NCBI GenBank assembly: GCA_030532895.1
Contig: JAUNKF010000005.1
Location: 24,780 to 88,779, forward strand
Origin: Lautropia sp.
Lineage (GTDB): Bacteria > Pseudomonadota > Gammaproteobacteria > Burkholderiales > Burkholderiaceae_E
Length of the DNA stretch: 64,000 nt
Direction of reading: 5' to 3'
Both the position numbers and the translations under genes were made by a program. Every line of letters begins with the position of its first letter. Position 1 is the first letter of the stretch. The notes under the pieces were generated by a model. The model made no database searches. It was not told the DNA's origin and worked only from the letters and a program-made list of their open reading frames with translations. Positions 1 through 64,000 of the stretch are shown one piece after another.

Positions 1-1344
1 TTTACCGGCGAAGGCTGCTCGGAGGATGTTTTGGCGTTGGCTGTTTAGGATGGAAGCAGCTGTTTTTATGGATGCATCTTGTCGGCTGATGCTATCCAGT
101 AGGTGTTGAATTTTCCCTAGCGTTTCTCTTTGTTCCTCTGCGGAAGAGATAGGCACAGGAAACGACTTTAACATCGTCATGTTGATGGATGCGAGGTTTG
201 TTGTCTGTTTCCCAGCATTTTGAAACCATAGCTTTCCAAAAGTGTTTCCGTGATGGGATAGAAGCTCTGGTTCTATATCCGAAGATGCTCTTCTGAAACG
301 AAAAACATGGTTCTGGTGAATGCAGTTTGGGACTTCTTCTCGCCATACCCATCCACGACCCAGTTTGTCTCGGTCGCCACCTTCATTGAATAGAACGTCA
401 CCGTTTTTCAGTGTTAGGTCAGCTATGTCCTTCTCTGTTGCTTCGATGAACTTGACATCACTTAAATCGAGATAGCCGCGCTGCACATTGGCAACTCTGA
501 GGTAAGGGACTGTTCTCTTTGGAGTGTTTTTCGTGGTTTTGCTGCCTTTTGCTACACCAGACGCAATCTCTCCTATCATATCCAAGCTGGCCCACACCCA
601 CCCCTCCGGCAGCGCCGGCAACCCCGTCGTATCCGGTTTCACCGGCTCTGGATACTTCTTTTGCCAGTCCTTTGGCGGTTTCTTGCCCTGGGCCTCAAAC
701 TTGGCCTGCTGCTGTGCTTCCCAGCGCTGGCGTCGCTCAGTCAAAATCCGGTCGAGTAGCTGTGCGCCACTTTCTGTAGGCGTGTTCTTCTCTCGCCACT
801 CAGCCGTTAGGCGTCCTTCCACGGCGGCTTTCAGCAGGGATTGGCGGTACAACTCCAGCTTTTGCTGGGCAGCCTTCAGCTCTGCTGCGCCTCCGTCCAG
901 TTGGGATAGCAGTTCTTCGAGTTTTTCGACGATTCGGGTTTGTTCTTCAAAAGGAGGAATGTCTATGCTTTCCTTGTAAAGGTCGTCCCGGCTTAAACTT
1001 GGAATGGCAGTTGATTTATCGAGTTGGCCAAGGTTTTTGTACTCAAGAAGCCGAGATAGAAAAATAGGGTGAACCTCTTTGGGCGTATTGAAGAAGAAAG
1101 TTGTGTCGATTGGCCAGCAAGGAGTTTTTATGTAATTGACCGATCCGGCCGATCCCTTTCTTCCAATGATGATGCAGGGGGCGTTAACCAGCGCTTTATC
1201 ATGGTAGCCAATTATGCCGCTAGATCCAACTATTGGATAGGCGCCTCCAGAACCCTTTTCTTCTTTTGGAATGGCCTTTCCATAGTTTATGTTTGTGATG
1301 GAGCGTAGTTCTGTAGTAGTCCATCCATTGGGAACTTCTTTCAC
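1..1344 (-). CDS. hsdS: Type I restriction-modification specificity subunit HsdS, 3' end beyond window edge
   Basis: I translated the minus strand from 1344 downward. It begins with a GTG start (MKEVPNGWTTTELRSI...) and shows two target-recognition domains. Recognisable HsdS motifs are LPEGWVWASL, LRVANVQRGYLD, GDVLFNEGGDRDKLGRGWVW, the central conserved helix EEQTRIVEKLEELLSQLD and the C-terminal SAEEQRETLGKIQHLLDSISRQ...NILRAAFAGK. The frame is open to position 1, so the gene is partial, which is why the ORF track does not list it. Its GTG start overlaps the hsdR stop as GTGA. Confidence 0.85.
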   Translation of the reverse strand, partial: MKEVPNGWTTTELRSITNINYGKAIPKEEKGSGGAYPIVGSSGIIGYHDKALVNAPCIIIGRKGSAGSVNYIKTPCWPIDTTFFFNTPKEVHPIFLSRLLEYKNLGQLDKSTAIPSLSRDDLYKESIDIPPFEEQTRIVEKLEELLSQLDGGAAELKAAQQKLELYRQSLLKAAVEGRLTAEWREKNTPTESGAQLLDRILTERRQRWEAQQQAKFEAQGKKPPKDWQKKYPEPVKPDTTGLPALPEGWVWASLDMIGEIASGVAKGSKTTKNTPKRTVPYLRVANVQRGYLDLSDVKFIEATEKDIADLTLKNGDVLFNEGGDRDKLGRGWVWREEVPNCIHQNHVFRFRRASSDIEPELLSHHGNTFGKLWFQNAGKQTTNLASINMTMLKSFPVPISSAEEQRETLGKIQHLLDSISRQDASIKTAASILNSQRQNILRAAFAGK

Positions 1345-4121
1345 GCCACCAACTCCTCATTCATCTCACTCATCAACCCGTCCAGCTCCTCGCCAAACAC
1401 CTTCCAGACCCGTAGTAAGCCGCCCTTGTCTACCAAAGGCCCATACTCGAAATCATCCCGGCAGATGCTGCAACTGCTGGCGATATGATCCTTGATCAGT
1501 CTAAGCCACTCCACCTGCTCGGGTGTGAAGGCTGTGGCCCGTTGGGCGTTATGGCGGAATATCCATTTCTGAAAGCGTTTGTCCACCTCGTCGGCAAAAG
1601 GCTTCAGTTCTTCATCCATGCCCAGGGCAAAGCGTACCAGTGAGATCAAGTCGGTCAGTTGTCGCCGGGTGCCTGCACCTTTCACCTGATGATCTTTCAC
1701 CCGCTCGTAGGCTGTCCATAGGCGCTCCGTGGTCAGCATCAGCGGGGGTTGCTTCAAGTGCTCGTGCAGCTCTTCGATCATCTCGAAGGTGAGCGCCCGG
1801 CGCTGGTACGGTTGCTCGTAGAAGAAGCTCAAGGCGGCAATCTCGTCCTTGTGTTCCTTCAGATAGTTGGCAAAGGTGTCGATGGTCTTTTGGGCCTGTT
1901 CTGTTGCCGTCTCAGAATACCCCGAAAAGATCAGTTGGTCGGCATTGATGTGGTCGATGATCTGTTCTTGCTCTCGGCGGGCGTTTTCGAGCGCATCGCG
2001 CAGTTCGGGGCGGTCGAAGGGGGCGCACACGGCTTCGAGTCGATGCCGGCGTGCCTCCTCCAGCTCTTCAGGCGTCAGCGTGGCCTCGTTGCGCAGAATA
2101 CCTTTGGCCGCTGCCATCTCGATAGCCGTCTTCACGACGGCATCCTTGTCCACGGCCATCAGCAGTGCCTTGCCCAGCTCTCTAACCGGGATACCCTCAC
2201 TGACCTTTTCGATGCGTGCCTGTGCTTTGGGATCTAGCTGCTTTGACATCCGAATCAGGCGGTTGGCAAGCGAGGTGATGGTGTCTTCATCACGGTTTCC
2301 CATGACCACGTTGTTCATCAGCGTGGGCAGTGAGTGGGAAAGCTTGCGCTCCAGCGATCGAATTTCGGTCTTCAGCGTTTTCTCGACGCCGACCGCATCA
2401 ATCAGCACGAAGCGATCCTTGGCGCCAGGGGCGCTGGCACTTACGCGCCTCAGCCCATCGGCGTCCAGGCTGCGCACGCCTCGGCCCTTCATCTGTTCGT
2501 AGTAGCCATTGCTGCGCACATCGCGCATGAAGAGCAGCACTTCCAGCGGTTTGACATCGGTGCCGGTGGCAATCATGTCCACGGTGACGGCAATGCGCGG
2601 GTTGTAGTCATTTCTGAAGCTTGCCAGCACGCTGTCCGGGTCTTCTTCGGAGCGGTAGGTGACTTTCTTGCAGAAAGCATTACCCTGATCGTATACCTCG
2701 CGCACGATCTGGATGATGTCATCGGCATGGCTGTCGCTTTTGGCAAAGATCAGCGTTTTTGGCGTTTCCTTGCGTTCCGGGTAGATGACGGTTTCCACGG
2801 CGGTTTTCATGGCCTGGATCACTTGCCGGATCTGGCTGGGGTTCACCACCTTCCGATCCAGATCCGCCCGTTGATAGTCAACCTCATCTTCCACCTCGGC
2901 CCAGCGTCGTTTGCGGGTTGTGCGCTCCCGATGATCAACCCACTCCTTGGCTTCCACCTTGCCGCCACGAGTGCTGATCTCGGTTTCGATTTCGTACACG
3001 TCGTAGCCCACGTTCACCCCGTCGGCCACGGATTGCTCGTAGGGGTATTCTGCGACGATGTTCTGATTGAAGAAGCCATAGGTGCGCCTGTCTGGCGTGG
3101 CGGTCAGGCCGATCAGACTGGCATCAAAGTAGTCGAGCACCTGTTTCCACAGGTTGTAGATGCTGCGGTGGCACTCGTCGATGATGATGTAGTCGAAAGT
3201 TTCGATGGGAATGTCGGGGTTGTACTGAACGAGTTTCTGCTTGTGCGACAGTTGCGGCAGAGTGTTCAGTGACAGGTCATCAGCGCTGTCGTCGAGTGGC
3301 TCGCCGCTAAGGATTGAGTACATCCGCTGGATGGTGCTGATGCAAACATCGGCCATCGGGTCGATGGTGGATGAGCTGAGCCGTTGCACGTTGTACAGCT
3401 CGGTAAACTTGCGCGGGTCATCTGGCGGGGTATAGGCCATGAACTCCTGATGCGCCTGCTTGCCCAGGTTGCGGGTGTCTACCAGAAAAAGAATGCGACG
3501 GGCGCCACCAAACTTCAGCAACCGGTAGACGGCCGTGATGGCGGTAAAGGTCTTGCCGGAGCCGGTAGCCATGTGGATGAGTGCACGGGGCTTGTTGGCT
3601 TGCAGGGACTTCTCCAGCCCGGATACCGCTTCGATCTGGCACTCACGCAGGTTTTCGGTTGGTAATGGCGGCATCTCCTTGGGCAGCCGCCGACGAATGA
3701 TCTCGGGCCGCGCTTGCCAGTTCAGCAGGGTTTCTGGCTTGAAGAAGTGCGACACTTCTCGTGACCTGGCCATCGGGTCGTTGGTGTCGGTGAAGTGGAT
3801 GACCTGCCCGGTGGCCTCGAACAGGAAGCGTAATGGTTGATCGTCGGTGCGCCACTTGAGGCGGGAATGGGCATAGCGCGCGGTTTGATCTTCTGCCACC
3901 GTTAGCGTGACGCCCTGAGCATCGCGTTTGGCCTCGATCACGCCCACCGGTTTTCGATCCACCAACAGCACATAGTCGGCTGGCCCGCTATCGGTCGGAT
4001 ACTCGCGGATGGCCACGCCACGACCAGCCGAAGGGTTCATCTGCGTGCGGTCTTGCACCACCCAGCCAGCTTCTTCAAGCTTCTGGTCGATGGATTGGCG
4101 GGCTTTGCCTTCGGGTGTCAT
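1341..4121 (-). CDS. hsdR: Type I restriction enzyme R subunit HsdR (926 aa)
   Basis: 926-aa ORF with a DEAD-box helicase core (GSGKT Walker A, IIIDECHRS motif II) and an N-terminal nuclease-like region, typical of HsdR. Confidence 0.92.
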   Translation of the reverse strand: MTPEGKARQSIDQKLEEAGWVVQDRTQMNPSAGRGVAIREYPTDSGPADYVLLVDRKPVGVIEAKRDAQGVTLTVAEDQTARYAHSRLKWRTDDQPLRFLFEATGQVIHFTDTNDPMARSREVSHFFKPETLLNWQARPEIIRRRLPKEMPPLPTENLRECQIEAVSGLEKSLQANKPRALIHMATGSGKTFTAITAVYRLLKFGGARRILFLVDTRNLGKQAHQEFMAYTPPDDPRKFTELYNVQRLSSSTIDPMADVCISTIQRMYSILSGEPLDDSADDLSLNTLPQLSHKQKLVQYNPDIPIETFDYIIIDECHRSIYNLWKQVLDYFDASLIGLTATPDRRTYGFFNQNIVAEYPYEQSVADGVNVGYDVYEIETEISTRGGKVEAKEWVDHRERTTRKRRWAEVEDEVDYQRADLDRKVVNPSQIRQVIQAMKTAVETVIYPERKETPKTLIFAKSDSHADDIIQIVREVYDQGNAFCKKVTYRSEEDPDSVLASFRNDYNPRIAVTVDMIATGTDVKPLEVLLFMRDVRSNGYYEQMKGRGVRSLDADGLRRVSASAPGAKDRFVLIDAVGVEKTLKTEIRSLERKLSHSLPTLMNNVVMGNRDEDTITSLANRLIRMSKQLDPKAQARIEKVSEGIPVRELGKALLMAVDKDAVVKTAIEMAAAKGILRNEATLTPEELEEARRHRLEAVCAPFDRPELRDALENARREQEQIIDHINADQLIFSGYSETATEQAQKTIDTFANYLKEHKDEIAALSFFYEQPYQRRALTFEMIEELHEHLKQPPLMLTTERLWTAYERVKDHQVKGAGTRRQLTDLISLVRFALGMDEELKPFADEVDKRFQKWIFRHNAQRATAFTPEQVEWLRLIKDHIASSCSICRDDFEYGPLVDKGGLLRVWKVFGEELDGLMSEMNEELVA

Positions 4122-4201
4122 GACGGTCTCTTATTGGCAACAAACAGGACGTTGTTCGTGATCCGGCCTGCACGAAGGGCAGTGCGAGACAAGTCTACTG
4201 C

Positions 4202-4375
4202 ATGAACCCGCCACACTTGGTCATGAGCGGCGGAAAGGTGACAGACGGCCGTGCTCTGGCCTCCCTCTGTTCCTCCTCTGATCTCATGGAAGACATCAAG
4301 GCGGCAGCCAATGTGCGAGACATGCCTTATCAGTCCTTGATCAAGGCTTGGCTGTACGAGAAGGTGGGGAGCTGA
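4202..4375 (+). pseudogene. Possible BrnA/DUF4415-like RHH antitoxin C-terminal fragment (57 codons)
   Basis: A short frame, MNPPHLVMSGGKVTDGRALASLCSSSDLMEDIKAAANVRDMPYQSLIKAWLYEKVGS, whose tail has the pattern D-L-x-E-x-(I/F)-K-A-x-x...(Y/W)-Q-(S/T)-(L/R)-I-(K/N)-x-x-L-x-E-(K/Y)-V. This resembles the conserved C-terminus of BrnA (COG3514) antitoxins, about KVxxxxRLxxEVLEYFKxxGKGWQTRINEALKEYV. The frame opens exactly at the hsdR ATG on the opposite strand and no toxin partner is present. The similarity is weak and recalled from memory. Confidence 0.25.
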
Positions 4376-4628
4376 TGGTGTGCTGATGTACGCGTTGGCG
4401 GAGCCGGTCAACCGCCCATTCCCGACAGACGGCAGCCCCTGGCGGGATTAAAATGATCGTGGAGCAGGGCGCTGCCGCCCAAAACGGCTACGTCTTGCTC
4501 CAAGCCCGGCCACCTGTCGGGATGTGATGGCTCAGGCGCCGGGCCACGGATGCGTCGAAGGCTGCTTCGACGTGTCTTTCGCAGTTTTCCATCAGTACAT
4601 CAATAACAAGACCATCGAGCAAAACGAT

Positions 4629-5963
4629 ATGGAAACCGAGTACAAGACGCCACCGGAAAAGTTCACCGCTTTTCTCAAGCGGCAGAAGATGATCTTCATC
4701 GTCGCCTTTTTGGGCTATGTCTGCGCTTACCTCGTGCGCAACAACTTCAAGCTGATGTCGAAGTCCATCATGATCAGCAACGGCTGGGAGAAGGACGACA
4801 TCGCCATGCTGCTCTCCTGCCTCACCGTCTCCTACGGGCTGGCCAAGTTCTACATGGGCGCGCTGGGTGACAAGGTGAGCCTGCGCAAGCTCTTTTCGTT
4901 GTGTCTGGCAGCCAGCGCCATCATCTGCATCATCATCGGTTTCTATCACACTTCGATTGCGGCGCTTGCCGTGTTGCTGATCCTGTGTGGTGTCGTGCAA
5001 GGGGCGTTGGCGCCTGCTTCGCAGAACATGATCGCCAACTACTACCCCAACCGCACGCGTGGTGCCGCCATTGCGGGCTGGAACATCTCGCAAAACCTTG
5101 GCTCGGCCCTGTTGCCGATGATGATCGCCGGCATGACGACGCTGGGCTGGATCGTGCCGAACACTGATCATGTGCTGGCCGCCTTCATCGTGCCGGCGGG
5201 ACTGGTGCTGGCCTTTGCTGCTTTCTGCTGGAAATACGGGGGCGACAAGCCCGAGAAGGAAGGGCTGGATTCGTTGCGCCAGATGTATGGCGAGGGTGGT
5301 GAATCGAACGTGGCGAGCGAAGAAGAAAAAGCCTCGCTTACGTATTGGCAGCTGATCTGGAAGTACGTCTTCTGCAACCCGGCCCTGCTGCTGGTGGCGG
5401 CCGTCAACGTGGCGCTTTACTTCATCCGTTTCGGCGTGGAGGACTGGATGCCGATCTATCTGCACGAAGTGGCCAAGATGGAAGACGCCCACGCTCAGAT
5501 GGCGATCTCGGTGCTGGAGTGGGTGGCCATTCCCGGCTCGTTGGTCTTTGCGTGGCTTGCGGCCAAATACCCGAACAAGATGGCGAAAATCGGTGCCATT
5601 GGCCTCTTCGTGATGGCGGGCGTCGTGTTCGCCTATGAAGAAATCACGGCGTCGGGCGCGCCGAATTATGCGCTGATGCTGGTGGTCTGCGGCGTGCTGG
5701 GCGCGCTCATCTATGGCCCGCAGCTGATCGTCAACATTCTCACGATCAACTTCGTGCCGCTGAAGGTGGCGGGCACGGCCATTGGCTTTGTCGGCGTCAC
5801 GGCCTACCTCATCGGCAACATGGGTGCCAACTGGGTCATGCCGATCGTGGCCGACAACTTTGGCTGGTTCTGGTCATACGTGGTGGTGGCCGCGCTCTCG
5901 GTCTTTGCCGCCGTTGGCTACCTGGTGCTCGCGAAGCGCGAGGCTGAAGTCATCAAGGCTTGA
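4629..5963 (+). CDS. MFS organophosphate:phosphate antiporter (GlpT/UhpT/PgtP family)
   Basis: The protein contains YLVRNNFKLMSKS...LSCLTVSYGLAKFYMGALGDK, which matches the GlpT/UhpT N-terminal signature (YLVRKNFALAMPYL...SIAYGFSKFIMGSVSD). It has about 12 predicted transmembrane helices and high GC3. The ORF track starts at 4524, but the likely start is METEYKTPPEK at 4629. Confidence 0.8.
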   Translation: METEYKTPPEKFTAFLKRQKMIFIVAFLGYVCAYLVRNNFKLMSKSIMISNGWEKDDIAMLLSCLTVSYGLAKFYMGALGDKVSLRKLFSLCLAASAIICIIIGFYHTSIAALAVLLILCGVVQGALAPASQNMIANYYPNRTRGAAIAGWNISQNLGSALLPMMIAGMTTLGWIVPNTDHVLAAFIVPAGLVLAFAAFCWKYGGDKPEKEGLDSLRQMYGEGGESNVASEEEKASLTYWQLIWKYVFCNPALLLVAAVNVALYFIRFGVEDWMPIYLHEVAKMEDAHAQMAISVLEWVAIPGSLVFAWLAAKYPNKMAKIGAIGLFVMAGVVFAYEEITASGAPNYALMLVVCGVLGALIYGPQLIVNILTINFVPLKVAGTAIGFVGVTAYLIGNMGANWVMPIVADNFGWFWSYVVVAALSVFAAVGYLVLAKREAEVIKA

Positions 5964-6027
5964 GTGAATGGCGGTTTTCCCTGCCCCGTTGGTTGTTGAT
6001 GGCGGGGTGGGGTACGATAAAGTGTGA

Positions 6028-6303
6028 CTCGAACGAACGCGGGAGCAGGATGCCGACAAGGCGCAGGAGCTGGAGCGTTGGTTGGATCAGTTGGCATCCA
6101 GTTACAACGTGCTGGCGATGGATGCGCGTGTTTTTCGTCGATGGGCTAGATTGATGCATCGCCGGTCAGACACCCTGTATGAGGATGCCATGATCGCTGC
6201 GACGGCTCAGGAGCATGGGCTGACAGTGGTAACGCGCAATGTAACGGATTTCAGGCAATTGGGTGTGGATGTCTTCAATCCGTTTCAGACGGGTCGAGCC
6301 TGA
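6028..6303 (+). pseudogene. VapC/PIN-domain toxin remnant (C-terminal part only)
   Basis: The frame is open from the TGA at 6025 and reads ...ERWLDQLASSYNVLAMDARVFRRWARLMHRRSDTLYEDAMIAATAQEHGLTVVTRNVTDFRQLGVDVFNPFQ. This matches VapC C-termini (DAMIAATAL.HGLTLVTRN..DF..IPGL.L.NPW). It lacks the N-terminal PIN motif with the first catalytic Asp (about 40 aa) and about 40 aa of the middle, so the frame is only ~90 codons against ~130 for an intact VapC. The track ORF 6082..6303 uses a TTG start. Confidence 0.5.
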
Positions 6304-6305
6304 AT

Positions 6306-6881
6306 TCACCACATCCGTTGCAGGATTTTCCCGCCCTTCAACTGGTGCAGCACCGCCATCCCCGCATGGCCGATGATCAGCACCAGTAGCGTGAAGCCCA
6401 ACTCCCCGTGCCACGCATCGCCCAGTGCGATCGTCCACGGCATGCTGACATTGCTCGTGCCGGCGCCCTCGGCCTGCCCGGCCTGACGAATCAGCCCGAT
6501 GATCGGCACGGCCAGCATCAACACGTACATGGCGGCATGGCCGATGCGGGCGGGAAGTGCCACTGGCGGCCGGTGTTCCGAGTTGATCCACGCCCACATC
6601 AGCCGGAAAAAAGCCAGCATCATCACCAGAATGCCCACGCCCTTGTGAAAGGGGATCAGCACACGCTTCAGGTTCTCGTCGAGGTTCCAGCCGATGGCCG
6701 TGCCGAACATGATGATGAACAGGATCAGCATGACGGCGTGCAGCGTGCGTGCCACCTTGTCGTAGCGTTGAGGAATGGTCGGGGTGGGACGGTTGTTGCC
6801 TGTCGTCATCATCATGTATCGGGTAAAGCCTGATCGCGCCTGCCTTGCCGTGGCGCTTGCTGGGGGTGTTGTGCCAGACAT
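6306..6881 (-). CDS. Cytochrome b561 family protein (CybB/YodB-like)
   Basis: Matches the b561 pattern: RYDKVARTLHAVMLILFII, histidine-containing TM helices (FHKGVGILVMMLAFFRLMWA, HAAMYVLMLAVPIIGL) and four predicted TM segments. The true start may be the MMM at about 6815. Confidence 0.8.
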   Translation of the reverse strand: MSGTTPPASATARQARSGFTRYMMMTTGNNRPTPTIPQRYDKVARTLHAVMLILFIIMFGTAIGWNLDENLKRVLIPFHKGVGILVMMLAFFRLMWAWINSEHRPPVALPARIGHAAMYVLMLAVPIIGLIRQAGQAEGAGTSNVSMPWTIALGDAWHGELGFTLLVLIIGHAGMAVLHQLKGGKILQRMW

Positions 6882-7193
6882 CGGGGTCGAGCCTACTACA
6901 GGCTGATGGCCGTCATCTTGAGCATTGTCGTTTCTATCGCGCTTCGAGACAAAATGTTCGGGAACACGTTGATCCGGCTCTCAGACAGGGATGATGCTCG
7001 TCCGCGTGAATCGGGGTTTCGTTCCCCCTGATGCTGTAGATGAACAAAGCTGATGACGGTGGGGCCTGATCAGGATGTGCGCCTTGCCGTCATTGGGGCA
7101 AGTCCTCATGTCGTTCTTGTCAGCAGGCGTTATTGTTGCGGATTCTCGTATTCGTAACCCGGTGTCTCACACCGGCCACCAAAACGCCCTCAG

Positions 7194-7805
7194 ATGCTTT
7201 CAACCCCCTGGCTGGTTTTCATCCTCAGTTGCATCGGCTTTGGTTTCATTCCTGGGCCGGCCATGCTGCAGACCATCTCCGTCACCTGGCAGGGCGGTAG
7301 ACGGGCTGGGGTGATGGCTGCACTGGGCATTCTGTTCGGCGGGGTTTTTCAGGTGGTGATCGTCGCGTTGGGCGCGGCTGCGTTGTTGAAAGCCTCACCG
7401 GCTGCCTATGGCGTCATGAAGGCGGCCGGCGGTGCTTACCTGATCTGGCTGGGCATTCAGCGGATGTCGGCCCCCATCGTGATCGAGGCGTCTGCCGGGC
7501 TGTCTCGTCAGATCCTGTGGTCGAGCGCGTTGGTCGAGGCCACCAATCCGAAATCGGCCCTGTTTTATTTGTCCTTTTTGCTGCCCTTCAGCGATCCGGG
7601 CGCATCGCTCGCCGTGGGCTGGCAGTTGTTGGGATTGGGGATGGCAGCCAATGTGCTGTTTTCAGTGGCCGACCTCCTGATCGTGCTGATGGCCCACCCC
7701 TTGCGGGCACGCCTGTTGGCGGGCGGTTCGGGCTATCGCTGGGCACAGCGGGTGGCGGGCCTGCTCTTCATCCTGATGGGGGTGTTTGCTATTCTGTCGG
7801 ATTGA
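7194..7805 (+). CDS. LysE/RhtB family amino acid exporter
   Basis: 203 aa. N-terminus LVFILSCIGFGFIPGPAML..., six TM helices and the family-typical KAAGGAYLIWLG. Confidence 0.85.
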   Translation: MLSTPWLVFILSCIGFGFIPGPAMLQTISVTWQGGRRAGVMAALGILFGGVFQVVIVALGAAALLKASPAAYGVMKAAGGAYLIWLGIQRMSAPIVIEASAGLSRQILWSSALVEATNPKSALFYLSFLLPFSDPGASLAVGWQLLGLGMAANVLFSVADLLIVLMAHPLRARLLAGGSGYRWAQRVAGLLFILMGVFAILSD

Positions 7806-7859
7806 GCACCGCAGACGCCTGAGACACTTTTGGCGTGGTGATGAACCCTGAATACCCCC

Positions 7860-8069
7860 ATGAACCGTGATGCCCTGATCCAGATGCTGAGGGCGGCCTC
7901 CACGGTCATGCAATACCAGATCATCACGCGCGGGGAACGCTGATGGTCTGTTGGCTTGCCGGTTGAGCTGTTCGAGTTGTTCGTGCTGTCTGAAAAAATG
8001 GATCTGGACGAGGCCCGTGCCGGCCTGTTGCAAGATATCCGTGAGCGAGGCAATGTGTATGGCGGATGA
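7860..8069 (+). pseudogene. MntA-like nucleotidyltransferase antitoxin remnant with an in-frame stop and internal deletion
   Basis: In a single frame, MNRDALIQMLRAASTVMQYQIITRGER is followed by a TGA at 7941..7943 and then WSVGLPVELFELFVLSEKMDLDEARAGLLQDIRERGNVYGG. The ends resemble the MntA N-terminus (..I..L.......L.LFGS.ARG) and C-terminus (.VDLV...........I...G..IY). The GSxARG and DxD catalytic core is missing. The total is 70 codons against about 95-140 for an intact MntA. It overlaps the hepT start by 11 nt, a typical TA arrangement. Confidence 0.4.
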
Positions 8070-8499
8070 TGTGTTGCTGAACAAGGCGGCGGTCATCGAG
8101 CGTTGTGTGCGCCGGGTGCGCGAGGCGTATGCAGACGACCCGGACGGTTTCTCCGTGAGCTTCGATCGGCAGGATGTTGCCATTCTCAATGTGCTGCGGG
8201 CCTGCCAGGCCGTGCTCGATGTCGGGCAACATCTGGTGCGTCGAGAGCGACTCGGTCTGCCACAAAGTGCGCGGGATGTATTCGGGATACTGGCAAAAGC
8301 AGGCTGGATTGAACCCTCACTGGCGGAGGCGATGAAACGAATGGCGGGGTTTCGGAACATCGCCGTGCATGATGATCAAGCCATACAGTTCCCGATGCTG
8401 CTCAACATCATTCAGCATCATCTGGATGAGTTTCTGCAATTCAACCGGCAGATTCTGGCCTTTGACGGGGCGGCAGCGAAAGGCGAGCAAGCGCCTTGA
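8059..8499 (+). CDS. hepT: HepT-like toxin (DUF86/HEPN, type VII TA toxin family), 146 aa
   Basis: MADDVLLNKAAVIERCVRRVREAYADD...QDVAILNVLRACQAVLDVGQHL matches the DUF86 N-terminus. The HEPN R-x4-H motif is present as GFRNIAVHDD, but the Tyr of the canonical Rx4HxY is replaced by Asp. The ORF track starts at an upstream TTG (7951); the ATG at 8059 matches the family start. Confidence 0.8.
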   Translation: MADDVLLNKAAVIERCVRRVREAYADDPDGFSVSFDRQDVAILNVLRACQAVLDVGQHLVRRERLGLPQSARDVFGILAKAGWIEPSLAEAMKRMAGFRNIAVHDDQAIQFPMLLNIIQHHLDEFLQFNRQILAFDGAAAKGEQAP

Positions 8500-8671
8500 T
8501 GAAAGAGCCTTGTTGGCCGGTCGTGTTGTGGCGAGTGTTGATTACAGACGCTGTGGATGAGGAGATTGGCTCAGTAGAAGGTGCTTTTTAAGGATGCTCG
8601 GAACAAGTCCCGCGAGGCATGCACCCGTTCCGAGGATTCGGCGTCCGCGTGGACCTGTTCTGTGTATCCTT

Positions 8672-8716
8672 AAGGGGGCGAGAGGTGGGGCGCCCTGCCA
8701 GAAAAGGCGCCCCCTT
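8672..8716. terminator. GC-rich nested hairpin between the hepT and ADH-fragment 3' ends (possible bidirectional terminator)
   Basis: AAGGGGGCG...CGCCCCCTT forms an outer 9-bp stem, and GGGGCGCC..GGCGCCCC forms an inner stem. It lies 170 nt after the hepT stop and 10 nt after the minus-strand ADH fragment stop. It has no clean U-tract. Confidence 0.25.
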
Positions 8717-8726
8717 ATTGCTCAGT

Positions 8727-8966
8727 TCAGTTTGGTGACACCAGAATCTTCACCTGGCTTTTTTCTCGAACCAGCGCCTCGAATCCTTCATCGACGATGC
8801 TGGCAAGCGGAATGCGCTTGGTCACGAGTTTGTCTTTGGAAAAATAGCCCTGCTCCATCAGCTTCAGCACGGCCGGGAAGATGTCTCGGTAGGCGATGAT
8901 GCCTTTCAACGTCTTTTCCTTGATGACGATCTCGTTCGGGTGAATCGAGGCTTCGTTCTCCCAGAT
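8727..8966 (-). pseudogene. Zn-dependent alcohol dehydrogenase (MDR family) C-terminal fragment, about 80 codons
   Basis: IWENEASIHPNEIVIKEKTLKGIIAYRDIFPAVLKLMEQGYFSKDKLVTKRIPLASIVDEGFEALVREKSQVKILVSPN matches the C-terminus of Zn-ADH/sorbitol dehydrogenase-type enzymes. The frame is closed upstream by a stop at 8967..8969. The roughly 270 N-terminal residues are absent, and the Fic gene occupies that position. Confidence 0.6.
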
Positions 8967-9002
8967 TCAAGGGCATGCAATCCTGCTCGCTGACAATCCT
9001 GT

Positions 9003-9033
9003 CAGCCATCAGCCATCAGCCATCAATCATCAG
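9003..9033. repeat. Tandem heptamer CAGCCAT x3 + CAATCAT + CAG at the Fic / ADH-fragment junction
   Basis: Read directly from the sequence as GTCAGCCATCAGCCATCAGCCATCAATCATCAG. It contains the Fic stop codon and last codons. Confidence 0.6.
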
Positions 9034-10192
9034 TCGTTTCAAGATTCACTTCATAAGCCGTGCTTCGCCCGCCGCCGGCGGCTTTGCGCAACATGCCAAG
9101 CGCCAACAGCCTGTTGATGTCGCGCAGCGCCGTGTCGGGGGAGCAGCGGCAGATGTTGGCCCAGCGGCTGCTGGTCATCCGGCCGTCGAAGCCATCCAGC
9201 AAGCGGTTCAACACTTTTTGCTGGCGTGCATTCAAGGGCGTGCCGGCCCATTGTTGCCAGAAGCGCGCTTTTGCCAACACGGCATCCAGTGTGCGCTCGG
9301 CTTGCACGATAGCATCATGCAGGGCGCGCAGGAACCAGTGGAGCCAGTCGTTCACATCCAATGTGCCCTTTTGTGTGCGTTCCAGGATCTGGTAATACTG
9401 CTTGCGTTCTCGCTGGATTTGCGCCGACAGGCTGTAAAAGCGTTGGGAGCTGCCATCGGCTCGTGCCAGGAAGAGGTCGCTGATGGCGCGGGCGATGCGT
9501 CCATTGCCGTCATCAAAGGGATGTAGCGTGATGAACCAGAGATGCGCCAGCGCCGCCCTGATCAGCTCGGGTTCGGTGGAGGGGCCATTGGCCCATGCCA
9601 GAAAGCGTGCCATTTCCTTGGGCAGATGGCTGGCCGGTGGTGCCTGAAAATGTATCCGCCGCCGATGAACCGGCCCCGAGACGACCTGCATCGGGCCTTG
9701 GCTGTCAGTCCGCCAGCAGCCGACCTCGATCCGGTTCAAGCCGGAATAACCGGTAGGAAACAGGGCGGCTTGCCAGCCAAACAAACGCGCTGAGCTGAGG
9801 GGCTGCCGGGCATGGTGTGTGGCATCCAGCACCATGTCCACCACGCCGTCCACATGGCGGTCGGCGGGAGCACTGGCGCCGATGTCCACGCCCAGCCGAC
9901 GTGCCACGGATGAGCGTACCGAGGCCACGTCCAGGTGTTCGTTCTCGATCTTGCTGGTGTCGAGCACATCCTGTGTCAGGGCGGCAAGGCTCGCCTGATC
10001 GCGTAGCGTCATGCCGACATCGGCCAGGCGCCCCAGCAGCCGGCCTTGCGCCTGGCTTGCCGCCGCCAGTGGCGTGGCCAGTGCCCCCGCATCGTATGTC
10101 CAGCCAGGATGATCAGCCTGTTGCCAGGCAGGCAGTTGCCAGACCCAGTTGTAATCTCCGCATATCATGCGGAGATTAGACGCGCTATTCAC
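9023..10192 (-). CDS. fic: Fic family protein (class II, with cis inhibitory helix), 389 aa
   Basis: Has the Fic motif HPFDDGNGRIARA (HPFx[DE]GNGR), an N-terminal inhibitory motif TSKIEN matching [ST]xxxE[GN], and a C-terminal wHTH-like tail. The start is GTG. Confidence 0.9.
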   Translation of the reverse strand: MNSASNLRMICGDYNWVWQLPAWQQADHPGWTYDAGALATPLAAASQAQGRLLGRLADVGMTLRDQASLAALTQDVLDTSKIENEHLDVASVRSSVARRLGVDIGASAPADRHVDGVVDMVLDATHHARQPLSSARLFGWQAALFPTGYSGLNRIEVGCWRTDSQGPMQVVSGPVHRRRIHFQAPPASHLPKEMARFLAWANGPSTEPELIRAALAHLWFITLHPFDDGNGRIARAISDLFLARADGSSQRFYSLSAQIQRERKQYYQILERTQKGTLDVNDWLHWFLRALHDAIVQAERTLDAVLAKARFWQQWAGTPLNARQQKVLNRLLDGFDGRMTSSRWANICRCSPDTALRDINRLLALGMLRKAAGGGRSTAYEVNLETTDD

Positions 10193-10303
10193 CGCATTGG
10201 CAAGTCTGGAGGTTGGGGAGGTTTTGTCCGCCGTGGTTGGGTCATCAGCCTGCCGCGATTTCGGGATGGGCTGGCGCGGGTTTTTCAGCAGGGCAGAGCA
10301 TGA

Positions 10304-11560
10304 TCACCGCCACCAGGCACGCTCGGGCGGTGCATCCAGGGTGAAGACTTCGCCGATCAGCGGCGTGGTCACGCGCAGTTTTTGCGGTTTGGCTGCTGCC
10401 AGCAGGCGTTCGATCGGTTCCTGCCAGCGGTGGTGAGCCAGGTCGAAACGTGCCCAGTGGGTGGGCAATAGCAGGGCGGCACGCAGGTCTTGGGTGGCCT
10501 GTACCGTTTCTTCAGGAAAGAGGTGAATTTCGGCCCAATCTTCGTCATAGCCGCCACTTTCCACCAGCGCAATGTCGAAGGGGCCGTATCGCTGGCCTAT
10601 CTCGGCATAGTGCTTGCCATAGCCGCTGTCGCCATTGATGAAGACGGACAGCGTGGGCGATTTCACGACCCAGGAGGCCCATAGCGTGCTGAAATGGCCG
10701 CTCGACATCCGGCCGCTGAAATGCCGGGCCGGGGTCATGATGACCTCGACGGCTTTGTCCGTTTGGGTCGAATCTGATGGGTGTCGAGAGGCAGGGCGCC
10801 TGTCATGTCTGGCGTTCTGATCGCTTGCCGATTCTCTGCTGCCGGATTGAGCGGCACTGATGTTCTGATCATCGGGAATGGAAAGTCTGACCCGCTCATG
10901 CCAATCCATCTCGGTGATTTTCCGGCCTGGCACGCCCCAGCGTTGCAAGTGTGCTTTCACACCCAGGGGCACATAGTAATGGCCCACCCGTGCATCCAGT
11001 TGCAGGATGCTTTGGCGATCCAGATGATCGAAATGATCATGCGAGATCAGGATAGCATCGATACGATCCGGTAAATGTTCTGGTGACAACGGATGTTGCA
11101 ACGGAAAAGGCTCTGCCACGAGTGGTAACGGCAGCCAGGGAAAGGGAATCGGTGAGGCCCGATGGAAAACCGGGTCGGTCAGCAGAATCAGGCCGCCGGT
11201 CTTCAGCAGAGCACCGGCGTGACCCAGCCAGATCAGGCTGTCATCGGGTAGTGGCTGACCTGGCTCAAGGGGCTGGCTGGGCAGTGGATGCTGAGGGTTC
11301 TTGTCGGCGGGCGCCTGCCACCATTTGCCAAGCCACTGTCGTAATGGGGACGTGCCATCCTTCTTCGGCGTAAAAATCCGGGTCGGTTCGGCATTGGAAA
11401 AATATTCGCCATCAAACTGTGTCGATGCCTGTATACGAGCCTGACTGTCTGCATCCGGCTGGCCCCCAAATACCGGATGCAGGTCTTGCCAGCTGCACGC
11501 GGTGAGCATCAGCAGCAGCGTGACGGATGCCAGTGCCTTGGCGCCGCAAGCCGCCTTCAT
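10304..11560 (-). CDS. MBL-fold metallo-hydrolase lipoprotein
   Basis: Lipoprotein signal MKAACGAKALASVTLLLMLTAC. Has the HxHxDH motif ISHDHFDHLD. There is a low-complexity S/R/D-rich insertion in the middle. Confidence 0.8.
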   Translation of the reverse strand: MKAACGAKALASVTLLLMLTACSWQDLHPVFGGQPDADSQARIQASTQFDGEYFSNAEPTRIFTPKKDGTSPLRQWLGKWWQAPADKNPQHPLPSQPLEPGQPLPDDSLIWLGHAGALLKTGGLILLTDPVFHRASPIPFPWLPLPLVAEPFPLQHPLSPEHLPDRIDAILISHDHFDHLDRQSILQLDARVGHYYVPLGVKAHLQRWGVPGRKITEMDWHERVRLSIPDDQNISAAQSGSRESASDQNARHDRRPASRHPSDSTQTDKAVEVIMTPARHFSGRMSSGHFSTLWASWVVKSPTLSVFINGDSGYGKHYAEIGQRYGPFDIALVESGGYDEDWAEIHLFPEETVQATQDLRAALLLPTHWARFDLAHHRWQEPIERLLAAAKPQKLRVTTPLIGEVFTLDAPPERAWWR

Positions 11561-12573
11561 GCCCAGCCTTCCAGCACCAGTTTGCCAATCATGTCGCCCC
11601 GTTCAAGGCGTTGATGCGCACGGCGCAGATTTTGGGCATCGATGCCCTGGATGCATTCGGTGAGCGTGGATCGAAGACGGCCGGCGTCCACCAGCTGGGC
11701 CACTTCCCGCAGGATTTCACCCTGCCGGCCGATGTCGGCTGTCTGGAACATCGGACGGGTGAACATGAACTCCCAATGCAGGCTGAGGCTTTTGCCTTTG
11801 AGCGGATTCACGTCCAGTGTGGCGGGGTCGTCGATCAGCGCGATCCGTCCTTGTGGGGCGATCAATTCCACCATCGCTTTCAGGTACTGATCGCTGTGGC
11901 TGGTGGAAAACACGAAGGCTGGGGAGCCATGACCCTGGGCCGCGATCTGTGCCGGCAGCGCTTCCCTATGGTCGATGATCTCATCGGCGCCTTGCTGTAG
12001 CGCCCATTGCCGGCTGGCCTCACGGGAGGCCGTGGCGATCAGCTGCAAATCGGTCAATGCCTTGGCCAGTTGCAGCGTGATTGACCCCACGCCGCCCGCT
12101 GCACCAATCAGCAGCAGCGCATGGTTGGCACCCGGCACAGGATCGTTCACCCGCAAGCGGTCGAAGAGCGTTTCCCATCCGGTGAGTGCCGTGAGCGGCA
12201 AAGCGGCCGCTTCCGCAAAACTCAGCGACTTGGGTTTATGGGCCACGATGCGGGCATCGACTGCCTGGTATTGGGCATAAGCACCGGGACGGTTGATCAC
12301 ACCGGCATAATAGACCTCGTCGCCAACCTTGAACCCGCTGGCTTCGGGGCCTGTGGCACGCACGATGCCTGCTGCATCCCAGCCCAGAATGCGATACTGG
12401 CCGGGGGCGGGCTGATGAGCGGCGCGCACCTTCACGTCGGCCGGGTTCACGGAAATGGCGCGGACTTCGACGAGCAGATCGTGTGGGTTCAGCGTGGGTT
12501 CGGGCAGTTCGATGTCCAACAGGGCTTCAGGGTGCTCGGCAGGCAAGGGGCGATTGAATCCGATGGCTTTCAT
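11557..12573 (-). CDS. Zinc-binding alcohol dehydrogenase / NADPH:quinone oxidoreductase family (MDR superfamily)
   Basis: MKAIGFNRPLP...LLVEVRAISVNPADVKVR... with Rossmann motif LLIGAAGGVGSITLQLAK. The track ORF has a 28-aa upstream extension; start taken at MKAIGF. It is divergent from the HxlR regulator. Confidence 0.85.
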   Translation of the reverse strand: MKAIGFNRPLPAEHPEALLDIELPEPTLNPHDLLVEVRAISVNPADVKVRAAHQPAPGQYRILGWDAAGIVRATGPEASGFKVGDEVYYAGVINRPGAYAQYQAVDARIVAHKPKSLSFAEAAALPLTALTGWETLFDRLRVNDPVPGANHALLLIGAAGGVGSITLQLAKALTDLQLIATASREASRQWALQQGADEIIDHREALPAQIAAQGHGSPAFVFSTSHSDQYLKAMVELIAPQGRIALIDDPATLDVNPLKGKSLSLHWEFMFTRPMFQTADIGRQGEILREVAQLVDAGRLRSTLTECIQGIDAQNLRRAHQRLERGDMIGKLVLEGWA

Positions 12574-12789
12574 TGAGTTTGTGCTCCACGGGCAACAGGA
12601 CAACGGAATGGTTTCCGGCCATGATGCCGCGCTGGTGCGGTCGCCACAAGAACGCACATGAAAAGCTGTCAGTCACATGAATGTGACCCGGTTTGTGAAA
12701 GCACCGGCGTTCAGGGCGAAGAAACGTCATGCGGGCAGCGTCGCTGTGCTTGTGTTGAAGCGTATGACGCCTGTTGGAAAGGACATGCC

Positions 12790-13158
12790 ATGAGCAACAT
12801 TCCCCATCCCCGTTTCGATTGCAACGAAGGCTGTTCGGTGGAGGCCGCGCTGTCGGTGATCGGCGGCAAATGGAAAGGCACGATCCTCTATCGGCTGCTG
12901 ATCGATGAGGTGTTGCGCTTCAACGAAATTCGTCGCCTCCTGCCCGAGGTGTCGCAGCGGATACTGACAGCGCAGCTTCGTGCGCTGGAGGCGGATGGCA
13001 TCGTCTCAAGAACGGTGTACCCGGAAGTGCCGCCCCGTGTGGAGTATCGTTTGACGCCTTATGGTCAGACCTTGGGTGAAGTCATTCTGGCGTTGAAGGC
13101 TTGGGGGGATGAGCACAAAGCCCAACACGCGGCGCGCAGTGCGCGCCGCTTTGGGTAA
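12790..13158 (+). CDS. HxlR family transcriptional regulator
   Basis: CSVEAALSVIGGKWKGTILYRLL...EIRRLLPEVSQRILTAQLRALEADGIVSRTVYPEVPPRVEYRLTPYG is the classic HxlR/DUF24 wHTH. The start at MSNIPHP is internal to the track ORF. Confidence 0.85.
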   Translation: MSNIPHPRFDCNEGCSVEAALSVIGGKWKGTILYRLLIDEVLRFNEIRRLLPEVSQRILTAQLRALEADGIVSRTVYPEVPPRVEYRLTPYGQTLGEVILALKAWGDEHKAQHAARSARRFG

Positions 13159-13167
13159 TTCGCCGTT

Positions 13168-14898
13168 TCAGGGCTGCTCTGTCGAGGGGGTGGCGGCTGG
13201 CGCTTCTGGCTGAGGCGCTTGCTCGTCCATGCTGCTCCATTGCCAGTAGCGCTTGCTGTTGCCATCGGCCGTTTGATCATTCATCACACGAGCCGATACC
13301 ACGCGCAGTGGTTGGCCCCAATGCCAGTCGGCTGGTATCTGCCAGGTCTGGCAGATTTCACGGTGCATGGGGTTGCCAAGCATCCAGCATAGTTCGGCCT
13401 TGTCGGCATCTGCGTGAGGGCGAAGTTCGAGCCTGGTGGCCTGTTTCTGGTGCTCGACATGCCAGGCATTCAGCTCACCGAAGGGAACGAGCGCATCGAG
13501 GCGGGCCGCAAAGGGTTTGGCTTGTTCTGGCCGGAACATCATGCCTTGCAGCAAGAACACTGGCTTTCCGTCCACGAGCGTGACCCCATACATGGGATTC
13601 AGGTATTCACTCTCGAACCCGGGCACCTCCCCTGCTTGCCGGCCGTCTGGTGCACGACTTGAGGCGCTTTTGATCTCAAGCTGGGCGGTATATCCGGCAG
13701 CCGGTCGATAGGACTCGATATCCAGCGGCATGTTGTCGGCCCAGGCTCGTTTGTCGTGTTGAGAAAGCTCCACGCTTTGAGGCTCTTCCGTGCTTGGGGT
13801 TGGTTCGTCAGGGGCACTCGTGGCGTGCAGGGTCATCAGATTGGGATTGCTGCCTTTGGCCTTTGTCCAGCTGTCGAACATGGCAGACAGGGCTGCTCCC
13901 GAGATACCCTTGTCACTCAACGGAGCCGAGGCGGGTTCCGTCAGCATGTGCGGCATGTCGTCTATCCCGCCCCAGTAAAACTCAGCTTTCATGTCTCGAT
14001 AGGGAGGCAGCCCGTTGATGTCCTTAACCGTCTCGATATCACGGGTGCCGAAATTGACGAATTCGAGCGCTTGCCCGCGCTGCCAGTTGCCGGGAATCTT
14101 CCACGTTGTGCATGTTTCTCGCTCATGACGATCGAGAAGAGCTTTCAGACAGAGCGAAAAGCTCTGTTCGTCTCGGTCCTGCACGAAAAGGACGGTACTT
14201 TCCTCTGATGCCGCCTTCCAGCGCTGGATGGGGGAATTGAAGCTGTCTTTGAAGGGAAACCGGTCTTCATCCCGGATGAACTTGACCGAGTCTGCGGACA
14301 TTTGCTGTTTGTCTTCGTCGGCATAAGCACGCTTGATATGGCCTGGAAGTTTGGCCAATTCCAGTACGCGTCCAATTGTCAGACCGTCTGTGGTGTCGTC
14401 CAACCCAAAACGCAATCGGAAGCTATGGAAGGTCACCGAGTCCGGGGCCGTGAATGTGGTGTTCGAAAAAATCTGCTGACCCAGTCCTGGGCTGTCGTGA
14501 TCCTTCGTGGTGAGTTGCAACAGCTGCATCGGCGTATCGGTACTGAAGTCTGGTTCGTAAGGCCCGCTCCAGTTTCTGACAGGAATGTTCTCTGCCGACG
14601 CATAAACCACGATGGGATTTCCATCCTTTTGAGGGAAAAGGTTGGGGGAGTGCAGCAAGGCCGCCTTGATGACATCACCCCGAATGCTGTTTTTGGTCAA
14701 CGGTGCCGTTTCGCTGCCGTGCTCATTGTCGGCAGGGCCGGGTTGTGGGGCTGTCTGCGGGGAATCTTGCGTTGCTTTGGTGTTCAGCGAAGTAGGGGCA
14801 CTGCTTTCTCCAGGGGCTTGCCCACCGCAAGCGGCCAGGAACATCAGGGCGGTGATGCTGGCCGATGTCTTGAATGGAGAGGTCATCAGGCTTTTCAT
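13168..14898 (-). CDS. Secreted lipoprotein of unknown function with an internal two-fold domain duplication (576 aa)
   Basis: Signal peptide with lipobox MKSLMTSPFKTSASITALMFLAACGG. There are two homologous halves, each carrying a Cys pair and a conserved block: C-x-T-W-K-I-P-G-N-W-Q-R-G-Q-A-L in the first and C-Q-T-W-Q-I-P-A-D-W-H-W-G-Q-P-L in the second. No family is recognisable from memory. GC is about 53-56% against about 65% in the neighbours. An AT-rich upstream region lies at 14935..15059. Confidence 0.6.
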   Translation of the reverse strand: MKSLMTSPFKTSASITALMFLAACGGQAPGESSAPTSLNTKATQDSPQTAPQPGPADNEHGSETAPLTKNSIRGDVIKAALLHSPNLFPQKDGNPIVVYASAENIPVRNWSGPYEPDFSTDTPMQLLQLTTKDHDSPGLGQQIFSNTTFTAPDSVTFHSFRLRFGLDDTTDGLTIGRVLELAKLPGHIKRAYADEDKQQMSADSVKFIRDEDRFPFKDSFNSPIQRWKAASEESTVLFVQDRDEQSFSLCLKALLDRHERETCTTWKIPGNWQRGQALEFVNFGTRDIETVKDINGLPPYRDMKAEFYWGGIDDMPHMLTEPASAPLSDKGISGAALSAMFDSWTKAKGSNPNLMTLHATSAPDEPTPSTEEPQSVELSQHDKRAWADNMPLDIESYRPAAGYTAQLEIKSASSRAPDGRQAGEVPGFESEYLNPMYGVTLVDGKPVFLLQGMMFRPEQAKPFAARLDALVPFGELNAWHVEHQKQATRLELRPHADADKAELCWMLGNPMHREICQTWQIPADWHWGQPLRVVSARVMNDQTADGNSKRYWQWSSMDEQAPQPEAPAATPSTEQP

Positions 14899-14934
14899 GT
14901 CTTTCTCGATAAAAGTGAAAGAAGGTTTCCCCAA

Positions 14935-15059
14935 TGATTCTGAAGTGTCGGTTTTTCTTTCTTGTTATCAGGTTGATAATAATAGGTTTAAAAGTAATTC
15001 TATTGATTTCTAGGAGTGTCTCTTCTGGCCGGTTGTGTCGGTGTCGTGAACGATGTATC
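14935..15059 (-). promoter_or_regulatory. AT-rich promoter region upstream of the lipoprotein gene
   Basis: TTGATAATAATAGGTTTAAAAGTAATTCTATTGATTTCTAGG has a much lower GC than the flanks. It sits between the SRAP gene stop and the lipoprotein start. Confidence 0.3.
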
Positions 15060-15788
15060 TCATAGTAAGGACAACTGCCGATCATCCCCGCTGTGCCGCC
15101 CACCCTGCCCGGTGACAGGGCCAAGCCCATCCAGTACGGCCGGTGCGGCCTTGAATATTTCCACCGGTGCCAACCGCATCAACTTGGCTGCTTCCTCGCG
15201 TGAGCCGAAGAGCCATTGATCGACATCCGCCGCTTCAATTGGAATCACCGAGCGCTTGTCCTGATCATGGGGGCCAAAGTGCGGGTCTGGCTTGTGCATC
15301 CGGTTCATCAGCGGGTGGGCATCGGCGTTGATCGTCAGCATCGTGTAGCTGTTCACCAGCTCGCCGGTGGCCGGGTCTGTCCAGACATTCCAAAGCCCCG
15401 CCAGTGCCCAAGGCTGGCCGTCTGCACGCCGAAAGCGCCACCAGACATTGCGGCCGGTTTCCCAGCAGGGTTCATCAAAATGCACGGCCGGAATGAGGCA
15501 GCGCTGCCCGCGCAGCCACGGTTTGCGATAGCTGGGCTTGTTGCTCAATTCTTCCGAGCGCGCGTTGTTCGTCTGAAAGCGCAGCTGCGCCGTGCGCGCA
15601 AAATCCGGAATCAGTCCCCAGGTGCCGATGGCCAGCGTTCGCTGGCCGTCAGCATCCCCGCGGATGAACAGGCCGGGCGCACGCGGAAACACCTCGGCCT
15701 CGTCCCACCAGGGGATGGGGGTACGGGCGTTCACCTGCCACAGGCGGGCGATGGTGTCGGCGTTGGGGGAGAGATAGCGGTTGCACAT
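15060..15788 (-). CDS. yedK: SOS response-associated peptidase (SRAP/YedK, abasic-site DNA-protein crosslink protein)
   Basis: Begins MCNRY, with the catalytic Cys2 characteristic of SRAP/HMCES (MCGRF). 242 aa, DUF159-like. Confidence 0.8.
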   Translation of the reverse strand: MCNRYLSPNADTIARLWQVNARTPIPWWDEAEVFPRAPGLFIRGDADGQRTLAIGTWGLIPDFARTAQLRFQTNNARSEELSNKPSYRKPWLRGQRCLIPAVHFDEPCWETGRNVWWRFRRADGQPWALAGLWNVWTDPATGELVNSYTMLTINADAHPLMNRMHKPDPHFGPHDQDKRSVIPIEAADVDQWLFGSREEAAKLMRLAPVEIFKAAPAVLDGLGPVTGQGGRHSGDDRQLSLL

Positions 15789-16110
15789 GGGATGAGGGGC
15801 GAGGTGGGGGCGAAGTGGTTGTGGAGCAGAGGGCTCCTATCATGCGATGGTGGCGCCGTCAATGGTAATTGAGGGTGCTGATTTCTGGGGCCAATCGCTC
15901 TAATCTTGGCAACAGCAACAGCAACAGCAGGAACACTGCTACCGACACCGATATCCACCACAGAGGTAGTAGGAGCATGAACATCGCTACCAGCACCGAG
16001 AGCATCAGGGTGATGAGAGGTGCAGGAGACAGAGGCCAGATCAAGGGGAAGCGACGAGCGTATCGCTATATGACTTTGTTCATGCCAGATGAACAGCCCA
16101 GGGGACAAAA

Positions 16111-17388
16111 ATGACTGCCACAGCTCAACATCGCCTGCTGGTCGCCCAGTGGACGGCCTTCAGCTTTGCCATCACGGCCTACATGGTCTCCTTCTTTCAT
16201 CGGGTGGCGCCGGCAGCGTTGTCGCTGGAGCTTCAGCAGTCTTTTCAGGCGAGTGCGACCGAGTTGGGGATGATCTCGGCGGTCTTTTTTCTGGTGGTCA
16301 TGCTGATGCAGATTCCCACCGGGATTCTGGCTGATACGATCGGTTCTCGTTGGCTGTTGACGGTCGGGTGTCTGGTAGGGGCCTTGGGTGCTTTCCTGTT
16401 TGCTGTTTTGCAAAGTGTTTGGGTGGCGAGCTTGGCAAGGGCGTTGATCGGTTTTGGTGCGGCGATCCCGTTCGTGGCTTTGCTACGGCTCAATGCATCG
16501 TGGTTTTCAAGCCGGCAGTTTGCAACCTTGAGCGGACTGACGCTGCTGTTTGCCAATCTGGGATCGGTGTTGTCGACCACGCCGTTGCAGTGGGCATCGC
16601 AGTGGGTCAGTTGGCGATGGCTGATCGGTGCGGTGGGGCTGTTGACCTTGGTGACGGGCTTGCTCATTGCACGGTTCGTGAGAAATCAGCCTGCCGATAT
16701 CGGATTGAGCCACCCGGATGGCGTGGCGAGCGGGCCTGGCATGTCTTCCCTGTCGTCGTGGCGTCGGCAATTCGTTCAGGTAGTGAAGAATCCCAAGACA
16801 TGGCCGTGCTTTTTCGTGGGTTTTGGGGTGTGTGGGGCGTTCTTCACCTTTTCGAGCCTGTGGGCCGTACCTTTTCTGGTGCGCGAGCACGGGATGACGG
16901 AAGAGGCTGCTGCCACGCATGTGATGTTGATGATCGTGGCGCATGCCGTCACGGCTCTTTTCCTGGGGCGTCTGTCCGATCGTCTGGGAAACCGCAGAGG
17001 CTTGTTGTTGGCGCTGGCGTGGATGTATCTGTTGTCCTGGCTGCCCATGACGATGCCGATGACGCACTTTCCCGGTGAAAGCTATTGGGTGTTCATTTTT
17101 CAGGGCATGGCATCCACCAGCTATACCCTGATCTGGGCGGTGGCGAAGGAAGTCAATGACCCGGCATCGGCGGGCATGGCGATTGGTGTGGTGAACACCA
17201 GCATGTTTCTGGCGGCCGCCGTGCTGCAACCGGTGATCGGTGCGCTCATCGATCATTTTGACCGGGAAGGCATGGAACATGCGTTGCTGTTGTTGGGAAC
17301 GGTCTCGGGGGTTGGCATGGTGGCCGGCTGCATGGTGACGGAGACTCATGGGAAAAACATTCACCCAAAGTTGGTTCAGACTGCATGA
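16111..17388 (+). CDS. MFS transporter
   Basis: 425 aa, 12 TM helices, MFS motifs (GILADTIGSRW). Confidence 0.85.
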   Translation: MTATAQHRLLVAQWTAFSFAITAYMVSFFHRVAPAALSLELQQSFQASATELGMISAVFFLVVMLMQIPTGILADTIGSRWLLTVGCLVGALGAFLFAVLQSVWVASLARALIGFGAAIPFVALLRLNASWFSSRQFATLSGLTLLFANLGSVLSTTPLQWASQWVSWRWLIGAVGLLTLVTGLLIARFVRNQPADIGLSHPDGVASGPGMSSLSSWRRQFVQVVKNPKTWPCFFVGFGVCGAFFTFSSLWAVPFLVREHGMTEEAAATHVMLMIVAHAVTALFLGRLSDRLGNRRGLLLALAWMYLLSWLPMTMPMTHFPGESYWVFIFQGMASTSYTLIWAVAKEVNDPASAGMAIGVVNTSMFLAAAVLQPVIGALIDHFDREGMEHALLLLGTVSGVGMVAGCMVTETHGKNIHPKLVQTA

Positions 17389-17702
17389 GGAACATGATCA
17401 TGTTGTTCAGTTTCTACAATATTGACCACCCCGGCACGGATATTCGGACAAGGTTGTTGAGTGAGCATAAAGCCTATCTGGCCCGCTTTGCCGATCAGAT
17501 GGCTTTTGCAGGGCCGCTGTTGGGGGAGGATGGCAAGACGCCCGTGGGCAGCTTGCTGGTGATGGCCTTTGATGACCGATCGTCAGCGGATGCTTTCATC
17601 GCCGCAGAACCCTATAACCAGGCCGGGCTGTATCAGCGTATTTGCATTCGGCCCTTTGAAAACCGCTGGCCTCAAAAAGTGGGTTTTCCTGAAGCAAGAT
17701 GA
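17385..17702 (+). CDS. YciI-like protein
   Basis: MLFSFYNIDHPGTDIRTRLLSEHKAYL...PLLGEDGKTPVGSLLVMAFDDRSSADAFIAAEPY is the YCII-related fold. It overlaps the MFS stop as ATGA. The true start may be 9-15 nt downstream. Confidence 0.7.
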   Translation: MRNMIMLFSFYNIDHPGTDIRTRLLSEHKAYLARFADQMAFAGPLLGEDGKTPVGSLLVMAFDDRSSADAFIAAEPYNQAGLYQRICIRPFENRWPQKVGFPEAR

Positions 17703-19921
17703 GCGCTGTCCTGTCGCCCAACCCAATGCCCAAGCGCTCAATGCGGCAATGGCTGATTCCCTTGGGTGTGCTGTTGCTGTTGGCGGCATTGTGGGCTGGG
17801 ATGTTTGCCCACTTGAAGCGGGAGGAGACGGCCCTGCTGGCAGCTACGCATGACCGTGCCCGTCTGCTGGTGGACGCGCTGGCGCAGCACGTGAGAACCA
17901 GCATTCATGACATCGATGTCATCGCGCGAGCGGTGAAGCGAGAGTTTGAACGTGAACCGGATGCTTTCGATCTGAGGCGGTTGCGGGGATCGGGGCTGCT
18001 ATCGCCACTCAGTGCGGCGCAGGTGTCCGTCGTGAATGCGGGTGGCGAGATCGTGCAAAGCTCCATCCCCTACGCAGGTGGCGTGAAGGTGGGGGACAGG
18101 GCGCATTTTCAGGTGCATGTGAAACCAGACGTGCAGGGCTTGCATATTGGCAAGCCAGTGCTGGGGCGCGTGTCGGGAATCTGGACGATTCAGCTGACCC
18201 GGAGGCTGGAGGACAAGGCCGGTCATTTTGCGGGCATCGTCGTGGTGTCCGAAGACCGGCAGCACCTGATCGATCCTTTCCTGAAGGCCGCAGGACTCCA
18301 TCCTGAAGACACTGCCGTCGTCAGTCTGAAGGATGGCACCGTGTTGTCTGATTCGGTAGGGGGTGCCAATTCACCAGTACAAGAACTGGCGCTGTCGCCG
18401 GGAGGGGGACCGACAGGCGCATCTTCCGATGAATCTCCCCGTGAATCGTCTTCCCATTCTCAGATTGCTCAGGCAAATACGGGCTTGGCGGCGCGTGACC
18501 AGGAAAGAACCCTGCCTGACCAGTTTCCTGCTCATGCCCCGATACCGCTGTCAGCACTGATCACCGCAAAACGGGCGGTTCCCGATTACCCCCTGCTGGT
18601 TGAGGTTCGTCTTGATCGTGCGGCAGCGCTCGCATCCTTTCATCAGACCAGAAGGGTCTATTGGCTGCTGGCAGGGCTGATGTCGCTTGCCTTGCTGGCA
18701 TTTTTCGTGGCGATCGACATCTTGATTCGCCGGCTTTCCAATAGCGAGGCCCGTTTTCGGGTCTTGTCCGAAACCGACAGTCTGACAGGGCTGGCCAATC
18801 GCCATGGCTTGTTGGCAGAACTGGAAGGAAGACTGGCTCAGCAGGGAGCAACGGATCGGCTGGCGTTGATCTACATCGATCTGGGCAATCTGAAGCAGGT
18901 CAATGATGAGTTGGGTCACGAGGCGGGCGATCAGTTGCTGAACCTGCTTGGCCAGCGACTGCGTCGCAGTCTGCCCGAGCAGGTCTGGAGTCGTTTTGGT
19001 GGGGATGAGTTCATCGTCATCGTGCCGCTGGCTGATCCTTCCATGCCTGTCGAGACAAGTCTGGCGGGCGTTCGCTCGCAAGTGCTGGGTGTGTTGCGCT
19101 CACCCGTGAATTTGCGGGGGCATGTCTTTCAGATGAAGGCGGCCGTGGGGGTGGCGGTACACGAGGGGCGTGGCAGTGTGGCAAGCCTGATTCGTGAGGC
19201 CAATGAAGCCATGTATGAAGCCAAGGCCGAGATGCGGCAAACCGGGCAAACCGTCTGGCGGATGTATACCGCCGGGATGAAAGAGGCCAGCGCGTTGCTG
19301 ATCGAGATGGCGCAGCGCCTGCGGGCTGGCGCATTGCCTGCGGTGTCGTGGACGCCGATGTATCAGCTGGGAGGGTGTATGCCTTGGGGGTATCGCGTGC
19401 AACCGCGATGGCCGGGTTTCGAGGCGTGTCAGGGGGATCATGCCTGGCAGGGAGCGCTGTCTGCCAGTACAGCGAGCGGTTTGGCGCCGTTGATGTTGGC
19501 CGCCTGGTTGCAGGCATTGACAGGGGCGTTAGAGGGGTGTGATGTCGATGGAATGATCTGCTTGCCGCTGTCGGCCGCTCAGTGTCAGGATGCGCATTGC
19601 CTGGCGATCATCGAGGGCTGGTGTGCTGACACGGCTTGTCCGGTGAGGCGGGTGTATTTTGAATGCCCTGCGTCGTGGCTGGATTCGGACAGCGCGCAGC
19701 GGGCGCATCACTTGAAGCGATTGCTTGATACGGGCGCTGCCGTGTTGATGGGGGATTTTCAGGGCGGGTTTTCGGCGTTGGCGTGGTTGGAGACGGGGCA
19801 GCTTGCCGGTGTGTCCGTGTCTGGACAGCAGCGGGGTCTGGCCAGGCAGGCGTTGGCGCAGTTGGCAGCGGATGGCTTTTTGATATTGGCGGGAGAGGCG
19901 CATGCGGCAGACGAGGCATGA
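17699..19921 (+). CDS. Sensor diguanylate cyclase: periplasmic Cache-like sensor, GGDEF (intact RFGGDEFIV), degenerate EAL
   Basis: N-terminal TM plus a periplasmic domain (LHIGKPVLGRVSGIWTIQLTRRLED is Cache-like). There is a second TM, then a GGDEF domain with GGDEF and RxxD, then a C-terminal EAL-like domain without a clear EAL motif. Confidence 0.8.
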   Translation: MSAVLSPNPMPKRSMRQWLIPLGVLLLLAALWAGMFAHLKREETALLAATHDRARLLVDALAQHVRTSIHDIDVIARAVKREFEREPDAFDLRRLRGSGLLSPLSAAQVSVVNAGGEIVQSSIPYAGGVKVGDRAHFQVHVKPDVQGLHIGKPVLGRVSGIWTIQLTRRLEDKAGHFAGIVVVSEDRQHLIDPFLKAAGLHPEDTAVVSLKDGTVLSDSVGGANSPVQELALSPGGGPTGASSDESPRESSSHSQIAQANTGLAARDQERTLPDQFPAHAPIPLSALITAKRAVPDYPLLVEVRLDRAAALASFHQTRRVYWLLAGLMSLALLAFFVAIDILIRRLSNSEARFRVLSETDSLTGLANRHGLLAELEGRLAQQGATDRLALIYIDLGNLKQVNDELGHEAGDQLLNLLGQRLRRSLPEQVWSRFGGDEFIVIVPLADPSMPVETSLAGVRSQVLGVLRSPVNLRGHVFQMKAAVGVAVHEGRGSVASLIREANEAMYEAKAEMRQTGQTVWRMYTAGMKEASALLIEMAQRLRAGALPAVSWTPMYQLGGCMPWGYRVQPRWPGFEACQGDHAWQGALSASTASGLAPLMLAAWLQALTGALEGCDVDGMICLPLSAAQCQDAHCLAIIEGWCADTACPVRRVYFECPASWLDSDSAQRAHHLKRLLDTGAAVLMGDFQGGFSALAWLETGQLAGVSVSGQQRGLARQALAQLAADGFLILAGEAHAADEA

Positions 19922-20192
19922 CACCGAAACGCCGGTGGGCAGGGAGCGAGTGAGGCTCGTGCTGATTCAGTCAGCGGACGGCTGGGTGATCGAGCGCACA
20001 CTGATTCAGGCTGATGGCAGCCGCTTCGTGCATTCGGTGCTGATCGATTCGCCGGCCATGTTGTTCGAGTACATGGTGGCTGACCCATATTTCACGCAGC
20101 TTGAGCCGCATTACACCAACATTCAGCAGCTTGTCGTTCAGCAGCCTTGGCTTCCTGAAACAAACCTTGCCGGCGGGTATGGGATGGTGTGA
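19902..20192 (+). CDS. Hypothetical small protein (about 80-96 aa) preceding the LuxR gene
   Basis: The frame has high GC3 and no recognisable family. It overlaps the 3' end of the DGC gene by 20 nt and ends 3 nt before the LuxR start. It may initiate at an internal GTG. Confidence 0.35.
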   Translation: MRQTRHDTETPVGRERVRLVLIQSADGWVIERTLIQADGSRFVHSVLIDSPAMLFEYMVADPYFTQLEPHYTNIQQLVVQQPWLPETNLAGGYGMV

Positions 20193-20968
20193 AGGGAAGC
20201 CTCGTCATGTCTGCACGCAAGCCATCCATGTTGCACGGCGATATCGAGACCTTGTTGGTCGATATCGAGGCGTTGGGTGCGTGTGAGGATGAGGTCGTTT
20301 TGCATCGCGTGTTGCGGCGTGTAATGGCCGGGATGGGTATTCCGCAATTTTTGTACAGCACATTTCCAGCCGATGACGAGGTGGCGGGCAGTCATCACCA
20401 TTTTCTGGTCGGCTGCGCGCCTGCGTGGATGCAGCTCTATCAGCAACGGCACTGGTATCACAATGATCCGTTTCTGGTGCATGCGCGTGCTCAGACTTGT
20501 CCGGCGATGGGTAGCCAGCTGGCGTGCCAGAGTGTGGGGCAGGAGCAAATGCGTGAGATGGCCGTTCAGTACGGCTGGCGCAGTTGCATGGTGGTGCCGG
20601 CGCACACCAGTACGTCTGCCTTCGTGGGGGCCTTGGTGGTGGCCAATGACGATGAGCCTGCTTCGGGCGGCGAGGCCCGCCTGTGGCATTGGCAAGTGCT
20701 GCTTCGGGCCGTGTCGGCCATTTTGCTGGAACAGCGCCTGGCCGCGCATCATCGCGATTGGGTACAGGCGTGGCAGCTCGATGCACGGGATCTGGAGATG
20801 CTGGCCCTGGTCAATGCCGGGCACGCCGCGCACGAGGTGGCTGCCCGGTTGGGGCTGTCGGTCTCGACGGTTTACACCGCTTATGCCCGCTTGAACGAAA
20901 AACTCGGCGTGACCCGCATTCAGGAGGCCGCCCGCTTGGTGCGCCAGCATGGCTTGTTGCCAGCCTGA
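20189..20968 (+). CDS. LuxR family transcriptional regulator with an N-terminal autoinducer-binding-like domain (LuxR solo)
   Basis: The N-terminal domain has the FLYS...GCAPAWMQLYQQRHWYHNDPFLVHA pattern of AHL-binding domains. The C-terminal GerE HTH is LDARDLEMLALVNAGHAAHEVAARLGLSVSTVYTAYARLNEKLGV. No luxI-type synthase is in the window. Confidence 0.8.
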   Translation: MKGSLVMSARKPSMLHGDIETLLVDIEALGACEDEVVLHRVLRRVMAGMGIPQFLYSTFPADDEVAGSHHHFLVGCAPAWMQLYQQRHWYHNDPFLVHARAQTCPAMGSQLACQSVGQEQMREMAVQYGWRSCMVVPAHTSTSAFVGALVVANDDEPASGGEARLWHWQVLLRAVSAILLEQRLAAHHRDWVQAWQLDARDLEMLALVNAGHAAHEVAARLGLSVSTVYTAYARLNEKLGVTRIQEAARLVRQHGLLPA

Positions 20969-21024
20969 CGCCAGATGATCACACGCTGATCTCAGTACAG
21001 CCTCAAGTCGTCTTCAAGCCATCC

Positions 21025-21666
21025 TCAAGGCGACAAGCGCTCCCGAACCCACATCCTGCCATCCAGTCGATATTGGATCCGGTCATGCAGTCGGCTGGGG
21101 CGGCCTTGCCAGAATTCGACGAGGCGGGGGGTGACGACATAGCCGCCCCAGTGTGGGGGGCGGGGGACGTGCAGCGGGTGGCGGGCGCCGACGAGGGCGG
21201 CGCGGGCCATCAGGTCGGCCTTGCTGTCGAGCACCTCGCTCTGGTGGCTGGCCCAGGCGCCCAGGCGGCTGGTGTAGGGGCGGCTCTCGAAATACGCATC
21301 GGATTCGGCCTCGGGCAGCTTGTCGATGTGTCCCTCTACACGCACCTGCCGCTCCAGCTCGGGCCAGAAGAAGGTGAGCGCCACATGCGGGTGGTGGGCA
21401 ATGGCACGGCCCTTGCGGCTCTGGTAGTTGGTGAAGAAGACGAAGCCCTGCTCGTTCACCTCTTTCAGCAGCACGATGCGGGCATTGGGGTGGCCGTTTT
21501 CATCCACGGTGGCCAAGTTCATGGCGGTGGGCTCGTGCACCTGGGCGTGCATGGCGGCATCGAGCCACTGGCGGAACTGGGCCAGCGGTTCTGTGGCGCA
21601 CTCGGTTTCGGACAATGCTTCTTTGCTGTAGTCCTGGCGGATGTCGTGCAGGTCGAGTCGGGTCAT
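21025..21666 (-). CDS. pdxH: Pyridoxamine 5'-phosphate oxidase
   Basis: 213 aa with [24 protein letters not shown] and a C-terminal RLHDRIQY, as in canonical PdxH. Confidence 0.92.
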
Positions 21667-21852
21667 GGCGAGATCCTTGGTAGCTCACGCTATTGTGCCT
21701 CGAAAAAAACACCCCAAGCCATCCTGTGCCGGATGGTCATGGGCTGAATGTGCCAGGAGGCAGGAGAAGCGCCAGGCGCTTGAACGGCAAAAAGCGTGCG
21801 CCGGGTGACCGAATGCTGGCTTGTCGTTCTTTCCCCTCGTGGATGACATGCG

Positions 21853-23349
21853 TTAAGCCGGACTCAAGTCATGGGTGGAGACTTCATGGCGGGGGGTATA
21901 TGGCACCCCAGACATCCCGGGCACCTGTCGGGCAGGCGTGATCACTTCCTGTTCAACCCTGGCCAGGCCGCGACGCACGGCTTCGGTCAGGCGGGTGTTG
22001 CCGGCCAGGTCTCCCCACAGCAGGGGTTCTGCGCAGAGCGCGGCCACCGGGTCATCGGAATCGATCATGGCATGCCCGAGGGCCGGGTTCATGTTCTGAT
22101 CGATGTAGTCATAAGGCAGCTCACCATGATGCCAGCGTTTCAGGAATGCCAGAAAGAGCGCGGGCAGCATGACGACGGCCTCGATCGACTGGCGCCCTGC
22201 CAGCCGTTCACGGATCGTCGGTGCGATGCAATTCGGGATTTTGGAAAAACCATGGGCCGATACACGCTGGTTCGTGTCCTGTAGCGAGACGTTGCCGAGG
22301 CGATTCAGCACTTGATCGCGATAGGCCAGCAGATCCACCGGGTTGTCCGGAAAGCCCAGGCAGGGAATGGCATCCTGCGTGATGTAATCGAAAGCGAGCT
22401 GGCGGATGAGCGGGTCGTGGACGCTTTCATGAATGTAGGTGTGGCCGCGTAGCGTGCCGGCCCAGGCGATGCCGCAATGGGTGGCTTTCAAGAGGCGGGC
22501 CTTGGCTTCCTCATAGGGATTGATCGAATCCACCATGTGGACGCCCACGTCCTCCCAATGTGGGCGGCCTGCGATGAAGCGGTCTTCGATCACCCATTGC
22601 AGATGGCTTTCGGCCGTGATGGGCACTCGGTCGTGATAGCCGGTGGCCAGGTACACGCGTTGCCGCAGGCTGCTGGGCGGGCGAGGCGTGATCCGGTCGA
22701 CGATGGTGTTGGGAAAGCTCGTGTGGGTGTCTAGCCAGGCGAGCACGTCTTCGGCGCCGCACAGGTGCGCGAATTCGCGTAGTCCTTTGCGGGCTCGGTC
22801 GCCATTGTGGCGCAGGCTGTCGCCGCTTTGCAGTGTGATCGGCCCACTGCCTGCCTGCATGCGGGCACGAAGCAGGCCGATCAGTGCACCGTAGAGGGTA
22901 CGGCCGGTCTGGCCTTGCCGTACCCTGTCCAGATCGGCACTGAGTTCGGTCAGGCGCAGATCCAGTCCCCCATTGGCAGACAGGTAATAACCGGCCAGCG
23001 TCACGGTGAAGGAGATGATGCGCGTCAGTGGGTCGGCTGCCAGGCGGGTGGCGGTGGCCAGATCGGCTTCCCACGGAATCACCTGATCGATGCCACTGAT
23101 CCACTCGTAGGTGGTGCGGCCGTTCGGTTGCACGGTTTCCAGGGTATAGCCGCCGTTCTGTACCGCGAGTGCGTCGAGCAGGGGGTTGGCATCGGGGCGG
23201 ATGTTGGTGGAGGCCAGTAGCCAGCCACGTTCGCCCTGGCGCTTGAGGCGATGGAGGTAAACGGCTTCATGCGCGCGGTGGAAGGCACCGGCGCCGAGGT
23301 GAAGGATGCGGCCAAAGGGCACGGTAGGGTCGGCGAGCGGAATGTTCAT
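21853..23349 (-). CDS. Mannitol dehydrogenase family oxidoreductase (mannitol 2-dehydrogenase / D-mannonate oxidoreductase-like)
   Basis: Has ILHLGAGAFHRAHEAVY (compare IGVGGFHRAHQA) and the long-chain mannitol DH architecture. Start taken at MNIPLADP; the track ORF starts 39 nt upstream. Confidence 0.8.
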   Translation of the reverse strand: MNIPLADPTVPFGRILHLGAGAFHRAHEAVYLHRLKRQGERGWLLASTNIRPDANPLLDALAVQNGGYTLETVQPNGRTTYEWISGIDQVIPWEADLATATRLAADPLTRIISFTVTLAGYYLSANGGLDLRLTELSADLDRVRQGQTGRTLYGALIGLLRARMQAGSGPITLQSGDSLRHNGDRARKGLREFAHLCGAEDVLAWLDTHTSFPNTIVDRITPRPPSSLRQRVYLATGYHDRVPITAESHLQWVIEDRFIAGRPHWEDVGVHMVDSINPYEEAKARLLKATHCGIAWAGTLRGHTYIHESVHDPLIRQLAFDYITQDAIPCLGFPDNPVDLLAYRDQVLNRLGNVSLQDTNQRVSAHGFSKIPNCIAPTIRERLAGRQSIEAVVMLPALFLAFLKRWHHGELPYDYIDQNMNPALGHAMIDSDDPVAALCAEPLLWGDLAGNTRLTEAVRRGLARVEQEVITPARQVPGMSGVPYTPRHEVSTHDLSPA

Positions 23350-23693
23350 GTCGCTTGTCCTCGATGACTGGAAGAAAAGCCCGGACATGCGAGCGTGGAT
23401 CGCCTGTGCCCTGTGCGATCCATGTCGTGTTTCACAGGGGCGTGTCAGCCGGTGTGAGGTGTCTGAGCCGGTTGGATAACATATGATGACATTTGTTAAA
23501 TTGCTTTAGTCTACCGGTCATGGGGGCGTTTGGGGTCAATGTCCCAGGTCATGGCGGGGGTAGGGGTTTTCCTGCCAGCGTCAGTGTGTGCTGCACGGTG
23601 TCATCGCCGCCAAGGCGACGCTGCACATGGATGACATGAGCCAGGTGTTTGAGTGGTCGATTGGCGGCCGGCATGTCGTGCTGCCTTGCACGC

Positions 23694-24308
23694 TCACGAG
23701 ACCACGGTTCGAATGAATTGCGTGATCCCACGCGAGAGGTTGCGGTACACGTATGCGCGCGAGCTGGCGTAGATTGCATGCTGCCCCACGTCGAGCGTGA
23801 GGGTTTCATCGTCAAACTCGATGGCGAGCCGGCCTTGGGTGACGATCAGCATTTCGTGGTAGCCGGGTGGATCGGCCTCGCCCACATAGTGCTCACCCAC
23901 GCCCAGTTGCCAAGACCATAGCTCGGCCATCTGGCGGGCGGGGGCACTGCCGAGGAGGATGGCTTCGCTGCCCGGCTGCCGGCCGCGCCAGGCCACGGTG
24001 GGCTGGCGTGGCTGGCAGGCATCCGGATCGCTGACCAGATCGACGAAGCGGGTGCCCAGGGCATGGGCCAGACGGTCGAGGCTGGCCAGGCTGATGTTCG
24101 TGTCTCCGCGTTCCAGTTGCACGATCATGCGGCGGCTGAGTCCGGCCGATTCGGCCAGCGCGGCCTGACTGATGCCGGCCTGCTGCCGCAGGCGCCGCAG
24201 GTTGGTGGCGACGTGGGTCAGCACATCATGCGAGTTGACGGGATCCGGCTGGACAGGTTCTGAATTGTGCACTATATTTCTCTTTTCAAAGCGCACTATA
24301 GTGCGCAT
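23694..24308 (-). CDS. XRE family transcriptional regulator with C-terminal cupin domain
   Basis: HTH is LRRLRQQAGISQAALAESAGLSRRMIVQLERGDTNISLASLDRLAHALG. The C-terminal cupin is GYHEMLIVTQGRLAIEF. It is divergent from the DMT transporter. Confidence 0.8.
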   Translation of the reverse strand: MRTIVRFEKRNIVHNSEPVQPDPVNSHDVLTHVATNLRRLRQQAGISQAALAESAGLSRRMIVQLERGDTNISLASLDRLAHALGTRFVDLVSDPDACQPRQPTVAWRGRQPGSEAILLGSAPARQMAELWSWQLGVGEHYVGEADPPGYHEMLIVTQGRLAIEFDDETLTLDVGQHAIYASSRAYVYRNLSRGITQFIRTVVS

Positions 24309-24333
24309 CCCATCTTCTCATATTTTCGACATC

Positions 24334-25209
24334 ATGAACATCAGTCGTCAGGAATGGGCCCTCATCTTGATCACGATGGTGTGGGGCGGCACCTTTCTGG
24401 TGGTGCATACGGCCATGACGGTGAGCGGCCCGCTATTTTTCGTGGGGTTGCGCTTTCTGGTGGCGGCGGCTATTGGTGCGGTGGTGTTTAGGCGTTACAT
24501 GAGGGGTATGACCTGGCGGGATGTTTATGCCGGCACGGTGATCGGCTTGAGCATTCTGGTGGGCTATGGCCTGCAAACGTACGGGCTTCAAACCATCAGC
24601 AGCAGCAAATCGGCTTTCATCACCGCCATGTACGTGCCGCTTGTACCGTTGTTGCAATGGCTGGTGTTCAAGCGGCCGCCGCCATTGATGAGCTGGGTCG
24701 GTACGGGCTTTGCCTTCGTGGGGCTGTTGCTGCTGGCTGGGCCGGAGGGGGGCAGCATCAGTATGAGTGAAGGGGAGCTTGCCACCCTGGCCAGTACGCT
24801 GGCCATTGCCGGCGAGGTGATCTTCATCGGCTACTTTGCCGGCAAGGTGGATGTGCGCCGCGTGACGGTGCTGCAGCTCTTCGTGGCTGGCAGTACGGCC
24901 TGGTTGCTGATGCCGGTGATGGGGGAAGAGGTGCCGGCTTTCTCCTGGATCTGGTTGGTGGCCGCCGTCGGTATGGGATCGGCCAGCATCCTGATCCAGC
25001 TCACGATGAACTGGGCGCAGCAATCGGTTTCGCCCACGCGAGCCACCGTCATCTATGCCGGCGAGCCGGTGTGGGGCGGGGTGGTGGGGCGGCTGGCCGG
25101 CGAGCGTCTGCCGGGGCTGGCGATTCTGGGCGGGGTGCTGATCGTGGTGGGTGTACTGGTGAGCGAGTTGAAGCCGCGCCGTTGGGGGCGAAAAGCCGAT
25201 CAGTCCTGA
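24334..25209 (+). CDS. DMT superfamily transporter (EamA domains)
   Basis: Ten TM helices in two EamA-like repeats. Starts MNISRQEWALILITMVWGGTF; the track ORF extends 54 codons upstream. Confidence 0.85.
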   Translation: MNISRQEWALILITMVWGGTFLVVHTAMTVSGPLFFVGLRFLVAAAIGAVVFRRYMRGMTWRDVYAGTVIGLSILVGYGLQTYGLQTISSSKSAFITAMYVPLVPLLQWLVFKRPPPLMSWVGTGFAFVGLLLLAGPEGGSISMSEGELATLASTLAIAGEVIFIGYFAGKVDVRRVTVLQLFVAGSTAWLLMPVMGEEVPAFSWIWLVAAVGMGSASILIQLTMNWAQQSVSPTRATVIYAGEPVWGGVVGRLAGERLPGLAILGGVLIVVGVLVSELKPRRWGRKADQS

Positions 25210-25862
25210 TAAGACTGATTCACACGCTTCTCCAGGCGGGTCTGCAGCACGCTCAAGAGGCTTGCCACGGCCCAGTAGAGCAGTGCCGCGCTGAGGTACA
25301 TGGCAAAGATCTCGAAGGTGCGTGCCGTGATCAGCTGGGCCTGACGGAACAGTTCGGGTACCTGGATGGTGGCGGCGAGCGAGGTGTCTTTGACCAGCGA
25401 AATGAAACTGTTGCCGAGCGGTGGCAGGGCCGTGCGTGCGGCTTGCGGCATGATGATGCGCATCAGTGTCTGCCGGCGGCTCATGCCGAGGCTGGCGGCT
25501 GCTTCCCATTGGCCGTGGTCGATCGAGGCGATGGCGGCGCGCAGGATTTCGGCCGTGTAGGCCGCCGTGTTGAGCGAAAACCCGATCAACGCGGCTGGCA
25601 GTGGCGACAGCTCCAGGCCGAATTGTGGCAGTCCGTAATAGATGATGAAGAGCTGCACCAGGAGCGGCGTGCCCCGAAAGAACGAGACATAGAAGCGGGT
25701 CAGCCACTGCAGTGGCTTGGGGCCGTAGAGCCTGGCCAGTGCCAGCAAGAAGCCCAGGACCAGGCCGAAGCACATGCCGCCCAGGCTCAGCAGGATGGTG
25801 TAGGTGGCACCGTCGAGCAGGGCGGGCAGTGATTCGATGATCAGGGGCAGCTGTTCAAGCAT
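25200..25862 (-). CDS. Amino acid ABC transporter permease (polar amino acid family)
   Basis: Has the EAA-like loop and the family-typical GMSRRQTLMRIIMPQAARTALPPLGNSFISLVKDTSLA. Confidence 0.9.
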   Translation of the reverse strand: MLEQLPLIIESLPALLDGATYTILLSLGGMCFGLVLGFLLALARLYGPKPLQWLTRFYVSFFRGTPLLVQLFIIYYGLPQFGLELSPLPAALIGFSLNTAAYTAEILRAAIASIDHGQWEAAASLGMSRRQTLMRIIMPQAARTALPPLGNSFISLVKDTSLAATIQVPELFRQAQLITARTFEIFAMYLSAALLYWAVASLLSVLQTRLEKRVNQSYQD

Positions 25863-25870
25863 CTGTCAAT

Positions 25871-26683
25871 TCACTCGGTGACCGTGATGTCCGTACCGAA
25901 CCACTTGGTGGAAATGGCGGCCAGCGTGCCGTCTTCACGTAGCGTGTCAAGCGCCTTGTTGATGGCGGCGAGCAGCTCGGTGTCTCCCTTGCGGGTCGGA
26001 ATGCCGGAGGTCTGACGCGAGAAGGCCGGGCCGCCGAGTGCGAAACGGTTGTTGCTCTGGGCAACCTGGTAGAGGGCGGCGAGCCGGTCGACCATGATGG
26101 CATCGAGACGACCAACGGCCAGATCCTGGCTTTTCGTGGGGTCATCCTCATAGACGCGCACGTCGGCCTCGGGGATGTTCTTGCGCAGCCACTCTTCGTA
26201 GTTGGTGCCCAGGCCCACGCCCACCTTCTTACCTTTCAGCGTGTCGGGGGTCTGGAACTGGTCGGCGTTGTCCTTGCGCACCACGGCCTGCATGCCCGAC
26301 AGCGTGTAGGGCTGGCTGAAGTTGTACTTGGCCTGGCGTGCTTCGGTGATCGTTACCTGATTGATGATCACGTCCAGCCGGCCGGACTCCAGCGCGGCCA
26401 GGAGGCCGTCCCACTTGGTGGGCTGGAAGTGGGCTTTCACGCCCAGCTGTTTGGCCAGGGCCTCGCCCAGATCCACTTCGAAGCCGACGAGCTTGCCGGC
26501 CTTGTCCTGAAAGTTGAAGGGGGGGTACGTGCCTTCGATGCCGATGCGCAGCGCACCGCGTTCCTTCACTTTCTGGAGCGCGTCGTCGGCGGCGACGGCA
26601 GGGGAGGCGGAAAGCAGCGAGCTGCCCAGGAGGAGGGCGAGGGTGCTGCCGATGAGATGGCGGCGAAAGGCACGGAAGTTCAT
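25871..26683 (-). CDS. Amino acid ABC transporter substrate-binding protein (cystine/polar amino acid type)
   Basis: Signal peptide and the type 2 periplasmic-binding-protein pattern LRIGIEGTYPPFNF...GFEVDLGEALAKQLGVKA...KWDGLLAALESGRLDVII. Confidence 0.9.
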   Translation of the reverse strand: MNFRAFRRHLIGSTLALLLGSSLLSASPAVAADDALQKVKERGALRIGIEGTYPPFNFQDKAGKLVGFEVDLGEALAKQLGVKAHFQPTKWDGLLAALESGRLDVIINQVTITEARQAKYNFSQPYTLSGMQAVVRKDNADQFQTPDTLKGKKVGVGLGTNYEEWLRKNIPEADVRVYEDDPTKSQDLAVGRLDAIMVDRLAALYQVAQSNNRFALGGPAFSRQTSGIPTRKGDTELLAAINKALDTLREDGTLAAISTKWFGTDITVTE

Positions 26684-26824
26684 GGTGGATGGATCCTTTT
26701 GACCGGGCGTCGCAATGCTGAGAAGGGTGAATTTTATCGGAGTGCTGCCGCCTCGTTGGGGGGCTGTACCACTGCGGGGCAGGGGGAATCGATGGGTTTC
26801 AGGGTAAACCCTGGCGTGTGTGAT

Positions 26825-26865
26825 GCGCTTGTTCGTCCCCCGCGAAAGCGCCTCTGGGCGCGCAG
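26825..26865. repeat. Dispersed intergenic repeat, copy A (core CTTGTTCGTCCCCCGCGAAAGCGCCTCTGGGCGCGCAG)
   Basis: Near-identical to copy C at 42170..42222 and related to copies B, D and E. It contains the GCGCC-TCTG-GGCGC hairpin and is followed by the CGCGCAG/CTGCGCG inverted repeat. It lies about 105 nt downstream of the selD stop. Confidence 0.55.
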
Positions 26866-26969
26866 AACAGGTCTGCGCGGATATGGCATCCTTGGAATGG
26901 GTGCATGCCTGCGTGGGCCTTTGCCGTCAATGCCACCACGACTGGCGAAGCATGAATGTAAGCGCCTGC

Positions 26970-28031
26970 TTACTCGACAATGACCTGTGCGAGTCCTGCT
27001 TCGAGCCGGCCGATGACGGCTGCCTGATCGAAACCGTGCCGGGCAAAGGCGGCCAGCACGGCGTCCTTGACATCTGGTGCGCAGGCGGTCAACAGGCCGC
27101 CGGCGGTTTGCGGGTCGGTCAACAGCGCTTGTAAGCTGGGGTCGGCCCCGGCGGGCAGCGCGATGTGTTCACCATAGGCTGCCCAGTTCCGAGCGGAGGC
27201 GCCGGTGATGTAACCGGCTTTGGCCAGCGTCTGAACGTCTGGCAGGAAGGGGATGGCATCGGCATCGAGCCGGGCCGTGAGGCCCGCGCCCTTGGCCACT
27301 TCGAGGGTGTGGCCCAGCAGGCCGAAACCGGTCACGTCCGTCAGCGCATGCACCTGGGGCAGCTGGGCCAGATCGATGCCGGGGCGGTTCAGTGTCGTCG
27401 TGGCGGCGATCATCTGCTGGTAGTGCTCGGGGCTGAGTTTTTCCTTTTTGAGCGCTGCCGAATAGATGCCCACGCCCAGCGGCTTGCCGAGGATCAGCAG
27501 ATCGCCGGGCTGGGCCGAGGCATTGCGCTTCAGGTTGTTGGGGTCGACGATGCCGATGGCCACCAGTCCATAGATGGGTTCGACCGAATCGATGGAATGG
27601 CCCCCGGCCAAGGGGATGCCAGCTTCCCGGCAGATCGACTGGCCGCCGGCGAGGATCTGGCCGATCACCTCGTGTGGCAGCACGTTGATCGGCATGCCGA
27701 CGATGGCCAGTGCCATCAGGGGCGTGGCGCCCATCGCGTAGATGTCCGAGATCGCGTTGGTGGCGGCGATGCGGCCGAAGTCGTGGGGGTCGTCGACGAT
27801 CGGCATGAAGAAGTCGGTGGTGGCGACGATGGCCTGGTGATCGTTGATGCGATAGACGGCCGCATCGTCGGCGGTTTCGGTGCCCACCAGCAGATCGGGA
27901 AATGGCAGGCTGGCCGTCAGGTTGCTTTTGGCCAGCAGCGCCGACAGCACGCCGGGCGAGATCTTGCAGCCGCAGCCGCCGCCGTGAGAGAGGGATGTGA
28001 GGCGGGGGGACGATGGGCTGAGGTCGGACAT
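26970..28031 (-). CDS. selD: Selenide, water dikinase SelD (Cys-type)
   Basis: SHGGGCGCKISPGVLSALL has the SelD active-site motif with Cys, not Sec. It also has the AIR synthase-like fold motifs DAAV, TTDFF and DPHDFGRIAATNAISDIYAMGA. Start at MSDLSPSSP. Confidence 0.9.
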   Translation of the reverse strand: MSDLSPSSPRLTSLSHGGGCGCKISPGVLSALLAKSNLTASLPFPDLLVGTETADDAAVYRINDHQAIVATTDFFMPIVDDPHDFGRIAATNAISDIYAMGATPLMALAIVGMPINVLPHEVIGQILAGGQSICREAGIPLAGGHSIDSVEPIYGLVAIGIVDPNNLKRNASAQPGDLLILGKPLGVGIYSAALKKEKLSPEHYQQMIAATTTLNRPGIDLAQLPQVHALTDVTGFGLLGHTLEVAKGAGLTARLDADAIPFLPDVQTLAKAGYITGASARNWAAYGEHIALPAGADPSLQALLTDPQTAGGLLTACAPDVKDAVLAAFARHGFDQAAVIGRLEAGLAQVIVE

Positions 28032-28140
28032 GGGGGACTCCTGGTGGTGGCTGCGGCGGGGGCTCGAGGCCCGCGGGCTGTGGCGAGCACGGCAGCCGGG
28101 CCGTTTGCGCAATCGGGTGATGGAGGAACGGTACTTATTT

Positions 28141-28179
28141 TAGAGTGTGCCATGCGCCTGCTCGTCCCCGCGACAAGCC
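28141..28179. repeat. Dispersed intergenic repeat, copy B (TAGAGTGTGCCATGCGCCTGCTCGTCCCCGCGACAAGCC)
   Basis: Shares the 5' module TAGAG(C/T)GTG(T/C)CAT with copies C and E and the TCGTCCCCGCGA(A/C)AAGC core with A and C. It lies 110 nt upstream of the selD start, so A and B flank selD in direct orientation. Confidence 0.5.
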
Positions 28180-28224
28180 TTGCTTACCGCGCTGGCATGA
28201 GACACGGTAAACTCCGAGTCTAGG

Positions 28225-28251
28225 GATGAGAATCGTTATTCTCATTATTTT
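28225..28251. promoter_or_regulatory. Putative Fur box upstream of the PepSY membrane operon
   Basis: GATGAGAATCGTTATTCTCATTATTTT contains the palindrome TGAGAAT..ATTCTCA. It matches 12 of 19 positions of the GATAATGATAATCATTATC consensus. It is located 180 nt upstream of the small membrane protein and PepSY-TM gene pair, a family that is commonly iron/Fur regulated. Confidence 0.35.
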
Positions 28252-28434
28252 GTTCGCAGGCGGGTTTTTCAGCCGGGCATGTGAAGGATGCTGCCTGGCA
28301 GGCTTGTCTTCCTGTCGTGGCGCAGTGTGGTCGTGATGGTGGCCGGTCGCCTGATCCTGCGTCGTTTCCGTTCGCATGCTCATGGCTGATGGCGGGGCGG
28401 TGTCTCGCTGTCTGTCCTGATGTGAAGTGAAAGG

Positions 28435-28758
28435 GTGGTTCTGATGGCTGGTTTCCTGTCGTCCCGCTGGGGCAGAGGTGGGCAGATCGGCGCACGCGTG
28501 CTGGCCAGTCTGGTCGGCGTCTGGTGTTTCGTGTTCGGCTTCGTCGTGTTCTGCATCGGCGCAGGGCGCGTGATGGGCTTGTCGTATGAGGATGCGCAGA
28601 CGCTCGGTCATCTCCTGGCTTTCCTGGTGTTCACGGCGATGTTCCTGTGGTGCTATGTGGCGCCAGAGTTGCGTCGTGTCTGGGGTGTGCTGCTCGGGGG
28701 GGCCGGGTTGATGGGTCTGCTCGGCTGGTGCCTGTTGCAATGGGCCGGGCCGTACTGA
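28435..28758 (+). CDS. Small integral membrane protein (107 aa, 3 TM helices) preceding the PepSY gene
   Basis: Hydrophobic with high GC3. It ends 12 nt before the PepSY start, whose RBS GAGAGGAGGG lies inside it. Confidence 0.45.
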   Translation: MVLMAGFLSSRWGRGGQIGARVLASLVGVWCFVFGFVVFCIGAGRVMGLSYEDAQTLGHLLAFLVFTAMFLWCYVAPELRRVWGVLLGGAGLMGLLGWCLLQWAGPY

Positions 28759-28769
28759 GAGGAGGGCAC

Positions 28770-30491
28770 ATGTTTCAGAATGCTCGCCAGGCGATGGCCT
28801 GGTTGCACACCTGGTTTGGCCTGGTGCTCGGCTATGTGCTGATCATCGTGTTTTTCTTCGGTGCCTTGTCGGTTTTCGATCGGGAAATCGACCGTTGGGC
28901 GATGCCTGAGACCCGCTTCGAGCCACAGGCCGTGCCATCCTTCGATCGGGTGTTGCTGCCGGTGTTCGAGCGCATGCAGATGAACGCCGACGAACGTGCC
29001 ATGGCGCAGGGCATGAGCCGGGAGCCGTTGCCAGAGACACTGCCCTTTCATGAATGGGGGGTGTATGCCACGCACCGTGATCCGGTCATGAAGATCTGGG
29101 CGGGTTTTGAGCTGCCGGCGCCACGGAACCCGGCCGAGGATCATGCTTATGCCGTCGGGCAGCTCGATCCGCGTACGGGCAAGCCGGTGTCCAGCGATCG
29201 GCTGCCGATCGGCAGCGAGTTTTTCTACCCGCTGCATTTTGGCCTGCATCTGCACTGGAAGGACATGGGCTATTGGGTGGTGGCACTGGCGGCGCTCACG
29301 ATGCTGGTGGCGCTCGTGAGTGGCGTGGTGATGCACCGGAAGATCTTTCGGGAGTTCTTCACCTTTCGGCCCAGGAAAAGCCTGCAACGCAGCACCCTCG
29401 ATCTGCACAACCTGACGGGGGTGCTGGGTCTGCCCTTTCATCTGGTGTTTGCCTTGTCTGGCCTGGTGATCTTTGCGCGCATCTATTTTCCTGTGTCCGA
29501 CACGGTGTTGAAAGACGAATCGGCTGCGGCGCTCACGGCCCAGATGGCCGAGGCCGGCATGGCCGAAGAGGCTTCGGGTGTGGCGGCGCCCCTGGCATCG
29601 GTGGACGCGATGGTGGCCGAGGCCCGCCGGCGTTGGCAGGCCTCGGGCAAGGGGGGAGAGGTTGGCATGATCAGCGTTCACCACGTGGGTGATGCGCATG
29701 CCGTGGTGAGCGTGTATCGGGCCGGCACCGACCGCGTCACGCTGCTTAGTGACGGGGTGCATTTCAAGGGGGCTTCCGGTGAGCTGATCCGCGAAGATCC
29801 GCCGCCCACGGCCGTGGCGGCCATCAACGATTTCCTCACGGGGCTGCACTTGCAGCACTTCCGGCACTGGTTGCTGCGCTGGCTGTATGTGCTCGGTGGT
29901 TTGCTGGGCTGCGTCTGCATCGCGACGGGGTTCATCTTTTTTGTCGAGAAACGAAAGCGTCAGCATGCCCGCGACGGAAGTCAGGCGATCCGGTATGTGG
30001 ATGCGCTTGCCGTCGGGGCCGTGACGGGCATGCTGGTGGCAACCGTCGCGATCCTGGTGGCCAACCGGTTGTTGCCGCTCGATCTGCCGATGCGGGGGCG
30101 CTGGGAGGAAAGGGTTTTCTGGGGGGCGTGGGGACTGGCCATCGTGCATGCCTTCGTGAGAGGTGCACCGATGGCGCAGGGACGCCTGTCACCGGCCTGG
30201 CGTGAGCAGTGCTGGCTCGTGGCCGTGTTGAGCGTGGTGGCCGTGTGTCTGAACTGGCTGACGACCGGTGATCATCTGTTGAAGACGATAGGGTATTACT
30301 GGCCGGTGGCCGGGGTTGATCTTTTCCTGCTGGCCAGTGCCGGTTTGTGCGTGATGGCAGCCCGTCATCTTCGTCAGCGGGAAGATGCGGGTGCCCCTTG
30401 TCTGATAGGGCGCGCTGACCAGGTGCGTGGCAAGCCCGCCCGTTCCGATCGGGAAGGTGCTCGACAACGGGGTATGGGATGGTTGAGCTGA
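28770..30491 (+). CDS. PepSY-associated TM helix domain protein (PiuB-like iron-regulated membrane protein)
   Basis: Starts MFQNARQAMAWLHTWFGLVLGYVLIIVFFFGALSVFDREIDRWAM, the PepSY_TM signature. It has periplasmic PepSY-like segments and C-terminal TM helices. The track ORF extends 41 codons upstream. Confidence 0.85.
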   Translation: MFQNARQAMAWLHTWFGLVLGYVLIIVFFFGALSVFDREIDRWAMPETRFEPQAVPSFDRVLLPVFERMQMNADERAMAQGMSREPLPETLPFHEWGVYATHRDPVMKIWAGFELPAPRNPAEDHAYAVGQLDPRTGKPVSSDRLPIGSEFFYPLHFGLHLHWKDMGYWVVALAALTMLVALVSGVVMHRKIFREFFTFRPRKSLQRSTLDLHNLTGVLGLPFHLVFALSGLVIFARIYFPVSDTVLKDESAAALTAQMAEAGMAEEASGVAAPLASVDAMVAEARRRWQASGKGGEVGMISVHHVGDAHAVVSVYRAGTDRVTLLSDGVHFKGASGELIREDPPPTAVAAINDFLTGLHLQHFRHWLLRWLYVLGGLLGCVCIATGFIFFVEKRKRQHARDGSQAIRYVDALAVGAVTGMLVATVAILVANRLLPLDLPMRGRWEERVFWGAWGLAIVHAFVRGAPMAQGRLSPAWREQCWLVAVLSVVAVCLNWLTTGDHLLKTIGYYWPVAGVDLFLLASAGLCVMAARHLRQREDAGAPCLIGRADQVRGKPARSDREGARQRGMGWLS

Positions 30492-30826
30492 TCTGGTTGA
30501 TGGGGGGCGGGGCTGCCTGTCTGACGGGCATGGCCTGGTTGGCGCTGGCGATGGCGGCACACTGGATACAGGTCTTTCCTGGGTACCCCCATTCACCGGT
30601 GCTGGCCCGCCGGCAGCGGCGTTTGGCGGCGGTGGCGCTGGGGTTCGGGTTGTGGGCCTGTCTGCAAGCCGATCACCCCAGCATGGCCGTGTTGGTGTGG
30701 GTGATGATGCTGACGGCTTCGGCCTTGTTGGTGGCCTTCTCGTTGACATGGCGGCCCCTGCGTTTGCGGCGTTTCTGGCGCTCCGGCTGGGGCTGGTGGC
30801 CTTGGCAGTCCGGCCGGGGGGGGTGA
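30479..30826 (+). CDS. DUF3325-like small membrane protein
   Basis: 115-aa hydrophobic protein that overlaps the PepSY gene stop. Proteins of this kind commonly follow PepSY-TM genes. Confidence 0.5.
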   Translation: MVELIWLMGGGAACLTGMAWLALAMAAHWIQVFPGYPHSPVLARRQRRLAAVALGFGLWACLQADHPSMAVLVWVMMLTASALLVAFSLTWRPLRLRRFWRSGWGWWPWQSGRGG

Positions 30827-31239
30827 GGCTGTCGTCTTTTCCGGGCTTGCCCATCGGCTGGCGGCAAAACGGTGTGCAGAGGGCGTTGCCAAGCTGTTGA
30901 AGACATCGAGACTTGACCGCGTGTGGCACCTTGTCTTCCCCCGGTTGTGGAGCGAGCCTGAGGGCCAATGCGTTCATGGCACGCATGCTGGATGCCCGAG
31001 GGTTCTTCCGGATATCTCTGCACGAAAGAGGCAAAGTAAGATGGTCTGACCCAACGAGGGTGGTGGTCGCCGGGCCATGATCGTCACATGGCCGTGGTGG
31101 CTTTGCGGCACAAGACCGTGACTGCACGCCCTCTCCATGAAAGACTGCGCCGAGTCAAGCCTGAACAATCGGCCCTTCATGACGAGCATGGGGGCGAGGG
31201 GCTTTGTCCGGCATGTCCATCGACGCAAGGAGACAGCGA

Positions 31240-32766
31240 ATGGATGCAAATGATCTGCAAAAGGCCGGAATCAATATCGATTTCCCGTTCAAGAAGCAGT
31301 ATGACAATTACATTGGCGGGAAGTGGGTGCCGCCGGTGGATGGGCAGTATTTTGACAATGTGTCGCCGATCGATGGCAAGCCATTTTGTCGGGTGGCGCG
31401 TTCGACGGCCGCCGATGTCGAGCTGGCGCTGGATGCAGCCCATGCGGCGCGACGCAAGTGGGGCAAGACGGCGGTAGCCGAGCGATCCGGCCTGCTGCTG
31501 GCTGTGGCCGACCGGATGGAAAAGAATCTGGCGCTGCTGGCGGTGGCCGAAACCATCGACAACGGCAAGCCGCTGCGTGAGACGATGGCGGCCGACATTC
31601 CGCTTGCTATCGATCATTTCCGCTATTTTGCTGGCTGCATCCGTGCGCAGGAAGGCGGCATTTCCGAAATCGACGAAAATACGGTGGCGTACCACTTCCA
31701 TGAGCCGATGGGGGTTGTGGGTCAGATCATCCCGTGGAACTTCCCGCTCCTGATGGCGGCCTGGAAGTTGGCTCCGGCACTGGCGGCCGGCAACTGCGTG
31801 GTGTTGAAGCCGGCCGAGCAGACGCCCGCCTCGATCATGCTGTTCATGGAGCTGATCGGTGACCTGTTCCCGCCGGGCGTGCTGAACGTGGTCAATGGCT
31901 TTGGCAAGGAGGCGGGGGATGCCCTGGCCAACAGCAAGCGGATTGCCAAGCTCGCGTTCACCGGTTCGACCCCTACCGGCAAGCACATCCTGCATGCTGC
32001 GGCCGACAACCTGATTCCGACCACGGTGGAGTTGGGCGGCAAGAGTCCGAACATTTTCTTTGCCGATGTGATGGATCATGATGACGTGTTCCTCGACAAG
32101 GCGCTGGAAGGACTGACGATGTTCGCGTTGAACCAGGGAGAGGTCTGCACCTGCCCCTCGCGCGTGCTGGTGCAGGAATCGATCTATGAGCGCTTCATCG
32201 AGAAGGCCATCAAGCGGGTGGAGATGATCAAGGCGGGCAACCCGCTCGACAAGACGACGATGGTGGGGGCGCAGGCATCGCAGCAGCAGCTCGACAAGAT
32301 CCTCTCCTATCTCGACATTGGCCGTAACGAAGGTGCTGAGGTGCTGACGGGGGGCGGCCGTAACGATCCGGGCGATGGCCTGAAGGATGGCTTCTATGTG
32401 AAGCCCACGATGCTGCTGGGCAACAACCAGATGCGGGTGTTCCAGGAGGAAATCTTTGGGCCGGTGGCCTCGGTCGTCACCTTCAAGGACGAGGCCGAAG
32501 CGATCGAGATCGCCAATGACACCTTCTTCGGGCTGGGCGCGGGCGTCTGGACACGTAACGGCACCCGTGCTTACCGGATGGGCCGTGAGATCGAGGCCGG
32601 CCGTGTCTGGACGAATTGCTACCACCTCTATCCGGCGCATGCGGCCTTTGGCGGTTACAAGCACTCGGGCATCGGGCGTGAAACCCACAAGATGGCGTTG
32701 AATGCCTACCAGCAGACGAAGTGCTTGCTGGTGAGCTACAGCGCGGAGGCGCTTGGCTTCTTCTGA
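31240..32766 (+). CDS. aldB: Aldehyde dehydrogenase (AldB-like, NAD(P)-dependent)
   Basis: Near-colinear with E. coli AldB: [97 protein letters not shown], the catalytic [16 protein letters not shown] and the Cys in EVCTCPSR. Confidence 0.9.
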
Positions 32767-32956
32767 TCCTGACCGGATGCAGCGTGGTTGACAGGGGGCA
32801 GCACGGCAAAGCGTGTTGCCCCTGTTTTTCGGGCTATTGCGATGTAAACGCACTCGCCCCCGTCAGCGTTTCAGCTCGTGTGATACCGTTTGTCACGGCG
32901 CGGTTCAAGAGGCGCGCGTGTTGATCCTTTTCAACCCTAGCAAGGAGTGTTTGTCG

Positions 32957-33433
32957 ATGAAGTTTCCGTGGATGAAGTCGCTGGTGATGTCGATGGCGGT
33001 CGTGAGTGTCGGCGCTTCGGCTGCCGGTGGTGGTGCCAAGGCACCGGCCGAGGTGAACGGTCTGCTCACTGTCAAGAGCGCTTATTCGGCGGCCGAGTCG
33101 GTAGCGCGCATCCAGGATGCCTTGAAGGCCAAGGGGTTGGTCATCTTCACGGTGATCGATCACCAGAAGGCGGCCGAGCAGCATCAGTTGAAGATGCCGG
33201 CAGCCAGCGTGATCGTCTTTGGCAATCCGAAGCTGGGCACGCCGATGATGGTGCAGTCGCCGACGATGGCGATCGATCTGCCCTCGAAGGTGCTGGTGTG
33301 GGAAGATGGCAAGGGCAACGTGTTTGCCTCGATGAACACGGCGGCCTACATGGGCCAGCGCCATCATCTGCCTGAGAGTGTCTATGCCCCGTTGGCCGGG
33401 TTGGAGAAGCTGGTGCCCAACGCCGTGAAGTAA
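32957..33433 (+). CDS. DUF302 domain-containing protein (secreted)
   Basis: Signal peptide MKFPWMKSLVMSMAVVSVGASA, then the DUF302 pattern VKSAYSAAESVARIQDALKAKGLVIFTVIDHQKAAE...PKLGTPMM. Confidence 0.75.
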   Translation: MKFPWMKSLVMSMAVVSVGASAAGGGAKAPAEVNGLLTVKSAYSAAESVARIQDALKAKGLVIFTVIDHQKAAEQHQLKMPAASVIVFGNPKLGTPMMVQSPTMAIDLPSKVLVWEDGKGNVFASMNTAAYMGQRHHLPESVYAPLAGLEKLVPNAVK

Positions 33434-33534
33434 GGAAGGGCACGACATGTGATGGGGCTGCCAGGTGGCAGCCCCTGTTGTCCGGGGAGTCCGTAGACTC
33501 CCCTGCCACAGAGGAGATTGTTCCGTGGCTTGGC

Positions 33535-34146
33535 TTAGAAGAAGTAACGCAGACCCGCCGAGAACTCGTGTGCGTACACGTCCGAGGTCATGCGGTTGTA
33601 GCGGTAGCCGAAGTCGAGCAGCATGTCGTTGCTCAGCTTGTAGTTGACGCCGCCCATCAGACCGAAGCCCAGCTTGGTTTCGCTCTCGGAGGCCGAGCTG
33701 CGCAGACCGGCCACGTTGAAGCCGGCTTCAGACTTGATCTTGTTGATGGCCAGACGGCCGCCCAGGTACGGCTCGAAAGCGCTGTCGGGGTTCTCGAAGT
33801 CATAGAAGGCCGAGACGCCAAAGCCCGACGCCTTCACCGAGGCGTTGAGGGAGACGGTTCCCTCGGAAGCGGAGTCGGACAGCTTCTTGTAGTGGGTGTA
33901 GTCGGCTGCAAAACGCAGGGCGCCGGTGTCCACACCGATCGACAGGCGCGGCATGAAGCCGGAATCCTTGTAAGCGTTCTTGATGCTGCGGCCCAGCTCT
34001 CGGCTGTGGAACACGTCGCTGTTGTCGACTTGCAGGTTGGCCAGACCGATGTCACCCTGGACATAGGTGCCGGTTTGAGCCGAAGCGGCAGCGGAAAAGC
34101 CCAGGCCAGCAGCGGCGATGGCAAGAATCAGGGAATGTTTTTTCAT
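33535..34146 (-). CDS. Outer membrane beta-barrel protein (OmpW/opacity-porin-like)
   Basis: Signal peptide MKKHSLILAIAAAGLGFSAAASAQ, alternating amphipathic beta-strands and a C-terminal GLRYFF aromatic terminus. Confidence 0.75.
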   Translation of the reverse strand: MKKHSLILAIAAAGLGFSAAASAQTGTYVQGDIGLANLQVDNSDVFHSRELGRSIKNAYKDSGFMPRLSIGVDTGALRFAADYTHYKKLSDSASEGTVSLNASVKASGFGVSAFYDFENPDSAFEPYLGGRLAINKIKSEAGFNVAGLRSSASESETKLGFGLMGGVNYKLSNDMLLDFGYRYNRMTSDVYAHEFSAGLRYFF

Positions 34147-34535
34147 GGTCAAACTGTAAACCTTGGTGGTGTTCAAAAGAAGCGCAGGAGACGAATCGGG
34201 CCGTGCCGAGCAGTCTTATGGGTGCGTTGGACGCCAAGATTAATGGAAGCAAGGCGCCTAAATATTTCGTCAAGTTGTTTTTGAGAGACTTTTGTTACGC
34301 TTGGGCAACACGAATGGTTTTGAGCGGCCGTTCGTCCAGGCGATGGTTTTATCGATAATTATTATTATTTCGCAGAGAAAAGGACTTGAAGAAACGCGCT
34401 GAAGCGTTTGGGGTTGGCTTCAGCGCGTCGGGGGCAGATCGTGTGCCCCTTTCAGCCGGCTTGGCTGCCGTGCATGCCGGCCCATGGGCTTGTGCTGCAG
34501 ACAGCCGTGTGGCGCAGGCCGGTCAGCGAGGTGGC

Positions 34536-36338
34536 TCAGGCCGTTGCGGCCTGTGCCGGGGCTGCCAAGGGTCGCTTCAGGATCCCGAGCATGACGGCTG
34601 TGGCCACGGAGCCACCTGCGATGGCGGCAGCGTAGAGCAGCACATGGTTGACGGCGCCGGGGATGGCCAGCACGAAGATGCCGCCGTGCGGGGCAGCCAG
34701 CGTCACCTGGAACAGGGCCGAGAGGCCACCGGCCACGGCTGCGCCGATCATGCAGGCGGGAATCACGCGCAAGGGATCACGGGCGACGAAAGGAATGGCG
34801 CCTTCGGTGATGAAAGCCAGACCCAACACGGCGGCCGCTTTGGAGGCTTCACGTTCTTCGGCGCTGAAGCGGCTGCGGAAGATCCAGCAGGCCAGCGCGA
34901 TGCCGAGTGGTGGCACCATGCCGGCCGCCATGACGGAGGCCATCGGCATGGTGATGTTGCTGGCGATCAGCGTGGTGCCGAAGACGTAGGCGGCTTTGTT
35001 GACGGGGCCACCCAGGTCGAAGCCCATCATGGCGCCCAGGATCACGCCCAGCACGATGGCACTGCTGGTCTGCATGCCCTTGAGCCATTCGGTCAGCGCA
35101 TTGAGGGCGGCGGCGGTCGGCTCGCCCAGTACGGTCATCATCAGCAGACCCACGATGCCGGTCGAGAGCAGCGGCAGGATCAGCACTGGCTTGAGGCCGT
35201 CGAGCGTGCGGGGCAGCTTGATGTAGCGGTTGAGCGCCAGGCTGACATAACCCGCCAGAAAACCTGCCACGATACCGCCCAGAAAGCCGGCGCCGACGGT
35301 GTTGGCGATCATCCCGCCCACCATGCCGGGAGCTAGCCCTGGCCGGTCGGCAATCGAGAAGGCGATGTAGCCGGAGAGGATGGGCACCATCAGCGCGAAG
35401 GCATGTTTGGCGCCGATTTGAAAGAGCAGGTAGCCCAGCGTGCCCTGGTTGCTGTCTTCGTAGACGTAGATGCCGCCCAGTGCAAAGGCGAGCGCAATGA
35501 GCAGGCCGCCGGCCACCACGAAGGGCAGCATGAACGATACCCCGGTCATCAGGTGCTTGTAGGGGCCGCTGGGGGCTGCCTTCTTGGCGGGCACGCCTTC
35601 TCCGCTGGTGCCCGCTTCGCTGCTGCCGCTTTCAGACCACGGGGTGGCGTTGGCATGGGCTTGCCGAATCAGCGCGTTGGCATCACGGATGGCGGCCTTG
35701 GTGCTGCTGCTGTAGAGCCGTTTGCCGTGAAAGCGGGATTTGTCCACCTGCGTGTCGGCGGCGATCACGACCAGATCGGCTGCAGCGATTTCTTCAGCCG
35801 TGAGTGCGTTCTGGGCGCCGACCGAGCCTTGGGTTTCGACCTTGATCTGATGGCCCTCGGCCAGGGCCCCCTGCTCCAGGGCTTCGGCCGCCATGAAGGT
35901 GTGGGCCACCCCGGTGGGGCAGGAGGTGATGGCGACGATCTTCAGGCCGGCAGGCGGTTTGCCGGTGGGGGAAACGGTGGCAGCGGCTTCTGGGCCAGAC
36001 GTGTGGCCGCTGGTTACCGGATGGCGGCTGGCTGGATCGCCGAGGGCTTGCCTGAGCACGGCAGCCGCATCATCGAAGACGGCTTGGGGCGTGCTTTTAT
36101 GGATGCGGATGTGTTGGGGCAGCTGAGCTGCGTCCAGCGGGGCGTCTGCCACGACGATGAGGACATCGGCCGTGGCCAGTTCGTGGTTGGAGAAGCTGCC
36201 ATGCTCGCCAAGGTGACTGTGCACCTTCAGGGCGAATTGGTGGCCAGCCTGTTGGGCGGCAGCCTGCAGCGCTTCACCGATGATGAAGCTGTGTGCTGGC
36301 CCGGACTGGCTGGCGGTGATTGCCAGGATGGTTGCCAC
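34536..36338 (-). CDS. fruA: PTS fructose transporter subunit IIB'BC (FruA)
   Basis: Collinear with E. coli FruA: N-terminal IIB' (ATILAITASQSG), IIB (VAITSCPTGVAHTFMAAEAL) and IIC (LMTGVSFMLPFVVAGGLLIALAF). Proposed GTG start at 36338 with RBS AGGAGAG 7 nt upstream. The track ORF (to 36572) carries an implausible Pro/Trp-rich extension that overlaps fruK. Confidence 0.88.
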   Translation of the reverse strand: MATILAITASQSGPAHSFIIGEALQAAAQQAGHQFALKVHSHLGEHGSFSNHELATADVLIVVADAPLDAAQLPQHIRIHKSTPQAVFDDAAAVLRQALGDPASRHPVTSGHTSGPEAAATVSPTGKPPAGLKIVAITSCPTGVAHTFMAAEALEQGALAEGHQIKVETQGSVGAQNALTAEEIAAADLVVIAADTQVDKSRFHGKRLYSSSTKAAIRDANALIRQAHANATPWSESGSSEAGTSGEGVPAKKAAPSGPYKHLMTGVSFMLPFVVAGGLLIALAFALGGIYVYEDSNQGTLGYLLFQIGAKHAFALMVPILSGYIAFSIADRPGLAPGMVGGMIANTVGAGFLGGIVAGFLAGYVSLALNRYIKLPRTLDGLKPVLILPLLSTGIVGLLMMTVLGEPTAAALNALTEWLKGMQTSSAIVLGVILGAMMGFDLGGPVNKAAYVFGTTLIASNITMPMASVMAAGMVPPLGIALACWIFRSRFSAEEREASKAAAVLGLAFITEGAIPFVARDPLRVIPACMIGAAVAGGLSALFQVTLAAPHGGIFVLAIPGAVNHVLLYAAAIAGGSVATAVMLGILKRPLAAPAQAATA

Positions 36339-36372
36339 GAGGATCTCTCCTGTAAGAGGCGTCTGAAGGGGG

Positions 36373-37347
36373 TCAGAGAGGGGTGATGCGGACTTGCTGG
36401 GCCAGGGCTTCGATGTCGCTGATGGGTGGTAGCGAGTAATCGATGCGTTGGATGCGGCCTGCGGCGCAGGCCATGCCCCAGACGGCCGCCTCCGGGAAGG
36501 GCTTGCCACGCAGCAGTGCGGCGGTGGTACCGGCCACCAGTGTGTCACCGGCGCCCACGGTGGTGGCGACATTGACTTTGGGGGGCTTGCCTATCCAGCG
36601 TCCTTCAGGGCCAATGATCAGTGCCCCCTCGCCGCCGAGCGACACGACGACACGCTGAACGCCACCGGCGCGCAGTTGTTCGGCGGCTTCGATCAGGTCG
36701 TCCTGACTGTCGAGTGGGCGGCCAACCAGCTCTTCCAGCTCGGACTTGTTCGGTTTGATCATCAACGGCCCGACAGTGGGAGAGACTTCATTGGCCCAAC
36801 CTTTCAGCAGCTCACCCAGTGAAGCGCCTGCCACGTCCACGATCAGGTGAACGCCTTTTTCGGTAAGCAGGCGGGCCAGCCGGAACCAGGTGTGCACGTC
36901 GCAGCCGGGAGGCAGGCTGCCGGCCAGCTCGCACCAGTCACCCGCGCGGGTCAGGTTGTTGACCCGTTCGAGCAGTGCGTCTTCGGCTCGGGCACGTTCG
37001 GCAGGCCCCAGATGCTGGCCCGGCAGGTTGATGTCGGTGGATTCGCTACGCAGTGCATCGACGAGCTTGACGTTGGTACGGGTGCTGCCGGGCAGCCGGA
37101 TCATGGCGTCCTTGATCCGGTGGGTTTCGAAGGCGTTCACGAAGAGGCCGTCGTTGTCGCTGCCGATCCAGCCGGTGGCGATGGTCGGAATGCCCAGTTC
37201 GGCCAGAATGATCGAGACGCCGATCCCTTTGCCGCCGGCGGTGCTGGTGAATCCGGTGGCGCGATGCACTTCGCCGGGAATCAGCTCTTTCAGCGGAATG
37301 GTCTGGTCAATGGCTGGGTTCAGCGTGACGGTCAATACCTGGATCAT
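36373..37347 (-). CDS. fruK: 1-phosphofructokinase
   Basis: PfkB family with the GG motif (TAGGKGIGVS) and C-terminal GAGD; classic FruK. It overlaps the fruB stop by 4 nt. Confidence 0.9.
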   Translation of the reverse strand: MIQVLTVTLNPAIDQTIPLKELIPGEVHRATGFTSTAGGKGIGVSIILAELGIPTIATGWIGSDNDGLFVNAFETHRIKDAMIRLPGSTRTNVKLVDALRSESTDINLPGQHLGPAERARAEDALLERVNNLTRAGDWCELAGSLPPGCDVHTWFRLARLLTEKGVHLIVDVAGASLGELLKGWANEVSPTVGPLMIKPNKSELEELVGRPLDSQDDLIEAAEQLRAGGVQRVVVSLGGEGALIIGPEGRWIGKPPKVNVATTVGAGDTLVAGTTAALLRGKPFPEAAVWGMACAAGRIQRIDYSLPPISDIEALAQQVRITPL

Positions 37348-39953
37348 GTGGAGGCTCCTGCCGGTTGGTTCGAGGCGGATTTGAGTGAGGCGCCGAGCGC
37401 GCGGACATCGGCGACGGTTTCGGCATTGAGGGCTTTCTGGGCCAATGCCTGCAAGTCGCGGAGCGCGTGGCGGCGCAACAGGGCTTTGATGGTGCCGAGG
37501 TCGGTGGTGCTCATGCTCAGCTCGTCCACGCCGAGCCCGACGAGAATGGCGGCACCGAGTGGGTCTCCGGCCAGCCCGCCGCAGACGCCGACATGCCGTT
37601 TGTAGGGGCGGGCGCCTGCCACGGTTTCGGCGATCAGCCGAAGCACGGCGGGGTGCAGGCCATCGGCCATCGCGGCCAGCTCCGGGTGCTGCCGGTCGAT
37701 GGCCAGCGTGTATTGGGTGAGGTCGTTGGTGCCGATCGAGAAGAAATCGACGTGCTTGGCAAAGCGGTCTGCCATCTGGGCAGCCGAGGGGACTTCGATC
37801 ATGATGCCGATCGGCACCTGGGGGCCGCCGACAGCCTGCCGGATGGCTTCGGTCTGCTCGCGTAAGCTCAGCACTTCTTCGATGGTGCTGATCATCGGGA
37901 ACATGATCGAGAGCGGCCCGTGCTGAGCGGCCCGGTAGAGGGCACGCAGTTGGGGTTCGAGCAGATCCTGGCGCCGGAGCAGCAGACGTGCGCCGCGTAC
38001 GCCGAGGAAGGGGTTTTCTTCATGGGGCAGCGCCATGTGAGGCACCTGCTTGTCGCCGCCGATGTCGAGGGTGCGCACGATCAGCGGCTTGCCGGCCAGC
38101 ACGTTCACCATGGCCCGATAGACTTCGTACTGCTCGTCTTCGTTGGGGATGTGGTCACGCTCCAGAAACAGGAATTCGGTGCGCATCAGCCCCACCCCTT
38201 CGGCGCCGGCTTCGAGGGCAAGCCGTGCCTGGTCGGCACGGTTGACGTTGGCGCCGATCTCGATGCGATGGCCGTCGGTGGTGGTCGCCGGTTGCATCCG
38301 GCTTCGGGTTTCATCGTCCTTCAGCCGCTCGATATGGGCGATGTGCTGGCGGGCCTCGGCCAAGGCGGCGTCGGTCGGGGCGATGTAGAGGGCGCCACGG
38401 TAGCCGTCCAGAATGGCTTTGACCTGGCCGCCCTCGACGAGCGAGGGGGCCAGCACGCCAGCGCCTGCCGCGACCACCGCGGGCAGGCCGAGTGCGCGGG
38501 CGAGAATGGCCGTGTGGGCGGTGGGGCCGCCCTTGGCCGTGCAGAAGCCTTGCACGCGGCTGGTGTCGATCTGTGCCGTAAAGGAAGGGGCCAGATCATC
38601 TGCCAGCAAAATGGTGTCTTCGGGCCAGTCCTGGGTGGCGGTGCTGCTCTCGGCCTTGCCAAGCAGGTTGCGTAGTACCCGTTCGCCAATGTCCTGCAAG
38701 TCGGCCGCTCGGGCGGCCAGGGTGGCATCTTTGAGGGTTTGCTGGGCATTGAGCCGTTGGGCCAGCGAATGCTGCCAGGCCCAGGCTGCGCCATGACCGG
38801 CCACGATCGTGCGGGTCACTTCCTGTACCCAGGCCGCATCACGCAGCAAATCCAGATGGGCCTTGAAGATGTTGGCCTGATCGTTCTTGCCGGCACGATC
38901 GGCATGGGAGATCAGGGTGCCGAGTTGTTGTTCCGACAGGGACAGTGCCCGATCGAGTTTGGCTGCTTCCTGGCTGATGCCTTCGAAATGATCAGCCACT
39001 TCCAGAGCCTGGGTGGTCGCCAGCACGAGTGTGCCGATCACGAGGCCAGGTGCGGCGGCGATGCCTCGAAAGGTGCTGGCGGCCGTTGGTTCCCAATTGC
39101 CCAGTTCGCGGCCCAGTCCTTGAGCCTGGCTTTGACGGGTTTCGGCCAGCTTGGCCTGGCGAATTTCTTCGTCGCCCAATAATTTGATGATGCCGAGCAG
39201 CGCGCTGATGGCCGATTGTGCATCGTCGCCTTGTGCTGAAACCCGAAGCTGGGCGTTGTGCCCGGCGCCGAGGCTCAAAAGCGAAGCCACGCTGCGGGCA
39301 TCGGCGATGATGTCGCCGCAGCGTACATGAATCCTGGCCTTGAATCGTCGGGCAGTGTCGGCCCATTGGCCAGCAGGACGCGCATGCAGGCCGTTCGGAT
39401 AGTTCAGCGTGATCGACTGGCCGATGGGGAAGTCTTCGAGCGTCGGGCCGGCAGGCGTGCTGCTTTCGCCGGTGAGTGCGTCGATGATGTCCTGGGCGTT
39501 GCTGGTCTGCTGCAGCTGCTGCATGCGGGTTTCATCGCGCATCAGTCGCGTGAGCTTGCGAAGCACCTGGATGTGTTCATCCGAGGCGGCTGCGATGGCG
39601 ACGACGAGCCTGACCTGCTGGTCGTGGCCTTCGGCATCCTTGCCCCAGACGACGCCCGAAGGCACTTGCAGCACGCCCAGACCGGTCTGGTTCACCAGGT
39701 GCTTTTCTTCGACCATGCCGTGGGGAATGGCCACGCCCTGGCCGAGGAAGGTGGTGGCGACCTGCTCACGCTTGAGCAGGCTCTCGACGAAGGCGGGTTG
39801 GGCGAATCCGGCATCGACCAGCAGCTGGCCGGCGGCGCGGATGGCATCGTCGCGGTTGGGCACGGCGGCGTCGAGCCGTACCTCGACGGGGGTTTTTTCC
39901 AGAGAGTTTGACATCGCTTTCACAGGGGAAAGCGCCGGCCGGATGACGGGCAC
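37344..39953 (-). CDS. fruB: Fused PTS EIIA(Fru)-HPr-Enzyme I multiphosphoryl transfer protein (FruB-like, Pseudomonas type)
   Basis: N-terminal EIIA-Fru (FLGQGVAIPHG), central HPr-like (NGLHARPAGQWADTARRF), C-terminal EI with PEP-utilizing motifs (GGPTAHTAILARALGLPAVV, ...[14 protein letters not shown]). 869 aa. Confidence 0.9.
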   Translation of the reverse strand: MPVIRPALSPVKAMSNSLEKTPVEVRLDAAVPNRDDAIRAAGQLLVDAGFAQPAFVESLLKREQVATTFLGQGVAIPHGMVEEKHLVNQTGLGVLQVPSGVVWGKDAEGHDQQVRLVVAIAAASDEHIQVLRKLTRLMRDETRMQQLQQTSNAQDIIDALTGESSTPAGPTLEDFPIGQSITLNYPNGLHARPAGQWADTARRFKARIHVRCGDIIADARSVASLLSLGAGHNAQLRVSAQGDDAQSAISALLGIIKLLGDEEIRQAKLAETRQSQAQGLGRELGNWEPTAASTFRGIAAAPGLVIGTLVLATTQALEVADHFEGISQEAAKLDRALSLSEQQLGTLISHADRAGKNDQANIFKAHLDLLRDAAWVQEVTRTIVAGHGAAWAWQHSLAQRLNAQQTLKDATLAARAADLQDIGERVLRNLLGKAESSTATQDWPEDTILLADDLAPSFTAQIDTSRVQGFCTAKGGPTAHTAILARALGLPAVVAAGAGVLAPSLVEGGQVKAILDGYRGALYIAPTDAALAEARQHIAHIERLKDDETRSRMQPATTTDGHRIEIGANVNRADQARLALEAGAEGVGLMRTEFLFLERDHIPNEDEQYEVYRAMVNVLAGKPLIVRTLDIGGDKQVPHMALPHEENPFLGVRGARLLLRRQDLLEPQLRALYRAAQHGPLSIMFPMISTIEEVLSLREQTEAIRQAVGGPQVPIGIMIEVPSAAQMADRFAKHVDFFSIGTNDLTQYTLAIDRQHPELAAMADGLHPAVLRLIAETVAGARPYKRHVGVCGGLAGDPLGAAILVGLGVDELSMSTTDLGTIKALLRRHALRDLQALAQKALNAETVADVRALGASLKSASNQPAGAST

Positions 39954-40119
39954 CAGGGCGCAAGCCGGGTCTGCCCTTTTCGGGAGGGGCTGGCGTGCCG
40001 GGGTGTTCGGACAAGGCGGGCGCGGGGAAATGGCGGGAGTGGATCCACCGGCTTCGTGTCATGCGCGGGCAGCCGAATCAGTGGCAAACCGTCGCATGAC
40101 ACTTTGGGTGGCGAATCAA

Positions 40120-40545
40120 TTATTTGATCAGGGTGACAGGCACGTTGACGAGATTCAGCACGCCAGTGGCGACCGAGCCGAGCAACAGGCCCGAGAAGCG
40201 GTTCAGACCACGGGTACCCATGACGATCTGGTCGATCTTGTCCGTGTCGACGTGCTTGGCGATGATGGTGGGCGCATAGCCTTGGTCATGGCTTGATTCG
40301 AAGTCGATGCCGGCATCGGCGAGGCGCTTTTCTGCGGGGGCAAGCGCGCTGCGGGCTTCTTCTTCGACGTAAGCGTCCAGGTCTGCCTTGCTGATGTAGG
40401 CGCGGGCATGACCCGTGAGCATTTCGGGCTGGATGTTCAGCAGCGAGATCGTGTGGTTGGCGCCATTTTGGATCTGGTCGATCACCCACTGGAGTGCGCG
40501 GAGCGCTGGATCCGAGCCATCGATGGGGATGAGAATCTTGGCCAT
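40120..40545 (-). CDS. uspA: Universal stress protein UspA
   Basis: MAKILIPIDGSDPALRALQWV...IVMGTRGLNRFSGLLLGSVATGVLNLVNVPVTLIK. Confidence 0.9.
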   Translation of the reverse strand: MAKILIPIDGSDPALRALQWVIDQIQNGANHTISLLNIQPEMLTGHARAYISKADLDAYVEEEARSALAPAEKRLADAGIDFESSHDQGYAPTIIAKHVDTDKIDQIVMGTRGLNRFSGLLLGSVATGVLNLVNVPVTLIK

Positions 40546-40702
40546 GTGTCTGTCGCCTCATGAAGATGCACCCGAGGGGTGCGGATGGAGCGCGGGCGAG
40601 GAAGGGCGGGTCAGGACAGTCGTGTCATGACGGGGGTTAACCTTCTTCAACAAAGAATGTTAACGGCTAAGCTCGTGTCCTGTCTGCGAAGGCGACCAAG
40701 TT

Positions 40703-41572
40703 GTGGGTTCGATAGAATCGCTGGCCTTGTCTTCGGATATGCCTGATGATGCGTCTGGATCGATCGATTTTGCTGTTACCGTCGGCGCGTTGCCGGCGGG
40801 TTGCCAGAGGGCAGGCATGATGGCGCGTGCCCGATCGAAGGCGATGACGGGTAACCATCCTGGCCGCACTGGCCCGCGTACTGGTCGTGTCGGTCGTGCT
40901 GGCGCTTCGGGTGGGTCTTCTTCCGGGCGCCTGGCCGCACGCCGTCAGGCATCCTCTCGTCCGCCAGCCTCCAAGCCTTTGCCTTCCAAAGAGGCCGTGC
41001 AGGCATTGCCGCCTTTCGAGCGTCTGGCCGATGAGGCCATCGTCATGGTGACGCCCTCGCAGGCGCATGCGGTGGCGGCCGAGATTGCCACGCATCCTGT
41101 CGTGGGTTTTGATACCGAGTCGAAGCCCGTTTTCGTGCGCGGGCAGGTACAGGAGGGGCCACATCTGGTGCAGTTTGCCGTGGCCGATCGGGCCTGGCTG
41201 TTTTCGATGGGAGATGAGCAGAGTGTGGCGGCCGTCGCCGGGCTGATGCAGCAGGCTGGTCTGCGGAAGGTCGGCTTCGGGTTGGCGGCCGATCGGGCGC
41301 TCCTTGCCCGTCGTCTGGGCGCAGCCCCTGTCTCGATGATCGATCTGGACAGCGTCTACCGGCAGCTCGGCTATCGGCATTCCACCGGCATTCGCATGGC
41401 CGTGGCCATCACCTTTGGCCGTTATTTCGAGAAGTCGAAGACGATCGGCAAGTCGGACTGGTCACGGCAGCCGCTGTCGGTGCCGCAGCGCCGTTATGCG
41501 GCTCACGATGCCTGGGGGGCCTTTCGGGTTTATCAGGCGCTGGTGGCGCAGCAGGTCGAGATCCGCCCTTAG
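40703..41572 (+). CDS. 3'-5' exonuclease (RNase D-like DEDDy domain) with Arg/Ser/Gly-rich N-terminal extension
   Basis: VGFDTESKPVF...LVQFAV... and the C-terminal YAAHDAWGAFRVYQAL (the Y-x3-D of the DEDDy fold). The start is uncertain because of the low-complexity N-terminus. Confidence 0.7.
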   Translation: MGSIESLALSSDMPDDASGSIDFAVTVGALPAGCQRAGMMARARSKAMTGNHPGRTGPRTGRVGRAGASGGSSSGRLAARRQASSRPPASKPLPSKEAVQALPPFERLADEAIVMVTPSQAHAVAAEIATHPVVGFDTESKPVFVRGQVQEGPHLVQFAVADRAWLFSMGDEQSVAAVAGLMQQAGLRKVGFGLAADRALLARRLGAAPVSMIDLDSVYRQLGYRHSTGIRMAVAITFGRYFEKSKTIGKSDWSRQPLSVPQRRYAAHDAWGAFRVYQALVAQQVEIRP

Positions 41573-41827
41573 CGTGTGCAGGCACGTGCCCTGATTCGTC
41601 TGCACGAAACCTCCTCCCCGCTGGCGCCAAAACCGCAGGCTGACGACGTTGCCACGCTTGGGAAGGCATCGGGCCTAGGCGGGGCGTGGCGCCTTGTCAG
41701 CCCGCGGTTTCGGGGGCAGCGCAGGGACGAACAAGTTCATGACAGGCGCGAGTGATCAACCCGAGCCTGTCTATGATTCCGTGCGGATGCCGCACATCGA
41801 GGGATGCAGGGCATATGCGCACGGGGG

Positions 41828-42142
41828 TCAGACTCCCCAGGTCACGTCGGCATCGGCTGCTTTGGCTTGCTCCAGCATCTCGATCAGCGGATAGACGCGC
41901 TGGCGAAGGCTGACGAAGGGTTCTTTGGGCGTGTCGTCATCCTGTGGTTTGGCGGCGTCGGCTGGCGGTGGTGGTTCGTCGTCGGCGGCCTTTTGCAAGG
42001 CGGCGATGGCGCCAGGGATTTGGGCGACCGTGATGATGCCGGTGGGGTCGGGATCCTTGCCGATGATGCGCAGAATCTCGGCCCCTGTCTTGCTGGTCAT
42101 CGTGATGGTGCCGGTGGCCCGGCTGCGAAATTCATACAGCAT
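41828..42142 (-). CDS. DUF1840 domain-containing protein
   Basis: MLYEFRSRATGTITMTSKTGAEILRIIGKDPD is the DUF1840 N-terminus (MLYKFKSKAAGDVIM...). 104 aa. Confidence 0.6.
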   Translation of the reverse strand: MLYEFRSRATGTITMTSKTGAEILRIIGKDPDPTGIITVAQIPGAIAALQKAADDEPPPPADAAKPQDDDTPKEPFVSLRQRVYPLIEMLEQAKAADADVTWGV

Positions 42143-42169
42143 CGTCTGTGTTCTCCTGTTTGTGTTTGT

Positions 42170-42222
42170 CGTGTCTGATTCTAGAGCGTGTCATCCACTT
42201 GTTCGGCCCCGTGAAAGCGCCT
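42170..42222. repeat. Dispersed intergenic repeat, copy C (full length: TAGAGCGTGTCATC..CTTGTTCGGCCCCGTGAAAGCGCCTCTGGGCGCGCAG)
   Basis: The most complete copy, carrying both the 5' module shared with B and E and the 3' core shared with A. It lies between the DUF1840 start and the comM stop. Confidence 0.55.
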
Positions 42223-42253
42223 CTGGGCGCGCAGCACTGCGTGGCCGGCCGCG

Positions 42254-43822
42254 CTAGGCTGCTTCGGCCAGGTGCAGGTGGTCGAGCGGGCGTCGCAAGG
42301 CCACGGCCTCGGCCAGGTGCGGCGCCTCGATGCAGGGGCTGCCAGCCAGGTCGGCAATGGTGCGGGCCAGTCTGAGGCATTTGTGCTGGCTGCGTACCGA
42401 CCAGGCGAAGCGCTCGGCCACCTGATTCAGCAGTTGGCGGGCCGGTAGTGTCAGCGAGAGGCAGTGCTCGAAACGGGCAGCCGGCAGGTGGGCGTTGTGG
42501 CAGCCTTGCCGGGCTGTCTGATGCGTGTGAGCGGCCAGCACGCGCGCAGCGATGGTGGCGGTGTTTTCAGGTGTCTCTGCTGTTGGGCTGCTCAGCGCAT
42601 GTGCGTGTTCGCGGATCATCTCGACCCCGAGGTCGAAGCGTTCGAGCAAGGGGCCGGAGAGCCGTGCCTGGTAGCGCCGGATCTGGGCCGGTGTGCATCG
42701 GCAGTTGCGCGAAGGATCGCCCAGATGGCCGCAGGGGCAGGGGTTCATGGCGGCCACGAGCAGAAAACGTGCCGGATAGGTCTCGCGCAGGGCGCCCCGG
42801 CTCAGTGTGATGCGGCCTGTTTCCAGCGGTTCGCGCAGCGCCTCGATCACGGGGCGCTTGAACTCGGTCAGCTCGTCCAGAAAGAGTACCGATTCGTGGG
42901 CGAGCGAGATCTCGCCGGGCTTTGGGGGATGGCCGCCGCCGAGCAGGCCGGCCGCCGTGATCGAGTGGTGTGGGGATCGGGTGCGGGGGCGCTGGCTGGG
43001 GGTTTCAGGCTGGCCTGCTGCGGCATGAATCATGGCAACGGCCAGTGCCTGTTCGTGGGAGAGTGGCGGCAGGAGACCTGCCAGCCGATGGGCGAGCAGG
43101 CTTTTGCCAGTGCCAGGCGAGCCGCTGAAGAGCAACGGGTGGCGGCCGGCAGCGGCGATCTCCAGTGCCCGTCGTGCCAGGGGCTGGCCGATCACGTCGG
43201 CCATGTCCAGTGTGTCGTCATCGTCGAGCAGGCCGGGCGTGGCGATGTCGGTGTCGTGAGGGCCGGGCCTGTGCCGTGATTCGGCGTCGGTCGGCAGCGG
43301 ATGGGTGCCTTTGAGGTGCCCGATCACTTCGCGCAGATGCTGTGCCGCGTGCAGTCGGGCCAGGCCCACCGGCCGGGCTTCGGCCACGTTGGCACGGGGC
43401 AGGATCAGGGCGCGCTTGGGGTCGTGTTGCACGATGCCTGCCGCCACGGCCAGCGCCGCCCGGATGGGCCGCAGCTCGCCGGATAGCGAGAGTTCGCCCA
43501 CCAGCTCGACATCGGCCAGTGCGCGCAAGGGTAGGTGGCCGGCTGCCGCGGCGATGCCGATGGCAATGGGCAGATCGAAACGGCCGGACTCTTTCGGCAG
43601 GTCGGCCGGGGCCAGATTGACGGTGATGCGCCGATTGGGAAAGTCCAGTCCGCTCTGTTGCAAGGCGGCACGTACCCGTTCGCGGCTTTCCCGCACGGAG
43701 GTTTCAGGTAGGCCGACGATGTGAAAGGCGGGCAGGCCGTTGGCCAGGTGCACCTCGACCGAGACGGGCGGTGCCGACAGGCCGAACAGTGCCCGGCTGT
43801 GGACGACCGCCAGCGTGTTCAT
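42254..43822 (-). CDS. comM: YifB/ComM family Mg-chelatase-like AAA+ ATPase
   Basis: N-terminal Lon-like domain (FHIVGLPETSVRESRERV), Walker A in LLFSGSPGTGKS, and the Mg-chelatase subunit ChlI-like C-terminus. 522 aa. Confidence 0.93.
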   Translation of the reverse strand: MNTLAVVHSRALFGLSAPPVSVEVHLANGLPAFHIVGLPETSVRESRERVRAALQQSGLDFPNRRITVNLAPADLPKESGRFDLPIAIGIAAAAGHLPLRALADVELVGELSLSGELRPIRAALAVAAGIVQHDPKRALILPRANVAEARPVGLARLHAAQHLREVIGHLKGTHPLPTDAESRHRPGPHDTDIATPGLLDDDDTLDMADVIGQPLARRALEIAAAGRHPLLFSGSPGTGKSLLAHRLAGLLPPLSHEQALAVAMIHAAAGQPETPSQRPRTRSPHHSITAAGLLGGGHPPKPGEISLAHESVLFLDELTEFKRPVIEALREPLETGRITLSRGALRETYPARFLLVAAMNPCPCGHLGDPSRNCRCTPAQIRRYQARLSGPLLERFDLGVEMIREHAHALSSPTAETPENTATIAARVLAAHTHQTARQGCHNAHLPAARFEHCLSLTLPARQLLNQVAERFAWSVRSQHKCLRLARTIADLAGSPCIEAPHLAEAVALRRPLDHLHLAEAA

Positions 43823-44079
43823 GATGCGCTGCTGCCGTGCTGGTTGGTCGAGGCGCTGTCCGGCTGATCCAGACGGGCTTCCAGTTGTTCGACCCGTTCG
43901 CGCAGGGCTTGCAACATGGCGGCCTGAATCTCGAACTCCTCGCGGCTGACCAGCTCCAGCTTGTTGAAGGTCTGGCCCATCAGTGCTTTGAGGTTGCGTT
44001 CGAGGTCGGCGGCGGGGCTGGCCCGGAACAGCGCCATCAGCTTGTCCTGAAAGTCCTGAAAGAAAACCTGTTTTTCCAT
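43819..44079 (-). CDS. ubiK: Ubiquinone biosynthesis accessory factor UbiK (YqiC/BMFP family)
   Basis: MEKQVFFQDFQDKLMALF...LELVSREEFEIQAAMLQALRERVEQLEARL matches E. coli UbiK ([30 protein letters not shown]). The track ORF starts 33 nt upstream. Confidence 0.75.
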   Translation of the reverse strand: MEKQVFFQDFQDKLMALFRASPAADLERNLKALMGQTFNKLELVSREEFEIQAAMLQALRERVEQLEARLDQPDSASTNQHGSSAS

Positions 44080-44286
44080 CTGTGGCTCCGGTTGGTGAGG
44101 TTTGTCGTGCATGGTACGCGTATCTGCGCCTTGTTTCAGCCAGCTCAGGCCAAGTGGCCTAGGCTGTATCGTTCGTCATGTTGAATGCTGCATCATGCAT
44201 GCTTGATGCAAGGGGCTTCCTTCTTGGGCGTGCGAGCGCATGGCGCAAGATCATGGCCCTTGCATGTCTGGTCCTTGCACGTCATG

Positions 44287-44323
44287 TCTTCGTCCCCGCC
44301 AAAACCCCTTTGGGCGCGCCGCA
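44287..44323. repeat. Dispersed intergenic repeat, copy D (degenerate: TCTTCGTCCCCGCCAAAACCCCTTTGGGCGCGCCGCA)
   Basis: Shares TTCGTCCCCGC..AAA.C.C.T.TGGGCGCGC with copies A and C. It is upstream of ubiK, so C and D flank comM-ubiK in direct orientation. Confidence 0.4.
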
Positions 44324-44477
44324 CGGCGTTGCTCACGCACGAGCGGGCACAAAGGCGAACAAAGGTGGTAACACGCTCTAAAATGGGCGGATCAGGCAGG
44401 GGCCGTGCGCTGCTTGCTCCATCATCCTTTTGTCGCGTTCACGTCATTTCGCCGCGTCATTCCTTTGCAGGTGCCTC

Positions 44478-45443
44478 ATGGACATTCTTTTCATTCTCGA
44501 CCCCTTTCACTTGTTGAAACCGGAGAAGGAAACCAGTATCGCCATGATGCGGGCAGCCGTGGCGCGTGGCCACAGGGTTTGGGGCTGCTTGCAGGGGGAT
44601 GTGGCCTATGACGATGCTCAGGTCGTGGCCAGGGTGACACCGTTGTCGATCACCGACAAGGACAAGCCTTGGTATGAAGCGGGTGAGCCATGCAGTGAGC
44701 CGCTGTCACGCTTCGATGCCGTGCTGATGCGCAAGGATCCGCCCTTCGACATGGAGTACGTCTACTCGACTTACCTGCTGGAGCGAGCCGTGGCACAGGG
44801 GGCGCGGGTGTACAACCATCCGGCCAGCATCCGCAGTCATAATGAAAAATTTTCCATTACCGAGTTTCCGCAGCTGACGACGGATGTGCTGGTCACCAGA
44901 GACCCGGCCCGCCTGCGGGCTTTCGTCACCCGGCACGGGGAGGCCGTACTGAAGCTGCTCGATGGCATGGGCGGGGCGTCGATCTTCCGGGCGCGGCAGG
45001 ATGATCCGAACCTGTCCGTCATTCTGGAGACGATGAACCAGTTTGGTGCCCGCACGGTGATGGCGCAGCGCTATCTGCCGGCGATCTCGGCGGGCGACAA
45101 ACGCATTCTGTTGATCGACGGCCAGGTGGTGCCGCATGCGCTGGCCCGCATCCCCAAAGTGGGGGAGGCACGGGGCAACATGGCCGCTGGTGGCAAGCCG
45201 GTGGCGCAGCCACTGTCGGCGCGTGATCGCGAGATTGCCGAGTATCTGGCCCCGATCCTCTCGGCGCGTGGGCTGTTCCTCGTGGGGCTGGACGTGATTG
45301 GTGACAGTCTCACCGAGATCAACGTGACCAGCCCGACGGGTTTCATGGAAATCACGGCGCAAACCGGTTTCGACGTGCCGGCCTTCTTCATCGAGCGGCT
45401 CGAAAGCCGCGTGGCGGCCGACAGGGCCACCCAAGAAGCCTGA
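44478..45443 (+). CDS. gshB: Glutathione synthase
   Basis: MDILFILDP...ATP-grasp motifs (FVTRHGEAVLKLLDGMGGASIF, VMAQRYLPAISAGDKRILLIDG), collinear with GshB. Confidence 0.9.
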   Translation: MDILFILDPFHLLKPEKETSIAMMRAAVARGHRVWGCLQGDVAYDDAQVVARVTPLSITDKDKPWYEAGEPCSEPLSRFDAVLMRKDPPFDMEYVYSTYLLERAVAQGARVYNHPASIRSHNEKFSITEFPQLTTDVLVTRDPARLRAFVTRHGEAVLKLLDGMGGASIFRARQDDPNLSVILETMNQFGARTVMAQRYLPAISAGDKRILLIDGQVVPHALARIPKVGEARGNMAAGGKPVAQPLSARDREIAEYLAPILSARGLFLVGLDVIGDSLTEINVTSPTGFMEITAQTGFDVPAFFIERLESRVAADRATQEA

Positions 45444-45457
45444 GCTGGGGGCGTGGG

Positions 45458-45874
45458 ATGATTGCGCTCCTGATCATTGCCCACCAGCCGCTGGCCAGCG
45501 CGTTGCTGGATTGTTGTCGTCATGTCTATCAGGGGCTGCCTGCGCAACTGGCGGCGCTTGACATCATGCCGGATGAGGACCCGGATCAGGCGCTGCAGGG
45601 CGCGAACGCGCTGGCTGGCCGGATGAACGATGGCAGCGGCTTGGTGGTGCTGACCGATCTGTACGGTGCCACGCCTGCCCGGATTGCGGTGCGGCTGGCC
45701 GATGCCGGCCGGGTCAGTGTCCTGTATGGTGTGAATCTGCCGATATTGCTGAAATTGATCAACTACCGGGCCAGTCTGCCGCTCGATGAGCTGGTGGCGT
45801 TGGTCTTGCGTGATCCTGCTGCCGGCATCGGGCTGGTTGACACCCCGCTTTCCACCCAGTGTGGGGGCGACTGA
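45458..45874 (+). CDS. PTS EIIA component, mannose/fructose class
   Basis: MIALLIIAHQPLASALLDCCRHV...LVVLTDLYGATP matches EIIA-Man (active His in IAHxxLA). It occupies the conserved gshB-EIIA-ptsH-ptsI position seen in betaproteobacteria. Confidence 0.8.
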   Translation: MIALLIIAHQPLASALLDCCRHVYQGLPAQLAALDIMPDEDPDQALQGANALAGRMNDGSGLVVLTDLYGATPARIAVRLADAGRVSVLYGVNLPILLKLINYRASLPLDELVALVLRDPAAGIGLVDTPLSTQCGGD

Positions 45875-45940
45875 GCGCATGGCATGAGCCTGGCCGGGCC
45901 TGTGTCTGCCGCCCTTCCCAATCACTCCCTGAGAGGACTC

Positions 45941-46228
45941 ATGAAAACAGCAGAGGTGAAGATCGTCAACCGCCTGGGGATGCATGCCCGCCCGTCGGCG
46001 GCTCTGACACAGACGGCCACGCGCTTTCAGAGCGGTGTCTGGCTGACGAAAGGGGGCGGTGGCCGGCGGGTCAACGGCAAGAGCATCATGGGCGTGATGA
46101 TGCTGGCGGCCGCCTGTGGCAACACCTTGCTGATCGAGGTGGACGGGGTGGATGAGGATGCTGCCCTGGAAGCGTTGACGGCGCTGGTGGCCTCAGGCTT
46201 CGGGGAAGAGATCGCAGGGGAAGGTTGA
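45941..46228 (+). CDS. ptsH: Phosphocarrier protein HPr
   Basis: MKTAEVKIVNRLGMHARPSAALTQTA (His15 context GMHARP) and Ser46-like GKSIMGVMML. 95 aa. The track ORF has a 19-aa upstream extension. Confidence 0.9.
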   Translation: MKTAEVKIVNRLGMHARPSAALTQTATRFQSGVWLTKGGGGRRVNGKSIMGVMMLAAACGNTLLIEVDGVDEDAALEALTALVASGFGEEIAGEG

Positions 46229-47988
46229 TGCAGAGGCTGACAGGTTCACCCGTTGGTGGTGGGGTGGTGCTGGGACGAGCCTGCGTGCTGGAAACCGGCC
46301 TCATCGACGTGCCGCGCTTTCAGATTGGGCCAGATGATGTCGAGGCCGAGACCGAGCGTCTGCGCCGGGCGGGGGAGCGCGTCAATGCGGAGCTGCAAGC
46401 GGTGGCCGAGCAGTTGCCGCCCGATGCGCCGGCTGAGGCCAAGGCGTTGCTCGACGTACAGCAGATGTTGTTGCATGATCCAGCGCTTTTCGAGGCGGCG
46501 TGCGAGAAGGTGCGCGCCTCGCTCGTCAATGTGGAGTGGGCCATCTCCGACATGGCCGAAGAGCTGGCTGCGCAGTTTCGGGCCATCGATGATCCTTATC
46601 TGAAGGAGCGTGGGCGCGATGTCGAGCAGGTGGCCGAGCGTGTGTTGAAGGCACTGGCAGGCACGTCGCTGTCGGTGCCGCCACGGGAATCGGGTGAGCC
46701 GCTGATTTTCGTGGCGCAGGATCTTCAGCCGGCCGACATGCTGCAGATCAAGGGGGCGCGTGGCTTCGTCTTCGAGCGAGGGGGCACCCACTCGCACACG
46801 GCCATTCTCGCGCGCAGCCTGAAGGTGGCGGCGGTGGTGGGCGTGCCAGGCGCATCGCTGGCCATTCAGGATGGCGATGTGCTGATTCTGGATGGTGATG
46901 CGGGTGAGGTGATCGTCTCGCCGGATGAGGCCACGCTGTTCCAGTACCGGGATCGTCAGCGTCAGGCCGCCGAGGAAGAGCGCCATCTGGCCAGTCTGGC
47001 GGCTGTGCGCTGCGTGACACGCGATGGTCAGGCCGTGAGCTTGCTCGCCAACATCGAGCAGCCCGAGGAGGCGCATGATGCGTTGCGGCAGGGGGCCGAG
47101 GGGGTGGGGCTTTTCCGTTCCGAGTTCCTGTTTCTGAACCGGGCCGATCTGCCCGATGAGGAGGAACAGTACCGGGCCTACCGGGATGCCGTGCTGGCGA
47201 TGCAGGGGCGCCCGGTGACGATTCGCACGATCGATGTGGGGGCCGACAAGGTGCTGCCTGCCCAAGCGCTGATCCCTGGTGATGTGTCGGTGCTGGGTCG
47301 ACGGGCCATCCGTTTCAGTCTGGCCGAGCCGGAGATGTTCCTCGTGCAGTTGCGTGCCTTGCTGCGGGCCTCGGCGCATGGGCCGGTGCAGATCCTGCTG
47401 CCGATGCTCTCTCAGGTGCAGGAGGTGGACGATGCGTTGCAGTTGCTCGCCCAGGCGCGTGATCAGCTGCGAGGGCGGGGTGAGGTGGTGGCCGATCATG
47501 TGCCGGTGGGCGGCATGGTCGAAGTGCCGGCGGCAGCCTTGTCGGCGGGGGCCTTTGCCCGCAAGCTGGATTTTCTGGCCATCGGCACGAATGACCTGGT
47601 GCAATATACGCTGGCCATCGACCGCACCGATTACCGGATCTCGCACCTCTACGATGAGTTTCACCCGGCCGTGCTGCGTCTGATCGCGCTCACGATCCGG
47701 GCAGCACGCAAGGCCGGCAAGCCTGTCTGCCTGTGTGGAGAGATGGCGGGCGAAACCAGTGCCACGCGGATGCTGTTGGGCATGGGGTTGCGAACCTTTT
47801 CGATGTTGCCCTCTCGCCTGTTGCGGGTGAAGCGGGTGGTGCTGTCGGCCGATGCGGGTCAGTTGAGGCCGAAGGTGCGTCGCTTGCTGGTGCAGGATGA
47901 TCTGGCGCTGGTGCGGGCGAATCTGCTTGCACTGGACGTGGAGGTCGACAGTTTGCCGCCTGTGTCCGCGGGCCGTCAGCGCGGTTGA
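46225..47988 (+). CDS. ptsI: Phosphoenolpyruvate-protein phosphotransferase (Enzyme I)
   Basis: [21 protein letters not shown] (active His), PEP-utilizing C-terminal domain ...[16 protein letters not shown]. 587 aa. Confidence 0.95.
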
Positions 47989-48136
47989 GCATGACAGCCA
48001 GGTCTGGCCCCTCCTTCCTCGTGCAAACCTTGCCGGGCCTGCATGGCAGGTACTGCATGCAGGCGGTGTGTATGCCGGTGTCAAGCGGTTGCCCGTTGCA
48101 ACGAGATGGCGTTTTTTCTCTTCGGAGTTTTATGGC

Positions 48137-49261
48137 ATGAGTCTGCTGGTCACACCCGTCAGGCATCGGTTCGAGACGCCGCTGCCGCTCACGAGCGGTG
48201 GTGAGTTCGGCCCCTACGAGTTGGTCTATGAAACCTATGGTGCGCTGAATGAGGATCGCAGCAACGCGGTGCTGATCTGTCATGCGTTGAATGCCTCGCA
48301 CCATGTGGCCGGGCTGACTGCGGGCACGGCCGATGATTACGGCTGGTGGTCGAACATGGTGGGGCCGGGTCGACCGGTGGACACCGACCGTTTTTTCGTG
48401 ATCGGGGTCAACAACCTGGGCAGCTGCTTCGGCTCCACCGGGCCGATGTCGATCGACCCACAGACGGGGCGTCCCTATGGGCCGAGCTTTCCGGTGGTGA
48501 CGGTGGAAGACTGGGTGCATGCGCAGGCACGCCTGGCCGATGCGCTGGGTATCGAGCGTTTTGCCGCGGTCATGGGGGGGTCGCTCGGTGGCATGCAGGC
48601 ACTGGCCTGGAGCTATCTGTACCCGGAGCGGCTGGCCTACTGTGCAGCCATCGCCACGGCGCCGAGGCTTTCGGCCCAGAACATCGCCTTCAACGAAGTG
48701 GCGCGGCGAGCCATCATCACCGATCCCGAGTTTCACGACGGTCGTTTCTATGATTACAACACGGTGCCGGGGCGGGGGCTGCAGGTGGCGCGGATGATCG
48801 GCCACATCACCTACCAGTCCGACGACACGATGGCCGAGAAATTCGGTCGGATGTTGAAGCACGGCAACTACGGCTTTTCTTTCGATGTGGAGTTCGAAAT
48901 CGAGAGCTATCTGCGCTATCAGGGCGAGAAGTTCTCCCGGTACTTCGATGCGAACACCTATCTGTTGATCACGCGGGCACTGGATTATTTCGATCCGGCC
49001 CGTGCCTATGGGGGCAATCTGGCCCAAGCGCTGTCGCCTGCCAAGTGCGCGTTCCTGATCGTTTCCTTCACGACGGACTGGCGTTTTTCGCCGGCACGCA
49101 GCCATGAGATCGTCAAAGCCTTGCTTGCCAACCGTACACCCGTCACCTATGCCGAGATCGATGCACCGCATGGCCATGATGCCTTCCTGCTGGATGACCC
49201 CCGCTATCACGATCTGGTGAGAAGTTACTTCGATCGCATCCATTCGTCCCTTCACGCCTGA
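48137..49261 (+). CDS. metX: Homoserine O-acetyltransferase MetX (MetXS-type)
   Basis: Alpha/beta hydrolase with [33 protein letters not shown] and the catalytic [10 protein letters not shown]. Followed by metW, as typical. Start at [10 protein letters not shown]. Confidence 0.9.
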
Positions 49262-49269
49262 GCACGCCG

Positions 49270-49881
49270 ATGCAAGCCGAAACCGAAACCCTGCGGCCTG
49301 ACCTGGCCGTCATTGCCGACTGGATCAAGCCCCACGCCAATGTGCTGGATCTGGGGTGTGGCGATGGGGCGCTGCTCGCCCACCTGTCGAAAGAGAAGCA
49401 ATGCCATGGTTATGGTGTTGAAATCGATGATGCCGAGGTGCTGGCCTGCGCGCGCCGCGGGGTCGATGTCGTGCAGCGGAACATCGAAGATGGTCTGGAG
49501 ATGTTTCGGGGCGGACAGTTCGATGTCGTCGTGCTGTCGATGGCCTTGCAGGCCACGAAGCGCACGGAGCGTGTGCTGGATGACATGAGCCGGGTGGCGG
49601 GGGAAGGCATCGTGTCCTTTCCGAACTTTGGCCATTGGTTCCATGTGTGGTCGATCCTGCGCGGCCGGATGCCGGTGACGCGCGAGATGCCCTACGAATG
49701 GTTCAACACGCCCAACCTGCACCTGACGACCCCGAGGGACTTTGAAGACTTGGCCAGACGGCTCGGTCTGGTCATCCTGGAGCGGGTTTTCCTGTCGGAA
49801 GGGCGGCCGGTTCGCTACTTTCCGGTGAAGCGGGCCACGCAGGCGATCTATCGTTTCCGGCGCCGGGAAAAGGGTGGTTAG
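49270..49881 (+). CDS. metW: Methionine biosynthesis protein MetW
   Basis: VLDLGCGDGALLAHL...SAM-MTase-like MetW fold. 203 aa, 8 nt after metX. Confidence 0.9.
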   Translation: MQAETETLRPDLAVIADWIKPHANVLDLGCGDGALLAHLSKEKQCHGYGVEIDDAEVLACARRGVDVVQRNIEDGLEMFRGGQFDVVVLSMALQATKRTERVLDDMSRVAGEGIVSFPNFGHWFHVWSILRGRMPVTREMPYEWFNTPNLHLTTPRDFEDLARRLGLVILERVFLSEGRPVRYFPVKRATQAIYRFRRREKGG

Positions 49882-50218
49882 TCGGAAAGCGGGGTGTTTC
49901 TGTTGTTTTTCGCAAACTTTGTGGCAAAAATGCCGCGATGGCAGAAAAACGACTGGACGATCGTTGTGCAGGAGGCTTGCCAAGTAACGCAGTGCGTTCC
50001 CGATTGAGTGTTAATGTTGCGTGAGATACGGTTTGTAATCTTTGTACGCAGACGGCGCCGATAGTGCGTTAATTGCATCTGCGGCGCCGAAACGTGCTGA
50101 ACAGAATGCTTCTGTCCACAGCCCGGCTGCGTTGCAATTCTCAACCAGTCAGGCTGACAAGGGATCGCTTCCGCTCTGGGAGGCTTTGTGGTCTGACACA
50201 GGGATCAGGAGTGTTTGA

Positions 50219-50647
50219 ATGCCACAAACCGATCGAAGCGCACGATATTCGGAATACCGGGTCTGGGGTCTGGGCCAGCGGGGGGCACCGCTGGAGATCT
50301 ACGACCCGGCACGCTTCCCGTTCATTGCTCAGGTCATCGAGCACATGGGAGGGCGCTTGCTTGAGATCCGCGGTGAGGGCGAGCCGATCCAGATCGCGCT
50401 GGCAGAAGCCCGGCGCACCGATGATCCGGATGCCATCAGCCGGCGTTTCACGCCCTTTTTCTCGTCCCTGACCTCGTTGGACTTCTTTTGCAAGCTGAAT
50501 CTGCAAACCTATCTGTCCATCGAGCTGGGGGCCGCCCCACGCCGTTGGTTCTGGCAGGAAGATACCCAGGCGGGCCATCGTTCGTCGGGGGTCGGCTCGA
50601 TCGTCAACGAAACGTCGGTCAGCATTGCCCGTAGCGCCAGTCATTGA
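50219..50647 (+). CDS. Hypothetical protein (142 aa)
   Basis: High GC3 on the plus strand; the antisense ORF 50141..50677 has lower GC3. No recognisable motif. It is preceded by a 337-nt AT-containing untranslated region after metW. Confidence 0.4.
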   Translation: MPQTDRSARYSEYRVWGLGQRGAPLEIYDPARFPFIAQVIEHMGGRLLEIRGEGEPIQIALAEARRTDDPDAISRRFTPFFSSLTSLDFFCKLNLQTYLSIELGAAPRRWFWQEDTQAGHRSSGVGSIVNETSVSIARSASH

Positions 50648-50759
50648 GCGTTGTTTCCCGAGCAGGTTGCATGTCAAACGATGTGCCGCCTGTTCGTGTC
50701 AAGCCCTCCGACGATATCATTAGGGGTGTAACCGATTTCTCGCGCCAGCAGCCCTTCTG

Positions 50760-51479
50760 ATGAGTGCCAACGTTCCACCCAAAGCCTTTCCAGGGCCAGA
50801 CATGCAGTTCTGGGAGAACTGCTATCAGTCCGGCAAGACCCCGTGGGAGAAAAGCCGGCCCAATCCACAACTTGAAAGCTGGATCCGGACAGGCAGGCTT
50901 TCGCCGATCGTCGCCAGCGATGCCCGGCCGGGGAGCAATGATGATTCGCGGGTCGTGCGCGTGCTGGTACCCGGCTGTGGGAGCGGCCACGAAGTGGTGC
51001 TGTTGGCCGAATGGGGCTTCGACGTGTTGGGGCTGGATTATGCCCCGGCCGCCGTGGCACAAGCCCGTGACCTGTTGCGGGCTTTGCTGACCTCCCGTCA
51101 GGCGGGCCGGGTCGTGCGGGCCGAAGTGTTGCAGGCCGACCTCTTCGAGTATGCGCCCGAAGTCGCTTTCGATGCCGTTTACGACCAACAGTGCCTGGTG
51201 GCCATTCATCCGTCGCGCTGGCCGGCTTATGCGGATCGACTGCATCAGTGGCTGCGGCCCGGCGGCGAATTCTTGCTCGTGCTCGACCAGGATCTGACCG
51301 AAGCGGTGGCTGCTGCCCAGGCGCAGGCCGGGGAACCACGTCGTGGGCCGCCCTATGCCGTGAGTCTGGATCAGCTCAAGACCGTGTTTGGCGCTGAGCG
51401 CTGGGAGTGGCCCGACGCGCTGCCGGCCGAGCTGGTTAACGCGCAGGGGCAGATCGGGCTGGTACTGACCCGGCTTTAG
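50760..51479 (+). CDS. Thiopurine S-methyltransferase-like SAM-dependent methyltransferase
   Basis: FWENCYQSGKTPWE...VLVPGCGSGHEVVLLAEWGFDVLGLDYAPAAV matches the TPMT family (FWx..Y..G.TPW; LVPLCG.G.D...LA..G..V.G.D). Confidence 0.75.
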   Translation: MSANVPPKAFPGPDMQFWENCYQSGKTPWEKSRPNPQLESWIRTGRLSPIVASDARPGSNDDSRVVRVLVPGCGSGHEVVLLAEWGFDVLGLDYAPAAVAQARDLLRALLTSRQAGRVVRAEVLQADLFEYAPEVAFDAVYDQQCLVAIHPSRWPAYADRLHQWLRPGGEFLLVLDQDLTEAVAAAQAQAGEPRRGPPYAVSLDQLKTVFGAERWEWPDALPAELVNAQGQIGLVLTRL

Positions 51480-51513
51480 TTCGTCTCAGGCGTGCACCGA
51501 GGGCCGGGTTCGC

Positions 51514-51789
51514 TCAATGCAGCCGCTTGATCGGGATCACGGCATGCGGCATGGCGCAGCGGATGGCTTGTGCCGCATAAGCTTGACACAGGTCACGGGC
51601 TGCCGTTTGCACGGGTTCAGGCACTTCTTCGCACAGGATCACCTGCAGCAAGGTTTCGGCGATCAGGTCGAAATCGGCATAGCGTCCCTGTGCCGGCGCT
51701 TCGTTCATCAGGCGCCACAGCTCTGCCACCACCGTTGTCGGGTGCTCATCGACAAACCGTCTTAGTTCCGATGGCTTATCCTGGGTCAT
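51514..51789 (-). CDS. Hypothetical small protein (91 aa)
   Basis: ORF with moderate GC3 between the methyltransferase and recQ. No motif recognised. Confidence 0.3.
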   Translation of the reverse strand: MTQDKPSELRRFVDEHPTTVVAELWRLMNEAPAQGRYADFDLIAETLLQVILCEEVPEPVQTAARDLCQAYAAQAIRCAMPHAVIPIKRLH

Positions 51790-52065
51790 GGGTCGTCTCG
51801 GGCAGCGCTAAGATGAGGGGGTGGCAAGGCCAGTCGTGCCGTCAAGGCGGGCCATGCTGATCGTAGTCGCAGAATGCTAAGACATTTGCGAATACCGCAT
51901 CATCATCATAGTTATTACAAGCCGATAAATGTCAGATTAACCGACGGAAGGAATCGGCTCCTTTGCAAAAAGATGCGAGCTTTTGTATCTGCCTTGAACA
52001 GACTGGCCGACACCCTGACCGACTGGGACGGCGTCGCCGAGCGCCAGCCCTCTTCGCCTCCCGAC

Positions 52066-53922
52066 ATGGATCCAGACACCATGAATGCTGATGCCGTGCT
52101 GCAGCAGGTTTTCGGCTATCCGGCCTTCCGGGGCCATCAGCGCGACATCATCGAGCATGTCGTCGAGGGCGGTCATGCGCTGGTGCTGATGCCCACCGGG
52201 GGCGGCAAATCGCTGTGCTATCAGATTCCGGCCTTGCTGCGGCCGGGCGTTGGCATCGTGGTCTCGCCGCTGATCGCCTTGATGCAGGATCAGGTGGCGG
52301 CGCTGCGGGAGTTGGGGGTGTCTGCTGCCTACCTCAATTCTTCGCTCAGCCAGGAGGAGGCGTCCGACATCGAGCGGGCGCTGCTGGATGGTGAGCTGAA
52401 GCTGCTCTACATTGCGCCCGAGCGTTTGCTGACCGAGCGCACGTTGGCCTTGCTCGATCGTTGCCGGATCGGGTTGATCGCCATCGACGAGGCGCATTGT
52501 GTGTCGCAGTGGGGGCATGATTTCCGGCCGGAGTACATGGATCTGGGGCGCCTTGCCCAGCGCTTTCCGTCGGTGCCCCGGATTGCGCTCACAGCCACGG
52601 CCGATGATCTCACGCGACGGGAAATGGTGGCCCGGCTGGCACTCACCGAGGCCCGCACCTTTCTCACCAGTTTCGACCGCCCCAACATCCGCTATCACAT
52701 CGTCGAGAAGCGCGATTCGCGCCAGCAGCTCTTGCGTTTCATCCGCAATGGGCACGAAGGGGAGTCGGGCATCGTCTATTGCGCCACCCGTTCGCGGGTG
52801 GAACAGGTGGCGGCTTTTTTGCAGGCCGAGGGTTTTCATGCACGTGCCTATCATGCGGGGCTGGATGCCGAGGAACGCTCGGAGGTGCAGACGGCCTTTC
52901 AGCGCGAAGACGGGATGATCGTGGTGGCCACCATCGCCTTTGGCATGGGTATCGACAAGCCCGATGTCCGCTTCGTGGCGCACCTCGATCTGCCGCGTTC
53001 CATCGAAGCTTATTATCAGGAAACGGGGCGTGCCGGGCGAGATGGCATGCCGGCTGAAGCCTGGATGGCCTATGGCCTGTCGGATGTGTTGCAGCAGCGC
53101 CGTTTCATCGAGCAGTCGGAGGCGCATCCGGATTTCAAACGGCAGGCCAATGCCAAGCTGGATTCGATGCTCGCCTTGTGTGAGGCCACCGATTGCCGGC
53201 GTGTGCGATTGCTGGCCTATTTTGGGGAGCCGGCTGAAGCCTGTGGCAATTGCGACAACTGTCTGACGCCGCCACAGACGATGGATGGCACGGTGCTTGC
53301 GCAGAAATTCATGTCCTGCGTCTATCGGTGTCAGAAAGCCAGTGGCATGTCCTTTGGCGCACAGCACCTGATCGATGTGCTCAGAGGCGCCGACAATGAC
53401 AAGGTGAGGCGCTTTGGCCATCAGAATCTGGCGGTTTTCGGGATCGGGGCCGATCTCAGCGTCTCGCAATGGCGCTCGGTGGTGCGACAACTCTCCATTG
53501 CCGGCCTGATCCAGATCGATGCCGAGCGCTTTCAGACCGTGTTGCTCACCGAAGCCAGCCGGCCCGTGCTGAAGGGCGAGCAGTCGGTGGCCATCCGCCA
53601 GCCTTCGGAAAACGCCCGCGACACCCGTGCCCGCCAGCGTCAGCGTGGTGCCGTGGCTTCGACGTTGGAGCAGGATCTGGATGCCGAGGGCATGGCCTGC
53701 TTTGGGCGGCTACGTGTCTGGCGCAGTCAGCAGGCCAAGGCGAGCGGTGTACCCGCCTACGTGATCTTTCATGATGCCACGCTGCACGACATCGCCAGCC
53801 GGATGCCGGCCGACTTGGCGGCATTGGCCCAGGTGCCCGGCGTTGGCACGAAGAAGCTGGAGACCTATGGTGAGGCCGTGCTGAGCGTGGTGGCCCGGCG
53901 TGAGGATGAGCTGGTGGGTTGA
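52066..53922 (+). CDS. recQ: ATP-dependent DNA helicase RecQ
   Basis: Collinear with E. coli RecQ: VFGYPAFRGHQRDII, LVLMPTGGGKSLCYQIPAL, DEAHCVSQWGHDFRPEY, the zinc-binding CGNCDNC, winged helix and a C-terminal HRDC (VPAYVIFHDATLHDIA). The track ORF starts at 51874 in an AT-rich promoter region; the probable start is MDPDTMNADAV. Confidence 0.9.
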   Translation: MDPDTMNADAVLQQVFGYPAFRGHQRDIIEHVVEGGHALVLMPTGGGKSLCYQIPALLRPGVGIVVSPLIALMQDQVAALRELGVSAAYLNSSLSQEEASDIERALLDGELKLLYIAPERLLTERTLALLDRCRIGLIAIDEAHCVSQWGHDFRPEYMDLGRLAQRFPSVPRIALTATADDLTRREMVARLALTEARTFLTSFDRPNIRYHIVEKRDSRQQLLRFIRNGHEGESGIVYCATRSRVEQVAAFLQAEGFHARAYHAGLDAEERSEVQTAFQREDGMIVVATIAFGMGIDKPDVRFVAHLDLPRSIEAYYQETGRAGRDGMPAEAWMAYGLSDVLQQRRFIEQSEAHPDFKRQANAKLDSMLALCEATDCRRVRLLAYFGEPAEACGNCDNCLTPPQTMDGTVLAQKFMSCVYRCQKASGMSFGAQHLIDVLRGADNDKVRRFGHQNLAVFGIGADLSVSQWRSVVRQLSIAGLIQIDAERFQTVLLTEASRPVLKGEQSVAIRQPSENARDTRARQRQRGAVASTLEQDLDAEGMACFGRLRVWRSQQAKASGVPAYVIFHDATLHDIASRMPADLAALAQVPGVGTKKLETYGEAVLSVVARREDELVG

Positions 53923-54039
53923 ACGCACACGGTGTGAGCCATCCGATCCGGCGCTCGGCAGGTGTCCGTCACCGGCAGGGTGAGGCCCCCATCGTGCTTG
54001 GCAGCTGTTCGGCAAGGTGTTGGGGCGCAGGCCAGCGCA

Positions 54040-56355
54040 CTACACCGGAATCAGCGAGCCGATGGGCATCAGCGGCTGCTCTTCCCGGCCCACCAGTGCG
54101 TCCTCGAGTGGGCGGATGGCCGAGACGGCGCTGCCCTGCACCAGATCGAGACCCAGCTCGCGCAAGGGGCGCAGGTCGAGCGGGTTGTTGACCTGGTCGA
54201 TCAGGCACTCGATGCCCATCACCTCACAGATCGACTTGATGGCCGTGACTTCCTTGCAGGCGTGCGGATTGGCTTCCAGATCGGCGAACAGACGTCCATC
54301 GAGACGGATGTGCCGGATCGGCAGCTGGGTGAGCTGGTGCAGTGGCAGGTCGGCTTCGGCATCGAGCAGGTCGATGCCTGAGTGAACCGACAGCAGGCGC
54401 AGATCCTTCAGGAAGGCGCGTGCCCCTTCCGGGTTGTAGTCGAGCACTTGCGAGGGCAGTTCGATACAGAGCCGGTTGGCCGCTGTGCCGTCGGCGCCCA
54501 AGAGGCGGATCAGGTTGCCGGTGAAACCCGGTTCGGCCAGCGACAATGCGCTGAGCCGGAAGATCACCATGCCGTTGGCGGGCAGTGCCGCCCGGCGGGT
54601 GGCCATCGTCTGCAGGATCTGACTGAGCAGGTAGCGATCGAGGGCGGCTGAAGCGCCTTGGCGGGCTGCCGCGTGTTCGAGCCGGGTGGGCAGTTGCAGC
54701 TGCCCATTGGCGCCCAGCAGGCGGGGCAGCACCGTCAGCGATTGCGTGGGCACATCGTGCTGCAATGAGGTGACGGCTTGGGCATGTAGCCGGATCAGCG
54801 CTTCCGGCAATTGTTGCCGCAGGTTGGGGCCAAACTGGTGGCTGGCGTCCGGGTCGCTGAGGGCCGGGCTGTCGGCCATCACGGCATAGGTACGCACCCC
54901 TGATTCCTGCTCGGACAGCAGGCAGGCCAGGCGGGCGGATTCGATCAGCCGGTCGGCATTCATGCCGGCCACACTCTCCACCGCCCCGATGGCCACCTTG
55001 ATGTGGATCGACAGTCCCTGATGATCGATGGCCGTGCGCGAGAGACTGGTGAGCAGTGTGTTGGCCCGGCTGCGCGTGAGTGTCAGCTCGCTGCCGGGCA
55101 GCACCACCAGAAACTGGTCGTCACGGATGCGGCCCGAGACGGCGGGTGCTTGCAAGTGCTTGTCCAGATGCTGGGCCACGGCGCGCAGCACCGCATCGCC
55201 TGCCGCCCGGCCGAAGAGTTTGTTGATCTGACCGAACTGCTGGATGTTGAGGTAGAGGCAGCTGAGCGGTGTGCTGGTGCGCATCTGTACCAGTTGCTTG
55301 CTCAGGATGCGGCGCAGCCCCACGAGGTTCGGGGTGCCGGTCAACGCATCCTGCTCGGCAATTTCCTGGAACGTGGCGGCACGTCGGGCATGGGTCGTGA
55401 CCTCGTGCATGCCGATCTCGCTGCCATTGTCCCGAATGCTGGCCTCCAGCACCCAGACCTTGTCGATCCCGTTGCGGGAGAGGGTCAGCTCACTGTGATG
55501 GGTGCCGGTTTTTTTGAGGTCGTTCAGCAGCTGCTGGCCGACCGTGTTGCCGAGCAATGAGAAGATGTGCGGGTTCTGGTGTTGGGACAGATCGCCCCCG
55601 AAAGCGTCGGCGGCCCGCTGGTTCCAGCGCTGGATGCGTGCCTCCTGATCCAGGCTCAGGAGCGCCACCGGGGAGGTGTTGTAGATCCGGTGCAGCGTGC
55701 GGGCAGCATGTTCCAGTTGGGATTGGGTGTGCTGGAGCTGGCGCTCGCGTCGGGCGCTCTGGCTGAAGAAGGTGGCCACCCAGGTCATGATGCCAAGGGC
55801 TGCGCCGATGTGCAGCCAGGCAAGCGGCACAAAAAGAAGTGACCACTGACTTTCAAGGAAAGACAGGCTCAATACCGTTGAGCTGAGCAGTGCAGCGACG
55901 ATGGCCAGCTTTGCTTCGGCCATCGAACGCTGTTGCCGGAAAACGCTGATCAGCTGCCCGACCACCATGATGCTCAGCATGCCATTGATCGCTGAGGTGA
56001 GCCACAACCCGTGCTGATGGTTGAGAAAGGGCAGCAGGCAGCTCAGTGTGATCGCAAGCGCCGGTGCCAGATTGCGTGGTTCCCTTGCCTGCAGTCGTAC
56101 CGTGTTCTGCGTGGACGGGCTTTCCCTGAACAGGCAGTGAAGCAGGCCGATGACTGGCAACAACGACAGCGCCTGGATGAAGAGGACGGCCGTGTGCATC
56201 GAGTCGTTGATGTTGGCCGGCAGTTGCGTGATCCGAACGGCAATCACGGTCACTGCGATCAGGCAACAGGTCCACAAACCCAGCTGGGCATGACGGGGCC
56301 AGCGGCTAAGGGGGGTGAGCGTCAGGCCGAACAAGCGCACGGTATGGCTTTCCAA
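54040..56355 (-). CDS. Membrane sensor with PAS, degenerate GGDEF (RDDQF) and EAL-type domains
   Basis: N-terminal about 7 TM helices (MASE-like), then PAS (SPVALLSLDQEARIQRWNQRAADAFG), then a GGDEF-fold domain in which the GG[DE]EF motif reads SGRIRDDQFLVV, then a C-terminal EAL-fold (CIELPSQVL...HIRLDGRLFADL...LIDQVNNPLDLRPLRELGLDLVQG) that lacks a canonical EAL motif. Confidence 0.75.
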   Translation of the reverse strand: MESHTVRLFGLTLTPLSRWPRHAQLGLWTCCLIAVTVIAVRITQLPANINDSMHTAVLFIQALSLLPVIGLLHCLFRESPSTQNTVRLQAREPRNLAPALAITLSCLLPFLNHQHGLWLTSAINGMLSIMVVGQLISVFRQQRSMAEAKLAIVAALLSSTVLSLSFLESQWSLLFVPLAWLHIGAALGIMTWVATFFSQSARRERQLQHTQSQLEHAARTLHRIYNTSPVALLSLDQEARIQRWNQRAADAFGGDLSQHQNPHIFSLLGNTVGQQLLNDLKKTGTHHSELTLSRNGIDKVWVLEASIRDNGSEIGMHEVTTHARRAATFQEIAEQDALTGTPNLVGLRRILSKQLVQMRTSTPLSCLYLNIQQFGQINKLFGRAAGDAVLRAVAQHLDKHLQAPAVSGRIRDDQFLVVLPGSELTLTRSRANTLLTSLSRTAIDHQGLSIHIKVAIGAVESVAGMNADRLIESARLACLLSEQESGVRTYAVMADSPALSDPDASHQFGPNLRQQLPEALIRLHAQAVTSLQHDVPTQSLTVLPRLLGANGQLQLPTRLEHAAARQGASAALDRYLLSQILQTMATRRAALPANGMVIFRLSALSLAEPGFTGNLIRLLGADGTAANRLCIELPSQVLDYNPEGARAFLKDLRLLSVHSGIDLLDAEADLPLHQLTQLPIRHIRLDGRLFADLEANPHACKEVTAIKSICEVMGIECLIDQVNNPLDLRPLRELGLDLVQGSAVSAIRPLEDALVGREEQPLMPIGSLIPV

Positions 56356-56865
56356 GAGAGCTGAACACGGCGCCAGGCATCAGAGGGCGGGCATGGCAAT
56401 ACCTGCGCTGAGCCTGCCTGGCGGTCTGGATGCCCCGCCCTTGTGGCGGTGCACGGCATGATGGCGCGCTGATATGTGCCGGGCCGAAGACCGGTCACAT
56501 GGCTGCTGCATGCATGCAGGATGGGCATGGGGCCAGTACGCTACTAGGATGCGTCGCACGCCGGGGGGAGGCGAGCCGTGTCAGGTGGCTGGATGATGGC
56601 AGGGGACGGCTGGTCGATGCTGCAGCCTGTGATGAACGTCTTCATGGCGGCAAATGCGCGCTGCCACCGTGCTTGTCGGTGTGGTGTCCTGCCTTGACGG
56701 AACCGCCGAGGGGTGAACGGCATGCCCTGAGTGTCTGTTTTATGCGTCGTTTGGCCGTGGCACGGTGCATGAAAATGCGGCACTTCGGCGGTGGGGCGGT
56801 TAGTATCCGGCACGTTAGCCGTGTTTTGTGTTCAACCAGTGTTCACCGAGGGGGAGGGGTTAACC

Positions 56866-57297
56866 ATGGCCCAGACTGATGAAGCCGCCATCGTTGCGAA
56901 ACCGTTGATCCTGCGGGATGACAGCCGTGCCGAATCCGGTATCGAGCCGGGCTGTTTCATCACGGACTGGTTGAACGATCCGGCTGACCCGGATCTGTCG
57001 ATTGCCTGCATCCGTGTCGAAGTGGGAGCTGAAACCCGCCTGCGGCGCTTTCAGAACATCTGGGAGCGCTATGTGGTGCTCGAAGGTCAGGGACGGATCG
57101 AGCTGGTCGGCCCCAACCGCTCCTTCACCGAGGGCGATCACACCATCTCGGCGCTGGAGCCGGGGGATGTCGTGATGATCCCGGCCGGTTATTCTCGCCG
57201 TATTGCCAATATCGGAGAGGGGGATCTGGTCTTTCTGGCCATCTGTACGCCCCGCTTCCGGCCGGCCGCCCAGCCGGATGATGCGCTGGTGAGCTAG
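56866..57297 (+). CDS. Cupin domain-containing protein
   Basis: The conserved cupin beta-barrel is GDVVMIPAGYSRRIANIGEGDLVFLAI. There is a strong RBS GAGGGGGAGGGG upstream of the ATG at 56866. The track ORF starts 75 nt upstream. Confidence 0.7.
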   Translation: MAQTDEAAIVAKPLILRDDSRAESGIEPGCFITDWLNDPADPDLSIACIRVEVGAETRLRRFQNIWERYVVLEGQGRIELVGPNRSFTEGDHTISALEPGDVVMIPAGYSRRIANIGEGDLVFLAICTPRFRPAAQPDDALVS

Positions 57298-57346
57298 AGC
57301 GTGTCATCTGATCGCACTTGAACCTGTCTTGCACGCGTTCACCCTC
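57295..57346. repeat. Dispersed intergenic repeat, copy E (5' module TAGAGCGTGTCATC + CACTTGAACCTGTC..., 3' core diverged)
   Basis: TAGAGCGTGTCATC is identical to copy C, and the TAG is the cupin gene stop codon. It lies between the cupin gene and psd. Confidence 0.45.
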
Positions 57347-57427
57347 GTCAATCTGGCGCTTTGGCGCCATGGCACATGCCGGGCCACTATCGACGGGATC
57401 AACGGCAGCTCTTACACTATCGCCCCT

Positions 57428-58273
57428 ATGCCTTCCCCCACGGTCATCGCTCAATATCTGCTGCCCAAACAAGGGCTGACCCGCCTTTGTGGCGCCCTGG
57501 CCTGCCGTCAGGGTGGTGGCGCCACCCAGGCAGTCATCCGCCGCTTCATCCGCCAGTATCGGGTGGACATGAGCGAGGCCGCAGAACCGGATCCGGCCGC
57601 CTACGCCAGTTTCAATGATTTTTTCACACGCGCGCTGCGCCCCGGCGTTCGGCCATTGGCCGATACCCCGCTGGTGTGCCCGGTGGATGGTGCCGTCAGC
57701 CAGCTGGGGGCCATTCGCGATGGCCGCATCTTTCAGGCCAAAGGCCATGACTACACCTGCACCGCACTGTTGGGCGGTGACGAGGGGCTGGCCGCCCGCT
57801 TCAAGGATGGCCAGTTTGCCACCATCTATCTCAGCCCGCGTGACTACCACCGCATCCACATGCCCTGCACGGGTACCTTGCGGCAGATGATCCATGTACC
57901 GGGCGAGCTGTTTTCCGTCAGCCCCGCCACCGCCGCCGCCGTGCCCGGCCTCTTTGCCCGCAACGAGCGGGTCGTCTGCGTCTTCGATGCCTCCTGGGGG
58001 CCGTGGGTGCTGGTACTGGTGGGTGCCACCATCGTGGGCAGCATGGCCACCGTGTGGCATGGCGTGGTCAACACCGAACGCCCCGGCCATATTCGTCGCT
58101 GGCAATACCCCGGCGATGGCGAGGCGATCACGCTGCAAAAAGGCGAGGAGATGGGCCGCTTCCTGCTCGGCTCCACCGTGGTGATGTTGCTGCCACCCGG
58201 TGCCCCGCACCTGCCGGCCGACTGGAAGCCGGGGCAGGGGGTTCGGCTGGGGCAGGCGATGGTGGGGGTGTAG
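57428..58273 (+). CDS. psd: Phosphatidylserine decarboxylase proenzyme
   Basis: Collinear with E. coli Psd: YLLPKQGLTRL, FNDFFTRALRPGVRP, YLSPRDYHRIHMPC, FARNERVVCVFD and the LGST autocleavage site (GRFLLGSTVVML). Confidence 0.9.
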   Translation: MPSPTVIAQYLLPKQGLTRLCGALACRQGGGATQAVIRRFIRQYRVDMSEAAEPDPAAYASFNDFFTRALRPGVRPLADTPLVCPVDGAVSQLGAIRDGRIFQAKGHDYTCTALLGGDEGLAARFKDGQFATIYLSPRDYHRIHMPCTGTLRQMIHVPGELFSVSPATAAAVPGLFARNERVVCVFDASWGPWVLVLVGATIVGSMATVWHGVVNTERPGHIRRWQYPGDGEAITLQKGEEMGRFLLGSTVVMLLPPGAPHLPADWKPGQGVRLGQAMVGV

Positions 58274-58469
58274 GCCAAGTTTGTAGGCCGGGTTGACGCT
58301 GGTCGTGTGGGCTGGCGTGATACAGGCTGGACTTGCGTTTCAGTGACACGGCGCGTGGACGAACCCGGAACGTGTCCGTGCTGGAGCCGTGTGGTTTGCC
58401 CTGCGGTAAGCAAGCGGGCATGCAGGCTGAATGTCGGGTGGCGTTCGCGATCGTTGCGTGCTGATATTG

Positions 58470-59384
58470 CTATCGTGATTGAGTGCTTCCGAAGAGTCGG
58501 CACTCCGCAGACAGGGCGAGCAGATTGGGATCTCGTTCTCGGCTTCGCGGCAGGATTAAGGAGATGCGCTGATTGATCCGGTATCGTGAGGCAAGGGGAA
58601 TCAACTGAACCTTGGGGCTGAAGTCGGCAACTCGTCCAGGGAGTAGTGCGCAACCCATGCCGCCACTGATCAGGTTGATCAGGGAAAAGATGTCGCCAAC
58701 CTTCATGATGATCCGGGGCTGGAAGCCTGCCAATTCGCAGGCGTGACGGAAGTCCCTGTGCGTGGCGAAGTCATCGTTCAAGCAGACGAAACTCTCCTGA
58801 CTGACACGTTTCAGGTCGATGGATCGACAGCCGGCATAACGTGAATCTTTGGGGGCTGCAAAAAATATTTCATCCGTGAACATCGGTACGACGAGCAGGT
58901 CGGTGTTGATGGCGCTGTCGTCCGTGGCAATGACGATGGCATCAAGTCCCCCTTCGTTGAGCTGATGAAGTAGCTCCTTGTTCGAGCTTAAGGTGAGTTC
59001 GACATCGAGATCGGGGCGTCGGGTTTTCAGCCCGATCAGTAACTGGGGCAACGTGCGCACGGTTAACGAATAGAGGCTTCCCACTCGGAGGCGAGAGCTT
59101 CCGAAGCCAGTGACTTCCCGTGCTTTTCGTATGCCTGCCATGCATTCTTCAACGGCCCGTTCGGCGTGTTCGGCAAGCGCATGAGCGGCTGCCAAAGGCA
59201 CGAGCCTTCGCCCTTCACGCCGAAACAATGGGCAGCGAAGCCCTTCTTCAAGGGAATGAAGTGCGCGATGCACGCTGACCGTGCTCTGTCCCAGCGCTTC
59301 AGCTACGCGCACCATATGACCATGCTTCATGAAGCACAGAAAAACCTCCAGTTTCCGAAGCGTGACTTCTTCTTCTATCAGCAT
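58470..59384 (-). CDS. LysR family transcriptional regulator, divergent from the mdc operon (MdcR-like)
   Basis: N-terminal HTH is LRKLEVFLCFMKHGHMVRVAEALGQSTVSVHRALHSLEEGL, with a LysR substrate-binding domain. Start at MLIEEEV (internal to the track ORF). Confidence 0.85.
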   Translation of the reverse strand: MLIEEEVTLRKLEVFLCFMKHGHMVRVAEALGQSTVSVHRALHSLEEGLRCPLFRREGRRLVPLAAAHALAEHAERAVEECMAGIRKAREVTGFGSSRLRVGSLYSLTVRTLPQLLIGLKTRRPDLDVELTLSSNKELLHQLNEGGLDAIVIATDDSAINTDLLVVPMFTDEIFFAAPKDSRYAGCRSIDLKRVSQESFVCLNDDFATHRDFRHACELAGFQPRIIMKVGDIFSLINLISGGMGCALLPGRVADFSPKVQLIPLASRYRINQRISLILPRSRERDPNLLALSAECRLFGSTQSR

Positions 59385-59436
59385 GATGGATCGTCTCCGT
59401 CCGGGGTAAGGAAAATCCAAGGGTTTTCCTGATCTT

Positions 59437-59455
59437 TCAGTGGGAGTGCTGCTGA
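59437..59455. promoter_or_regulatory. Putative LysR-type T-N11-A box in the mdcR/mdcA intergenic region
   Basis: TCAGTGGGAGTGCTGCTGA carries TCAG and CTGA inverted ends with an 11-nt spacer. It is 145 nt upstream of mdcA. Confidence 0.3.
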
Positions 59456-59598
59456 GGAAAGTATGCCTGCTCTGCCCGCATTGGGCGATGAGGGAGATCA
59501 TTAGCCTGACCGTAACGGAACGTCAGTCAAGTTGATTGAAGTGGTGTTTGCCGTGTTTTAAGGTTCAGGCATCAGCACGACGAACGGAGTAAAAGCAA

Positions 59599-61257
59599 AT
59601 GAATGCTCAGGCGGACATGAGTTGGTCACGACGTCGATCAGAAAAGCAGCGAAGGATTGCTGTGGTGCAAGATCTGGTGATGGGCTCTGTCATTCCGTCG
59701 GACAGACTCGTGTCGGTGTTGGAGCAGCTGGTTGCGCCAGGGGACAGGGTCGTGTTGGAAGGTAACAACCAGAAGCAGGCAGATTTTCTTGCGCGAGCAT
59801 TGGTGCAGGTGAATCCGGCTCGTGTCAATGGGCTGCACATGATCATGCCGGCGGTGAGCAGGCCGGAGCACCTGGATCTGTTTGAGCAGGGTATCGCTCG
59901 GCGGCTGGATTTTGCGTATGCCGGTGCCCAGAGTTTGCGGATATCGCAGTTTTTGCAGGATGGCCTCATGGAGGTCGGTGCGATACATACCTATATCGAA
60001 CTCTACGCTCGGCTGTTTGTCGATTTGATTCCTCGGGTCGTTCTGGTGGCTGCGTATAGTGCTGATCGTCAAGGAAACTTGTACACCGGTGCGAGTACGG
60101 AAGATACACCGACGCTGGTCGAGGCCGCAGCCTTTCATGATGGCATCGTCATCGCTCAGGTAAACGAGATTGTCGAAGATGTCACGGATTTGGCCAGGGT
60201 TGACATACCGGCCTCCTGGGTCGATTTCGTGGTGCAAAGTGACAAGCCTTTTCATATTGAACCGTTATTCACTCGTGATCCGGCACTGATCACGCCGATG
60301 CAGGTACTGATGGCGATGATGGCCATTCGGGGGGTATACGAAAGGCATCAGGTTCAATCGTTGAACCACGGCATAGGCTTCAATACTGCCGCCATCGAGC
60401 TATTGTTGCCAACCTATGGTGAGCGCCTTGGGCTGAAGGGAAAGATATGCCGGCATTGGGCCTTGAACCCTCATCCTACCCTGATCCCCGCCATCGAATC
60501 GGGTTGGGTCGAAAGCGTTCACTGTTTTGGTGGTGAGCTTGGGATGGAGAATTATGTGGCAGCTCGCCCCGATATCTTTTTTACCGGGCGTGACGGTTCG
60601 ATGAGATCGAATCGCGCCTTGTGTCAGTTGGCGGGCCAGTACGCCGTGGACATGTTCATTGGCGCCACATTGCAGATGGATGGTGAGGGTAATGCCTCGA
60701 CAGTCACGCGCGGCAGATTGACCGGCTTTGGCGGTGCGCCGAACATGGGCCATGACCCTCGTGGACGCCGGCATCCAACCACGGCATGGTTAGGTTTGTT
60801 GGAAGCAGAAAACCCGTTGGCGCGCGGCAAAAAGCTCGTGGTACAGGTGGTGGAAACTTTCCTGGCCGGTGGCAAGCCTTGCATCGTCGAGTCGCTGGAT
60901 GCCGTAGCGGTGGGCAAGGCGGCTGGCATGCCGCTTGCACCGGTCATGATTTATGGCGATGACGTGACGCATGTGCTGACCGAGGAAGGCATTGCGTATC
61001 TGTACAAGGCCCGATCATTGGAAGAACGTAAACGCATGATTGCTGCGGTGGCCGGCGTGACGCCTGTAGGCATGACACATGATCCTGCTCAGACCGCGCG
61101 TTTGCGCCAAGATGGCCTCATTGCCCTGCCAGAAGACCTGGGTGTAAGCCGGCGCGAGGCCAGTCGTTCATTACTGGCAGCGAGAAACATGGCGGATCTG
61201 ATTGCATGGTCTGGCGGCTTGTATAACCCGCCAGCCAGATTTCGGAGCTGGTCATGA
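59599..61257 (+). CDS. mdcA: Malonate decarboxylase subunit alpha (acetyl-S-ACP:malonate ACP transferase)
   Basis: 552 aa with DRVVLEGNNQKQADFLARAL (compare MdcA GDRVCLEGNNQKQADFLS); CoA-transferase family fold. Confidence 0.9.
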   Translation: MNAQADMSWSRRRSEKQRRIAVVQDLVMGSVIPSDRLVSVLEQLVAPGDRVVLEGNNQKQADFLARALVQVNPARVNGLHMIMPAVSRPEHLDLFEQGIARRLDFAYAGAQSLRISQFLQDGLMEVGAIHTYIELYARLFVDLIPRVVLVAAYSADRQGNLYTGASTEDTPTLVEAAAFHDGIVIAQVNEIVEDVTDLARVDIPASWVDFVVQSDKPFHIEPLFTRDPALITPMQVLMAMMAIRGVYERHQVQSLNHGIGFNTAAIELLLPTYGERLGLKGKICRHWALNPHPTLIPAIESGWVESVHCFGGELGMENYVAARPDIFFTGRDGSMRSNRALCQLAGQYAVDMFIGATLQMDGEGNASTVTRGRLTGFGGAPNMGHDPRGRRHPTTAWLGLLEAENPLARGKKLVVQVVETFLAGGKPCIVESLDAVAVGKAAGMPLAPVMIYGDDVTHVLTEEGIAYLYKARSLEERKRMIAAVAGVTPVGMTHDPAQTARLRQDGLIALPEDLGVSRREASRSLLAARNMADLIAWSGGLYNPPARFRSWS

Positions 61258-62171
61258 ATTCGGTGCTGAAGCCAAGCAGCGCCAACCCAGGCCGGGCATT
61301 GGCATCACCTTGGGTCGAGCAACTCGCGGATCTGGCTGTCTGGGCACTGATCGAAGAGGTCATGCTTTCCCCCAAGCCGGGGTTGGTGGATGCCAGAAGT
61401 CGTGGTGCTCATCATGATCTCGACTGGATGTTGATGTGTCGCTCGGCCCATGCCTTGCGTCCCGCATTTCTGGCGATGATCTGTTGTGCCGCATGGCGGC
61501 AAGAGAGTGTGGAGCTTCGAGAGGAATTGGGCAGCATTGGCCGCTGGGCGGAAAGCTTGATGATGCAGGCTACCGGTGGCGTCAATACCCATCGCGGTGC
61601 CATCTGGGCGTTGGGGCTGTTGGTCAGTGCGGCGGCGATGTGCCCAGATCAGCTGGCGGCGCTGAAGGTGGCGGACAGGGCTGGCAGCTTGGCTCGCATT
61701 CCTGATCGTGCCGTCTTATCGGGTACGGGGAATCCTGGTGAGCGTGCATGCCGGACGCATAGGGTAGACGGTGCGCGAGGGCAAGCTCAAAGCGGTTTTC
61801 CGCATGTGACAAGGCTTGCTTTGCCTGCGCTGAAAAACTGGCGGAATCGTGGCATTGGAGAAGTGGCGACACGCTTGAATGTCTTGCTGGTTCTGATGCG
61901 GGAGCTGGACGATACCTGCCTGCTGGCAAGAGGTGGTAAGGAGGGGTTGATGCATGTTCAGGCAAAAGCGGCATCCGTTCTGGCAGCAGGTGGAGCCGGA
62001 GCACCCGAGGGATTTTTGATGTTGGAGGCTTTGGTGGACGATCTGCGGATCAGACATTTATCGCCTGGCGGTTCTGCCGATTTGTTGGCTGCCACCTTGT
62101 TTCTGGATCGTTTGGCAGCGTTCAGGTTTTCAGCGTTTGACGGAGAACAGGGATGGAGCAATGGGACATGA
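61254..62171 (+). CDS. mdcB: Triphosphoribosyl-dephospho-CoA synthase MdcB
   Basis: CitG/MdcB family (LVDARSRGAHHDLD, GGVNTHRGAIWALGLL). ATGA overlap with mdcA. Confidence 0.9.
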   Translation: MNSVLKPSSANPGRALASPWVEQLADLAVWALIEEVMLSPKPGLVDARSRGAHHDLDWMLMCRSAHALRPAFLAMICCAAWRQESVELREELGSIGRWAESLMMQATGGVNTHRGAIWALGLLVSAAAMCPDQLAALKVADRAGSLARIPDRAVLSGTGNPGERACRTHRVDGARGQAQSGFPHVTRLALPALKNWRNRGIGEVATRLNVLLVLMRELDDTCLLARGGKEGLMHVQAKAASVLAAGGAGAPEGFLMLEALVDDLRIRHLSPGGSADLLAATLFLDRLAAFRFSAFDGEQGWSNGT

Positions 62172-62467
62172 GTTTTCCTGCGATGGCGCCGGTTGCTGAT
62201 CGAGTCATCGTGGGGGTGGTCAGCTCGGGAGATCTTGAGGTGATGTTGGAGCCGCACATCGAGGGGGAAACCGTGGTGAGTATCACTTCCTCGATTGACG
62301 GAAGCGGGGGAGTCTGGGAAGCATTGTTGAGTCGGATGCTTGGCAGTGGGACTTTACCCGCCGCCAAAATTGAGATCAACGATTTTGGTGCGACGCCGGG
62401 TGTGGTTCGGCTCCGGTTGGAGCAGGCGTTTGACGAAGTGGTCCGGCAAGGAGGTCATGCAAGATGA
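62153..62467 (+). CDS. mdcC: Malonate decarboxylase acyl carrier protein (delta subunit)
   Basis: VIVGVVSSGDLEVMLEP is the MdcC signature (Ser carrying the prosthetic group in GVVGSGDLEV). About 100 aa. Confidence 0.85.
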   Translation: MEQWDMSFPAMAPVADRVIVGVVSSGDLEVMLEPHIEGETVVSITSSIDGSGGVWEALLSRMLGSGTLPAAKIEINDFGATPGVVRLRLEQAFDEVVRQGGHAR

Positions 62468-63318
62468 CATTAGCGGAAAAGCTGCTCAGACGGCAGAGCT
62501 TTATCGAGCTGAGCGCCAGGGATCGGGCCAAGGTTCTTTTGGATGAAGGATCCATGAAAGAGTTGCTTGGGCCCTTTGAGCGTTGGCATTCGCCGTGGCT
62601 GCGAGCGCAAGGCGTGGTGACACAGGCTGATGATGGTGTCGTGATAGCCAAAGGCATGTTGGGGGGGCGGCCTGCCGTTGTGTTGGTATTGGAAGGGCTT
62701 TTTCAGGGAGGGAGTCTTGGTGAAATTGGCGGTGCCAAGCTGGCTGGTGCTCTGGAGCTTGCGGCTGATGACAATCGACGAGGCGTGCCGACCAGGGCTG
62801 TCATCGTTTTTGAAACCGGTGGTGTGCGATTGCAGGAGGCCAACCTCGGTTTGGCTGCCATTGCCGAGATCCATGCTGCCATTGTCGATTTGAGACGGTA
62901 TCAGCCGGTTATCGGCATTTCTGCGGGTATGGTCGGATGCTTTGGTGGCATGTCCATTGCTGCGGGGCTTTGCAGTTATCTGATTCTGACGAAGGAGGCA
63001 AGATTGGGACTGAACGGCCCGCAGGTCATTGAGCAGGAGGCCGGCATCGATGAATATGACGCAAGTGACCGGGTTTTTGTCTGGCGAACCAGTGGCGGTG
63101 AGCAGAGAGTGGCCAGCGGTCTGGCTGACTCGTGTGTGGAGGATGATGTGGCGGCCATTCGGGCGCGTGTGCTTGCGTGTGTGGCAAAAGGCATTCCAGC
63201 GCAGCATCGTAGTGATCGTGAAGAGGCGTTTTTGGCCTGCATGGAGAAAATCGATATGTCGGCTCGTCCTTCATCACAAGATGTTCGGAGGCTATATCAG
63301 GAGGTGATGCGAGCATGA
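62464..63318 (+). CDS. mdcD: Malonate decarboxylase subunit beta (biotin-independent carboxyltransferase)
   Basis: Carboxyltransferase fold (GGSLGEIGGAKLAGALELA, GGVRLQEANLGL). 284 aa. Confidence 0.9.
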   Translation: MTLAEKLLRRQSFIELSARDRAKVLLDEGSMKELLGPFERWHSPWLRAQGVVTQADDGVVIAKGMLGGRPAVVLVLEGLFQGGSLGEIGGAKLAGALELAADDNRRGVPTRAVIVFETGGVRLQEANLGLAAIAEIHAAIVDLRRYQPVIGISAGMVGCFGGMSIAAGLCSYLILTKEARLGLNGPQVIEQEAGIDEYDASDRVFVWRTSGGEQRVASGLADSCVEDDVAAIRARVLACVAKGIPAQHRSDREEAFLACMEKIDMSARPSSQDVRRLYQEVMRA

Positions 63319-64000
63319 CAAACAAGCATCCAAAGGCGCGTGCTGCCAGCTGGCTTGAGGCGCTGGCTGATCAGCAAGGCGTGATGGCCGGATACCCGGC
63401 CTCGGTTCTAGTGGCAGACGGTTGGCTTGGTGATGAGCGGGCTCGGTATGTCGCTGTGGTGCCTGATCCTGATAGTCTGTTTCCCAGGGCCAGAAACGGG
63501 GAGGTTGGGCTAATTGAAGGGTGGGCGTTGGCCCGAGCCGTTCGTGAAGTGATTCGTCTCGATTCCTCTCAACCCAAAAAAAGGCCAATCGTTGCCATTG
63601 TCGACACGCCCAGCCAAGCTTATGGTCAGCGTGAAGAGGCTTATGGCATTCATCAGTCGCTGGCGAGTGCCGTCGCAGCTTACGCCGAGGCGCGTCTGGC
63701 AGGGCATTCAGTGATCGGGCTGATTGTTGGAAGAGCGATGTCGGGCGCTTTTCTTGCCCATGGCTACCAGGCAAATCGCCTGATCGCCCTGGATGATCCG
63801 GGGGTGATGATTCATGCCATGAGTAAGGCAGCTGCTGCTCGGGTCACGATGAGAACTGTTGAACAGCTTGATGCCTTGGCCCAACGAATCGTCCCGATGG
63901 CTTATGACATTGGCAGTTATGCGAGGCTCGGTTTGTTGTGGCGATTGGTGAAGGTGTCCAGACCGGATCAGCCTTCATCGGAGGATGTGGCGCTCATCAA
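63315..64000 (+). CDS. mdcE: Malonate decarboxylase subunit gamma, 3' end beyond window
   Basis: IVAIVDTPSQAYGQREEAYGIHQSLA is the carboxyltransferase gamma pattern. It starts at an ATG overlapping the mdcD stop and has no stop before position 64000. Confidence 0.85.
   Translation, partial: MTNKHPKARAASWLEALADQQGVMAGYPASVLVADGWLGDERARYVAVVPDPDSLFPRARNGEVGLIEGWALARAVREVIRLDSSQPKKRPIVAIVDTPSQAYGQREEAYGIHQSLASAVAAYAEARLAGHSVIGLIVGRAMSGAFLAHGYQANRLIALDDPGVMIHAMSKAAAARVTMRTVEQLDALAQRIVPMAYDIGSYARLGLLWRLVKVSRPDQPSSEDVALI

What the first reader, a model, noticed from the sequence alone, without database searches (positions are those of the whole stretch)
7860..8499. Intact HepT (HEPN) toxin beside a broken MntA antitoxin, with the AMPylation-site Tyr of Rx4HxY replaced by Asp
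hepT (146 aa) looks complete and keeps the R-x4-H HEPN motif (RNIAVH). The upstream mntA frame has an in-frame TGA after 27 codons and lacks the GSxARG/DxD nucleotidyltransferase core (70 codons in total). In characterised HepT/MntA pairs the antitoxin neutralises the toxin by poly-AMPylating the Tyr of RX4HXY. Here that residue is Asp (HDD). Either this HepT is an inactivated toxin that no longer needs its antitoxin, or it is neutralised or used in a non-canonical way. An apparently orphan HEPN RNase retained intact is worth testing.
Basis: partly seen in the sequence, partly recalled or inferred. Interest (0 to 1): 0.6.

Follow-up and report, generated by a model that had tools for sequence, protein, structure and literature searches.

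The report
Decaying HepT/MntA toxin-antitoxin locus
This is a dying toxin-antitoxin gene pair: the antitoxin is wrecked, and the toxin survives with an Asp in place of the Tyr the antitoxin normally modifies, a change that has arisen many times in this family and probably disarms the toxin.

Summary
hepT (8059-8499, 146 aa) is a strong HepT family member (NCBIfam 141.8 bits) and about half-identical to the characterised Shewanella oneidensis HepT. Its D106 aligns without gaps to the AMPylated Y104.

The upstream frame (7860-8069) is an mntA pseudogene. A 186-nt in-frame deletion removes the whole GSX10DXD core, and a TGG->TGA nonsense codon lies at 7941.

New context:
- A syntenic sister contig (L081) also has Asp and an even larger mntA deletion, plus R99W and H58Y in HepT. 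The decay is therefore real and Y->D came first.
- Y->D is not unique. It occurs in about 2.5-4% of family members and arose about 13-16 times independently (16 changes at the site, one of them to Asn), always as shallow tips. The conservative changes to Phe or His are never seen.
- Nine other Asp lineages all keep a full-length MntA with its catalytic motif.

Best reading: toxin-first decay. Asp removes the AMP acceptor and most likely disarms the RNase, after which MntA became dispensable and eroded. This is inferred, not shown.

The locus itself is ordinary. The recurrent Tyr-to-Asp substitution is a modest, testable novelty.

The parts
7860..8069 (+). mntA pseudogene remnant (70 codons). 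It keeps the N-terminal 10 codons, joined directly to the C-terminal ~59 codons of MntA. The GSX10DXD nucleotidyltransferase core is missing.
   Evidence: Translation. NF047752 weak hit to profile positions 61-106. tblastn 83% identity to the C-terminal part of L084 MntA, E 2e-28, and DNA alignment showing a 186-nt gap.
7884..7890 (+). Junction of the 186-nt (62-codon) in-frame deletion. Intact relatives have short CCTGCG-like repeats on either side of the deleted stretch.
   Evidence: MAFFT alignment of window 7830-8069 with mntA of L084 and L082.
7941..7943 (+). TGA nonsense codon where relatives have TGG, the first Trp of the conserved ERWW.
8047..8050 (+). GAGG, a possible Shine-Dalgarno sequence 8 nt upstream of the hepT ATG. 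It lies inside the mntA remnant.
   Evidence: Read directly from the sequence. Function is inferred only.
8059..8499 (+). hepT, a full-length ORF of 146 aa (HEPN/DUF86 RNase toxin family).
   Evidence: PF01934 85 bits; NF047751 141.8 bits. About half-identical to S. oneidensis HepT, E 3e-34. Identical protein P0001 is annotated in a Lautropia sp. MAG.
8353..8370 (+). R99-N-I-A-V-H104, the intact Rx4H catalytic motif.
   Evidence: R97 and H102 of SO_3166 are required for toxicity (PMC4621449).
8374..8376 (+). GAT = D106, at the position of the AMP-acceptor Tyr (Y104 of SO_3166). One T->G step from TAT.
   Evidence: Gapless alignment to 5YEP and 6M6U. Codon census.
8344..8346 (+). GCG = A96, where 97% of the family has Val. 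It is equivalent to SO_3166 V94, a position where a single substitution abolished toxicity.
   Evidence: Conservation analysis. PMC4621449.

Best explanation

Step 1 (inferred from phylogeny). In the common ancestor of this lineage and its syntenic sister L081, the acceptor Tyr codon changed TAY->GAY. Asp cannot be oligo-AMPylated. It also places a carboxylate two residues after the catalytic His. This most likely abolishes or strongly attenuates RNase toxicity.

Step 2 (shown). With the toxin harmless, MntA became dispensable. Here it was destroyed by a 186-nt deletion between short repeats, which removed the GSX10DXD core, and by a TGG->TGA nonsense mutation. In the sister lineage a larger deletion left only about 22 codons.

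Step 3 (shown in the sister, incipient here). HepT itself accumulates damaging changes. L081 has R99W, H58Y and deltaS70. The window has V96A and I113M at positions that are 95-97% conserved.

The hepT ORF in the window is still open, probably because too little time has passed, not because it is needed.
For: Identity of the parts
- HepT and the MntA remnant are both confirmed.

The decay is real and Asp came first
- The sister contig L081 comes from an independent sample and has the same flanking genes (the LysE gene's end upstream, the same dehydrogenase fragment downstream).
- It also has Asp, an independent and larger mntA deletion, and a dead catalytic Arg.

Why Asp probably disarms the toxin
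- In S. oneidensis HepT, the closest characterised homologue, Y104A keeps full toxicity and blocks AMPylation (PMC4621449).
- In the same system, MntA binding alone does not neutralise HepT (PMC7641770).
- Y->F in Thermococcus cleftensis likewise impairs rescue.
- An acceptor-site variant that stayed toxic should therefore be lethal without MntA.

Spectrum of natural substitutions at the site
- Asp occurs in about 13-16 independent shallow lineages (16 changes at the site by parsimony, one of them to Asn); Asn, Cys and Ser occur once each; Phe and His never.
- In the two less biased samples, 5 of 7 non-Tyr cases are Asp. The binomial probability is about 0.002 against equal use of the six missense neighbours of the Tyr codon.

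Asp behaves like a knock-out allele
- In the codon-free scan, Asp variants (3 of 120) are about as frequent as catalytic His replacements (5 of 120).
- Asp variants never form deep clades. This is the pattern expected of a dead-end state.

Other loci show the same toxin-first order
- Nine other Asp lineages still have intact MntA.
- L141 has HepT(D) frameshifted beside an intact MntA. L066 has a stop in HepT beside an intact MntA.
- No full-length RHY HepT in about 150 loci lacked an MntA with GSx..DxD.
Against: - No experiment shows that Y->D is non-toxic. Y104A is toxic, so loss of the hydroxyl alone is not enough. The argument rests on the charge of Asp and on population patterns.
- HepT keeps R99, N100 and H104. 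It also keeps the other residues at toxicity-critical positions: C16, H58, R72 and H120.
- dN/dS between the window and L081 hepT is 0.21 (dS 0.34), well below 1.
- Two Asp-Asp pairs with intact MntA show dN/dS of 0.06-0.12 for hepT and 0.08-0.11 for mntA. This suggests Asp variants can persist under purifying selection for some time, which a dead toxin would not predict.
- The top-120 protein list is enriched for Asp because the query itself carries Asp. Only the pattern scan (3 of 120) and the genome set (2 of 80) give usable frequencies.
Confidence: 0.62

Rival explanations
1. HepT is inactive, but not because of Y106D. The Asp is a tolerated passenger. Toxicity was lost through another substitution, such as V96A or I113M, or through loss of expression. 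The mntA nonsense codon breaks translational coupling, and the promoter may be gone.
For: - V96 is Val in 97% of the family and equals SO_3166 V94, one of six positions where a single change abolished toxicity.
- The same position changed independently in L081 (to Met). V96A also accompanies Asp in P0060 and P0111.
- No sigma-70-like promoter was found in 7600-8800.
Against: - This does not explain why Asp, and almost only Asp, recurs at the acceptor site in many lineages that keep V96 (15 of 19 Asp sequences).
- The V96A association is inflated by query bias.
- The promoter scan is a weak test in a GC-rich betaproteobacterium.
- Asp predates the window/L081 split, whereas position 96 differs between the two (Ala versus Met).
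Confidence: 0.15
2. HepT(D) is still an active RNase that is kept for a purpose. It would be a variant controlled without AMPylation, for example by expression level, oligomeric state or another partner. It could then survive as a solo effector after MntA loss.
For: - The catalytic motif and the other critical residues are intact.
- dN/dS is 0.21 here and 0.06-0.12 in Asp-Asp pairs that also keep MntA under constraint.
- Fused MNT-HEPN proteins show that HEPN activity can be held in check by oligomeric state without AMPylation (PMC13000451).
- The locus lies beside a SoFic-like defence gene.
Against: - Asp lineages are shallow tips with no deep clade.
- The only other member of this Asp clade has R99W, H58Y and a codon deletion.
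- In the closest characterised system, MntA binding alone does not neutralise.
- There is no second MntA or HepT in the 64-kb window.
- Having only two lesions, both in mntA, is not significant evidence for retention of hepT.
Confidence: 0.15
3. The broken mntA is an assembly or sequencing artefact of a metagenome-assembled genome, and the real genome has an intact pair.
For: The window matches a MAG (Lautropia sp.). A single G->A error could create the TGA.
Against: - The 186-nt deletion is in frame with a clean junction and is independent of the TGA.
- An independent assembly from another sample (L081) shows the same locus with mntA even more deleted.
- Even without the TGA, the product would lack the whole catalytic core.
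Confidence: 0.03

Closest known systems
Shewanella oneidensis HepT/MntA (SO_3166/SO_3165), the type VII toxin-antitoxin prototype (PDB 5YEP, 6M6U, 7BXO; PMC4621449, PMC7641770)
   Same: - HepT matches at E 3e-34 and is about half-identical over residues 3-130.
- The core motif RNIAVH-D is identical.
- The residues at toxicity-critical positions (C15, H56, R70, H118 equivalents) are conserved.
- The operon order is mntA then hepT, with overlapping stop and start.
   Different: - The acceptor Tyr104 is Asp106 here, so oligo-AMPylation at this site is impossible.
- MntA has lost its GSX10DXD core and carries a stop.
- The V94 equivalent is Ala.
Natural HepT(Asp)/MntA pairs found here, for example Rubrivivax benzoatilyticus JA2 (L003, motif HED) and metagenomic loci L084, L112, L190, L205-L210
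   Same: They carry the same Tyr->Asp substitution by a single T->G change, in the same HepT subfamily (62-74% identity).
   Different: These all keep a full-length MntA with GSX10DXD. Only the window and its sister L081 have lost it.
Degenerate toxin-antitoxin loci in general (toxin-first inactivation followed by antitoxin loss)
   Same: - An inactivating-type change in the toxin comes first, followed by deletion and nonsense in the antitoxin.
- The neighbourhood holds other remnants, including a truncated PIN/VapC.
   Different: The presumed inactivating change sits on the antitoxin's modification site and not on a catalytic residue. It recurs with unusual specificity for Asp.
Fused MNT-HEPN proteins (FhepTA) of Shewanella (PMC13000451)
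   Same: They are a precedent for a HEPN toxin that stays silent without AMPylation (the Y240F and NTase-dead mutants were not activated).
   Different: In FhepTA, silencing is due to the covalently attached MNT domain blocking HEPN dimerisation. Here no MNT domain remains.

Membership tests
HepT (HEPN/DUF86) RNase toxin family | Sequence match to PF01934 / NF047751 above the curated cutoff | tested here: met
   PF01934 85 bits (cutoff 23.5). NF047751 141.8 bits (cutoff 60), full profile length.
HepT (HEPN/DUF86) RNase toxin family | Rx4-6H catalytic motif with a polar residue after the Arg | tested here: met
   R99-N-I-A-V-H104, identical to RNIAVH of SO_3166.
Class I HepT/MntA type VII toxin-antitoxin system (as defined in PMC7641770) | Tyr of RX4HXY, the AMP acceptor | tested here: not met
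   Asp106 aligns without gaps to Y104. 97% of family members have Tyr.
Class I HepT/MntA type VII toxin-antitoxin system (as defined in PMC7641770) | Adjacent MntA with the GSX10DXD nucleotidyltransferase motif | tested here: not met
   The 62-codon deletion removes the motif and a TGA follows. NF047752 scores only 24 bits, below the cutoff of 60, over profile positions 61-106.
Class I HepT/MntA type VII toxin-antitoxin system (as defined in PMC7641770) | Two-gene operon, mntA upstream, stop and start overlapping | tested here: met
   The remnant's stop at 8067-8069 overlaps the hepT ATG at 8059, the same 11-nt overlap as in 80 relatives.
Class I HepT/MntA type VII toxin-antitoxin system (as defined in PMC7641770) | HepT toxicity and its neutralisation by MntA-dependent oligo-AMPylation | not testable with these tools
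   Requires expression and toxicity assays and mass spectrometry.

The most novel reading that the evidence does not exclude
Asp at the AMP-acceptor position is not just one of many knock-out mutations. It would be a specifically favoured 'self-neutralised' state of HepT: a carboxylate that stands in for the phosphodiester of AMP-Tyr at the composite active site. Evolution would reach it repeatedly (about 13-16 times in the sample) because it is the only single-nucleotide change at that codon that removes dependence on MntA without killing the cell. Alternatively, HepT(D) retains a selectable, MntA-independent activity. That would explain the low dN/dS in Asp-Asp pairs and the intact ORF here.
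Probability: 0.2. Interest if true: 0.55.

Novelty: new variant of a known kind. Interest (0 to 1): 0.3.

Why it matters
The locus itself is an ordinary decaying toxin-antitoxin module and needs no special explanation.

The comparative by-product has some value. In the family where neutralisation by oligo-AMPylation was discovered, the acceptor Tyr is replaced in a few per cent of natural members, almost always by Asp and never by Phe or His.

If Asp disarms HepT where Ala and Phe do not, that gives three things:
- a simple genetic handle on how the AMP chain blocks the active site, by charge rather than bulk;
- a rule for recognising dead HepT genes in annotation, since current motif scans for RX4HXY silently drop them;
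- a worked example of the order of events in the death of a type VII module.

Tried and rejected
- **Pfam on the mntA remnant.** No NTP_transf_2 or Polbeta hit, only noise. The MntA identity had to be shown with NCBIfam and tblastn.
- **Second-site changes in HepT accompanying Y->D.** None was consistent across 11 Asp/Tyr nearest-neighbour pairs.
- **V96A/Y106D association.** Nominally significant, p 0.003-0.015. Set aside because retrieval was biased by a query carrying both residues and by the M-[VA] requirement of the DNA pattern.
- **Second MntA or HepT in the window.** None found. The weak hit at 45866-46087 is antisense to PTS genes (HPr, EIIA) and is spurious.
- **Promoter and terminator scan of 7600-8800.** No promoter-like site and one weak terminator-like site inside the LysE gene. 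Uninformative.
- **Antisense ORFs across the locus** (7662-8360, 7924-8265 and 7733-8053, minus strand). No credible family match. They are GC-rich shadows.
- **PADLOC on HepT.** No hit.
- **GC profile.** No compositional island at the locus.
- **Literature search for Y104D, Y109D or a phosphomimetic HepT.** Nothing in the held library.
- **First crude MntA classification.** It labelled many loci 'defective' or 'none'. On inspection these were divergent but intact MntAs with GSx..DxD, or loci where both genes are decayed.
- **Structure prediction.** Not run. With about 50% identity to solved structures it would add nothing, and the tool returns no coordinates for judging Asp-Arg or Asp-His geometry.

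Full report
**1. What is in the sequence**

The + strand of 7860-8499 holds two overlapping frames.

hepT
- The downstream frame, 8059-8499, encodes a 146-aa protein.
- It matches Pfam PF01934 (HepT-like, 85 bits) and the NCBIfam equivalog NF047751 'type VII toxin-antitoxin system HepT family RNase toxin' over the whole profile (141.8 bits, cutoff 60).
- An identical protein is on record from a Lautropia sp. metagenome-assembled genome, on a 163-kb contig.
- A sequence search of the PDB puts it closest to the Shewanella oneidensis HepT, on which the oligo-AMPylation mechanism was worked out (5YEP, 6M6U, 7BXO; E 3e-34).
- The alignment has no gap around the motif. LRNIAVHDYQELNL aligns with FRNIAVHDDQAIQF, so D106 (GAT, 8374-8376) occupies the position of the acceptor Y104.
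- R99, N100 and H104 are intact.

mntA remnant
- The upstream frame (7860-8069, 70 codons) reads MNRDALIQMLRAASTVMQYQIITRGER*WSVGLPVELFELFVLSEKMDLDEARAGLLQDIRERGNVYGG*.
- Pfam sees nothing in it. NCBIfam MntA_antitoxin gives a sub-threshold hit confined to profile positions 61-106 of 106.
- Intact MntA proteins from relatives match its C-terminal 59 residues at 83% identity (E 2e-28).
- A DNA alignment with intact mntA genes of the nearest Tyr- and Asp-bearing relatives (L082, L084) shows one clean 186-nt gap. It runs from just after codon 9-10 to the conserved 'LRAAST'. It removes the whole GSX10DXD nucleotidyltransferase core and is flanked in the relatives by CCTGCG-like short repeats.
- The stop at 7941 is TGG->TGA in the conserved ERWW.
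- The remnant's own stop overlaps the hepT start by 11 nt, as in intact operons.

**2. The decay is real and the Asp came first**

The closest homologue (P0002, 86% identity) lies on a 1-kb contig from an unrelated sequencing run (L081).
- The contig is syntenic. The end of the same LysE-family gene lies upstream and the same dehydrogenase-like fragment lies downstream.
- In L081 only the last ~22 codons of mntA remain.
- Its HepT also has Asp at the acceptor site, together with R99W, H58Y, V96M and a one-codon deletion.
- Polarising the 21 differences between the two HepTs with outgroups assigns about 11 to the L081 branch and about 4 to the window branch.
- mntA loss is therefore not an assembly artefact. 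Y->D predates the split (dS 0.34). The sister shows where the window locus is heading.

**3. Y->D is a recurrent family polymorphism**

Frequency
- Among the 120 best database homologues, 15 besides the query carry Asp at the acceptor position (13 HDD, one HED, and P0002 with R->W as well), and one has HDN.
- That list is enriched because the query itself carries Asp. I therefore scanned metagenome contigs with a degenerate DNA pattern that leaves the R, H and Y codons free.
- Of 120 matches, 108 are R-H-Y. Three have Y->D, one Y->C and one Y->S. Five have the catalytic His replaced (R, Q, N, Y, P) and two the Arg (I, K).
- In 80 genome loci, two carry Asp: Rubrivivax benzoatilyticus JA2, a cultured isolate, and a Sericytochromatia MAG.

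Independent origins
- Nearest-neighbour analysis, and Fitch parsimony on a UPGMA tree of 278 distinct sequences, give about 16 independent changes at this site (15 to Asp and one to Asn).
- Asp variants are typically 93-98% identical to a Tyr-bearing neighbour and never form a deep clade. The window plus L081 is the deepest.
- Asp codons are GAT and GAC in a 7:7 ratio, mirroring TAT and TAC at 89:84. Each event is therefore a single T->G change.
- Phe and His, the conservative and transition-accessible alternatives, were never seen.

**4. Relation to MntA**

- Every other Asp lineage for which upstream DNA was available keeps a full-length MntA with GSX10DXD. These are L003, L031, L084, L112, L141, L190, L205/206, L207/208 and L209/210.
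- Conversely, no full-length R-H-Y HepT in about 150 loci lacked an MntA carrying the motif. The loci my first crude classifier flagged turned out to have divergent but intact MntAs, or to be decayed in both genes.
- Other decay stages are visible. L141 has HepT(D) frameshifted beside an intact MntA. L066 has a HepT stop beside an intact MntA. L202 has a deletion fusing the MntA N-terminus to the HepT C-terminus. L091 has stops in both genes.

**5. Mechanistic reading**

In S. oneidensis:
- R97G and H102A abolish toxicity, but Y104A does not (PMC4621449).
- Y104A blocks AMPylation and impairs neutralisation.
- MntA catalytic mutants still bind HepT but fail to neutralise it, so binding is not sufficient (PMC7641770).
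- Y->F behaves likewise in Thermococcus cleftensis.

A variant that merely loses the hydroxyl should therefore be an un-neutralisable toxin and be purged. This fits the absence of Phe and His in nature. Asp is tolerated repeatedly, and here it is tolerated without any antitoxin. The simplest inference is that Asp, unlike Ala or Phe, disarms the RNase, plausibly through its negative charge beside the Rx4H site.

Once the toxin is harmless, MntA is free to decay. That is what the window and L081 show. This chain is inferred and no step has been tested biochemically.

**6. What does not fit neatly**

- dN/dS between the window and L081 hepT is 0.21, higher than the 0.12-0.14 seen between intact relatives but far from 1.
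- Two Asp-Asp pairs with intact MntA give 0.06-0.12 for hepT and 0.08-0.11 for mntA.
- If Asp was ancestral to those pairs, HepT(D)/MntA modules persist under purifying selection for a while. A dead toxin would not predict this. It keeps open the reading that HepT(D) retains some selectable activity.
- The window HepT also departs from the family at V96 (Ala) and I113 (Met). V96 is 97% Val and equals SO_3166 V94, a position where a single change abolished toxicity. Inactivation by another route cannot be excluded.
- The intact hepT ORF is not itself evidence of retention. With two lesions in an operon of two similar-sized genes, both falling in mntA has a probability of about 0.23.

**7. Surroundings**

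- There is no other MntA or HepT in the 64 kb.
- GC content shows no island.
- Antisense ORFs across the locus have no family support.
- The neighbourhood is a patch of remnants: a 5'-truncated PIN/VapC fragment at 6082-6303, and a 3' fragment of a dehydrogenase-like gene at 8727-~8960 on the minus strand.
- That fragment abuts a DUF4172-Fic gene (9023-10192, minus strand) that matches the PADLOC SoFic defence model at E 4e-46.

**8. Verdict**

This is a real, correctly described, but essentially ordinary object: a decaying type VII HepT/MntA module in a Lautropia-like genome.
- It belongs to the HepT family by sequence.
- It fails two defining features of a functional class I HepT/MntA system, the acceptor Tyr and the GSX10DXD partner.
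- The one observation that goes beyond routine is family-wide and not local: the recurrent, Asp-specific replacement of the AMP-acceptor Tyr.
- I found no report of this in the searchable literature. It leads to a cheap, decisive experiment, comparing Y104D with Y104A.

Noticed in passing
window 6082-6303 (+), with upstream frame 5962-6081: A 5'-truncated PIN-domain (VapC-like) toxin fragment. It matches Pfam PIN profile positions 62-116 of 120 only. The upstream frame has in-frame stops, and there is no VapB-like partner. This is a second decayed toxin-antitoxin remnant 1.8 kb from the hepT locus.
   Followed up: partly
window 9023-10192 (-): A 389-aa DUF4172 + Fic protein that matches the PADLOC SoFic anti-phage defence model (E 4e-46). 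It lies convergent to hepT, about 520 nt away. It is an AMPylating enzyme by family, but nothing links it to HepT.
   Followed up: partly
window 8727-~8960 (-); L081 816-1028: A ~78-codon 3' fragment of a dehydrogenase-like gene (...KILVSPN*). It has no Pfam hit and stops upstream. It is conserved in the sister contig L081 and is apparently cut off by the Fic gene.
   Followed up: partly
HepT position 96 (window 8344-8346); P0060, P0111, L081: V96 is Val in 97% of the family and equals the toxicity-critical V94 of SO_3166. It is Ala in three Asp-variant HepTs (the window, P0060, P0111) and Met in L081. The nominal association with Y106D has p 0.003-0.015, but retrieval was biased by the query.
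   Followed up: partly
L141 4319-5026; L202 461-830; L188 3283-4001; L091; L066 3001-3408: Other natural decay stages of HepT/MntA modules. L141: HepT(D) frameshifted with intact MntA. L202: a deletion fusing MntA residues 10-54 to HepT residues 67-145, with H->P. L188: HepT H->Y plus a frameshift. L091: both genes carry stops. L066: a HepT stop with intact MntA.
   Followed up: partly
L097, L143, L145 (metagenome loci): Full-length HepT proteins with the catalytic His replaced (H->R, H->Q, H->N) beside intact MntA genes. In the codon-free scan, about 10% of this HepT group had a change in R, H or Y of the motif.
   Followed up: partly
L209 1616-2011 (MntA): The MntA partnered with an Asp-variant HepT has SDWDLAV where relatives have the usual SDLDLAV. 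DxD is kept, with an unusual Trp between the two aspartates.
   Followed up: no
window 45458-47988 (+): A PTS gene cluster (EIIA-like, HPr, PtsI). A weak HepT tblastn hit at 45866-46087 lies antisense to it and is spurious.
   Followed up: yes
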